Below the pieces are notes generated by a model that saw only the letters and a list, made by a program, of their open reading frames with translations, was not told the origin of the DNA and made no database searches. Both the position numbers and the translations under genes were made by a program. A stretch of 64,000 nucleotides of DNA, from the NCBI GenBank assembly GCA_964016885.1, contig OZ024741.1:113274001-113338000 (forward strand), read 5' to 3'. The stretch's first letter is position 1, and each line of letters opens with the position of its first letter. Below are positions 1 through 64,000 of this stretch, piece after piece. This stretch comes from Eledone cirrhosa. Taxonomy: Eukaryota.

Positions 1-2173
1 TTGCATCTATATCTTTTGATTCACCCGATTTCAATGCAGACTCAAGCTTCAAGCAATAACTCATTATATTTTCTGTTGTCTTATTTTGCAGTCCCTTCAA
101 ATCATAAAGGAATCCAAAAAGTTCACTGATTAAATTCATCTGCTCAAATCTTTCTTTAATAGATTGAATTGTTGTGTCCAATATAGTAAAATAAAACTCT
201 ATCTTGAACTTTTCCTTCGGATCCTGAATTGGTTCATCCATTCTTTCATATTGAAACCGTCTTTTTTTCTTCTAATTATTTGTTTTTCATTTTCGAATTC
301 CGATGGAACTTCAAGTTCTCTTGCAATCTCTGAAGCATCAACCAAATTTCTTTGAAATGCTTCATCTGTTCTGCTATTTTCAAGAAATGATTTTGTTTGT
401 TTTAACTGCTGAAGTGCAGCCTGAATATCAAAGTCTTTTTCTTGCAGTAATTTACTTGTTATATTAATTTCAAATAAAATATTGTACCAAACAAGGCAAG
501 CAATAAATTTATAATTTGATATAACATTTACTAGGGCTTCAGCATCACATTGTGTTGTATTACCAGATGATCCAGTGAGATTAGTATTATCAGCTAGTTC
601 AGTTAGTGCATCATACACAGGGCCAAGCTGGTAACGCAGAGGCTTCAATGCGTCAATACGACTCTCCCATCGTGTATCACTCAAACGTTTTACTGTTAGA
701 GTTGGCACATGTTTCATCAAAACTTCCCAGTGATAGGTTGCGCTTGAAAAAAACACATAAATACGTTGCAATATATCAAAGAAACGAGTGGCCTCTAGAC
801 ATTTTGCTGCATCATTCACAACTAAATTTAGTGAATGGCTACTGCAAGGAACAAAGAAGGCACCAGGATTAAGGTCTAGAATTCTTTTTTGAACTCCACT
901 ATGTTTGCCTTTCATGTTGCTCCTGTTATCATAGCCTTGTCCACGTATATTTACCATAGGTAACCCGAGTTTTTCCAATTTTTGTAGAAGACATTCAGAC
1001 ATAAATGCACCAGTAGTTTCCTTCAGTTTAATAAATGTAAAAAAATGTTCACGAATCTTGACTTCATCCATTCGCATATCAATGAATCTTATTACCAATG
1101 TCATTTGTTCTGTGTGACTTACATCTGGAGTACAGTCCAGTATAATTGAAAAATATTTAGCTGATTGACAGGACTTTACTATTTCATGTATAATAGCATT
1201 TGACACTAGCTGTATCAGTTCTTTTTGCATTTATTTACCAAGGTAATGTATATGGGTTTCATTATCTCTAATTCTTCTCAAGTGTTCTTTCATTATTGGA
1301 TCAAACAGAGCAAGATATTCTACAAACTTAAGAAAGTTTCCATTTCCAGCAGTAAACAGTTTATCAACAGATCCTCTGAAGGCTAAATTTTGTCCACCAA
1401 GTGTCCGAACTAAAGCTAATAAACGTTCTAATATATGTCTCCAATATTGTTCTTCTTGTTTTATTAGACGAGCATTTTCCTCATCAATTGTTGCATTTCT
1501 GTTTAATCGCAAATCCAATTCTTTCCAGTTATTAAAGTTTTCAAAATGTTCAGTTGATTTTTCATGAGATGATAGTATAGCTGACATATTTTTCCAATCT
1601 GCAGATCCATGTATTGCAAGAGTTGATAGACTAGCTATTTTTTTTACTAAACAATTTACAGCAAAAGCAGAACACACAGTCTTGTAATACTGAATATTGT
1701 AACCAATTACGATTAATTTCTTCACCATTAATTAACTTTCTAGTATAATGAATGTTTGAAAGTTTTCTCCTATTCTTATCTTTAGGAAACTTTATATTTT
1801 TAACTTGTTCCGGTCCATGTTGAACTAGTAGCCTTCTAATATTATCATTACACTTTTTTTGCCAGGTGGCAGGATCACTGTAACTTAGATTTAAAACTTC
1901 ATTTTCGATTGATCCATCATCCTTACACTCTGTTTCTGAATGTTCATGTCTTTCATCAAAGATATCTTCATTTCCTGGCTGTATGATACTTACATCATAG
2001 AATTCATCAATAGAAACAGAAATAGAGTTATTTTCATCATCATCATCACCTTCAGTCTCTCTCCCTTTGCAAAGGTATTTTAGAAATGATCCTTTTTGCT
2101 TTGCAAGTTCCCTTTCTTTTTCAAGTTTGTGTTTGCGATACTGAGCACCAGATGGTCGTTTACTGTCTGCCAT
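1..2173 (-). pseudogene. Disrupted hAT transposase (TTF-type Zn finger, DUF4371-like region, DDE core)
   Basis: ORFs 1631-2242, 1231-1728 and 199-1230 join into one protein: MADSKRPSGAQYRK, RNWLQYS..VFCFCCKLF, NLAFRGS..GNGNFL, FSIILDCTPDVSHTEQ, RGQGYDN, CSSHSLNL, SDTRWESR. It has a frameshift in the T-run near 1640, an in-frame TAA at 1231-1233 and a frameshift near 260, after which it continues (EKFKIEFYFTILD..ERFEQ..FGFLYD) off the window edge. Confidence 0.92.
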
Positions 2174-2386
2174 GCTAAAATAATAATAGTTTAGTGCAAT
2201 ATGATATACTAAAAAATAACTTGTCCTTATTCCTATCCTCATCCCTAAATGAATTATTTATATCATCTGAAAAAAAGAATTATTTTTTAACAAATTATTA
2301 TTAAGCCATATTAATTTAAATTATATTATTTTATATATATTAAATAAAAATTTTAATATGGTAAATTATAATAAAAAAAAATATAG

Positions 2387-2795
2387 GGCGATATCCAATT
2401 TTAGCTGTCTAAATGCCGCTTACTTGCTGCAGTTGCTGCTTACTTCAATGTATGAGGCTATTCCAACAAATTTACATTCCCCCTTTTTTTAGCCGTTAAA
2501 AGAAATATAGATTTTTTTTTTTTTTTTTTTTGCGATTTATTTGCCACTGGGGCATAGATTTCTTTATTTGCCCCTTCTTTTGTTTGTTTGTTTTTTGGCG
2601 ATTTATTAGCCTTTTGGGGTCACACACCGCCCCGTAGAAAGTGTGCGACCTTTCTGCCAGGGAGTACAGAGAGAGGGGGGTGCTCCCTTCTTCTCTTACC
2701 TGTACAAGCCGATTGTTGGAATAGCCTCATACATTGAAGTAAGCAGCAACTGCAGCAAGTAAGCGGCATTTAGACAGCTAAAATTGGATATCGCC
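2387..2795. repeat. 83-bp inverted repeat (2387-2469 / 2713-2795) with ~243-bp spacer
   Basis: GGCGATATCCAATTTTAGCTGTC...CTATTCCAACAA matches the reverse complement of TTGTTGGAATAG...AATTGGATATCGCC. Confidence 0.95.
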
Positions 2796-3524
2796 AAATA
2801 AAGTACATGAACTTTTAAAAGTTCATTTCACATATCAATACATTTATAGAAAATTGCCATTGTAGTGAATCAACCATAACATCCAATATAGTATATTAGC
2901 CAGTATAGAAAATGCGTGGTTTTGGTTATTTTACTATCTTGTTTGACTCCAAATTAGAAATAGTATCAGAAGTCTTTAGGCTGCGTTAAACGTTAATTGT
3001 ATTGGAACAACAACATCTAGTCAAAGTATTTTTGAACATATATTTATTGTATGAACGTATTCTCCAAGTGTGTTTACAGATGTCATCAAAGAAATACATA
3101 TTTGTGTGGCAAAGTTTATAAGGTGTATGCGTAGGATACAAGATTACCTTGGTTAGTTGTTGACAGTTTGTAGACGTCGTATTTTCTGTATGAATGTTAC
3201 ATAGAGATTTGTTGGGTTATAGTCGGAACCAAGTCGTTCGGTGAGGACAACAGATTATCTTGTTTGAGAACTATCTGTTGAACGAAATACATGTTGGGAA
3301 CGACTAATATGCGTGTCTTCCAGTGTTAAGACTTTCTGTTGCACTGAAGATCCGCGATTGGTCAGTTTGTCAGTAAGGTCAATCAGTGTGAAAATCAGCA
3401 GCAACCAATATTCCGAGAATTTGCAAGTAGTCAGTTTCTACGAATTCGAGGGAGAATTTATGTACGCTACACATTAAAACAAAATAAGTTATTATTGTAA
3501 TTTTTAATAAAAATAACTATTGTA

Positions 3525-4205
3525 AATGGTATAGGTTAAGAATAACGTTCGCGAAAATGAAAGTCAATTTTCTGACAAGTGAATGTGTTTTTTGTTTTTT
3601 TTTACAATGAAAGTTACGATACACACGCAATTGTTTATTTACAACAGGTCTCTATAGTGATATGGTGTTAATTAGTATTGCGTGTGTGATTATTTTCTCT
3701 TATATATATATATGTGTGGGTGTGTATATGTGTGTATATATATATGTGTGTATGTATGTATATATATATATGTGTTTGTATATATATATATGTGTTTGTG
3801 TCATCATCATCGTTTAGATGTTTTTGTAATATCTTGCCAAAGTTGGCACCAACTTTAAAGAAATTAAGGCCGGGTCATAAGAAGGACAGAGAATGATAAG
3901 GGATTTGGGTAAAAACATCTAAACGATGATGATGACACAAACACATATATATATATACAAACACACATATATATATACATACAGACACATATATATACAC
4001 ACATATACACACCCACACATATATATATAAGAGAAAATAATCACACACGCAATACTAATTAACACCATATCACTATAGAGACCTGTTGTAAATAAACAAT
4101 TGCGTTTGTATCGTAATTTTAATTGTAAAAAAAAACAACAAACACATTCACTTGTCAGAAAATTGACTTTCATTTTCGCGAACGTTATTCTTAACCTATG
4201 CCATT
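3525..4205. repeat. ~300-bp inverted repeat (3525-3825 / 3911-4205) with 85-bp spacer
   Basis: Arms match with few differences, including the TA/TG microsatellite and a TCATCATCATCGTTTA LINE-like tail at the inner ends. Confidence 0.95.
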
Positions 4206-4347
4206 GTAAATAACTTTTCAATAATTATTATATCATAACACGCTTTTCATTTGTAGTATTTTTTTAAGTTGTAGTATTTTTTTGCACCCCTCTAAATCCT
4301 GTGCCCTAGGCAAGTGCCTAGTTCGCCTAACAGTAGCACCGGCCCTG

Positions 4348-4529
4348 CCAATGACCATGTTACACAACATAGTACTGACATTCTTTGGCATGCAGGCAGG
4401 CTGGCCACACTGCAAACTGCAGTGTCAGTCACCAAAATATTGTTAAAAATTTTCGCAGCAGCACCGGCCCTCTGGCACACCGGCCGTTCTGGCATTTGCC
4501 CAGTTGCCCGATAGGCCAATCCGCCAGTG
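4348..4529 (-). mobile_element. Terminus of a second hAT-like element
   Basis: Minus strand from 4529 reads CACTGGCGGATTGGCCTATCGGGCAACTGGGCAAATGCC...GGGCCGG, resembling Tip100-type hAT ends. Confidence 0.55.
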
Positions 4530-6569
4530 TGCCTAATGTCAACCATTTTACAGAGCATTAGAAAATGCATTGTCTATTGCAAAACTAAAGAGACTACTCC
4601 ATTCTATGTGGTCACAAAAAATAAGGGGGTAATTAGACAAGGAGGGATGACGAAATGTTGAAAGAAGAGAGAATATTTGAATTTTGAAAAGTAATCCAAA
4701 TTATTATAAGCTTTTGAAATACTGATTTCAGGCATAGGTCCAAGGCCACACATTTTTGAAGGGGAGAAATATACTTGAGTAAATCAACCCTAATACTTCC
4801 CTGGAAGGCAGTGAATTGGCAGAGTCATTAGAACCTTGGATAGAATGCTTTACAGTATTTGTTTCAGATCTCCTCAGCTCAAGCTCAAATCCTGCAAGTT
4901 CAACTTTTCTTTTAACCTTTTGAGGTCAATAAAAAATGTATAAGTCAGTATTGGTGCCAATTCTTCCTTTATATCACTGTCTCATTCCCTCTCTTTCCCC
5001 AAAAGAAATCAGCTGTGTTCAGACCTTGAGAAGAGATGGGCTCCATCAGGTTTTTTAAAATGCCCAAGACATGCTGTATGTCACTACAATGCCCTATGAC
5101 CATACCAGGAGTCACAGATCCATACATACATAAATACTTTATTTATGCATGTATGGACCAGTACATTATTTTATTGGCCTCATTAAGGATTAAATGCAAC
5201 ATTTACCTCAACTATATTTGAAGTTAATATGTAGAGCCATCACTAAATACTGATCTGATGCTCTAATATTTCTTTCAATCCACCAAAATATTATCATGAA
5301 ATTCAACGAAAAAGGAATTAAAAATCACTGTCCTTGTAATTTGAGTTTCTGTTAAGAAGTCTCAACATTTAAAACACTTGTGATTATTTGTGGCAGACAT
5401 CTAATTGCTGCATGAGTAAATTGAGTAATATATTTTATGTGTAATTCAAGGACTTATGGAAAATCTTATTCTCGCAATTAATAAAAAGAAAGGAGCTGTT
5501 TGTCAGATTGGACCAAGGGAACACTGTTTCTATTAGTATTTCTATTACTGATACAACAGCTGGTTATAATTCATGACAGAAACAGGTGGGATTTGATCTC
5601 AGTGTGCAGTGAACCAGAAGAAGCACCAAGGTATCTTATATCATACCCTAGCAATTTTGCCATTTCACCACATTAGAATTTACAAGCTTTGGGTTTCATT
5701 CGAAACATGATAACGAATGAGTTAATCCAATTTTTGTTCAACACCACCTCTTGAAGATCATAAAACAGGTTATGGGAAGTTTTCTTCTCTAACTACGCCA
5801 TTACAAAAAAAAAAAGCTCTCTCAAGTTGATACTGTCTTTAATAATTCAGAATGATGTCATAGTGTTCCTATTGTTAAAAACAACAAGCATTTTAAAGCT
5901 ATTTTCCTGTTAAAGCAGAGCTTAGCCTAGTGGGCTCGATGACAAGCTTCTCCATTTTCCTCTATCCTCTTCACCCAGCTTTCATTTCCTCCTCCAGAAT
6001 TTTTAGCCATTTCTTTCTTGGTCTTCCTCTCCCTTTATCTCTTTTCACATTCATTTGCTTTACGCTTATCACCCAGCCCCTTTCATCCTTCTTCATCCCA
6101 TGACCCAGCTATCTTACTCCATTTCTCTTAACATTTGTCACTGGTTTTATTGCTCTCACCCAGTCACTTTCATCCTTTTTCAACCCATGACCCAGCCATT
6201 TCAATCTATTTATTTTAACAACATTCATCACTGGCTCTATTCCTTTCATTCTCTGCAATTCATTATTTTTCTTCCTCTCTCTCTCTCTCTCTCTGTGATA
6301 CTCCACTCATCCACTAAACCAGTCTCTATCGTCAAGAACACTGATAGCAAGTTAAGTGATGAATAAAGAAGATGCTTTATTAACTCATTTATTTATTTAA
6401 TGTTAGATTAATTTTGTAGTTAGAACCAATTTTGGAATCAATTTTGTAAAGATGATACAATGAGAATTTTCACTGGCCTTTTCTATAGTTTAATCAACAG
6501 CTATTTATTTCATTCAATTGAACTGATGACAGAGTTGAAGGTGGGGAGGTTAGTGTTTATATTCTTCTA

Positions 6570-6935
6570 TTCTTTTGATGGCTGCAGTCATTAGACTGCA
6601 GCCATGCTGGGGCACTATCTTTAAGAGATTTAGTCAATCCTATCGACCCACAGTACTTATTTTTTCAAGAGTGGTATTTATTTTATCAATCTGTTTTTGT
6701 CAATGCAGTAAGTTACAGGATATAAACACACACATCAATACATACACACACAAGTATGTATATTTAAAATACAGTTTTCCTGCTATATATAGTGGGCTTC
6801 TGCAGTTTCTGCCTATTAAATTTCACTCACAAGACATTGGTGAACCAGACATCTGCCCAAAGTGCCACACTGTGAGAGTGAAGCCAGACCATCTGGTTGC
6901 TAAGCAAACTTGCTAACTTTACAGCTATGCTTGCT
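6570..6935 (-). mobile_element. Degraded tRNA-derived SINE (octopus OK/OR-like); related pieces near 31030-31150, 38000-38390, 44590-44990 and 63845-63990
   Basis: Recurring CAGTCATTAGACTGCAGCCATGCTGGGGCAC tail and reverse-complemented head, repeated across the window. Confidence 0.6.
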
Positions 6936-8140
6936 TATAGTGTAAGATTTGACAAAAAATCTCTCCCACACATATATAAACTAAAGAATATTGACATTAA
7001 TTCACAAGGAGAAGAAGATGTAGAGTAAATTTACAATGACATTTTGATGTAGAAATGAGTTACTGTCTTGGGAATTAAAATGAAAACAAATTAGAATTCT
7101 TCTTTTGCTCATTCATTAATCATTGTTACTTCTAACTTTGACAACACTTGGTATTTGAAACCTCCGAACAATAAAATACCTCTTGGGATTAATGTATTTA
7201 AAGAAAAACAAAAATTTAATTTTCTTATCACCCCTCCCCATCTCTCTATGTTTCTTTTATTGCTGTTCTCTTCCTTGAACATTTATTGTTTTTGGTTGCT
7301 GTCTTTCTTTCATTAATTTTTTTCCTTTACATTTCTCTCACTCTTTTAATTCTTACACTTTATTAATTCATTTCTTTCTTACTTTCTTCCATTTTTTATT
7401 CTTTCCTTCATTCATTCTTTTTCCTTTATCGCGATTTTTATTATTTTTTTCCTATCTTTTCCGTAGTTGGTTATGATGTCGATCTCTAATTCAATTTAAA
7501 TCAAACTAAATTCTGTACTTAAACAATTAAATACAAATTCCATTTTGTTCTCACATGTGTTGGACTTTGATTTAATAGAAATCTTAACAATGAAACTAAA
7601 TTACTTCATTCTTCTGTCAATGATGATTTTTGAGAAAGAATATCCATTTCCTTGTCATGGCAATTTATATTTTCATATTTATTTTTATTTTTCTCGGAAT
7701 AGTAGAACGATGGACTTGGTGCAGATGACAAAGAACTCAACTTGGAGATGGTTTATTTTAACACATTCAGTATCGCAAAATAAAAGCTTCTGATTTAGGC
7801 ACAAGGCCAACAATTTTGGGGGAGGGAAAAGTCAATTAAATCAACCCCAGTGCATTATTGGTACTTTATTTTATCAACCTCATAAAGATGAAAAGCAAAG
7901 ATAACCTTGGATTTGAACTATGTTGCAAAGTATGTTCGCTGACACTCTACTGATACTGCCAATCTACTGCCCTTATAACAATGAGCTCAAATTCTACTTT
8001 AGTGACTTGTCATCAGTTTATTTAAGGAATAGATAATATTTTACAAATCATTACAGCTGTTTAATCCTTTGAAAATTTTCCTGTTAATTTATATGTATCC
8101 CAGTTTTAGAAAAAGTACACCATATCTCATTGATCTGTCT

Positions 8141-8450
8141 TCAATTGATCCAGCTGGATCCCCAAGCAAGACCAGCCAAGCTCATGGATGATATCCAACT
8201 ATCTTGCTTGGCGTTTACCCCTGAATCTCCTGCCAATTGGTTTTGTCCGTAAAATCTGTTCAGCAATTCTTTCCTGGGACATTCTGAAGTCCTTTGAAAA
8301 ACATCAGATTGATGTTGCCTCGGGATTTCAGCAGAGAGAATTGTGAATGTATTACTACAGAGGTTAGCAAGGGAGATGCTCTGAGAGGACCAGGCCAACT
8401 CCCCTGGTTTATTCTTGTGGATAGCAACCTTTATTCTAAACAGTATCTAT
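8141..8450 (-). mobile_element. RTE-clade LINE 3' ORF fragment
   Basis: Minus-strand frame RMSQERIAEQILRTKPIGRRFRGKRQAR*LD resembles the RTE C-terminal GxRxRGRPxxRW motif. Confidence 0.65.
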
Positions 8451-8704
8451 ATTTTGAGGACTAGATAAATACAAAATCTGTCCATTTCTATCCTGCCGCA
8501 TTTAAATGAGTTTCAGGGATATTCATTAATATTAATATTCAAATGTACTGTCCAATAATTGTCAATATTAATAACTTGCTAATGGAATGGATCACCATCA
8601 GTTTCGATGATGAGCATTCCACTTGTTCAATTAACAGAACAGCCTGCTTGTAAAATAGTGCACAGTTGGCTAAGCATTCCATAGACTGTACACATAATAT
8701 AATT

Positions 8705-9085
8705 TTCACAGCAAAAATGTGCCCAGTCCACCCTGAAATAGTGGTCTTTCTGGTGACATGAGAAAAAGCGCCCAGTCCACCCTGTAATGTGGTTGTACTG
8801 GCAACACAACAAAAAGCACCCAGTCCACCCTTTAAGGTGGTCATGCTGGTGACATGACAAAAACCACTCAGTCCACCCTGATATATGATCGTTCTGTGGC
8901 CACAATAAAAAGCATCCATTCCACACTATAATGTAGTTGATGTTAGGAAGTGCATCCAGCAAAAAAATGAAGTTGAAATACAGATCTGTATGAACAAGAC
9001 ATGGTCTCTTGACCTGCCATGTCTCATAATGTGACAACCCATCTAACCCATGCAAATGTGGAAAATGTTGATGATGATGATGTTT
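8705..9085 (+). mobile_element. RTE 3'-UTR-derived repeat with ~47-50-bp internal subrepeats and (TGA)n tail
   Basis: Several AAAAAGCACCCAGTCCACCCTGTAA units, then GATGTTAGGAAG..CATCCAGC..CCCATGC..ATGATGATGA. Same family as the 3' UTR of the RTE at 53955-55809. Confidence 0.75.
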
Positions 9086-10512
9086 AATATGCCAGCTTGT
9101 GACAAGGCTGGCTATTTTAATTACAGATACATCCAACATTCCAATCAGTTTCTTTCTACCTCATTTCACTCACAATTTTGTGGGTCGATCTAAGGCTATA
9201 GTAAACATCACCTTCCCAAAATGCTATTTAGAGGGATTGGACTTGTATCTTTATGATTGCAAAGAAAACATCTTAACTATTCCACTATGCTACCTCCTAT
9301 ACTGTGAAGGCAAGTGGTTTAGTGGTTAAGGTATTCAGTTCACAATCATAAGGTCATGAGTTCAATTCCTGGCAGCATGTTGTGTCCTTGAGCAGCAGAA
9401 ATAAGTTCTAGCCATAATTCAAAGGTTCACTGTGTCGTGCTGGGTCTTCACAAGAAATATATTGTTAATGTTTATTTGATACTCAGCCACTTGCATGTTA
9501 ATTGCATGAGCAGCTGTTACATTATCTGAAAAACTGGAACTCTCATAAAAAGAAATGACAGAAGTCCAACACATTAATAGTGTGATTAGGTATTATCATG
9601 ACACCTCATCACCTTGATTCTAATGAGACATTGAACCAAGAAACCTAACATAAGTCTCTTATCACAATCTGTTGTACAATGACAAATACACTTGTGCTTG
9701 TGATTAACATCATACATGTAGGATTCATTACATCCAATTATTGTTTCTAGTAAGTATTTATGATTTAAATGTAATTATGTGTAATCAACTTAGTCCAAAC
9801 TCATCTCTAAAGCAATCAAAGTTGTAATAATTATTCACTGTCAGGATAATTCATATTTACAATTCTCTAGTTATTTGACCTGGTCTTATGGAAATATAGT
9901 TACATACCTATAATCATCTTATATTTCATATTTCTTAGGACACATGCCTTCACATATGTATATGTGTGCTTATAAATCTACCACTTCATCTTCATTGTCA
10001 TCACTGTGACCATTTTATATGTTAAACAGTGATAATGATTATGATAAAGTAAATTTATAAACACACACACATAGTGGTTTGTGTGTTGAATTATGTTATA
10101 TTATCATAAGTTTGTGGATTTGATTCCAGGACCTGGCAGTGTGTTGAGTCCTTGAGCGGGAGGTTTCCTTTCACATTGGTTTCATCTACTATGTTTGAAA
10201 AGCAAAATGAGTAGCAGCAGCTGCAACTGGCCTCTGCAGTGTACTGATGTCTGATCCATAGTGAAGTATTTTCAGGATAAGACTGGGCTCCTATCATTAA
10301 TCCATCCTAAAACTCCCCATGCAATGCAATCTCATAAGAAGCCAGCTAAACCTACATAACTGTGAGCTGTAACAACAAATTACACATACCATCATTATCA
10401 TCACACACCTAGTTTTCAATATATTATTCATACATGCCTTTATTCTTTTACTGGTTTCAGTCACAGAACTAAGGATCTGCTAGGGACACTGCTATAAAAA
10501 ATAAAAAAAATA

Positions 10513-10564
<52 letters not shown>

Positions 10565-11023
10565 CTTAGCAATAGCTAAGTGTGTTGCAGAATAAATGTG
10601 CATATACATACGAACACAGTATGTTTTGAGACCTTTGATGACTGAAGTAGAAAATGGTTCTGTGCCAATGGCAGTTGAGCATAGGCTAGTAGGTTGGTTC
10701 TAAAAAAAGGGTGAAAGTTTGTATAAAAGACAAAGGATCGGTCATGTCATTCTGTGATGATGTTGATGTTGATGTTGATTGAGTTTGCTGTGAGTAATTT
10801 AAGCTGTGATTCTATCCGAGTTACTTCAATAATAGTGTAAGAATGTTGTATATATGTATTTCAGAGTTATTACCCATCAACATGGCCACTTACACTAACA
10901 TACCATAGTATTAAAATCTTATAAATTTTGTAAACAAAATGTTGTCATTGAAAGCTTATTTACATATAATGCAAGCTTGATTGATCACAGCTCAGAATAA
11001 AAGCATATATATAACTCCATATA

Positions 11024-11325
11024 TGGTACCACAACATCCAGTCCTAAATAAATGAGGTCGTGTAGGTGTCAAAAAAACACTCAGGTGTCAAAAAAACACA
11101 CAGTCCTCACTGTAATGTGGCCGTGTAGGTAACACGGTAAAAACCTCCCAGTCCACACTGTAAACATGGTTGGTGTTAGGAAGGGCATCCAGCCGTAGAA
11201 AACCCGCCAGTCAGTCCAGAGCAAGACAACCAATCTTGCCTCAAGTGGGACAATTCCCATCCAGACCCATGCTAGCGTGGAAGATGGACGTTAAACAATG
11301 ATGATGATGATGATGATGATGATAT
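11024..11325 (+). mobile_element. Short RTE-tailed non-autonomous element; second copy at 48886-49160
   Basis: Near-identical to 48886-49160, with the same 5' start (TGGTACCACAACATCC) and a (TGA)n tail. Confidence 0.8.
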
Positions 11326-11685
11326 CATATGTTTATGTATAATAAACATCTGTTTATGTTGTTGATGTTGTGCTTATTAATATTGTTAATTTTGATAGTT
11401 ATTTTTGTTTTTGATGGTGTTTCTGCTGCTTGTGTTGCTGTTAGTGTTACTAATATTGTTGTTGATGTTGTTGCTATCATTCATACATTTGGAGGTGATG
11501 CTGATATCTATTTTGTTGTTGTTGCTATCATTTATGCAGTTGTTTTTATTTGTGTTGTTGTTGGTATCATGTATGCTGTTCTTATTTGTGCTGTTGTTGT
11601 TATGTGTGCTGTTGCTGAGCTTGTTGTTCTTTATGTTAAAGTTGTTGTTGCAGTCCTGTTTTTGAGGGTGCTGCTTTATTCCAAG

Positions 11686-11855
11686 CTGTAATTGCTGTTG
11701 TTCGGGTTGTAATTGCTCTTGTTATTGTTGTTATTTGGGTTGTAACTGCTGTTGTTATTGTTGTTATTTGGGTTGTAATTGCTGTTGTTATTGTTATTTG
11801 GGTTGTAATTGCTGTTGTTATTGTTATTTGGGTTGTAATTGCTGTTGTTGCTGCT
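11686..11855. repeat. 30/33-bp tandem repeat, ~5 copies, in a (GTT)-rich tract
   Basis: GTTGTAATTGCTGTTGTTATTGTTATTTGG units. Confidence 0.9.
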
Positions 11856-11895
11856 GAAGCATGAAGCTGAAATTTGCAGCAACACACTTAATTGG

Positions 11896-12460
11896 AACAC
11901 TGCCTCAGTATGACAAAATACCATTCAGTTCTACACAGTCTCAGTATTACTAGATACCATACCATTCAGTTCTACACTGTTCCGGCATTATTAGATATAA
12001 TACCATTCAGTTCTACACAGTCTCAGTATTACGAGATACCATACCATTCAGTTCTACACTGTTCCGGCATTATTAAATATAATACCATTCAGTTCTACAC
12101 AGTCTCAGTATTACGAGATACCATACCATTCAGTTCTACACTGTTCCGGCATTATTAAATATAATACCATTCAGTTCTACACAGTCTCAGTATTACGAGA
12201 TACCATACCATTCAGTTCTACACTGTTCCGGCATTATTAAATATAATACCATTCAGTTCTACACAGTCTCAGTATTACGAGATACCATACCATTCAGTTC
12301 TACACTGTTCCGGCATTATTAGATATAATACCATTTAGTTCTACACAGTCTCAGTATTACGAGATACCATACCATTCAGTTCTACACTGTTCCGGCATTA
12401 TTAGATATAATACCATTTAGTTCTACACTCTCTCTGTATTACAACACACGATATCATTTA
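11896..12460. repeat. 41-bp minisatellite, left block, as alternating A/B 82-bp higher-order dimers
   Basis: TACCATTCAGTTCTACACAGTCTCAGTATTACGAGATACCA alternates with TACCATTCAGTTCTACACTGTTCCGGCATTATTAGATATAA. Confidence 0.95.
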
Positions 12461-13537
12461 AAATAATAATGATAATAATGAAAATATTGTGTACAGTGCT
12501 CAGGTGCACTACAACTCATCAAAAGTGTATGTATAGTACATAGGATAATGTACAAACGTCAGGAAAATGAACAGTGCATGAGTCATGATATACACATGTG
12601 TGCATGTGTATAGAAGGGGTACATCAGGTGTAGTTTTGGCGAATTTCGGTTTCCAAAAGTCATGGGAGCTGTGCTGTTTTCTGATTTTGTAGTCATGTCC
12701 ACATGTGTTAGACACATGGAGATCAAAAACGTGCTCAGGGTTGTTGTTGGCGAGATGGTTCATAACTTTGTAGGTGTTTACCAAGTCCGTTGCCAGACGT
12801 TGGAGCAAGGCGTTCAGAGTATGGTAGGTGTCTGATGGAGGGCATGCGCTTGGTTGCACGTCTCTGAACAATTTCCAGGAGGTCAATGTTCTGAATAAGA
12901 TAGAGGTTCCAGACTGATGATGCGAATTCCAAGTGTGGTCGTACCATAGCTGTATACAGCTTTAAATAGATGGCTGGAGAGCGGCTAACAAAGGTCTTGC
13001 TGAGTGATGCCAAGACACCCTCGGCCTTCTTGACAATCTTAGAGACCTGCTTTGTCCAACGCAAATCGCTGCTGACAGTAATGCCCAGGTCACGTTCACA
13101 AGAGGACTTCTTGATATCAGTGTTGTGGAGGGAGTATGTTGACGCTGGATTTTTCCTCCCAAAATGTATGGTGGTACACTCATCCACAGCCAGCTTCAGT
13201 TGCCAGTCTGTGATCCATTGCTGCATTTTGTCCAGGTCTGATTGTAGGAAAGAGTTGTAGATTTCAGGATCAGTCCTTTTGATTTCAAGGTACAGCTTGA
13301 TGTCATATTCATATTTCAGTACTGTGGCATTCTTTAAGTTGGCATCTATGTCATTAATATATGCCACAAACAAAAGGGGACCAAGAACAGATCCCTGTGG
13401 TACACCAGATGACATCTCATATGGTGAAGAATGCTGTCCTAGAACCGTGACTACCTCTTTTCGGCTGAGAATGAAGGATTTCAACCAGTTAAAAAGATCA
13501 TCCCTCAAACCCATTGCAGAAAGTTTCGCCATAAGTC
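12461..13537 (-). mobile_element. 5'-truncated CR1-clade LINE (RT C-terminal half plus 3' UTR)
   Basis: ORF 12735-13532 has SGVPQGSVLGPLLF, a degenerate YADD (KYEYDIKL), ERDLGI and VRPHLEFASSVW..LEIVQRRATK. (CATTAT)-like tail near 12462-12480. TTTA on both sides restores the interrupted minisatellite unit. Confidence 0.92.
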
Positions 13538-14664
13538 TTTAGTTCTACACTGCCTCAGTATAATTAGATACCATACCATTTAGTTCTATACTGTCTCAGT
13601 ATTAGGAGATACTATACCATTTAGTTCTACACTGTCTCAGTATTACAACATACCATACTATTTAGTTGTACACTCTCTCTGTATTACAACATACCATATC
13701 ATTTAGATCTACACTGTTTCAGTATTACTAGATACTATACCATTTAGTTCTACATTGTCTCAGTATTACTAGATACCATACCATTTAGTTCTACATTGTC
13801 TCAGTATTACAACATACCATATCATTTAGTTCTACACTGTCTCAGTATTACTAGATACCATACCATTTAATTCTATACTGTTTCAGTATTACTAGATACC
13901 ATACCATTTAGTTCTATACTATCTCAGTATTACTAGATACCAAATCATTTAGTTCTACACTGTCTCAGTATTACTAGATACCATACCATTTAGTTCTATA
14001 CTATCTCAGTATTACTAGATACTATACCATTTAGTTCTATATTGTCTCAGTATTACAACATACCATATCATTTAGTTCTACACTGTCTCAGTATTACTAG
14101 ATACCATACCATTTAGTTCTATACTGTCTCAGTATTACTAGATACCATACCATTTAGTTCTATACTGTCTCAGTATTACTAGATACCATACCATTTAGTT
14201 CTATACTGTCTCAGTATTACTAGATACCATACCATTTAGTTCTATACTGTCTCAGTATTACTAGATACCATACCATTTAGTTCTATACTATCTCAGTATT
14301 ACTAGATACCATACCATTTAGTTCTACACTGTCTCAGTATTACTAGATACCATACCATTTAGTTCTATACTGTCTCAGTATTACTAGATACCATACCATT
14401 TAGTTCTATACTGTCTCAGTATTACTAGATACCATACCATTTAGTTCTATACTGTCTCAGTATTACTAGATACCATACCATTTAGTTCTATACTATCTCA
14501 GTATTACTAGATACCATACCATTTAGTTCTACACTGTCTCAGTATTACTAGATACCATACCATTTAGTTCTATACTGTCTCAGTATTACTAGATACCATA
14601 CCATTTAGTTCTATACTGTCTCAGTATTACTAGATACCATACCATTTAGTTCTACACTGTCTCA
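13538..14664. repeat. 41-bp minisatellite, right block, mostly monomeric (some 39-bp variants)
   Basis: ATACCATACCATTTAGTTCTATACTGTCTCAGTATTACTAG; period 41 (14101 to 14142). Confidence 0.97.
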
Positions 14665-16034
14665 TTTTTGTAGCTGCACCACCTTACAGTTCACACAAAC
14701 ACTCAAGATATCATCTTTTCTCATTTAGGTTAATTATTTTGATAGTTTTTAACACATAATTATCTGAGTGAGAAATAAAACACTACCCCCACTGCCCTCT
14801 TTTCTTGTCTTTGGTTAACACAAATAGTTCTCCTGTTTGTAAATTTGTTACATATAAAATGACATACACAGGCATAAGGTCACACACATGCACATACATA
14901 GTATCGCACACACACACGTATATATATGCATAAGATCCAACACACACATATACAACCACACACACAAACACACACACACACACAAACAGCCGCACGCACA
15001 TACAACCACATGCAGACATATAGATACACACATACAAGCACATACACACACACAGATGCAGCTAAATACACACACACAGACATGCACATATGTAAGATCA
15101 CTCATACACAAACAATTGGAAATCTATCTTAATGTTATTTATATAGTTATACCGCTGATGTTCCACTCAAGAAAATGATTTTCCTTTCAGGAAAGTGTTT
15201 TCTCAAGAGCAAGCTGCTTTATGCAGCCTTAAAACATTTTCTCCTAAATGAATCCTCTCAGTGTTTAAAGAAAGAAGAGCTGTTTATTATATTATTTCAC
15301 ACTTTATATCACCCCCCCCCCTCCCCCTTTTCCTATTTCTGCCTGCATCTTTTATCTTTTATTAATACTGAAATTGATATATTATGTTATTGAGCCAAGT
15401 GCTTCTAAGAACAACTGTGCTACAACTTCAACCTTTTCATGAACCCCATCACTCAAGCAACAGTGACTATTTTTTCTGTTTCTAAAGGGGGAAATACAAA
15501 GATAAATGAAATAACCCCTCTGTCCACCCTTTCTCATTTCTCCTATATTCTATCTTTTGGATTTCAAGTGTCAATGGCGTAGGCATTATCATATCTCCTT
15601 TATAAAGCACAAATGTATTTAACCTGTTGTTTCTACACCAACCTCCTGATCAACGTTGATGTCAGTCAAAATCTTATCATATTGCTTTTCAGTTATTTCT
15701 TGTCTTAGGTCAGTGTTGCCTCTACTATGTTCACAGAATTTATATTCTAAGTGTATCAATTCCTCTATATTATAAGTGTTAATTCATATCTCTTCATGTG
15801 TCAAACTGAAATCACTTACAGATATATCCTTTTTCTTTTAGTGATCTCAGCCATTTGTCTGTGTTGATAGTGAGGTACCACCTTCAGTTGGTTCATCATA
15901 TCAGCCACAGTATTTTCTTTTTCCTGTCTGGTTCTCTTTTTTGTTGAACTGCTAAATTACGGGACATAGACACTAACAATAGTGCGTTAATAAGTAAGAA
16001 AAAAGCATGGTTGAACTGAGAGAGAAACTGATTA

Positions 16035-17772
16035 CATCGTGTAACAAAAAAATGTTTCTTCTCTGTTCCTGGCTTGTAATCACATTTTTGTGTTGCTTAG
16101 GTCCCAAATAAATTTTTAAAAAGTGCTATTAAACAGTTAAAAGTTTGGGTTTGTAAAAATTCTAAGCTATTCACTAGAATTATTTGTATGCTGGATTTTA
16201 CGTTGTATGTAAGTTTAATTTGCTTATGTTAAATGATTTTTTTATATATGTTTCAGGTTAAATTAAAATGATAAAATAAAGAGTAATACCTAAAGAAAAT
16301 TATAAAAGTGCAATAAAATATAAAATTGTTAAAAAGTGGATTAAAGAGATTTATTGATACTGGATTTTCGCACCCTGAATAAAGGGTAAGTTGAGTTTTA
16401 AGCATTCGTCTCCAGGATGAAGCAGTGGAACTTGGTCAAGGAGGAAGTGCAGGTGACAAGTCAGAGAAGTCGACACAAACCTTTCTCAGGCTTTTACACT
16501 CTTAGGGATGGCCTCTGCTTCTGCAATGACATGCCTGGACTGTTTGACGTTATTGGGGTCCCGTTTGTGCCCAAGGAGTGGCGGCTATTTATAGACAGCT
16601 CCACCACAAGTTTGAAGGCTGTCCTCCTCCAAAATGGAAACAAGTTCCCGACACTGCCCCTAGCTCATTCAGTCTGCCTGAAGGAAGATTACTACAGTGT
16701 GAAGGTCCTCTTGGAAGCTCTGCAATACAACCAGTACAATTGGGAAATCATTGGAGACTTCAAGATGGTGGCTTTCCTGCTTGGACTCCAAGGAGGCTTT
16801 ATAAAATTCCAATGCTTCCTCTGCCTTTGGGACAGCAGAGCCACCTCTGACCACTACAAAAGAAAGAACTGGGAGCAGCGAACAGAATTTGTAGTTGGGA
16901 CCCGGAATGTCATGTGGGAGCCACTGGTTGATCCCAGGATTGTGCTCATGCCGCCACTGCACACTAAGTTGGGGTTGATGAAGCAGTTTGTGAAGGCTCT
17001 CAACCAAGAATCAACCGCTTTTAAGTACCTTCTTGAGTTCTTCCCCAAGTTATCTGAGGCCAAAATCAAAAGTGGAATTTTTGTTGGACCTCAGATAAAG
17101 AAGGTGTTTGAGTCTACCGAGTTCTCCAATAAGCTCAATAGGATTGAGAGAACAGCATGGATCTATTTCAAGGCAGTTGTTAAGGGCTTCCTGGGCAACT
17201 ACAGAGCTGAAAACTACCAGCAACTGGTGCAGGAGCTGATAAAGGCTTTTGGCGCCATGGGATGCAGGATGTCGCTTAAACTCCATATGCTGAACTCTCA
17301 CCTGGAAAAATTCAAGGAAATATGGGCGCCTACTCAGAAGAACAAGGCGAACGATTCCACCAAGATGTGAAAGAGATAGAGCGGAGGTACCAGGGCCACT
17401 GCAATGAAAAAATGATGGGGGACTATATCTGGGGGCTAGTGCAGGAATGTGACCTGGACTACAACCGCAAATCCAGGAAATCCAGTCATTTCTGACGTGT
17501 ATAAGTTGCTTTATAAGTGCTATTTGTTTTTACTTGTTTGCTTTTGATAAGCTTGTGTAATAAAATAAATATATACTCTGTTGATTTAATTATATGAACT
17601 GATAAATTTTAAAAAAATGTGTTTTTCTTGAAAAATATGAAAATTTTGAAATATCAAACTTTTGACCAGAAACCCAAACTTCTCATTAAATAATAGTTTT
17701 TTAATAATAATGGGATATAACAAACCAGGAACTAATACTTAGAACTGTGGAACAAAAATAAGTTACACGGTG
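16035..17772 (+). mobile_element. Chapaev3-like (CMC superfamily) DNA transposon, probably internally deleted
   Basis: Ends CATCGTGTAAC (16035) and GTTACACGGTG (17772). TTA on both flanks (16032-16034, 17773-17775) fits a TWA TSD. Removing it rejoins an RTE frame ELREKLI|IRGIRYCEQERRL. Confidence 0.85.
16417..17495 (+). pseudogene. Chapaev3-type transposase core with one frameshift near 17320
   Basis: WRLFIDSS..SLKAVLL, GDFKMVAFLLGLQGG..CFLCLWDSRA, PPLHTKLGLMKQFVKAL, GIFVGPQI, MSLKLHMLNSH; after the shift NMGAYSEEQGERFHQD..ERRYQG..MMGDYIW..SHF* (TGA 17493-17495). The family name is from motif recall. Confidence 0.85.
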
Positions 17773-17775
17773 TTA

Positions 17776-18066
17776 TAAGAGGAATCAGATATTGTGAGCA
17801 GGAGAGAAGATTGCACTTATATGGACATGTAATAAACTTGGATGGTGATTTTGGGGTGAAGAAATGACAAGAAATTCCAGTGGAAGTAAGCTGCAATAGC
17901 GAAAGACCAAGGAAAACCTGGATGGAAATGATGAGAGGTGATTTCAAACTGCTGAAGCTCACAAAGGAGATGACAAAGGAACATGCTGAGTGGAGGGATA
18001 TTGTGCTTAAAAGGACCCATCGAACCTATGCATGCATGGAAAAGCAGACTTAAAATGATGATGATC
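17776..18066 (+). mobile_element. RTE LINE 3' remnant (host of the Chapaev insertion; left part ~16000-16034)
   Basis: QERRLHLYGHV...RPRKTW and a CATGCATGGAAAA..ATGATGATGA tail. Confidence 0.75.
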
Positions 18067-21000
18067 ATTAAGATGTATACAAGAGTTGAGCTAAAGAGGA
18101 GATTTAATCTTCTGTCTTTGCCTCAGTTCCTATATATTCATACTCGGTGGATAAGTTCTATAAAATGATTCATACCACTATGAATTAGTAACATCCATGT
18201 TGTGTGCTAAGTGTAGCTTACATTCAGATTATTTCCTGTTAAAATTACACCCTTCTTCTTTGTTTTCTTCACCTACTTATACCTGAGAAGGTCGTGAGGG
18301 CAGAGTCCTCAAACACTCCCCCCAGAGCTCTTCTGCTAGTTGTGACATAAGCGGGCAACTGCTAGACAAATAAGTAACCCCGGACCAACAGCGGTATACT
18401 ACTTGGGGAGATGGAGCAATGGGTGACACCAGTGACCCCCCCCTCTCTTAACCTCACTCTCCCTTTCTCAATTTCTTTGTTTATTCTCTCTTTAAATGTT
18501 TATGGAACCAGCATTAAAGTGAAGAATTCTCAAACTGTTTTGACATGATTTCTACACATAAATACCATTCCTAATGCTAAGCACTTTGCAGAGTGTACTG
18601 GGTGCATTTTTCTGTAGCAACAATACTAGAGAGATTGTTCTGTCGACTTAACTGAAGAAAATTTATCTATTTACAAACAGTTGAATACCCTTCCTAATAC
18701 TTTGGAGAGTGTATTGTGTGCAATTTTTTGTAGTACAATCACTAGTGAGATTGTCAATATCCTAAATGTAACTGAAGAAAATTCATTTAACTACAAACAC
18801 TACTCTTTCTAAATTAGAGTGTCTCCCAAACTGTCCATCCTTTTTAATGGGTTTCCATTTTCTTAAAAGTATTAGTGCAAAAATTTACTGGCCGAATTAA
18901 CAAGAAATCAGTTTGGTGCAGTAAATCACAATGTCATTAATGGTGCCATAAACTCTGCAGAAATATTTTGTAAAGCTATGCAAGGTTAACTCTCTAGCCA
19001 TTTCTTATTGATTCCCAATGATTCAGTTGAATATCATTTTAGATGCTCTATTTATCAACAGGAACATTTAGCAACAAACATTATACTTTAGCATATGCAG
19101 AGTCAGACTGCTTCTGTGCAGTTGCTAGAAATAGCAACCAAATTTCCATCATACCACTACCCTCTTCTAAATAGGAGCTATTTTTGTTTTTAATTCTTAA
19201 CAAAGGTAATGTAATCAGTGTACTTCTAATTAGTTTAATGAATCACAATCATGTTGCAACTGCTATCTTTACAAATTTAAAGAGAGTAAATATTGTAGTT
19301 GATACATAAATTATAAATAAATTAGTAGAAAGTCATTTAGTGCAATATTATCTTTAATAAACAATTCATAACAAATTAATTCTCAACAAAATAATTTTTT
19401 GGCTAATGCACCAATACTGGAATTCATATAAATTATAGTACTTTTAGAGTTCCTTTCAAACTTCAACTTAACCATATTAATACCAAATTCTCTGAACTTG
19501 CCACTGGTGCTACTATAAAAAGCTATTTGATTTTTTAAAGTATTTAAATTTATCTAAAACCTTCCATCATAACTCAACAAAAACCTTTATGTTCCAAACA
19601 CCAACTTAATATTGTGGAAGTTAGCTATTTTACAAAGTCTCTCCTCCTTAAATTAAGATTTTCCAATATAATTTTATTTAAAAACATTTTGTTATGTTAC
19701 TGATATCATCTTAATGAAAATATGATTTTAATAAACACTCCAAAATTTCTTATTAATTAATCAAAATTCAAAGTATATCAATAGAAATACAGTAACCAAA
19801 GGTTTAATAAATTATATTATTCATTTATACAATGGTTTGCTTTTGTAGAAACAAAAATCTCTTAAACAGGTGTATGTCAAGTGTGTATGTGGTCAGGACA
19901 GTCTTAACAGCATTATAAGTCCCAGGCCAATGTAGTGCACTGAGGTCCCTATATACACAAAAAAAGCAGATATAAAATAGCACTGCAACCCTTAACCTTT
20001 TAGAATGCCCCAGCCAACTTCTCAGTGTGCTCATTCCTTAAAACAGCAGTGCTTATAGAATTTTGAACCTTCCATTCAATGAACGAAGCTATACTGAAAT
20101 ATCTATTGATTAACACAATGTTGTTGGTAGTAGTAATACTTTTTCCTCTCCATTCTTGTTTTTTGTTTTATTTTCTGGCAGCAGCAAACACGTTTTTGCT
20201 TTTGGTTTTAAGTATTAGAGAATTATATAGAAACACCATGTTATTGAAATTTTGAATAAAATAGTAGAAAGCTGTCTAGTGCAATCATTTTTTTTTTTCA
20301 AATGAATAATTTATTGTAAACAAGTTATCCATCCACAAAATGAAATTTTAGCAAATACACCATTGCTAGAGTTCATATGAATTATAATACTTTCAATAAC
20401 ATTGTGTTTTTATATAATTCTCTTATACTTAAAATAATATAGCAATTAAATTAAATATTAAGAAAAAACTATGGTTTATTTAATTTAATTAATGAGAAAT
20501 ATAAATTTTCAGCAAGACTGCTCTCATTGCAAAAGAATTAAACAACCAACAAGAAAGGAGCTTACAATATCTTATTGTCTCCTGAAAGGTTGTGATAAGA
20601 GAGTCTTCGACCATAGGTTTGCTGATTAAAGGCTGACATATTTCTTCTCCTCAGTTAGAAGGAAGGGAAGCCATGATGTCCCTTCATTTTATTCATGCCT
20701 ACTGTGACAGGTGTGTATGTATGTGTGTGTGAAAGGAGAGAGTTGGGGGAGAAGAGGATGAACCCCAAGACCTAACTTGAATTCTCGCAATAGAATGGAA
20801 ATTGCTAAAGGCACCCAAGGTTAAACTTTTTGATATCATTTTTATAATAAATGATGCTGCCTATAATTTTCAAATTTTAGATAAATATTAACAATTTAAA
20901 ATGAAACATTTTGTTTGATAGAACCAGAAACAGTATCAGTGGATTATAGCAAATTTAAACTCATAATGCAAAGAATCAGAACATAATGCAAAGAATCAGA

Positions 21001-21200
21001 ACAAATACTTCTGGAAATTCTAACTGAGATGTTCTTAACTGGGGTTAAATGATAACACTGAGCATAAAATTCAGATAACTAAACAAATATATGCCACCAT
21101 AATAGAAAAAAACGCATTTCAAGCTGAATAACTTGTATATAGCATTAATAACAATTTGTTATATCATAAGGATATCATAACACATGGATATTATAACATA

Positions 21201-21395
21201 AGGGCAGTAGATTGGCAGTATCAATTGAGGGTCGAACGCCATGTTTTGCAGCATAGAGTTATGGCCCTTTATGATCGGAGTTCAAATCCCACCGAGGTTA
21301 ACTTTGCCTTTCATCCTTACGGGGTCGATAAAATAAAGTACCAGTAATGCACTGGGGTATTTACTGGCCTTGTGTCAAAAGTAGAAACAATTATA
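21201..21395 (+). mobile_element. tRNA-derived SINE with a Meta-domain-like centre
   Basis: A box TGGCAGTATC, B box GAGTTCAAATCCC, centre GAGGTTAACTTTGCCTTTCATCCTTACGGGGTCGATAAAATAAAGTACCAG, tail GTAGAAACAATTA. Confidence 0.85.
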
Positions 21396-23579
21396 ACATT
21401 AGTATAAAATAATATAATAATGTCATATTGCTAGAATATCAAAATACAATAACATCATATCACAAATATAGCACACCACAATGACATCACATCACAAGAA
21501 TATCATAATAAAATATCATTAAGATATTATAAAACATTGGCATGGTGTCATAATACTACCATAGTACAAGGATATCATACTACAAGCATATACATTTAAG
21601 AGAGTGTAGAGCTGTTGTGAATTTCACTGGTTGGCACTGGATGGGCTTTTGTAGTATCTCCCTGTGTTCCAGTGTCTGTTTGACATGCCACTCAGTGAAC
21701 TGATGATGTGCAATATATGCTCATTCAAGCTGAGCACCTAGCCTCTCTTAGTTTGAAGACTAGCCTGTGTGGTGAAAAGTCACATCCTACATGAGGTACC
21801 TCTGATATTGCAGAACAGGCTGGGTCTAGAGGAGAAAGCCTTGATAGAAATCCTGCCTTGATAGAAATCCTGCATGTGACAATTATCAATTTAGTTAGAT
21901 GACCTTGGTGTCATAAACACTAGTGGCTTTGCAGATGAGTGACTATTAATTCAATAATGAGTTGGCTCCAGTTAGTTGAGAAATCTAAAAGTGTGCAGGT
22001 GTGGCGAGCTACATATATTCTAGAAGATCATAAATACATCATAGGACAATGACATCATATCACTAGAATATCATAAAGTAAATTATACTCTAACAATACC
22101 ACATCACAACTTTATAACACAGTGACACCATATCACAAATTTATGATAATACAATAACATCATATATTAAATATATCATAACACATTGACATCATATATC
22201 AAATATATTGTAACACATTGACATCATGTCACAAGTGTATCATAACATCAAGTTACAAGAAGGCTTCATTGTTGGCTTGCTAGAAACTCTCTCATTTAAA
22301 TTGGGCTCTCTCATAGGAACAGCAATAAAATTAACTGCTGAAAGGCATTACATTTTTGGACATATATCATCTTCGGGCTGTTTTTCAATAAGAAATTGGC
22401 TAGAGTTTATTGCTGATAGGAAAATTTCCCTTTGGCATCAGTAATATCTAAATAACTTTATAGAAAAGCTGTGTGGAATCTTGATGATGTAACAATATCA
22501 TAGCTAATACAGAGAACCTCAAAGAATCAAGGCTTGCAATCATTCTTTTAGTTCCACTTTTGTTATTTGGTGTGTCATCCTTATGGTCCAAATGGGTTGT
22601 AAATTGTACTTAACAGAACAGATAAAGCAACAACAAAAAATCATTGGAAAAGTTAGCTAACTGATAAGTTTGTCCTAACCCTACTCTCCAATCAGCCATT
22701 AAAACGGTTATCAACTTACAGCTACTGGTGTTTATGATTGCTACTGTTGACATTATTGTATTGTTGGTTTAATGTCCATTTTTAAGCTACATTCTCTTTC
22801 ATACAAGTTTCTTCACTATTTTAATCACCAACACAGTTGTGTGCACGTATGTGTGTGTATGAATGTGTGAGTTTTGTGAATGTGTGTGTATGAATGTGTG
22901 AGTTTTGTGAATGTGTGTGTATGAATGTGTGAGTTTTGTGAATGTGTCGGTCTGTGAGTGCATGATAAACACACTGTGAGGTCATTTTCTTATTATTTCT
23001 ATATTTCCCATCTTCAGTATAGTGAAAAGTAAATAAAGTATCAATCTCAATCTCTAAGTTACTCATCTTTTCTCTTTTTGCCTGGATATCTCTTTACCTA
23101 TCCATCTATCCATCCATCCATTTATTATTTATCTAGCTATTACCTATATAACTCTCTATCCATCTGTCTATCCACCAAGACAGCAATGCACACATGCACC
23201 AATCCATCCATCCATCCAACCATACATCTATCTATTCATTTATACATTCATACATCCATTTATCTGGCTATACAACCATTCATCCATTTATCTGACTATA
23301 CACCCATCCATTCATCTATCTATACCACTGTATCCACCCATTTCTTCAACTATCTATACCTCTGTCTATCCATCCACCTGTCTATCCACCCATCCACCTA
23401 TCTATCTATATATCATCCATCCTAATATATCATCCATTATTTTTGTCACCACTTTACTCTCTCTCTCTATCTCTATTCACACACATTTTATCTTACCAAC
23501 TTCATTTACACTCTCTATCACAAAACAGTTCTTTCTATTTATCAATTTGGCTTTTTCTCCCTTAACAATCCAACCGTGT

Positions 23580-23582
<3 letters not shown>

Positions 23583-23643
<61 letters not shown>
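23583..23643. repeat. (CT)n microsatellite, representative; others include (CA)n 24912-25000, (AG)n 29391-29445 and 36278-36340, (AAT)n 47843-47898, (TA)n 60791-60843
   Basis: Direct reading. Confidence 0.97.
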
Positions 23644-23645
<2 letters not shown>

Positions 23646-24911
23646 TCCCCTTTCTCTATCTCTCTCTTTGTCTATCCCCTCTTTCTCTTTCCTCAACTCC
23701 CTCTCTCATCGTCTATCTATCCCCCCTCCCCTCTCACTCCCTCATATAACACCTGCATGTCTTAGTGTTGAAATGAAAGTGTTTTATTCCTGAAGGTGTT
23801 ACATCAATGTCTAACACAAGCTGTCTTCTGTTACATTGTTGTAAGTTTTATAGCCAAATTCCACAGGGATGTTTGCCTCATTGTTGTTTAGTTTAGTTTT
23901 ATTTTGTTTGCTTTTAGCTGTTTTTTTTTCTGCAGTTGTAGCTGTAGAATGCAAGAATGCATATCACTTTGTTATTGGCTACAATGAACCAATTAAAGAC
24001 TTGATTTATTGCATGTTACCTTAGCAAGTTTATTTTGACAATAAAATTCATATGCACAGAACAAAAATCCATTTCTTTATTGCAAATATATGAGGAATTG
24101 TCATTTGGAGGAGCAAAAATAAATAAATAATAATAATTTCCATATTATTTTGTATTTATATTTCATATTTATATTTTGTTGTATGAAGTATTGCTATCTT
24201 TTTTCTTTCTTATGCCATTTTTTAAAGATTTATTGTGGTTTTCTTGTATTTTTACTCTTTTACACTTTCAATCTTTTGTTGATTTTCATCATTGGACTGT
24301 GGTCATACTGGAGCTCTATTTTCAAGGAATGTAGTTAATCATAGCCCAGTACTTATATCATCGATCTCTATATATCAAATGATTAAGTTTCCTTTTGACA
24401 TAAAGGAATAGAATTTGATGCACCAGGTTTTTTTTATTTGTTTGTTTTTACTAGGTCTGGAGAAAGGCAGCTATGCCCATGACTTTTGCAAGCTCTCTGA
24501 GCCTCTGTGTTTGATGTTGTTCAGTTTAAATTGAAGCTGGTCAACTCCTGCATGAAAGACGTGTATGGAGGGAATTCCAGGGTGACAACATTGTGGGGAG
24601 GCAGAATTGGGTGCAGAGGCTAGAGTGAAGTCTGGGAAGCTGGATATAAGAGAAATGATGGATGTGACAGGAGTGTCTGTGTGGACATCTAGTTCTGAAG
24701 AGGAAAGACCATTGTAGTAACAGTAGACAAGAAAGAAGCAATAGAATACCTTTGGGCTAGAAGCTGTAGTGTATCTGTCACTGACTTTATAGCAATCAGA
24801 CAAATAGCCTGTTAAACAGAAAGACTGATTACTGTACAAATGTATTGAGTTTGTTTCATTTCTTTTCTTATGCATTCATACCTAGTGTACTATATTCACA
24901 CTTTACACACA

Positions 24912-25004
<93 letters not shown>

Positions 25005-25219
25005 GTATTATACCCGTGTAGCTGAACCAGTGCCTCAAGGGCAAGGGGTTTCATGCTTAAGTGCACTTTTCAAACTCAGAATACTTTTAAAAATTACAAG
25101 TACACAATTACCTGCAGACAAATCTAAAAATCTATAGAAAATGACTTTTCTATTTACAATTTATTTCTTATAAATAATGTAACAAAAATATGAATTATAC
25201 ACACACAACAATATCAATA

Positions 25220-25650
25220 TAGTAGTTAATAGTGTTCTATTGTATGGCTGCTCAGCATAGACCTTTACCTCAAAACTAAAAAGAATATTAGATGAAACCT
25301 GCACTCCCATGATAAGAGGGACTTTGAATGTCACTTGGAAAGAATGTCTGACCAATGAGCAACTGTATAGGAACCTTTGTCCAGCATCAGACATCACCAA
25401 AGGTCATAGAGTCAGATTCTCAAGCCATTGCTGGAGAGTTAATGACAAAATGTTTAGTAAAATTCTTTTGTGAAACCTACACAAGGAAGTGCTAGCAGAG
25501 GACAATAAGCCAAGTCCTATATCAACCAGATTTGTGATGACATAAACTGCAATCCCTCCGAGCTGCTGAATATGATGAACAATTGCATTGGATGGCACCA
25601 GAGAATCTAGAGAATCCATGCAAACAGTGCAACCTATTAGTTGAAGATAG
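25220..25650 (+). mobile_element. Degraded RTE-group LINE 3' fragment; paralogous to 32300-32790
   Basis: SVLLYGCSA-type sequence, clearly similar at DNA level to 32390-32780. Confidence 0.7.
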
Positions 25651-27570
25651 ATGGTCAATTTAATCTCTAAGTGCCAACGTTATATAATCTTGAAAAACCA
25701 CTTTTAATGTAAACCCACATATAAACTAATTTATGAAGAATGAAGGTAAAATTAGTAAAGCTATTTTAGGTTTCATTAATTAAAAGATTAGACAAAAACC
25801 ACCATTTTACTGTTATGGAATAACATCATGTTTGTAATCAAGTGGTTTAGTAGCATAGAGGCTAAACATAATTACAAATTTACTCAGTTTGATGATTTTA
25901 TCCCTCCATCAAAGACTTTGGCTTTTCAATAAGCTTAATGTTTCATTGTTCCTTTACTGATATTAATGACATTTATATTAATGTTGTAATATAGGCAACA
26001 AATTAACAGAGTCAAAGATGATGCTGATGATGAATAAGGTACTGAATTAGAGAAATTATTTATTTCGGTTTATTGTATTCTGAATTCAAATTCCATTGAG
26101 GTCAACTTTACCATTCACCTTTTCAGGGTCGATAAATAAAGTACTAGTCCAGGAGTAATTAATTGGTGGAATTGTTAAAGAGTTGGATGGTGTACTTTTT
26201 TGCATCTGATCCAGCTCTATGTGCTTTGATTTCATGTCCTGCCTCCTTCGAGTAGTAGTTGTAACTGTCAGAGAATATTAGCTGGCAATAGATGTGGCAA
26301 ATCATTGCAATAAGGCATCCATTAGAAAAAGCTATGATAAAATCAAGACTTTATCAAGGCGTCATCATCCCAAAGGAAGAATTAAAGATTGCTTGAAACT
26401 CATTACTTTTCCATGATAATTTCTTTTGGATTAAATGCAATAGCAGCAAGCTTTTTCAGTGTGGCTATGTATAGTTTCAATGGACCAGAGTTTTGTAAGG
26501 TTATTAGAATTTATATATTAGATTCCCGTGATAAAATTATTCCCTATTTAGAATTAAGTCTGATCATATCACTGTTCCTTAATGTAAATCTTTTGATAAT
26601 TGAGTCTAAGGATTTGAATCAGTACTGAATTTGAAGTTGTTAATTTCTTGGATATCACTTTAAATTAAATTATATATATATGATTCTCTGGCAGAAAACC
26701 TGATTAAAGTACCCTATATTTAAACAAACTAACTAATCATCCAATAATCTTTAAAAAAAAACTAGTCGGCAACATTAGTAGATGGGTTTCACAATTTCTT
26801 TTGATCAAGAGTCCTCAAAAAAGTTTGTTATTACACTAATGCTTTTGAAGAAAACTATTTTGGCAATAAAATACAATATTTTCAGAACACCAACAGTATG
26901 CACACAAATATGAATAGGGACAGAAAAACTACCTTTGTATTTTAAAGTTCTAGATCAAATACACAGATATTTTTCCTGTTTTTTACATGGATATAAAAAA
27001 ATATTGTAATGAAAACACAGAACATGTTAGTTGTAACTGCACGGGAGATCTCAATACTTTATTATCAAAACTCAACAAAAGTAATCATATAAATTCAAGC
27101 CCAATTACAAATAGGCACGCACATTGATCTCTGGACAATTATAATTTCCTTTCTTGTTAATTGATGGTGCTTTGATAAAACATATATATATCCCAAGCCA
27201 AAGTTTCTTCATCAGATAATATAGACAGAAACTATATTGGTTTTACAACCGATTCATTTAAAGGCTGACACACAACATATATTTCCACAATCTAGAATAC
27301 AGAAACACTACATTGGCTAAATATATCTGAAACCTAAAGATTTTCATTGAAATTAAAACCTTATATATCAATTGATTCAATTGTTGCCAAATCTCACTAG
27401 CAGTGACTTCTGCTTGTAGCATTACATACAAACACATACTAGTAATCTGTTCTAAATAAATCTTTCCTAAAATACATATTTTAAATTATTTTAAAATTCT
27501 GTTTTGCTTTCATTCGATTTTTAAAATGAAATTTCATCAAATTATTATTTTCTTTTTTACCGATCCCTAG

Positions 27571-27844
27571 GTATTTGGCTACAACACATTTTGAACCAGC
27601 CACTGCCCGGTTGGCATTTCCTTGTTTTGATGAACCAGCTAAGAAAGCCAATTTCACACTTTTTATGGTGAGAGAGCAACGCCACAACACTCTGTTTAAC
27701 ATGCCTTTAAAAGCAACCACATCTTACATTCACGGACTTTTCTTGGATTCATTTGGAACTACACCAAAAATGAGTACCTACTTAGTCTCATTTGTCGTAT
27801 CTGACTTTGTATCAGTCAGTGGGGAGACCAAAAATGGGATTAAG
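27571..27844 (+). CDS. Internal coding exon of an M1-family zinc aminopeptidase (ERAP1/LNPEP/aminopeptidase N-like, N-terminal domain)
   Basis: Pyrimidine tract plus CCCTAG acceptor ending 27570; AAG|GTAAGT donor at 27845. Encodes YLATTHFEPATARLAFPCFDEPAKKANF..NMPL..TPKMSTYLVSFVVSDF..TKNGIK, the ARxAFPCFDEP and MSTYL signatures. Confidence 0.96.
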
Positions 27845-27975
27845 GTAAGTCACCTACATCTTTTCACTGCTCCATCTCTCTTAATTTCTCTTTCTGTTCC
27901 TTTCTATCATGTTTCTTTCTTTAGTTTGTATGTATATATATATATATATATATGGAATAACAAATTATTGTTATA

Positions 27976-28466
27976 GGTAATCCAGTTAGAGGTTGTGAAT
28001 ACTCCGTATTGTGGATGGTTTTAATGTACAGCGTTGTTTGACTCAACAAGAGGTTTCCTTAGTTAGGTTGCGAGTTCTCGGGAATTCTCATCCGATGATT
28101 TGATTAGGCATACATTGTATAACCCTTTAATGTTCAAACTGGCCAGAATTCTCTACCTTTTTCTGTTGAAACTGGCTGTAATTGGTCACTCAAACTGATG
28201 TTAAGGTATTGTTCTCAAAATAAATACTTTCAAAATCTCATAGATTCGATATTATGTGAGATAATTATGCGAGGTAAATCCTTTACCATGAAAATATAAT
28301 AGTATATATAGAGTAATGTGAATGCTAAAGGGTTAACATTTTTTTGAGTGACACAACTTCAAGTGATTAGCAATTTTTAGACAACCTAATCAATGAAACA
28401 ATTGTTAATACTGTAAATAAAACCCTTTTTGTACTGTTGACCATGTTATTCTTCACTCTTTCACTA
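27976..28466 (+). mobile_element. PLE/retrozyme-like non-coding repeat with a hammerhead split by a MITE; same family as 62411-62719
   Basis: 27976-28070 matches 62413-62505 directly. 28092-28120 plus 28337-28465 match the reverse complement of 62550-62710. Confidence 0.75.
28123..28332. mobile_element. piggyBac-like TTAA MITE
   Basis: CCCTTTA...AATGCTAAAGGG ends with (A)TAA/TTAA flanks; homologous to 49377-49596 and partial 39740-39894. Confidence 0.85.
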
Positions 28467-28570
28467 TATATATATATATATATATATTCAGGTTTGAGGT
28501 TCACCACTGGATAGAGCTTGATTTTCAGCCCCATGGATTTTATCTATTACATTCACTTATTATATTTCGA

Positions 28571-28628
28571 ATACCTGATGATATCACCGGATTCATACGG
28601 AACCCGGTCATTGAAATGATCATAGTAT
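28571..28628 (+). ncRNA. Type-I hammerhead ribozyme motif, core intact
   Basis: ATAC-CTGATGA-T-ATCACCGGATTC(ATACG)GAACCCGGTCAT-T-GAA-ATGATCAT-A-GTAT: stem I 4 bp, stem II 10/12 pairs, palindromic stem III, AUA cleavage triplet. Confidence 0.75.
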
Positions 28629-28674
28629 AATAAACCTTTCAAGCATTTACACAAATCCAGCCTCCTGTCATTTC

Positions 28675-28723
<49 letters not shown>

Positions 28724-29379
28724 AAGGACTTCAACAGGACTGATTGGAACTGTTTCATTCATATGAAATCATTAGGAAAGTTAGATGAAATTGGTCAGAT
28801 CATTATTTATAGTTTTTGGGGGATGAATGTTGTGAGGGGTATTGGGGAGAGAAGAGAGGTGATAGGTGATGGAGAAGAAGGTAGTGTAAAAGACGATGGA
28901 GTGGTCACATCCCAATGCCCAGTGGTAATCCAAACATATATATATAATAATAATAAAAATAGTCTAATAGCCAAAATGAAAGCGTTAAAACATTTCATTC
29001 TTCAAACACATGTTTCTAAAGAATATATAAAGAAGAAATACAAATGTGGGAGAACCTTGCTCAAGCTCTATTATTCGTATAAAGATGTGTCTATATATTA
29101 TAATCTGAGCATTGTCTAGAGGAATTAAGTATTAAACAATAATTATGCTCATTCAGAGAATACATAAAATATTCAAATAAGCAATGACAGTGAAAATACA
29201 ACCTTATATCATAATAATTACATGCCTTTACCTTATATATATATATAAGAAAAAGAAATTGAAAATGTAATTGGAGTCTTTTATGAATATTTATTTACTT
29301 TACCGGTTTCATAGTTCTTATGATTTTCAAAAGTAAAATTGAAATGGAAGGTTTCTGTTTCTGTTGTGATTTGACTTGC

Positions 29380-29450
<71 letters not shown>

Positions 29451-30853
29451 GAGAGAGTGTATGTGTGTGTGTGAGAGAGAGAGATACTCTATGAAGCAGT
29501 CATAAGTTGATATGGTCATATAGACCTATACCAATAATTCCCACCCTTTTCACAACTAAGAACTACTTTTATTTAAATGAATTTTCTCACAGACTGCTTC
29601 TTTAAATATTTCTCTCCTAGATTGTGATATAGTGAGAATAACAATCAAAAGAGAGAAATGGATATACTTTGACAAGAATGAATGCCCAATAGTGTCTATT
29701 ATGTTTTTAACAGTACTTGAAATTTTCGAATTTAGCTTATTAAATACCAGTGTCACCTTTGTAGGATAGGACCCTAGGATAGGAATTACTGACCTATGTG
29801 TTTGTGTGCATGGTGGGGAGGGGTTATATGCATTGTGCATACATACTATATACTGTAACTAATGCATTCTATATCTTTGTTATACATTATTGTAGGTATT
29901 TGCCAATAAATTTTTCTTATTACAATTTGCTTCCTATGATTTACAACACAAATAGAGATTATATCAAAACAATTCATGATAATAAAAGATGCACAAATAC
30001 ATTTTAACTTAACATCTTGTACCACTTAGAATGAGATTAGCAAAACATTTGAAAAGTATAAAATGGCACTATGGCTGCATCATATTAATATTTAAAGATG
30101 TTACTCTAATACTACACATTTATACAATATGTCCATGAGAAATGATACCATAGACATTTTAAATAACATACCTTTTTTAGACATTTTATGCTAAATCATT
30201 AAAGGAAGTTTTTTGTTTTTTAAAGAATAGTCAGTCTTTTATTGCTGTATGGTATTCTTGTTGTCATTATTATTGTTATAAGGGTGGTGGATTGGCAGAA
30301 TTGGTAGAGCATCAGACAACATGCTTAGTGGTAGAGTTCTGGCCCTTTATGTTCTGGGTCCAAATCCCACCAAGGTTAGCTTTGTACCAAGTAATGCACT
30401 GGGTCGATTTAATTAACTTTCCTTTCCCCAAAATTGTTGGCCTTGTGTCTAAATCAGAAACCATTATTATTATTGTTATAAGTACAGTGGATTGGCATAG
30501 TTCATAGGACTGCAAGTCAAATGTTTTGGCTATTTATATTCTGAGTTCAAATCCCATTGAGGTCATCTTTACTTTCATCATTCTGAGGTTGATAACATAA
30601 AGTACCAGTCAAGCACTAGGTGAAATATAATCAACTTCCTTTCGGAATTGCCTGCCTAGTCCTTAAATTAGGAATTGTTATTGTTTTTGTTATAATCTGA
30701 TTTCATTGTCTTGCTTATTTTCTCTCTCTTAAAGTACTTTTCTTTTTAAAACAAAAACTAGACAAACATACAAACTAAAAAAAAAGTAAGAAAATGGGAA
30801 GTTGTCAAAGGTGACATAGTGTGAGTCCACACAACTCTAGGTGTTAATGTGTG

Positions 30854-30891
<38 letters not shown>

Positions 30892-31772
30892 GTCAAAAAT
30901 CCTGCAATGAAGCTGCTTGCATGAGGCTAACAGACATTCTAAATTCATGTGTGTGTGTGTATGTTTGTGTGTTTGTGTCTATGTACAATAGTCTAACAGT
31001 TGCACGAAAAGACATCAATGTAACATGTACCAGACTTGAAAAAAAAACCAACAAGGAAGTGGCATCGATTAGATCGACTAAATCCTTTTAAGGTGATGCC
31101 CTAGCATGTCTGCTGTCTAATGACTGAAACCAGTAAAAGAATAAAAGGTTAAAATAAAAAAGGAAATGAAAATACATTTGCGTCATTGTCAACAATGATA
31201 TGATGTGATTGCACACACCTCTGCTTTATTATATATATATACATATATATTATACATGCATACACACGTGTGTATGTGTACATATATTTGTATGTATATA
31301 TATATATATATAATTGTATATATAATAAGCAGAAGTGTGTGGAATATATATGAGAGAATGAGAGAGAGAAAAAGAGAAACCCAGTAGAAATATGATTACT
31401 CTGATATTTACTTGTTGTCAGGTCTCTGATGTCTTTCCAGCTGACCAGTAAATGTATCATGTGTGTGTTTTATCTGTTTACCCATCAAACAAGAGCATGT
31501 ATTATACAGATTGTTTGTATTTGAAGTTTGTAAAATAAACAAAAATATATAAAATGAAAAACAAAAAACAAAAACAAACAGAAAATAATGTGTAACCTGT
31601 ATTATGTTTACTATATACTTTTTATTTTTCATGCTGAATCAATAGCTGTTTATATAATATGTTGCTTGTTTGATATTATCAGTCAATGATATATTGGTGT
31701 ATATCACACCCACCATATCCTATAGCGATTCATACACATGCTGCATAAAGCCATTTTGTAAGGTATATTTAA

Positions 31773-32004
31773 CCCTTTTGATACCAAACAATCTCTAATT
31801 CTATGATATAAATCTGTTTATTTTAAAGTATTTATATTTATCTAAAAGCCTTCCATCATAATTTATGTATGAACAATAGTTATGTTCCAAACAGCCCCTT
31901 AATAATAAGTTATTTTACTAAATCTCTCGAAACTCATGATTATTTTCAAAATTGTTTGAAAATCATAAGCAGTGTCTTTCATTCTAAATATGGTAATGAA
32001 AGGG
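31773..32004. mobile_element. Old TTAA MITE; related remnant near 19470-19805
   Basis: TTAA CCCTTTTGATACC ... GGTAATGAAAGGG TTAA. Confidence 0.7.
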
Positions 32005-32299
32005 TTAAAAAGAGATTCAAATTAACGTATCTAATACAAAAATGTCTGCTATTTATTTTAAAATGTCTATATTTATCTAAAAACCTCCATAAATTTATTT
32101 ATGAATCAGTGCTACATTCTAAACATCACCTTGACAAAGTGAGAGTTGTCTATTTTAATAAATACTTCAACATTCTTGATTATTTTCAAAATTAATTGAA
32201 AGTCATGGAAAATGTCTGCCTTGTCATCCTCCCTGCCTCTCCTGTGAGTTACATGCAGAACTGGTTGGATGAAATAATCCTGCTTGTCATTCTCAAAAA

Positions 32300-32790
32300 C
32301 TACTGCCATCGACAAGTTATCTCTAGTGTGGAAATCTAGTCATTTAGACAATATGAAAAGGAACTTCTTTGAAGCAACTGTTACCTCTGTTCTATTGTAT
32401 GGCTGCTCAGCATGGACCCTTACCTCAAAATTGGAAAGACTATTAAATGAAGCCTACACTCACATGCTAAGAGTGGTTTTGAATGTCACTTGGAGAGATT
32501 GTCTGACCAATAAGTATAGGAACATTCGCTTAGTATCAGGCATCAACAAAAGCACAGAATCAGATTTGCTGAGCATTGCTGGAGAGCTAAAGAAGAAATT
32601 GTTAGTAAAGTTCTTTTGAGGAAGCCTACACAAGAAAGAGCTAGCAGGGGGTGTCAAGCCAAGGCCTATATCAAGTAGATTTGTGACAACATAAACTACA
32701 ACCACTGTAATCTGCCAAAGATCATGAACAATAGAACTGGATGGCAACAGAGAGTCAATGAAATCTGTGCAAGCAGTGCGGTGCGACATT
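32300..32790 (+). mobile_element. RTE-group LINE RT C-terminal fragment
   Basis: ORF 32284-32619: FFEATVTSVLLYGCSAWTLTSKLERLLNEAYTHMLRVVLNVTW. Confidence 0.8.
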
Positions 32791-33139
32791 GATAGAAATA
32801 ATTTTAGGCAATAGATTCATGCATTAAGTGACTGAGACACCTGTCTGGTCAGACATTTTCCACCACCTTTGTCACATACTAAATGAGCTAACTCGCATAA
32901 CTTGTTTCCCATCCTCCAATATTACTTTCCAATGAAATTAATGCTGTTCATCACATTGTTACTCCTATCACTTTCTCAACTGCTAGCCTCTGCCCTCCAA
33001 TACCATACTCCAAATGAACCCAAATACTTGTGTTAATGTTGTTCACCAACACTTGTCCTCTACCTCTAGTCTCATGTCCATCTAAATTTCACCTTTGCCT
33101 CATGTCAATCTAAATTTCAATATTGTTCGTGTTTGTCTG

Positions 33140-33900
33140 ACTCATCGTCATCATCACTGTTTAACATCCAGTTCTCCTTGCTAGTATGGGTTAGATGAGT
33201 TGTCCCATTGTGAGTCAAGTCAGGTTAGATAACTGTGTGTTGCTTATACAGAAATGTTTTCAGCCTGGTTTCAACAGTTGCATGCCCATCCTAATACCAA
33301 CCACATTTACTGCGTGGAATGGGTACCTTTTATTGCAGTACCAACATGACCATTTACAGTGTGCCTGGGGCATTTTTGTTGTGAAACCTACACAACCACT
33401 TTACAGTGTGGACTGGGTGCTTTTTATAATGTCACCAACACAAGAACTTTACAGTGTGGACTGGCGCTTTTTGTCGCAGCACTAGAACGAACACTTTGCA
33501 GTGTGGACCGAGCGATTTTGTCATGGCACCAAAAACTACCACTTTAAGGTGTGGACTTTGCACTTTTCATTGTGACACCAAGGCAACAACTTTACAATTG
33601 ACACCAAAACTACCACCTTTTATCGTGTCATCAACATAACCTCTTTACAGGTTGGACTTGGTGCTCTTGTGATTTCATCATGACCACTTCACAGGGTGGA
33701 CTGGGCATTTATTGTTGTGTCACTAATACGACCACACTACAGGGTGAAGTAGGCACTTTTGTTGTTACCAACCCACCTACACCATAGAGCAGACCGGGTG
33801 TCACCAACATGACCACCTTACAGAGTTGATTAGAGGTTTTTGTTTTGTCACCAGCATGACCTCCTTAAAGGGTGCGCTGAGAACTAATTAGCCACTTCAG
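33140..33900 (-). mobile_element. RTE 3'-UTR repeat with expanded ~47-bp subrepeat array; similar at 52080-52580, 57355-57630 and 62775-63210
   Basis: About ten CCACTTTACAGTGTGGACTGGGTGCTTTT-like units after a reverse-complemented (TGA)n tail. Confidence 0.75.
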
Positions 33901-34899
33901 CAGCATTGTGTGAGAGCGTGTTCATTTGTCCAAGATTGTTGGCCAAGACAGGTTGTCAGATGTGGAAAGTGGGGGTGGGAGTGGAGAGTGGAGATTGAAA
34001 AGGTAGATCTATGGTGCGGGTACTTAACTGGTGAAGTGAGGAGTGTTAGACGTATGGAAGAACGATAGGGGAGAAGTAGTGTGAACTAGCGATTGCTAAA
34101 TGTTACTTCATCCAGTGCACATTAGAAGGCTTGTTTTCTACATTACTATATGAACGAGCAGGGGGAGATATGGTGCATACTAATAGCCACTAGATGTTGT
34201 TACCACATGCCCCTGGGAAGATGGCTCTTCTGCAGTACCGAATAACACCAGAGATCTCAATTCTGTGTCATCACCTTTGTGAGGTGAAATTGTGTGTGAC
34301 CAGCTTTTATCACCTCATCCATATTTTCCTAGGTCTACCTCTATTATAGTTTCCATCAACTTTGAGTGCTCTGCACCTTTTTATACATCTGTTCTCCTTC
34401 ATACATATCACATGTCCATGCCACCACAATTTTCCTTCCTGCACACCGCATCTGATTCCTCATAACATCCTTCACAAGGCAGAATCTTGATCCAGCACTC
34501 TTAATTGTAGCAGGTGTTTGAGTTTCAGTGTGTGTGTGTTTGTATGTCTTCTACTTTTTTTCTCTATCTAGTATTTAGAATATAAATGTTGTTCACTTGT
34601 ATGTTGGTTCAGATGAACCACCAGTACACTGTTATATTTGGAGTAAGGTATTGGAGAGCAGAGGCTAGAAGTTGAGATCTGAAAGGAGTAACAATTTAGT
34701 GATGGCATCCAGCCATAGAAAACCTGCCAAACAAGGGGTCAGAAGGACTCTTCAGTTATGCCAAAGACAAGTGCTGGTGCCATGATAAAATTAAAATGCA
34801 TCCTCTTGATGGAACTAGTGGAACACAAACTTCCTTGTAAAAAATTGTGAATGTCCCTTCCATTAAATATATGCTGTGTGTATGTGTAACATATTTTAA

Positions 34900-35112
34900 T
34901 AATGATTTCAGCTTTAGGCACAAGGCCAAAAGTTTGGGAGGAAGTGAAAGTCAATAAAATCGACCCCTGTTTGTTACTGGTACTTTATTTTATCGAACTA
35001 GTAAGGATGAAAGGCAAAGCTAATCTCGGCAGGATTCAAACTCACAACATAAAGGGCTGTAACTCTATGCTACACAGCATGTTTTCCAGCACCCTATCGA
35101 TACTGCCAATTT
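34900..35112 (-). mobile_element. tRNA-derived Meta-like SINE
   Basis: Reverse complement of the SINE at 59384-59578. Confidence 0.8.
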
Positions 35113-36274
35113 AATAATAGTACTATGTTATGAGTCTAATAACAGTGGAATAATATGAATATAATATGGGAGCTATGTCTTGTGTGTATAATACAGTTTA
35201 TAAGGAAACAAACATGTATCTGCACAATAGATTAGGTAGTAGTAAACATGTATATATATTAATAGTAATAATATGCATATTGCAAATTATATCGTAGATA
35301 ACATATTTGTGCATAGAAATGGTATAAGTGGTAAAAGTGTGTTTGTGTGTGTGTGTATATATATAATCTGTTTAGATATAGTTAGACCAAATAACAATCA
35401 ATTGTAGATAGATTCAATCATAAAACTATACTCTTTCTTCTATCTTTCCCCTCACCCTCATGTGATGCCAAAGCTCTATCCGGAACCACTTGAGGTTCCC
35501 TGGTGAATACTCTTCTTATAGAGAACTTCTGAACATGGATGAGTGGCGTACATATATCTATATAACTATATATATATATATGCATATGTTTATGGAGATA
35601 CACAATACATACACACACAAATGCATATACTGCTCTTTTCTTTCTCCCTATCTATATCTATTCACTTGCTGTCTTTATTTAATATAATCTTTCATAATTT
35701 ATTTAACTCTGAGAAATGTTTTCATTTTGAAATTCAATTCCCATAATCAGTTTAAAAAATTTATTTTGTTACCTATTTTTATTTCTTTGTATATATAGTG
35801 TCTGTTATTTAATCCCTGTTCACACACATGTACACACATATATGCATCAACATTCACAAACACACATATATATACATCATCATATGTATGTATATATTTA
35901 TACATACACATTAATATGTATGTGAGTGTGTATACGCATGCACAACATACATTGTATGTCTACTTATATACACACACTCCTTTTAACTCATAACAGCATG
36001 GAAAATAGACATAAAACAATGATGATGATGATGATGCGCACACATGGTCTAACATGAAGATTATAATGATTATAGGCAATTGTGGTGATTAATCTAATAT
36101 TCACTACTGTGACAATAATGATGATGTAGAAGATAGGATTGGATATTCGTATGTGGGATATGTGTGTGGGTTTGAGAGAGAGAAAGAGAAATTGTTTATG
36201 TGTATGGCAGAGGGAGAGTAATGTAAATGTTATTGTATATATATATATATATATACACACACATATATATATAT

Positions 36275-36344
<70 letters not shown>

Positions 36345-36452
36345 AGTAAAGAGGAGGATGTAAAAGAAAAGAAAGAAAACATCTAGACACTGTATTATAT
36401 GAACATTGTTCTTGTGTGAGTGTCTGTGTGTACACACATATATATATACACA

Positions 36453-36537
36453 CAGGGTGTCCCAAAAAATGTATACAGACTTCCAGACTTCAACAGCATT
36501 CTAATCAAATTGTATATACATTTTTGGGGTCACCATG
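36453..36537. mobile_element. Tiny Tc1/mariner-type MITE in a TA/CA tract
   Basis: CAGGGTGTCCCAAAAAATGTATAC ... GTATATACATTTTTGGGGTCACCATG, followed by TA. Confidence 0.75.
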
Positions 36538-36569
<32 letters not shown>

Positions 36570-36647
36570 TAGTTATATAGTGAGAAAGAGATTGAGAGAG
36601 AGAAAGGAAGAAAGGGTAGGAAAGTGAGTGAGAGAGAAAACTACAAT

Positions 36648-36830
36648 AATTGTTTCTACTTTAGGCACAAGGCCAGCAATGACCCAGTTCATTACTGGTA
36701 CTTTATTTTATCGACCCCGTAAGGATGAGAGGCAAAGTCAACCTCGGCGGGATTTGAACTCAGATCGTAAAGGGACGTAACTATGCTGGAAAGCATGGCA
36801 TCCGACCCTCTACCGATACTGCCAATCCAT
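36648..36830 (-). mobile_element. tRNA-derived Meta-like SINE (young copy)
   Basis: Close reverse-complement match to 59384-59578. Confidence 0.88.
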
Positions 36831-39800
36831 AATGAAAACCTGATAGTGCATCATGTCACCAGAACAGCAGATAGTTTTAAATGGTCAACAGACAGGAGAA
36901 GGAAATAGATAATGCTGTTGCTTTGTTTGTCTGTCACTTCTATTTTTCTTGCATGTGATTTTATTTCAAATTTGGTTATTATTACACATAGTGGATTGGC
37001 AGAATCATTAGAGCATCAGACAAAATGCGTTGTGGCATTTAGTCACAGTCTTTTATATTCTGAGTTCAAATCTTGCGAAGATCAACTTCGCTTTTCATCC
37101 TTCTGGGGTCGATAGTAGCATTTGAGAACCTGTGTCAATATAATCAACTTTCCCCTTACTCCAAATTGCTAGCCATGTGTCAATGTTAGAAAGAATTATT
37201 ATCAATATACAAAGTCTGTTAGACTTGTTATGCCAATACCACAAATGGCATGAGATTGATCCCAATACTAGCGACAAAAACAGGGAATTTGCAGAATTGT
37301 TGGAGTTCAGACAAAATGCTTGGCATAATTTATGTTCTAAGTTCAAATGCTGCTGAAATTGCATTTCATAGTAGGTTTCTTGAGTGTTTTAATGATATGG
37401 GTCCCAGTCCTGTCATAAAAAGGCTTCCATTGCAGCCATTAACCCCCAGCTGCTACTGGTATACATACTTTTCTTTTCAGCTGAATTGACAGGAGTCATG
37501 TGAAATGAAGTGTCTTGCTCAAAGATACAATACACTGTACAGACTAAGAATCAAATCCACAACTTTACGATTTTGAGTCCAATACCAGTTTGCTTCTTGT
37601 GTGTTTTAATCATATCATGAAAAGAAGAAACTTGCAGAAAGAAACAATGCATTATCTGGTCCAGAAATCAAATGTCCAATAGCCAAACCACTAGGCCATT
37701 CAGCTCCACTAAAATTAATTGCTGTAACAATATGCAAATATGGAAATTATCAAAACCCATCCTGTCATTAGTGCGATGGGAAGAGAGATACAAAAGAGCA
37801 AATTAAAATTAATCTAAATATTGCTATCTAGATTTAGAATAAACTTTATGGGAAATTAAAAAAATTAAATTAAAATCAACTAAAGTATAGGAAAAAACAG
37901 CAAAAAGTAGAAAAAAATGTTTATTTATTTTTTTTTTATTAAATTAATATTGTTTCATGTTTTTCTTTATTTTTTTGTCTTTTTGTCTTTTGCATGCCAT
38001 GTCTATGTGGTTCGGGAGTTTATTTTGCATCCACCTGGTTTCAGATTCAATTCCACTGCATGGCAACTTGTGCAAATGTCTTCCACTATAGCCTCAGTTT
38101 GACTTATGCTTTCTGACTGAAATTTGGTAGACAGAAACTGTGTGGAAGCCTGTTGCATACATACACATACGTTTGTATGTTTATATGTGTGTATGTGCGT
38201 GTATGTGTATATACATTTACATTCTGTAGCATAGCAGTCCAACAAAAACAGATTGATAAAGTAAGTACCAGATTGGAAAAAGGAATAAGTACTGGAAGTC
38301 GATATGATCAACTAAATCCCTTCAAGGCAGTTCTCCAGCATGGCCACAGTCTAATGACTAAAACCAGTAAAAGAATAAAAAGATTAAATGAATAAATATT
38401 GCAATCAAGATTAAAAATAAATTTAATGTAAAATTAATTTAAAAAAAAAAAAATTAAAATGAGCTAAAATATAAAAAGTAGAATTTTTTTTTTATTCAAT
38501 TTATTTATGCTATTTATGTATTTAGTTATTTATTTATTTATTATGTTCTTCAATTCTTTTGGCAAATATTCAGAAGTCGCAGTTGGTTTATTAATATACA
38601 GTAATGGAATGGGTTATTGGTAGTGATTGGAGGTGTGCAAATATTATTACCTGTTATTGCAATTTATTTAAAGTCAACATTGCAATTATTGCTAAGCTTG
38701 CAGCTGAGGCAATGACAACACATGGAATTAAATATAATTTGACCCCTCTGAACAAATATTTTCAACCACATCAGATTGTTTGTTTATCAAAGTGTGTTGT
38801 AGAATTAAGAACTAAAGTATGGTTGTAGTAACATGTTGATTTAACAGAATGAAAATCAAAAAGAAAAATATTTCTATTGAATTTAAAATCAAACACCCAT
38901 GCACATATGTACACACAAACACATACACATGCATATATACATGTATAGTCATACATACACACATGAAGAAACATAAATATGTAAGCACACACAAATACGC
39001 ATACTACACACAAGGAGAAACATACATATGCACACAAACATAAACATATGTACCCACATACATATCTACACATACATTTAGCCACATACTTACATATTCA
39101 CTTACATATTCACAAACATACACATACACACATACATTTAGCCACATACTTATATATTCACAAACATACACACACACCCAACCACATATGTACATACACA
39201 CATAAACACACAATTACCTAACCACATGTACATACACACTAACATACATGAACACATACATGTACACATATATACAAATATATACATATGTACACATAGA
39301 TATATATGCACGCACACACACACACACACATGTACACCAACCAACTCATATATAGACATTAAAACATTAAAATAAATATACATTTACTTGCAAAATTGTT
39401 AAATTATTTATATATAAATTACTTAGATTAGATTATTTAAATATAATTTATTTTATTTAAATCTAGTTTATAGCATTTTACCATCTTACCTTTAAGCTTC
39501 ATAACGTCATCTTAACAACATCATCATCATCATAACCACTCACAATAGAATCATAACATCATCATCTCAACAAATTCATATCAACATTATAAAAACATCA
39601 TCATCATAACAATATCGTAACATCATAACAATATCATAACATCATCATCTCAACATCATAACAATGATATAACATCGTAACATTACCATCTCAACAAAAT
39701 CATAACTATATCATAACACCATAACAATATATAACAGCTGTAACTGGCTGCTCCTACTGACATTAAGGTGTTGTTCTCAAAATAAATATCATCAAAATCA

Positions 39801-41353
39801 TGTAGATTCGATATTATGCGAGATAATTATGTGAGATAAAGACTTTACCATGAAAATATAATAGTATATATAGAGAAATGTAAATGCTAAAGGGTTAAAT
39901 ACCCATGGAAACCATTATGTCATGACAGGGTTCATGGATGGATAGATAATCATCAAGAGGATTTGCAATGGTTAGATATATGTTGTATTGCAATATTTAT
40001 TCATTTTTGTTTCACAATTATATATTTTATTTTGGGTATAAGAAGAATCAAATGTGTGCAAGAGAGATGACTGTGCTGGTATGGACATGTGATGCCTCAG
40101 GATGATGATTGTTGGGTGAAGAAGTGTCAGGACATCTCAGGGGAAGAATGCTTTAGTAGAAGGCCAAGAAGACCTGAACAAAAGCAATGAGAATGGATCT
40201 GAAAACACTGAACCTGGCATAAAAAATAACAAAAGGACATAGTAGATGGTAGGAAGCTGTGCTGGAAAAGATCCATCCAACTCAAGCAAGCATGGAAAAG
40301 TGGATGTGAAAAGATAATGATGATGATGATATAGGGTGACTAATGAAAGAAATCTTTAGCAATATATTTCTGTGGAAGAAATAAAGAATGCTACAAGTTA
40401 TTAAATATAGATGCAGTGAAGCATTTGTGTGTGTACGTGTATGTGTGTTTGAATTATGATTTAGGTGTAACAGGCAAATTCAAAAGAGCAAGGGCCATTA
40501 TTTTAACTGAATAAGACAAAGAGCGGGCATGACACTAGTGTGATATTTTTTAAAAAACTGAGACATGCATTTGTCAATGAGAGAAAGTTTACTGATCAGT
40601 TAAGTGACCCTAGTCATGGATTCAGTCATGGGTAACTGACATGAAGTGGCAGTAGGGGGTGGGGAGTGTTAAGCAGTAAGCTGAACTTACTGCAGGTTGA
40701 CAAGTAAATAGCTGATAAGGTATACAAAACTAAAATTTCAATATCTAACTAGTTACATTAGGGATAAAAGTGCTTCCATTTTTATCATCATCATTGCCAT
40801 TGTCCCATTGATAGTAACAGCAACAGCAGTAACACAGCAGCAGCAACATCATCATCGTCATCCTCACCATCATGCTCAGCATTATCATCATCATCCTCAA
40901 TATCACCACCAGTAATAGTAGTAACATAATTCCCTATTGAATAATTTATCACCAAGTGGCTGACAGTTTCTATATTAATCCACACTGCATATTACACTTT
41001 CATCAAAATGATATATCTCTTTAGTCACCGATTATGACTACACACTCAATACTTAGTTTTGAGCTGAGATCAGGAGTGCTTTAGTCTTCCATTTTAAATC
41101 ACTGGGGAAAACAAATTCCATGACTTCAAATCTTTCTTTATTCTCCATCTTTTCCTTTTCTAGACTCATTACTGTTGAGGTATACTGTAACATATTTTTG
41201 CTACTATTTAACAGGAGGCATATAATGGTTCACCTATCATTCTTGATCCATTCTGTAAACACTTATCAGCCCTTTTTCTCCAACTGTGCATTTTATGTAC
41301 AGCCAATTGATGCATGCTTTTGGATGTAATGCCTTATGTATGTTCTTCAGTCT

Positions 41354-42240
41354 TGGATTGGCAGTATCGGTAGAGGATCGGATGCCATGCTTTGACGCAT
41401 AGAGTTACGGCCCTTTCCCTTCTGAGTTCAAATCCCGCCGAGGTTAACTTTGCCTTTCATCCTTAATGGGTCGATAATATAAAGTACCGGTAATGCACTG
41501 GGATAAATGCTGGCCTTGTGCCAAAAGTAGAAACAATTATTATTATTCGGTAGATTGGCAGTATCAGTAGAGCATCTGACAACTTGCTTTGTGGCATAGA
41601 GTTATGGCCCTTTATGTTCTGAGTTCAAATTCCGCTGAGGTTTGCTTTGCCTTTCATCCTTAAGGGGTCGATAAAATAAAGTACCAGTCCCGCATTCGGG
41701 GTCGATTTAATCGTCTTCCCCGCCCCCAAAATTGCTGACCTTATTCCTATATAAGAAACCATTCGGACGCCATGCTTTGACGCATAGAGTTACGGCCCTT
41801 GCCATTCTGAGTTCAAATCCCTCCGAGGTTAACTTTGCCTTTCATCCTTACGGGGTTGATAAAATAAAGTACCAGTAATGTACTGAGTAATTTCTGGCCT
41901 TGTGCCAATAGTAGAAACAATTATTATATTCAAATCTTGCTGTGGTCAATTTTGCCTTTCATCCTTCCAGAGTCAGCAAAATAAAACACCAGTAAAGTAT
42001 AAGGTTTATATAATCAACTTTCTCCTTCCTCACAAATGGTTGGACCTTCTGGCTAAATCAGAAACCATGATTATTATTATCATATTACTATTATTATCAT
42101 ATTCAAAACCTGCCAAGGTTAGCTTTGCCTTTCATCCTTATGGGGACGATAAGATAAAGTACCAGTAATGCACTGGAGTTGATATAATCAACTTTTTCCT
42201 CCCTACAAATTGTTGGTTTTGTGCCTAAATTAAAAATTAT
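41354..42240 (+). mobile_element. Head-to-tail cluster of about five Meta-like SINE copies
   Basis: TTTGCCTTTCATCCT centre recurs near 41450, 41645, 41835, 41950 and 42125. Confidence 0.88.
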
Positions 42241-45004
42241 TAAAGTTTCAGGCTAATTGTTTGCACAACTACCTGAAGCTCACTATTGTCTTTGTGTGTT
42301 ATTTGTATATATACATCTAGTTCATTCATCAATAGGAGGACAACCATGACTATATACATAGATTTGAGGTCTCAGATGGTGTGTCCAAGAGTGACTAATA
42401 TGTCCAATATACACACAAAACATTAATTTGTACATAAGACAATCATGGTTGGAACTGGTGTCGTCTTTGGACTTTTATTGTACTAACCTCTGCTCCTCTT
42501 GTATGATACCTGTTTTTCATATGCTAGAGGCAACTTTCCTACCTTCAATCATCATCATCTGTTTGTTGTCCATGTTGGCAAGGGCTGGATTTTATTCTGA
42601 CGCCAGCACTTACACTTTACAGAATGTATTTGGTGCATTTTATCATGGCACCAGCACTAATATTTTACAGGGTGTACTTTGTGTATTTTACCATGGCACC
42701 AGTAGTAATACTCTGCAGTGTATATTTGGTGCATTTTATCATGGTACTAACATTATCACTTTACCAAGTGTATTGGATGCATATTATCATGTCACCAGTG
42801 TTAGAAAAGTTGTCACGTACTCAGCAAAACTGAAGAGTCCTCTCTACCTTATATTGTTTCCATTTAATCACCAAGCACTTTACTTAGGATACTAAATACA
42901 TACCATACATACTAAGTGCATTCCATGTTTTTTTTCAATTTATAAAATGTATCCTTCAAGCAACAATTTCCTATTAATGAAGTATTTAAACTTTTAAACA
43001 TTGTATAGAGAGCAATATTAATTTGCAATACTATTTAGGAATTGAAGTATATTATAAGTGACTTCATATCTTTGTAAAATATCCCATGGTTCTGAACTTA
43101 ATATTACCATTTGGTACTTCTAGCTTTAATTCAGATACTTGCTTGTTTTCAGCATACACACATATACACAGAGACACAACACACACTCGTATATAGACAC
43201 ATACCACATACACGAAAGCACACATAAACACAACACATGCATACACACATATAGACACATGACGCACACATATAGTCACACACCAAATGCGCATGAGAAG
43301 TGAATTGCTTTAAAAAGTGAACATTATATTTTGGTAAGGATGATATTTTGAACTTGTACTAATGCAATATCATTTCTCACTTAGAACTACTGCCACATGA
43401 TATGGAATTTCTTATGTCTGACATATGAGCAGCAACAGTAGATGGCCACACAGACAGACGATGTTCCCATTTTCTTATTTTTTTTCCTCTCATCTATCAT
43501 CCTATTTCTTCTCTTTAACAAACATCCGCCCTTCTCTCACTTATTCTATCTTGCAAGGAAGGACTGAGGTCCCAAACATTAAAACTGTCTTCCGACAAGA
43601 TCAAGTGTTTAATATTTATCCTAATTGTGTTGAATTGTTCTCCTGTGTGTTTATTTCCTTTACTTTTCTTACACACACACACATGCAAACAAATATTTAC
43701 ACATACTCATATACAGATACACACATATACAAACCCATGCACAGAGAGAAACATATCACACGCTTATCAAAACTATTTACACACACACATACATAAAACA
43801 CACAAACATATAAATACACATACATACACACATAAGTATATGTATCTACATACATATATCTACACACACACACATACAAACATATCTACATGCACATAAA
43901 TATACATACAAGCACACATAAGTGCACACATGCATAAAACTCACATATCTGCCCACACATTCAAACACATATACATATATGTACATACTCACATAGAAGC
44001 ATACATAACTACACACACACTCATGTACACTCTGACACAAATAAACTTTCATGTGTGTGATGGAATGAATTATTTTCAGATTTTCCCAAATGATAATGAA
44101 GCTATGGACTTTTATGGGTCATTTTTTTGTACTTTTCATCTTGTATGTCTTGTCTTTTATATTTATTTTCTTTTGTTATCAATCTTCAAACATAATTCAA
44201 CGTTAATTGAGTTATTTCCCCATTTCAGTCACATAACTAACATCTACAACCCCTCACTTCCACATTGACATCACGCCTTCACCTCCACCATAAACATCAC
44301 AACCATCACCTCCCCCATCAACAACATAATAACCAGTACCACAAACACTACCATTGCTACAACCATCATGTCAACTAGCAGCAACACCACCACCACAAGT
44401 ACCAGCGCTCCCAAAACGATAACCATTACCACAACAATCACCACTACTAGCACCAACAACACCACCACTACCAGAACCAACACAACCACTGGCATCACCA
44501 CCACTACAAGCGCTACCATATACCATGAAATACCCTACCATATCTTGTAAATTGAAAATTTACTGACTTGAATATTAAAAACCATGAGTGTGTGTGGTTA
44601 AGAACTTTGCTTTGCATGTAGTACTTAGTTCAGCCCCACTGTGTGGAACGATGGGTAAGAGTCTTTTACAACAACCTCAGGTTATCAAATGCCTTGTGAA
44701 TGGAATTTGGGAGATAGAAACTGCAAAAGCTTAGTACTATACACGTGACATGTACATAAAATAAAAATGCATTAGGTGCCCTTTTCATGTCTATATCATT
44801 TTTCATATATATATATATATACACACACACACATACATACATACGTATGAATGCATGTGTCTATGTCCTGCTGTGTGGTAGCTCCTAAAAAAAGTGATTG
44901 GTGAAATATCTGCCAGATTGAATAAAATAAGTACTGGGGCCGATTGACTAAATCAAGGTGGAAGACTTGCATTGATAATGATGGAAAGCAATAAAAGAAT
45001 GAAT

Positions 45005-45041
<37 letters not shown>

Positions 45042-46310
45042 CACCCAGTACACACTGTAAAGTGGTTGGTGATAGGAAGGGCATTCAATCATAGGAATCT
45101 TGCCAAACAAAGGGTTGGGAAGACCTTCAGTTGTGTCAAAGGCATGACAGTCTCTCCTGAACACTCGATGGAACGTGAGACCATACATAAGCGCACAGGT
45201 CCTTGGCTTGCCTGGGAGATCAGTGGTTCTGCTTCAGTACAGACTTGGTCTATATGGACCTGTTCAACCCTTGCTAGCAGCGAAAGCAGATGTTAAAACG
45301 ATGATGATGATGATTATATATATATAGTTAGTTTCTCTGTTATTTTGGATACATGTGAGTGTATTTATTATGAAAGGAAAAGAAAACCAATCCTTTAGAG
45401 TGCTTGCATTGTTTTTTAACCCTTCAGTTTCTTTTCTGCCGCCATTAGAGGTTATTACTTCAATTATGAGCCAAATGAGGGAACTTCTACATCACTGTTT
45501 GACTCTCTAGATATAGCAGCTAAATCTTACTTAAATCACACTAATTCATCTTAATGAAAGAAAGACACTAGTTCTGTATTCTGTGTAAGGAGGTGAATTG
45601 GTAGAGTCATTAGGACGTTGGATTGAATGCTTTGTGGTATTTATTATGCCTCTCAGCTCTCTGAGTTCAAATCCCACAGAAGTCAACTTTACCATTCATC
45701 CATGCAAGGCTAATACAAACGTATCAGTCTAGTACTGGGGTCAATTCTTCCTTTATATCTCTTTATCACTTCCATTCTCTCTTTCTCTATCTTTCTCTGG
45801 AGGAAATGTGCTGTATTGGAGAGGAGATGGGCTCTGTCAGGTTTAAAAAAATGCCCTAGAAAGGCTGTATGTTAGTATGGCACCCCTACGACTTCCTCAT
45901 GAGTTATGGGACCATAGAAACATACTGTGTAAGATGGCAAACTGGCAGTCATTAAGGTACCTGATAAAAATGCTTCAGCTCTCTGTACTCTGAGTTTAAA
46001 TCCTACTGATGTCAACTTTGCCTTTTATAAATTACCAGTCCAATTCTTTCTTGCTACCCCCCTCCCCCTCTCTCTCTCTCAAAGAAGAAGAAATTAGTTG
46101 AATTCAGACCTGGAGAGGGATGTCCTCCACCAGATTTAAAAGGCACAAGTACAGTGTCAGAATAGTGACCCTTCAACTCTATCTGGAGTTAAGGGACCCT
46201 GCCTTTCCTATATACTGTGTATTTTAGTCTGGATTAAAGATGGGATTGTCATAGGCGGAGTGTATTTGACAATAGTTTGGCTCAGTCAGACAGAAGTACA
46301 TGGGGCCAAA

Positions 46311-46340
46311 CAACAACAACTGCTGCTGCTGCTGCTGCTG

Positions 46341-46391
<51 letters not shown>

Positions 46392-46500
46392 TTACCACCA
46401 CAACACTACACAAAATTCTACCCTCACAAATACAACTACCTCTATCATGCACATATACACCACCACCACTGCTACTACTACTAATAATAATAATACTTCT
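46311..46500. repeat. Compound trinucleotide microsatellite (CAA)(CTG)(CTA)(CCA)
   Basis: Direct reading. Confidence 0.95.
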
Positions 46501-46858
46501 CTTCTCGCCCTCCTCATACTCTGTTTACTAGTTCCATTCTGGTCAGCCATTTGATCTTTCACATCACAAGCCCTCCTACAAAACACAAAACAACTTTTTT
46601 TTCTCATATTGGTAGTTAAAATGATCACTCCCCTCTCACAACACTCCCATCACCATCAACACACACACTTATCTCCTTTTTGACATCACCTCCCTGACCC
46701 CCTCCTCCAAGAATGCACACACAGACACACAAAAGAACACACACACACACACACACACACACAATGTCTATCTCCCTTTTGATATGATTTCCTGCTCACC
46801 CACCCTCACATTCAGGCAATACAAACACACACACACACATATATATATGTATATATAG

Positions 46859-46911
<53 letters not shown>

Positions 46912-47129
46912 CACACCTTTCTATTGACATTTCCTCCCTACCCCTACCCACAACAACACACACATATATACACATACACATACACACATGTCTATCTCCC
47001 TTTTGATATAATTTCCTGCCCCCCCCCCCCGACCTAACAGACACACACTACACATAGATATATACACACACACTTACCTCTCTATTAACATCTACCCACC
47101 CTTACCCACATCAATACACACACACACAC

Positions 47130-47161
<32 letters not shown>

Positions 47162-47843
47162 TCTCCTTTTGGCCTCCTCCTCCTCCTCCATCACCCCCCC
47201 CCACACACACACACACTTCTTTCAAACAATGCTGAAGAAATATAAAGAATATCTTGTGATTTCAATGGAATTATCAGAGCCAGAATCACATTACTTTCAA
47301 ATCTTTTAAGTCTTACTCTCTCTCTCTCTGTCTTCTCTCTCACTGTATTCCCCCTCTCTCTTCTCTCTCTCTCTCACTCTGTATTTCTTTCACTCTCTTT
47401 CTCTTTCTCCCTCCTTCCCTCCATAATCTTCTAATTCCTTCTCTTTCAAACTTCTTCCATTCACACATACACAGATACAGACTCTCTTTCTCTCACATTC
47501 AATGTATCATCTCTCTCTCTCTCTTTCTCCCCCCCCCTCTCTCTCTCTATCTATCTATCTATCTATCTATTTATCTATCTATCTATCTCTTTCTCTCCTA
47601 CCCATCTTTCATAAACTTTCATTTTTGAACTTCTTGGTCAGGTTTTTCTATTCATTGTTGTTATTGTTGTTGTTATTCAGTATTTGAAGTGGAGTAGTAT
47701 TCAACTAAACATTAATTTAATCATGAAATGTAATAATTGTATTGTTGTCTATGCAGTGTGAATGCAAGGTGGCTTTCATTCATGAATAAACATGAGAATT
47801 CATTCGCCAAAATATTAAAAATAAAAACAATAATAACAACAGC

Positions 47844-47898
<55 letters not shown>

Positions 47899-49159
47899 GT
47901 AACGATAAAATTATTAATAAATAAAAAGCTGAATGAGGGGAAAAATCTCAAAATTATATGTCAATATGTTTAAGATTTCATGGGAATGCAAACTTAATTT
48001 TTATTCTGTTAGAGTCCTACCCTCTTGTTGCTATGAGTGTTGTTTCTGGTGCATATAATCCCCCAAAGTAGGTAGTGAATTGGCAATCATTAGAACATCA
48101 GATTAAAATGCGTTGCAGTATTTCTTCTGACTCTCTGCATTATGTGAAACAAATTCTGCTAAGTCATCTTTGATTTTCATCCTTTCGGTGAATGAACCAC
48201 CAGTCCAGGGAGATGGATTAATGGAACAATTAGAGCATTGGACATGATGCCTTGCAGTATCTCTTTCAGCCCTTTGTATTTTGGAATCACTTGGAACACC
48301 ACTGCTGCTAAATTGAATCAGCCTTTGTCTTTCCTTTGGACAATATTGGTGATGTGGCGAGGGAAAACTTGCATGCATGTGTGATTTCTGGTCTTCCACA
48401 AAACACTTAGCTCAGGCTTGTCCTTTAAAGAGAAACATTCTAGTTACAGACCCATAGGCAGCCATGAATGAAGGGCGCCATGCAATCCCCAAGAATCAAA
48501 GTGCCTGGTGAAATATTGATGATTTAAGTATGATAAAGAGCTGTAGTAAAGAAAAAAAATATTCTTAAATTTTCCAAACCTTGCTAGTAAGGACAGCAGA
48601 AATTAAATGATGATGATTATTATAATTATTCTTAAAATCCCCCCCCCCCCCTGCTGCAGAAGACATAGTACAGTGCTGTTCAACTCATATTCTTATAGAT
48701 AGATGATCCCTTTGATACCCTCCCCCTTGAAGTTCTTAGCTAAGAGCAAACAACTCACTTTCATCAACCTAGAAAAGCATAGAAGTTCATTAAGGTTTTA
48801 TAGCATACAAGCAAAAATACATCCCCATCCTACTACCCCTACCCCCACCCCCATCTACACCACCCCTTTCTCTGTAAAGTTATGTTGGTACCACAACATC
48901 CAGTCCTAAATAAATGAGGTTGTGTAGGTGTCACGACAAAAAAAACACAGTCCACGCTGTAATGTGGCCGTGTAGGTAACACGGTAAAAACCTCCCAGTC
49001 TACACTGTAAACGTGGTTGATGTTAGGAAGGGCATCCAGCCGTAGAAAACCTGCCAGACAGTCCTATACGAGCAAGACAACCAATCTTGCCTCAAGTGGG
49101 ACAATTCCCGTCTAAACCCATGCTAGAGTGGAAGATAGACGTTAAACGGTGATGATGAT

Positions 49160-50030
49160 AATCTAGGTGTCCATCAGTGCTAAGTTCTTGCACCCCCAGT
49201 CCTGTTTATAATATTTCTCCAGGTTATAAAAAAGGAGTTTAAGACTGACGGCTAGCTATGGGAACTCCTGTATGCTGATGACTTGTTTTATTGTTTACAG
49301 TTGAATCTATCAAAGAGAAGAGTTAAAGAAGAAATTCTAGTCATGGAATCAAAAACTAAAATGAAATGGGTTTTAACCCTTTAGCATTTAAACTGGCCAT
49401 AACCAGCCAGAATTCTCTTACCTCTTTCTTTTCAAACAGGCAGTAACCAACTGCTCATATTTATGTTAAGGTATTGTTCTCAAAAGAAATAATATCAAAA
49501 TCTCGTAGATTTAATATTATGTGAGATATTTATGTGAATTAAAGTGTTTACTGTGAAATACAATAGTAAATATAAAGTAATGTAAATGCTAAAGGGTTAA
49601 AGTAAAACGAGTAAAAACAAAGTTTTAGGGAGAAAGAAAATAATTTCTACAGTCATCTGAAAATCAGCAATTTTTGACATGCAGAAAAAGGAGTTGGTAG
49701 AAATTCTATATAAGTATACATGAGGTGAATTGGGATCACAGACAAGCTGACAGAGAAAGACTTCATAGGCAGCAGATATGCAGGTGGATCTAGCAGTAAG
49801 AGCATACACAAAATAAATTCTTTGGTGTGTTCAGAAGGGTCCCTAGAAATAGTTAATAGCTTTTGTTTCCTTGATGACTTACTTAGAAGTAGAGGAGGGT
49901 ATTCCAAAAATGTAGAAGCCTCAATAAGAATGGAGTGGAAAAAGTTGAGGAGCTATTTATTTATCTCTGAGTGAAGGACAGGCAGTATAGCCCTTATGTA
50001 TGAAGCATGATATTGTATAGTAGCAACACA
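49160..50030 (+). mobile_element. Highly degraded RTE RT fragment interrupted by a TTAA MITE
   Basis: GVHQ..WELLYADDL (TGGGAACTCCTGTATGCTGATGACTTG) and later GWKKLREL; homologous to 54316-55720. Confidence 0.7.
49377..49596. mobile_element. piggyBac-like TTAA MITE (220 bp, complete)
   Basis: TTAA|CCCTTTAGCATTTA...TAAATGCTAAAGGG|TTAA. Confidence 0.92.
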
Positions 50031-51119
50031 TGAGCATTGAATATGGAGGATACGTGAAGGCTGGAAAGAAGTGAGGAAAGAATGCCCCACTGGATGTGTA
50101 ATGTTAACAATGGGTAATAGGAATAGAGCCAATGATGAAAGGTGTGAAGAGAAATTTAATGAGATGGCTGGGCCAAGTGTTAGGGAAAGATGAAAGTGAC
50201 TGGGTGATAGGAATAGAACCAGTGATGAAATGTATGTAGAAAAATGGAATGACATGACAGCTTTGTAATGAAGAAAAATTATAGTGACTGGGTGAGAAGA
50301 GTGATGAAAATGAATGTGGACGTATGTAGAAGAAAGGGAGACCAAGAAAGACATAACAAAAAACAATGGAGGGATAATGAAAGTCAGAAGCTGGTGAGGG
50401 ACTATGCAGCAAAAGAGTAGGGCCCACATTATAACTTCTGCATTGTAACTGGCCTTGTATTTCCCATTTTTTTCTTATTTTTGTATTGCTTGCCTCTTTT
50501 TCCCTTCTTTTTCCTTCTCTCTCAATGTCTTTCTTTGGTTTTTTTATTTCTTTATTATAAGGGGGTATTAGATATTTTTCCTAGTCTGTCATGTCTTAAC
50601 AGCTCTATATTGACATTTAAATTCATTAAATAAATACATAAGTAAACAGCCTTAAAAATGCATATTGTTGAAGTATTCACAAAGAATGTAGTATATTGTT
50701 ACACCATAGATCTTCATTATTTCTCTTATATGTTGGCAGATATGGCTACACAAAAATGTCATACAAAAGTAAAATGCATCGAAAGATGTTCATTTTTGTC
50801 ATAAGAGATATGGTTGCTTTTTGTTGCTCTTGTTGAAGATAATACTACAATCATTATGATAATGGTGATGGTGGTGTTTGTTTTAAAAGCTGTTTCTTGA
50901 GTTGTAAATGTTTTTTTATCAACATGATATAGTTGATGTGTCATATTATTACAGTCAGCTAACAAAGACAAATTAGATGGTTGTAAACCAACTTAGCATT
51001 GGAATAATCTACTGTAGGTAGTGTTGGTTGCTCACTGATTGTTTCTTCTTTGAGTAATATCTTTGCTGGGAAACACTGCAGAAATTTGTTAAGAAAAATG
51101 GAAGGTTTAAAATCTTGCC

Positions 51120-51385
51120 CAATATTGTCATTGTTATCATCATCGTTGTTATCATCATGTCCACCACCACCATCATCATCATCACCATCATATTTGTCAT
51201 TATCACCATCATATTTGTCATTATCACCATCATCATCATCATCATCATCATCAGCATCATTATCATCATAATCAGAATCCTCCTCTTTCTCATCTTCCTC
51301 CTCCTCCTCATCATCATCATTACCATCACCATGGCCATCATCATCATCATCATGACCACCATCATCATTGGTGCCATCATCTTTA
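51120..51385. repeat. (ATC/ACC)n low-complexity tract
   Basis: Direct reading; source of spurious poly-I/M/S ORFs. Confidence 0.9.
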
Positions 51386-51988
51386 CAATATTTTTTGTTT
51401 CTGTTGTTCTTGTTACAGATATTACCATAAATAATTCCAGATCTTTGTTTCAGTTGAACAAAACCATTGTTTTACTGCAGCAGAGAGCAGCCATATTGTA
51501 CATGTTGAGTATTTTATATGTTGTCAGTGGTAACATAAATTTACTAAAGATTGCCTTATTTATTTTTCTCAAAAGTTCTGTGTGTATGTGTGGGTGTTAG
51601 TATATGTCTTTATATGTGTGTGTATTAATGAAAGTGTTTTTTATGTGTGTCTGTATGTATGTGCATGTGTGAGTGGTTGTGCATGTATGATTGGTTGTGC
51701 ATGCATATGCGCATATATGTGTGTGTGTGTGTGTCTGTTATCTAGTATAGGTATGCTTATCTAAACAAATCAGAACTGCTATTTTGCTTTATATACATAT
51801 GCACACACACAGATACACATACACACCTTACCCTCATCATAATATTTACATGAATTTATGCCTCCTATGACCGTTCTCTTGTACAACAGCTCTACGGAGT
51901 TTATGTGGAATATATGGTTACTCTATTCCTGTGAATGTGTGTGGTTTTGCATATGTAAATGCATGCCTCTATGTAATCATACATACTG

Positions 51989-52019
<31 letters not shown>

Positions 52020-53161
52020 TAAATACTAATGCTGCTGCTGCTGATGATGATGATATGTATATATATATATATATATAAATATATCATCAGCGGTAGCATT
52101 TAACATCTATTTTCCCATATTTGCATGGGTTAGACAGATTGTCAAATGAGGAGACAAGTTAGGTCAGGTGACCACATCTTGCTCATACAGATCTGTATTT
52201 TGTTTTTATTTCTACAGCTGGATGCCTGTCCTAACATCAACCACATTACAGTGTGGGCTAGATTCTTTTTATTGTGGCACCAAAATGACCATTTAACAAG
52301 GTGGACCTGGTGTTTTATGGCATGTCACCAGCAGCATGGTCACCATACAGGGTGGACTGGGCATTGTTTGTCATGTTACCAACACAACCACATCACAGGG
52401 TGGGCTGGGTGTTTTTTTCTTGTGTCACCAACAAGACTACCTTACAGAGTGGATTGGGTGCTATTTCTTATCATGTTACCAACACAACCTTACAGGGTGA
52501 GCTGGGTGCTTTTTTTACTTGTGTCACCAACAAGACCACACTACAATGTGGATTGGGTGCTTTTTTTGTTGTAGCAGCATTATTGTGGGAAATCATATGG
52601 AGAACATGTCCAGCTTTTCATGAGAAGTGAGGGTTGGGTTTGGTATGAAATGAGCATGTTAGACATGGATGGGATGAGTGGAATATTTAGCTGGTAAGAG
52701 GTGGGTATTATGACTGGGGCGAGTGAATGGGGTAGGGGAGGTATGGGTGGAGGTGGGATGTATATATATATATATTGAAGAGATGTTGACATTTCAGTTT
52801 CAGGAAGCAAGCATATCAAAAACAAAAGCAAGACTATATTTTTATTTATATTTAAATATCTGTCTGACCATAAGGAATTGGATAACTATTACATAACGAC
52901 TTTTTCATGCTTTTGAAATGTACATAATGGGAATGATGCAATGAAATAAACTGATGTTGTAGATGTGATACTGTCTCTCTTCCTTTTTCTTAATATATAT
53001 ATTTATATAAATGCATATCTCTACATAAATGTGTGTCTATATCTATATATATATATATATATATTACTAAAAATAATAAGAATGTCATGTCTCAAACAAA
53101 ATTCAGACAAGTGCAAGGAAAGCTGTAAGAAAGATGCTAAGAAAGAAATCTGAGAATTTAT

Positions 53162-53434
53162 TATAAAATTAAAAAACGATTGTCATATTCCATAAATATA
53201 TCAAACATTAACAGGAGATAATTTGTAAAAGGATGTAAGAATATATAATTCAAAATGGCGGCATATGTGAATTGTAAATACCTGAATTTCAGTAATTATT
53301 CATATGAATAATTACTGAAATTCAGGTATTAACAATTGAATTATGCCGCCATTTCGAATTATATATTCTTACATCCTTTTACAAATTATCTCCTGCTAAT
53401 GATTGATATATTTATGTGTATGTCAATGGTTTTT

Positions 53435-53445
<11 letters not shown>
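53162..53445. repeat. ~284-bp loopless palindrome centred at 53303/53304
   Basis: Perfect core AATACCTGAATTTCAGTAATTATTCAT|ATGAATAATTACTGAAATTCAGGTATT; outer arms have scattered mismatches. Confidence 0.95.
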
Positions 53446-53465
<20 letters not shown>

Positions 53466-53954
53466 AACAAATAGTAAAATAGAAACGAATACAGTAGAAA
53501 ATGCAGGAGGGATTTTTTCAGTATAATATCAAAACATTTATTTATAAAGTGAGGATTTCCGCATTTAATCGTCTACCAGTTTCAGCATTATATGCTTTTT
53601 CAACGATAGAAGTGTAAAGTGCAGATAAATTGCATATTTCTACGAATAATAATGAAATGGACAAGAAAAATTATTAGTTTTTACATACATATTTAGAGAG
53701 GAAAGTTCATATTTCTGTCCGAAGCTCTCTTTCGCTCTCTGCTAGTGTTGACCAACAGAGGTGGTAGTTATATATATATATATATATGTGTGTGTGTGGT
53801 AGGGTGGGGGGTGTATATATATATATGTGTGTATGTGTATATTTATATACATGTATATATATGTGTGTGTATATATACACGCAGGGAAAAAGTGGATGTA
53901 AAATGAAATGATGAAATGATGATGAATGTATATGTGTATATATATATATATATC

Positions 53955-55809
53955 ATCATCATCATCATCATCATCACCGTTTTACGTCCGTTCTTGCAGG
54001 CTAGCAGGGGTTAGACGGGTTGTCCTGTTGTGAGCAGTGTCTGGTCGGCTGACCATGCCTTGCCCATACAGGAACGGATTTGGCTTGATTTCTACAGCTG
54101 GATGCCCTTCCTAACACCAACCTCATTTACAGTGAGTGTTGGGTACTTTTTCGTGGCGCCTACACGTCCACTTTACAGTGTGGGCTGGGTGCTTTTTTGC
54201 TGTGGCACCTCCACGACCACCTTGCAGTGGGAGGGTGTGGGGGCATATTGTCTATATGCTTCAGCTTGTACCCATGGGAGGTCGGGTACTCTGTATTACT
54301 GCATGACGCCAGAAGTCACGGTCGTGTGTCATCGACTTCTAGTGCTCTGCACCTTTTTATGCAGCTGTCATCCTTCATACGCATCACATGTCCATACCAA
54401 TGCATCCGCCTCTCCTGCACACAGCATTTGATTCCTCTTATGCTCAGTCTCTCTCTCAATTCATTTATGCTTTGTCGTTCGCGTATATTACTATTACACA
54501 TCCATCGGAGCATGCAGGCTTCATTTCTCTCTAATCTATGTAACATTGCTGTTCGGATACACGCATCATACAGTCTGCCTTTCATTTTGAGGGAGAAGCC
54601 TTTTGCATCTAGCAGTGGTAGTAGTTCCCTGAACTTCTTCCATCCCGTTCTTACCCAAGTTATTGTACTTTCTGAACACCCACCTCCACTGCTAATTCGG
54701 TCACCTAGGTAGCAGAAGCTGTCTCTGTCTCTACAGAGCCCTCCCAGAGATTGGTGGTACTTGTTTCCTGTGGCTGTTTGCTGCTTGCTGTCCCAGTACA
54801 GCTGCTCCATGTGAAGCCTACATTCTTAATTAAGCTTCCTGAGATCCCGCTACATCTCTTGTGTACTCATAGTTTGAATTTGGGGCAGAGAATAGAGTTC
54901 CTACCTACACCTTTCCTACATACTGAGCAAGGCCATTTCCCTGAGGGGATCTGGGTTCTGTTTTCTCGTCTACTTACAAGAACCTTAGTCTTTGTCATGT
55001 TGACTTTGAGACCCTTTCTTTCTAGTCCCTGCTTCCAAGTTTGGAATTTCTCTCTAGTTCTACCATAGATTCAGCTATAAGTGCGAGGTCATCAACATAC
55101 AGGAGTTCCCATGGGCATCCGGTCTTAAACTCCTCTGTTATTGCCTGCAGGACTATGATGAACAGGAGAGGGCTAAGAACAGAGCCCTGGTGGACCCCAA
55201 CCTGTACGCTAAATTCCTTGCTATACTCATTGCTAATCCTAACTTTGCTGACTGCTCCCCTATACATGGCTTGTACAGCTTTCACAAGCCATTCATCTAC
55301 TCCTAGTTTTCTAAGAGCCCACCAGATTACAGCACGTGGAACTCTGTCAAAGGCTTTCTCGAGATCGACGAATGCCAGGTAGAGTGACTTACTTTTAGCT
55401 AGGTACTTTTCCTGTAACTGCCTCACAAGGAAGAGGGCATCAGTGGTGCCTCTTCCTGGTACAAACCCAATTTGCATCTCATCTAGTTTCACCCGGTCCC
55501 TAATCAACTGTGCTATAACTCTTTCTGTTACTTTCATGACCTGGTCCATCAGCTTTATACCTCTATAATTTCCTCTATCGAGTGCATCACCTTTACCTTT
55601 GTAGCAATTGACAATGATGCTACTGCACCAATCTTTTGGTATGACACCTTCTAGTATTACCTGGTTAACAATACGTGTGGTTATAGTGTGACCTACAGAC
55701 CCAGATGCCTTCAGCCTCACGGCAGCTATTCCCCATCTTCATATCTTTGATTGCCTTACTTACTACGCTGCTGCTGACTTGTACTGCTGGCCCCTCTATA
55801 GGGTCTACT
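53955..55809 (-). mobile_element. 5'-truncated RTE-clade LINE (RT, PHD-like finger, 3' UTR, (TGA)n tail)
   Basis: ORF 55022-55720 (YKGKGD..NYRGIKL, QIGFVPGRGTTDA, AFVDLEKAFDRV, GVHQGSVLSPLLF, LYVDD) and ORF 54316-54810 (FCYLG..GWKKFREL..WYGHVMR), with frameshifts and a stop. Confidence 0.95.
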
Positions 55810-56748
55810 TGTTTGGAAAGAGAGATATATATTTTAATTTTAATTATATCTCATATAAAATAATACAACTGGCTTTCCACAAAATACATATAGTTAGCAC
55901 CCCAAACATATAATTGGGATTATACTAAGGTATATCCTAATGTTTGTTGAGTGAGATGGTAGCCAGTCAGAGTAAAGCTTAAGGCTTTCTCTGTTAATGT
56001 ATTGAATATTTTACTCTTGATTTGGCCAGAGATAAATTTTTCCAGATACCTTTTAAGCATAACTTTCTGTATTTACTATTGTTATGAAATATTGATTGTT
56101 ATTTTGCTATCATATCTCTGTTTTTAGCCTAAGAAAATATCTATATGCGTGTATAATTAATACATGCATACATTTATTTTTTTTAAATTTAATTGAGTTC
56201 TTAACACACAGGGTTAAAATTGTTGAAAAAATTTAATTCACCCACGTGTATATTATTTTACTTTCTTGTGTTTCGCGATTGCCTCCCTTTTCCGCTTTGT
56301 GACGCTGTGAAATTCCTCATTCTGAGACTGCTGGAATTTCAAATTTGGCGGTCATTATGATGCGTGGAGGGATAACTAGCTGACACAAAAAATGACATCG
56401 GTAAGGAATTTTTTATTATATCAATGTTTGACGGGCATCCACTGATGATTTATAAGTGCCCACCTGCATATGTTCTTACAGAAAAATATGTTGGCTTTTA
56501 CATAACCCGGATACATTCTCCCAACTTGTAAAAAAAACTTATAATGAAACAATTGTTTGGAAAGAGAGATATATATTTTAATTTTAATTATATCTCATAT
56601 AAAATAATACAACTGGCTTTCCACAAAATACATATAGTTAGCACCCCAAACATATAATTGGGATTATACTAAGGTATATCCTAATGTTTGTTGAGTGAGA
56701 TGGTAGCCAGTCAGAGTAAAGCTTAAGGCTTTCTCTGTTAATGTATTG
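55810..56748 (+). mobile_element. Non-coding hammerhead-bearing tandem element (retrozyme/PLE-pLTR-like), 744-bp period
   Basis: 55810-56004 is repeated at 56554-56748 (offset 744). HHR at 56438-56561. Ends in (TA)n. No ORF of 60 aa or more in the track. Confidence 0.8.
56438..56561 (+). ncRNA. Type-I hammerhead ribozyme motif with very long stem II, core intact
   Basis: TCCA-CTGATGA-T-TTATAAGT..(~79 nt)..ACTTATAA-T-GAA-ACAATTGT-T-TGGA; predicted cleavage after GUU at 56557. Confidence 0.72.
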
Positions 56749-56761
56749 TATATATATATAT

Positions 56762-57179
56762 ATATTTGACAAAAGTAAGAAAATGACTTCACTTGGAGTT
56801 GGTATTTATTTTATAACAATTTCATTTTACAATTTTATAATTTTGCTATGTAGATCTAAGTGCTTTGGTAACTTCGTTGGAAAGATTTTTTTTTAAATCC
56901 TGGTTAATTTTCTGGAGAACTTCTTTGCATTTGTCAGTGGCAATTGTCAAACTGATCTAATGTAATAAACCAACACATTAGAACTTTAGGTTAGTTTGAC
57001 AATCACCATAAAAGCAAAGAATGCAAAGAAGTTCTCCAGAAAGTTAACCAGAATTTAAAAAAAAAAGAATTTATTAACAAAGGACTTATTTGATCTACAT
57101 AGTAAAATTATAAAATCAAATTGTTATAGAATATGTACCAACCACAAGTGAAATTATTCTTTTCCTTTTTTCAAATATA
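56762..57179. repeat. Imperfect fold-back element (~190-bp arms, ~40-bp spacer); single-arm relative at 60160-60346
   Basis: TGGTTAATTTTCTGGAGAACTTCTTTGCAT pairs with ATGCAAAGAAGTTCTCCAGAAAGTTAACCA; ends TATATTTGA / TCAAATATA. Confidence 0.85.
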
Positions 57180-57197
57180 CCTAACTATACCAAAGAT

Positions 57198-57325
57198 CTT
57201 AGTGTTTAGGGCATTGCGCTTGCAATCGAAAGGTTGTGAGTTCAATTCTTGGACCGGGTGATGTGTTGTTTCCTTGAGCAAGATACTTTATTTCACATTG
57301 CTCCAGTTTACTCAGCTGTAGAAAT
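57198..57325 (+). mobile_element. CORE-like tRNA SINE head; related at 9310-9395, 10075-10170, 37480-37590 (-) and 60670-60790 (-)
   Basis: B box GAGTTCAATTC followed by TCCTTGAGCAAGATACTTTATTTCACATTGCTCCAG. Confidence 0.7.
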
Positions 57326-57649
57326 AAGATGATAGCACTGAGGTCCCTATTATTCCATTGCAAAGTGGTTGTGGAGGTGCCACGGCAAAAAAAGCACCCA
57401 GCCCACACTGTAAAGTGGATGTGTAGGCACCACGGAAAAAAAGAAAAGCACTCAGCACCCACTGTAAATGAGGTTGGTGTTAGGAAGAGCATCCAGCTGT
57501 AGAAATCAAGCCAGAATTAGTTCCCGTATGAGCAAGACAAGGTCAGCCGACTGGTCACTGCCCACAACAGGACAACTCGTCTAACCCATGCTAGCATGGA
57601 AGAACGGACGTAAAATGGTGATGATGATATATATATATGTATGGGTATA

Positions 57650-58380
57650 CAAGTTATCGTTATCAGTTACTCTAGTTTAAGAGTTAGAGTAACTCTTATC
57701 GAGGAATGTCTCAGTATACAGTGGTTTTTGACTCAACGAGACGGTTACATTAGGAGGTTGATCATAGGGTGATCCTTGGAGGATTCCGTAATCAATAATC
57801 CATGGAGTAGTTACAAATAGATAAAGATTTACACAGATTAGCAATATACTGTACGATAGAATTTATTTCAAGCATTTACATATGTTTCATTGGAGTCTCA
57901 GGAAGCCCATCTGGAAGCCTCTAATCCCAATAATCTATCGGGAAAAATCAAATTCAAATATCGTGAAAGATTTTTTAAAAACTCCTAGAACAACAAATTA
58001 TCATCAAAACAGAGTGACGACTTGTATTCTTTAGGACTTTATAAGATGGATAGGCCCAGTTTAGTCTAAAGAAGTTGGTATTTTAACCTGCAATTCTTCT
58101 CATTCCCAAATTTGAGATTAGGTTGTGATGAAGATCTGATAATGATATGCAGGTTTGTAGTATTATGTTGGTTAGCTGGTTGTGAAATTGATAGTGTGTT
58201 GTGTTTGTTATTAGAATTTATGCTAGGGTCTTGTGTATTATTATGCTTGGATATATGCTTTTTATTGAGCTTCTTTTTGTATACATCAAGATTCATCGTG
58301 GTTGAGTACGATAATCTGATGGTTTTCCTATTAAAAATGTTGTGGTAGTTGTTAGATTTAGGGAATTGTTTATCTGTGCA
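57650..58380 (-). mobile_element. Naiad-type Penelope-like element fragment (RT C-terminus/linker plus pLTR with HHR 3' half)
   Basis: ORF 58066-58386 DKQFPKSNNYHNIFNRKTIRLSYST..NCR resembles the Naiad-like HKIFNRNTxKxSYS motif. Downstream is T-GAA-ACATATGT-A-AATGCTTG then AATAAA (57863-57890). Confidence 0.75.
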
Positions 58381-58719
58381 GTGCACAATGCTGTATGGTA
58401 GTAGTGCAGCATGGGCTGCAACTGTAGGAGATATGCATAGTTTGAAGAGAAATGAAGCAACTCACTTTCATTGGATGTGTAATGTAAATGTGTAAGAAAA
58501 GCAGAGCTTGTATGAGCTGAGAAAGAAGCTGGACTTAAGGAGAATCCTAGATAGTGTGCAGGAGAGAAGACTGCATTAGTATGAACATGTGACCGATGGG
58601 TGAAGAAATGCCAAGTAATCTCAGTAGAAGGAAGCCACAATAGAGGACGACCAAGAAAGAACTGGGCAGGGGTTGTGACAATGGACCTCAAATCACTAAC
58701 ACTGAGAGAAGAGATGATG
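58381..58719 (+). mobile_element. RTE LINE 3' ORF fragment
   Basis: TMLYGS..ELREEAGL..VQERRLH..RGRPRKNW. Confidence 0.75.
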
Positions 58720-59135
58720 ATTGTTTCAGTATAAGTTTTTTACAAGTTGGGAGAATGTATCCGGGTTATGTAAAAGCCAACATATTTTTCTGTAAGAACA
58801 TATGCAGGTGGGTACTTATCAGTGGATGCCCGTCAAACATTGATATAATAAAAAATTCCTTACCGATGTCATTTTTTGTGTCAGCTAATCATCCCTCCAC
58901 GCATCATAATGACCGCCAAATTTGAAATTCTAGCAGTCTCAGAATGAGGAATTTCACAGCGTCACAAAGCGGAAAAGGGAGGCAATCGCGAAACACAAGA
59001 AAGTAAAATAATATACACGTGGGTGAATTAAATTTTTTCAACAATTTTAACCCTGCGTGTTAAGAACTCAATTAAATCTAAAAAAATTAAATGTATGCAT
59101 GTATTAATTATACACGCATATAGATATTTTCTTAG
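58720..59135 (-). mobile_element. Inverted partial copy of the 744-bp HHR unit (matches 56129-56553); core has a 7-bp deletion
   Basis: Near-identical reverse complement; reads CCACTGATAAGT where the intact copy has CCACTGATGATTTATAAGT, and stops at GAAACAAT. Confidence 0.93.
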
Positions 59136-59383
59136 AATAATATTTATGAGAGTAAGAAATAGGTTTTACTCATTAACCAGGTGTATTTTACCTCAATGCT
59201 ATGATGACTGAATCAAGCAGAGTCAACGTATAATTGTAATGATGTGACTAACCAATTTTAAAAGTTTAAGACATTTAATTACTGACAATTGTTTCTTCCT
59301 TATAATTTTTTACATTTCATTAAATATCGTTGATTATATAATAATTATTATTGATTATATATACTCTCTTTAACATTATAAAC

Positions 59384-59578
59384 AGGGCGGTGGATTGGCA
59401 GTATCGGTAGAGGGTCGGGCGCCATGCTTTGAAGCATAGAGTTACCTCCCTTTATGATCTGAGTTCAAATCCCGCCGAGGTTAACTTTGCCTTTCATCCT
59501 TATGGGGTCGATAAAATAAAGTACCAGTAATGCACTGGGATAATTGCTGGCCTGGTGCCAAAAGTAGAAACAATTATT
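59384..59578 (+). mobile_element. tRNA-derived Meta-like SINE, full length
   Basis: GGGCGGTGGATTGGCAGTATCGGTAGAG (A box), GAGTTCAAATCCCGCC (B box), conserved centre and ATT tail. Confidence 0.9.
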
Positions 59579-60109
59579 TATATATTTATTCCCCTCTTAC
59601 ACATATATCTTTTCTTATATACGGATAATTCTGCAGCAACTATTTTTGAATCTTGATTACATGTATGGAGCACCCAGCATGAATATGCATGGATTAAGTT
59701 CTATATCTTTATGTTCACATTTGAAAAGTTGCTGCTGTTTCAAAACATTATTTCACTTTAACCTTTAGTCGTTGTAACATTTAAACATATTTGACACCAT
59801 ATACTGTAAACTAACTAAACTCACTCGATATTATCCATTCTCTTTAAATGCTTCTTTTTGTCATGATATATTTTATTGATTGTTTATGGATTTAATAAAC
59901 TCTGAAGATTCCTATTGTCTGAGCTGACTAACAGCAGATTGTTAAATAATATAATTTGCTGTAAAATGTGCATTTTTATAGGAAGAAGCAATTGTCAGTA
60001 ATTACATGTCTTAAACTTCTAAAATTGGTTAGTCACTTCATTACAATTATATATGTATATATATATGTATATGTGTATATATATATATATGTATATGTAT
60101 GTATGTGTT

Positions 60110-60143
<34 letters not shown>

Positions 60144-60432
60144 GTTATATGTATATATACATTTGAATAAAGGAAAAGAATGACATCACCTGTAGTTCGC
60201 ATTCTATAATAATTTAGTTTTATAATTTTACAATTTTGTACTTTTATAATTGTGCCATGTAGAACTAATAAGTTCTTAGTGGAAAGATTTTTTTTTTTAA
60301 TCCTGGCTAACATTCAGGAGAACTTTCTTGCATTCGTCGGTGGCTATGTGTATGTATATATACATACATAGATATATAGTGGCAGAACACTGGTAGGCTA
60401 TATCCCCAGTAATAGATCACTCAGTCCACAGG

Positions 60433-60524
60433 TAGAAGTAGTTCCACAACAGTTAGTAAACCATTTCTGAGGACGATTTGTTTCACCTTAACGTGGTTTA
60501 CTAACTGTTGTGGAACTACTTCTA
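60433..60524. repeat. Perfect 31-bp hairpin with a 30-nt loop
   Basis: TAGAAGTAGTTCCACAACAGTTAGTAAACCA / TGGTTTACTAACTGTTGTGGAACTACTTCTA. Confidence 0.95.
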
Positions 60525-60786
60525 TATATATATATCAATAGTCGATCGACAAGATCCCAGTCCTCATTTGCTTAACAAGTGGGGTGGAGCTCGTTAAATC
60601 GGATCGAGGAAACAATGTTTCCATTGGTCTTTCCAATTGCTGATACCATCTGTCGGTCATAACTTCAGGCAGAGGAGCAGCATGAAGTAAAGTGTCTTGC
60701 TCAAGAACATAATGCATGGCCTGGTCTGGGAATCGAAATCACCTTGCGATTGTAAATACAATCTTCTAACCTTTCAGCCACTTGCC

Positions 60787-60841
<55 letters not shown>

Positions 60842-60846
<5 letters not shown>

Positions 60847-61890
60847 AATGAGTAGGACCCCAGTAGGTCCTACTCGTTCCTATTACCCACTCTATTACCC
60901 TAAGTATTGACTACTTTGGTGCGTTATGGTCCACTTGGTTCCTTACCACATTTCCTTCATTATCTAGCTCCTATTCCCGTAGTAGAGCACTTTCTGACCC
61001 TACCACGCCATATCCAGACTTTTCCGCTAAGCTCAATTTCTTTCACCCGCACCATGCGAAAACACAACATTGACTTCTCCACCAAGAACATCCCAGTTCC
61101 ACCGAAAAAACTTTACCTTCGGATGCTCACGCAAAAAATCGACCTCTTTGCGAAAAGACTTAGATGGAGAACTTTTTTCTACGACAGATATTGCGACAAT
61201 CAGGACTTCGGTACCAAGGAGAGATTCGGATTTAATACCTACAAATCTCCCCCTCCGAACCCTATGCTCTCACCCTTCGAGAATGACCTTTTCCAACTGG
61301 TCAAGAACATTAAATTCAAACCCAGACACAACCGATTCCTACAAAAACTCTGTAGCAACTTAACAGAGTATGATAACACCAATGACATCATGGTGCACTC
61401 GGATAAAACTGGTAACCTCTACTTCATCAACCCCGACAGATACCACACACTGATCAGGAGCAGCCTAAACTCCACCTATGAAAAGGCTAACCACTCTTGC
61501 ATCGAGGACATAAATCGAGTTGGACAACAAATTACCTCCAGCCTCGGGGTCGCCGACCGCACGGAACCCCTAGACCCACGGACACCCTACTTCATACTGA
61601 AGGACCACAAATCCGATTTCGACCGTAAACCTTCTATCAGGCTTATAAACCCAACGAAGTCCGACATAGGGAGAATCAGCAAAAATATCCTAGACTGCGT
61701 TATACCAAAAGTTAAGCAACACGCCAGACTTAGCCTATGGGTCAACACCCAGGAAGTTATCTCATGGTTCAGCAATATGGAGGACAAATGAAGAAGGGGT
61801 CCTACTCGTTCCTATTACCCACTCTACTACCCTAAGTATTGAGTACTTTGGTGCGTTATGGTCCACTTGGTTCCTTACCACATTTCCTTC

Positions 61891-61894
<4 letters not shown>
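60842..61894 (+). mobile_element. Naiad-type Penelope-like retroelement, partial, inserted in (TA)n
   Basis: ~97-bp direct repeats (60866-60963, 61798-61894) flank the ORF; 18-bp terminal inversion at 60842-60859; (TA)n on both sides. Confidence 0.85.
61054..61791 (+). CDS. N-terminal ~245 aa of a Naiad/Penelope-like reverse transcriptase ORF, truncated before the catalytic motifs
   Basis: FSTKNIP, KRLRWRTFF, FGFNT..PP..L.PFENDL, SDKTGNLY, YFILKDHK, RLINPTKSDIGRISK, W.NT.EVI.WF. The PLE DKT/DKG motif is present; the frame is uninterrupted. Confidence 0.85.
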   Translation: MRKHNIDFSTKNIPVPPKKLYLRMLTQKIDLFAKRLRWRTFFYDRYCDNQDFGTKERFGFNTYKSPPPNPMLSPFENDLFQLVKNIKFKPRHNRFLQKLCSNLTEYDNTNDIMVHSDKTGNLYFINPDRYHTLIRSSLNSTYEKANHSCIEDINRVGQQITSSLGVADRTEPLDPRTPYFILKDHKSDFDRKPSIRLINPTKSDIGRISKNILDCVIPKVKQHARLSLWVNTQEVISWFSNMEDK

Positions 61895-61923
<29 letters not shown>

Positions 61924-62077
61924 TGCCAAGACTGGAATTGAACCATCATCACAGTTGAGGTATGTCATACATCAATTTATATATTTTATACTGAAAAAAC
62001 AGCACAGTACCTCCGAAATATATATAATAAAATATATTTTGATTACGTTGAATGTCTATATTTATTAATATTTTGAA

Positions 62078-62125
<48 letters not shown>

Positions 62126-62126
<1 letters not shown>

Positions 62127-62316
62127 GGCGGTGGATTGGCAGTATCGGTAGAGGGTCGGACGCCATGCTTTGACGTATAGAGTTACGGCCCTTGCAATTC
62201 TGAGTTCAAATCCTGCCGAGGTTAACTTTGCCTTTCATCCTTACGGGGTCGATAAAATAAAGTACCAGTAATATACTGGGTCATTGCTGGCCTTGTGCCA
62301 AAAGTAGAAACAATTA
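62126..62316 (+). mobile_element. tRNA-derived Meta-like SINE, full length, in (TA)n
   Basis: Near-identical to 59384-59578. Confidence 0.9.
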
Positions 62317-62359
62317 TATATATATATATAATAGAATATAGTTTCCATTTATTTAATAT

Positions 62360-62392
<33 letters not shown>

Positions 62393-62602
62393 GCATAACA
62401 AGGTATCGTTTAAGGTAATCCAGCTAGAGGTTGTGAGTACTCTGTGTTGAGAATAGTTTTAACGTACAGCGTTGTTTGACTCAACAAGAAGTTTCCTTAG
62501 TCGGGTGGCCAGTTTAAGAAGGTTCCTAGGCAGGTGGTTCTTGGAGTAATAATAGTAAAAGAATGAAGAATAACATGGTCGTCTGTATAAAAAGGGTTTA
62601 TT

Positions 62603-62719
62603 CACAGTATTAACAATTGTTTTATTAATCAGGTGATTCTAAAAGCCTCTGATCGTTAGAAATTACGTCACTCGACCTTGATTACAGTGCTTGCCTGATC
62701 AAATCATCAGAATACTGTG
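62603..62719 (-). ncRNA. Type-I hammerhead motif with long stem II and a G12-to-A core mutation
   Basis: Minus strand: CACAGTATT-CTGATGA-T-TTGATCAGG..CCTGATTAA-T-AAA-ACAATTGT-T-AATACTGTG; 9-bp perfect stem I. Confidence 0.8.
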
Positions 62720-64000
62720 TAAAGAAATATATATAATGTATATATGAGTGTGTATGCACATATATATATATAAGAGGTGAGGTGATAAAGCAGACCTTGC
62801 CCAGTTGCACCTCTCAAAGACAATGACACAGGACCGTGACCTATGGCGTCATGCAGTAATACAGAAGATCCAACTTCCCATGGGAACAAGCCGAAGCTGA
62901 AACATATAGACAATATGCTCCCAACCCCTCCCACTGCAAAGTAGTCATGGAGGTGTCATGACAAAAAAGCACCCAGCCCACACTGTAAAGTGGTCGTGTA
63001 CGCACCACGGAAAAAAAGCACCCAGCACTCACTGTAAATGTGGTTGGTGTTAGGAAGGGCATCCAGATGTAGAAATTAAGCCAAAATCAGTTCCCGTATG
63101 AACAAGACAAGGACACTCGACCTGACATTGCCCACAACAGGACAACCCGTCTAACCCATGCTAGCATGGAAGATGGACGTAAAACAGTGATGATGATGAT
63201 GATGATGATATATATATATATATATGCATACACACTCATATATACATTATATATATTTCTTTACACACCTACAGAGACATATATTATTACATAGGAGGAT
63301 GAATTTAAACACTAAAACCCACACACCAACCAGAGGAATACAGTAACCACACATTATATACAATCACACATATTACATGCACTACATACAAGCAACACCA
63401 ACTCACAAATATAACTTTATTTATGAGTGATACATAAATAAAATAACGGTGGATTTTGCTAAAATGGTGCAGAAACCAGATATATATTTATTCAAACCTT
63501 ATCCTTAAACTTGTTTCGCAGACATAATTATGTTTTCGTCTGTGTTAACTGATAAAATATCTAATTTTTGTTTCTTTTACAAAGAACACGGAAGAATTTT
63601 TTAAAGCCATTACATAAATGGGTTATTTCGTATGTATCTTAAAATTGTTATATCATTTAAGATTGCTCCGATATACTCAAACATCACAATTTTGATTTTG
63701 TTTGGTTTTGTATTTCTTTCCAACGTCTGTTGGCAAACAAAATTTTTGTTTTCTTTTCCACCTATTCAGCAAAAAATGTTATTGTAAAAGTTAGAGTCAT
63801 CTCAGATTCAATTTGAGATATAATGAAAAGAAAATATTTATAGGCGCTAGCATAGCTATGTGATTAATGAGTTTGCTATGCAGCCATGTGGTTTTGGGTT
63901 CAAGTCATGCTGTACAGTAGCTCAGGCAAAGTGTATTCTGCAATGACTCATGAGTGAATTTCACTAGGCAGAAACTGTGGAAACAAGTCAAGCTTTTTTA

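Follow-up and report, generated by a model that had tools for sequence, protein, structure and literature searches.

Retrozymes and related elements

Animal non-LTR retrozymes are non-coding, low-GC tandem units with one type I hammerhead ribozyme; they lack LTR, PBS and PPT, have a weak palindromic stem III, give a self-paired predicted circle and coexist with Penelope-like elements, PLEs (PMC7229834; bioRxiv 10.64898/2026.07.22.740005). Mobilisation by PLEs from RNA circles was proposed, not shown, by Cervera and de la Pena (2020, PMC7229834), and in the preprint of Li, Clavereau and Pollet (2026, bioRxiv 10.64898/2026.07.22.740005) the mechanism remains open; one of nine retrozyme dimers was cleaved in this Xenopus work.

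The window analysed here, 64,000 nt of the Eledone cirrhosa genome, harbors a copy of a family that is alike in all of these respects. By the features examined, the family is a new member of the animal non-LTR retrozymes, with cleavage and circles as predictions from its sequence. The U.U mismatch at the base of stem II is shared with the hammerhead of the axolotl HHR_Amex2 retrozyme. The unit length lies inside the 51-972 bp of Li et al. (bioRxiv 10.64898/2026.07.22.740005), a variant of 989-996 nt being slightly above, and the units are larger than the 150-450-nt invertebrate retrozyme units with shown circles. In contrast to the long arrays of animal retrozymes, the family consists mostly of dispersed, 5'-truncated, sub-unit insertions in (TA)n. 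It also differs from them in a 79-nt structured insert in stem II and in that no homologous coding pLTR was found for it, and it is known here from DNA alone.

Hydra-clade PLEs with hammerhead-bearing pLTRs (Craig et al. 2021, PMC8557442; Cervera and de la Pena 2014, PMC4209133) resemble the family in their partial tandems, (TA)n targets, hammerhead proportions and fixed 3' end past a hammerhead. Unlike these, the unit has no ORF, has few 5' inversions, carries a tail of approximately 190 nt compared with their 30-40 nt, and is not similar in its DNA to any of the Hydra-type families examined. Non-autonomous PLEs of the MRC1 type in Chlamydomonas are likewise non-coding, pLTR-forming and often head-to-tail; their 3' ends are similar to those of their autonomous partners (PMC8557442), whereas no partner was found for the unit. 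Most Chlamys elements are described as being without canonical hammerheads (PMC8557442). Naiad PLEs share the (TA)n preference but are unlike the family in their N-terminal endonuclease and the absence of canonical hammerheads, although a split hammerhead half-core, with a spacer of 35-50 nt, is present in some Naiads of cephalopods (PMC8557442).

Our literature searches gave no paper on octopus or cephalopod retrozymes; Repbase or Dfam may hold the family as an unnamed repeat, and the supplements of PMC7229834 and bioRxiv 10.64898/2026.07.22.740005 may contain related repeats. Six words of 11-13 nt from the unit are absent from the PMC8557442 supplement, in which line breaks could hide a word, and the term ribozyme has no occurrence in PMC13282606.

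The insertion and its surroundings

The features of the insertion and its neighbours are listed in Table 1. The exact direct repeat is 196 nt long (55809-56004 and 56553-56748); an earlier note on this DNA, made from the sequence alone, gave the offset of 744 correctly and a length, 195 bp, one base short. It also recognised that the element has no ORF, the longest stop-free stretch in six frames over 939 nt being 57 codons, and that it ends in the (TA)n that follows at 56749-56765. ARAGORN found no tRNA head.

Table 1. Coordinates of features within the 64,000-nt window
Feature	Position	Strand	Remarks
LINE reverse-transcriptase fragment, 5'-broken; flank outside the element	55022..55811	-	RVT_1, E 8e-26
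Whole insertion	55809..56748	+	1.26 units of a 744-nt non-coding head-to-tail repeat
Direct repeat, first copy	55809..56004	+	Upstream hammerhead represented by its last bases only
Non-coding unit body	56005..56437	+	36-78% per 40-nt bin against three divergent subfamilies
Type I hammerhead motif	56438..56561	+	Sequence, genome pattern counts and covariation; cut predicted after 56557
Two-hairpin domain inside stem II, 79 nt	56458..56536	+	Compensatory changes in the first hairpin
Tail, predicted cut to fixed 3' end	56558..56748	+	Best-conserved part of the unit, 71-93% per bin
Predicted three-way junction, likely recognition or priming element	56604..56749	+	Fold z -4.1, 0/200 shuffles
(TA)n, 3' junction and likely target	56749..56765	+	Sequence; family pattern
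Second family copy, partial	58720..59135	-	96% identical; core with 7-nt deletion; tail missing
Internally deleted Hydra-type PLE, candidate kind of helper	60866..61898	+	In (TA)n; not a sequence relative

In the first repeat copy the site equivalent to the predicted cut lies after 55813, and the copy begins 4-5 nt upstream of it. A start near the cleavage site, as noted earlier, is thus right to within these 4-5 nt. The flanking LINE reaches 55811, and TTG at 55809-55811 is common to LINE and element; the 5' junction of the element therefore lies at 55809-55812, 2-5 nt before the equivalent cut and not at it. The usual continuation of the LINE beyond this point was seen as loose ends in contigs of three sequencing runs from one sample, which also showed variants of the family and gave no information on RNA ends. 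A search of sequencing runs listed no RNA run containing the unit, which speaks neither for nor against its expression. From the upstream ribozyme the window copy retains just TTGTT^TGGA, so it holds one whole hammerhead, not two, and the term hammerhead-delimited overstates the case. We rejected the 5' end of this copy as evidence for cleavage, since 2-5 nt from before the site are kept and a broken LINE lies directly next to it.

With 40 of 3,812 candidates scored, the nearest other copies are 97-98% identical to the window copy. The partial copy on the opposite strand is located 2 kb away and has LINE-like sequence in place of the tail.

Exons of an M1 aminopeptidase gene lie on either side of the insertion, which has the same orientation as the gene. 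One exon is found in the window at 27569-27844 (+), and the GAMEN and WFGN exons are located approximately 174 and 200 kb beyond the window end. As the GAMEN/HEXXH exon is approximately 210 kb past the exon ending at 27844, the element is likely intronic, within a very long intron of this gene.

Several other features were observed in the window. An inverted-repeat, MITE-like element (56751-56837 and 57103-57189) comes straight after the (TA)n, a near-perfect palindrome of 226 nt is found at 53191-53416, and 41-bp minisatellite arrays at 11917-12442 and 13538-14664 flank a LINE reverse-transcriptase fragment. A possible short hammerhead-like motif, ATAC CTGATGA ... GAAA ... GTAT, is located at 28571-28628 (+). 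The long frames at 199-2257 (-) and 16402-17370 (+) resemble DNA-transposon proteins, a hAT-like one and one of another kind.

A multicopy head-to-tail family

Searches with two 3'-end motifs gave 2,848 and 504 copies in the genome, with none for the controls. The copies are dispersed and non-coding, with one type I hammerhead per unit, and distant subfamilies are approximately 68% identical in the unit body. Complete units are 689-815 nt long, plus a variant of 989-996 nt that carries an internal duplication, and complete non-coding units were found in each subfamily having tandem copies. At seven loci, a unit variant of 989-1,009 nt, made by an internal duplication of approximately 260 nt, was seen to be spreading as a subfamily of its own.

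Head-to-tail arrays reach 2.3 units. Two or more complete hammerheads are thus present in the family (6 of 74 insertions in the first sample are long enough), whereas the window copy has one. No LTR, PBS or PPT was found; the direct repeat is a partial tandem and the 5' ends are variable. Neither a PLE protein match in the units of five subfamilies nor coding sequence in any unit copy compared was detected. The proposal of a non-autonomous element with other genomic copies in tandem arrangement has therefore been borne out: the element is non-autonomous, multicopy, head-to-tail and hammerhead-bearing.

The hammerhead motif and its fold

The hammerhead that the earlier note placed at 56438-56561 is confirmed. 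In brief, stem I has 4 bp (TCCA 56438-41 and TGGA 56558-61), the core consists of CTGATGA (56442-48) and GAAA (56546-49), and stem II has 8 bp (TTATAAGT at 56450-57 and ACTTATAA at 56537-44) enclosing the 79-nt insert. Positions 10.1 and 11.1 are T.T (56449/56545), i.e. U.U in the RNA. Stem III is the palindromic ACAAUUGU (C-AATT-G), position 17 is U, and GTT^ stands at the predicted cut.

Rfam did not detect the hammerhead, neither in the whole window nor in 55700-56900, and the short-spacer form of the window hammerhead has a single match in the genome; this form of hammerhead escapes both Rfam and short-spacer descriptors. A pattern with a spacer of 90-115 nt gave at least 2,223 intact cores in the 3.0 Gb genome and none for the reversed control. 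These counts, together with covariation outside the positions fixed by the pattern, show that the motif is not a chance occurrence.

Among 108 distinct cores, positions 10.1/11.1 are T.T or G-C, N17 is T, A or C, and the stem III palindrome is CAATTG, CGATCG or CGGCCG. The stem III loop (AATT, GATC or GGCC) was palindromic in all 27 diverse copies aligned. Across these 27 copies 94% of the cells of the full structure are paired, compared with 37-48% in slid controls, and the covariation score is 0.189 against 0.120, a value not reached in any of 500 shuffles, which ignore relatedness. Pairs with double changes numbered eight, which is not above shuffles (65/500). Since stem I and the core were fixed by the search pattern, it is the palindrome and the inserted hairpin that are informative. 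As judged from the aligned copies, the predicted ribozyme fold, including the 79-nt insert in stem II, is kept by compensatory changes across subfamilies that are 68-98% alike, and the hammerhead of the family appears to be under selection.

The minimum-energy fold of the window copy contains a rival hairpin, GGGCA/UGCCC, and gives stem II a probability of 0.03. In three other copies stems I and II are present in the minimum-energy fold. With one complete hammerhead and a rival hairpin, the window copy is unlikely to release alone the RNA of approximately 744 nt that the earlier note ascribed to it.

The U.U/CAATTG/GUU signature is found in 7,004 short hammerheads in this genome, some adjoining PLE coding sequence, and its recurrence there makes it a local style and not a sign of decay. 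Many of these short hammerheads were observed in head-to-head pairs, ending 36 or approximately 105 nt after the cut in (TA)n.

Insertion ends

The ends were read at 190 of the 3,352 end-motif matches (about 6%). Sample 1 comprises 90 of the first 100 listed matches, ten having been omitted as loci already fetched, several of them multi-unit; four overlapping loci were removed as duplicates. Sample 2 comprises the first 100 listed matches of the second end motif, mostly from the G-C/C17 subfamily without ATATAT.

A fixed 3' end approximately 190 nt after the predicted cut was found in 25 of 29 insertions retrieved by BLAST and in 18 of 20 loci chosen by their hammerhead (for diversity or spacing), independently of the end. 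End-motif matches were terminal in 165 of 190 cases (74 of 90 in sample 1, 91 in sample 2), and the other 25 all continue into the unit's own sequence. The terminal insertions of sample 1 have a median length of 395 nt and 15 of the 74 exceed one unit; 142 of all 165 are shorter than one unit. (TA)4 is found directly 3' of 70 of 74 insertions in sample 1 and 85 of 91 in sample 2, and directly 5' of 64 of 74 in sample 1.

By prediction the tail folds into a three-way junction. Of its 42 predicted pairs, 8 show compensatory changes, and its closing stem ends at the insertion end.

The run-on copies and complete units bear on whether the unit is the pLTR, or the 3' end, of a coding PLE that the sampling has missed. 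The PLE-type proportions of the hammerhead (4-bp stem I, 8-bp stem II, palindromic stem III; PMC4209133) would agree with this, as would a reading of 190 among 3,352 matches. Against it, 25 of 25 run-on copies enter the unit itself, complete non-coding units of 689-815 and 989-996 nt occur in every subfamily with tandem copies, and in no copy examined was the unit merely the pLTR of a coding PLE. Wide hammerhead spacings, considered as possible coding elements, were traced to local duplications with unrelated LINEs. We give very little credence to such a missed element. At one locus an apparent hammerhead running into a PLE ORF proved to be two separate insertions.

The 5' ends are scattered, with an excess at 0-15 nt after the cut (23 of 165 overall). 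In sample 1, 14 of 74 ends lie at 0..+15, which is 8x background (p 2e-8) and 5.5x other TA-run sites (p 5e-5). For sample 2 the prediction was written beforehand; 9 of 91 ends fall there (3.2x, p 0.003; against TA sites p 0.03). In all these p values each insertion counts as independent. The enrichment of ends at the cleavage site that the earlier note proposed to look for is present as a 5' excess just after the cut, whereas the constant insertion end is the one approximately 190 nt past the cut, not the cut itself.

The excess 5' ends are mostly at +7 to +13 and not at 0, about eight of those in sample 1 sit on ATATAT microhomology, and the excess is weaker, not stronger, in the subfamily with the canonical G-C/C17 ribozyme. 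The excess could stem from TA microhomology and a structural block to reverse transcription, at stem I or the first tail hairpin, with a hammerhead in the window's subfamily that is catalytically negligible. The position of the cluster fits this, as do the U17, the U.U mismatch and the rival hairpin of the window copy. We find it improbable, however: the same signature is carried by the 7,004 short hammerheads, some beside PLE coding sequence, the core is retained as its flanks diverge, three other copies hold stems I and II in their minimum-energy fold, and the excess replicates in a subfamily without ATATAT.

Penelope-like elements as candidate helpers

The insertion pattern of the family is Penelope-like, with partial tandems, a fixed 3' end, 5' truncation and a microsatellite target. 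The ends of the copies suggest likely insertion by an enzyme of the Penelope type, which would use a circle or chain of RNA and start at a single fixed, folded site.

A PLE is located 4 kb downstream in the window (Table 1); it was observed to have a 103-nt direct repeat with (TA)n on both sides, a mini-element with a partial-tandem layout like that of the unit. Its family is very young, with many intact frames of 784 codons, and includes a tandem array, 99.9% identical, with a period of 3,531 nt. Intact relatives have a C-terminal GIY-YIG and the motifs RWR, DKT, CNCPDRSIC (CxCX5C), CNLC and CKH. Section 11 of PMC8557442 gives the (TA)n preference of Hydra and its signature, which combines an RWK-like motif, DKT and a CxCX5C linker with CxxC and CxH in a C-terminal EN, and its supplement includes an octopus member of the Hydra clade. 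On these motifs we assign the PLE to Hydra. Naiad, suggested earlier for the PLE fragments nearby, was rejected, since that clade has an N-terminal GIY-YIG and DKA whereas the relatives have a C-terminal GIY-YIG and DKT. With 3.5 kb its unit is longer than Hydra elements generally are, under 3 kb (PMC8557442). Pfam and PDB searches gave nothing for the PLE ORF.

The young Hydra-type PLE has a variant hammerhead-like motif approximately 100 nt before its own fixed end, followed by a tail and (TA)n, a layout shared with the unit, and the tails of other coding PLE families here are 36 or approximately 105 nt long and end in (TA)n. In this variant motif (C1 near 437.2037 Mb) U3/A8 replace C3/G8; its stem II loop is long, its stem III has 5 bp, and standard CUGANGA descriptors would miss it.

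No DNA similarity was detected between the unit and the neighbouring PLE. A search for a coding partner in the young Hydra-type array gave a local score of 49 against a shuffle maximum of 48, 30 short-hammerhead loci gave no BLAST match to the unit, and a covariance model of the tail run on 39 sources gave family copies and one weak AT-rich match of 31.5 bits. No ORF with RT and GIY-YIG was found next to the end motif in the 190 matches read (first 22-40 nt; about 6% of matches), nor 3' similarity of the unit to an autonomous family among the PLE families sampled. As no partner with the unit's tail was found, PLE mobilisation rests on the insertion pattern and not on homology.

A head-to-head inverted partner was seen for only one insertion of the first sample. 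PLEs often have such partners, and this scarcity counts against PLE mobilisation. Spread by another enzyme, such as a LINE that targets microsatellites, or by duplication at the DNA level would account for the missing sequence link to a PLE and for the LINE fragment next to the window copy. The insertions have no poly(A) or LINE-like 3' tail, though; in their partial tandems, their tail beyond the hammerhead and their flanking (TA)n they agree with the Hydra-type PLEs found in this genome, and dispersed copies sharing one fixed end do not fit satellite expansion. We therefore consider spread by such means quite improbable.

Circle, multimer or linear template

Passes over the cut site read through it in 133 of 156 cases (62 of 76 in sample 1, 71 of 80 in sample 2). 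Read-through requires RNA that is continuous over the site, which may be a ligated circle, an uncleaved multimer or the product of a template jump, and the pattern is compatible with an RNA template that is either circular or multimeric.

Adjacent units were compared in 27 multi-unit insertions; the subfamily allele is common to both in 630 of 664 cells, where 382 would be expected. Nine differences between the units of an insertion recur in the same direction and 16 pairs run in opposite directions, which shows no inherited upstream/downstream pattern. The identity within insertions, 0.976, equals the identity to the best other insertion, 0.976, so the circle is not singled out over a homogeneous tandem source, which fits the shared alleles as well. 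Predicted circular monomers of five subfamilies have lower folding energies than their shuffled versions (z -3.8 to -6.7, with 12 shuffles for each).

The same counts may be explained by PLE-type priming on a linear template, either uncleaved tandem read-through or monomers joined by template jumping. No circle would be necessary, and the ribozyme would cut a minority of the RNAs only. The read-through of 133 in 156 passes fits uncleaved RNA, the 142 of 165 insertions below one unit agree with it, and minimal hammerheads of the PLE type are weak cleavers in vitro (PMC4209133). Linear copying would, however, shorten the family in each round, whereas whole units and arrays of up to 2.3 units persist over approximately 30% divergence, and inherited differences between upstream and downstream units are not seen. 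A family that makes mostly sub-unit copies would need a means to regenerate loci with two hammerheads. We hold a linear template to be unlikely, though by no means far-fetched, and lean by a little towards the template being a circle.

Proposed mechanism and significance

We consider it probable that the window copy is a recent copy of an animal non-LTR retrozyme, mobilised in trans by a PLE into (TA)n from a circle of unit RNA made by the predicted hammerhead ribozyme. In brief, a locus holding two whole hammerheads would be transcribed, and the two ribozymes would pair via the palindromic stem III and cut slowly, giving a monomer of 690-1,000 nt that a host ligase would close. Lunse et al. 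(2017) have reportedly worked on dimer cleavage by PLE hammerheads. The PLE endonuclease would then nick (TA)n, the 3' end of which would prime on the AU-rich stretch immediately 3' of the conserved junction, approximately 190 nt after the cut. Reverse transcription would proceed back around the template and stop at variable points, often in TA-like microhomology; on unligated monomers a stop near the cut would be expected.

More tentatively, we propose that the copies record, in the genome, how a Hydra-type PLE carried out target-primed reverse transcription on a ribozyme-made circle, with priming fixed by the three-way junction. We would sooner expect part of this fuller account to need revision than all of it to stand. 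If it is true, the elaborated domain in stem II would adjust a slow hammerhead in a way that lets circles survive, and the family would be a ready, protein-free substrate for studying how PLEs recognise their template and why they insert as partial tandems.

As this kind of element is already known, what is gained is detail on the mechanism and a substrate that can be tested, not a new system. The family offers footprints that can be counted: priming at a single point behind a conserved fold, copying that continues through the ribozyme site, and an excess of ends just past that site, seen in both samples.
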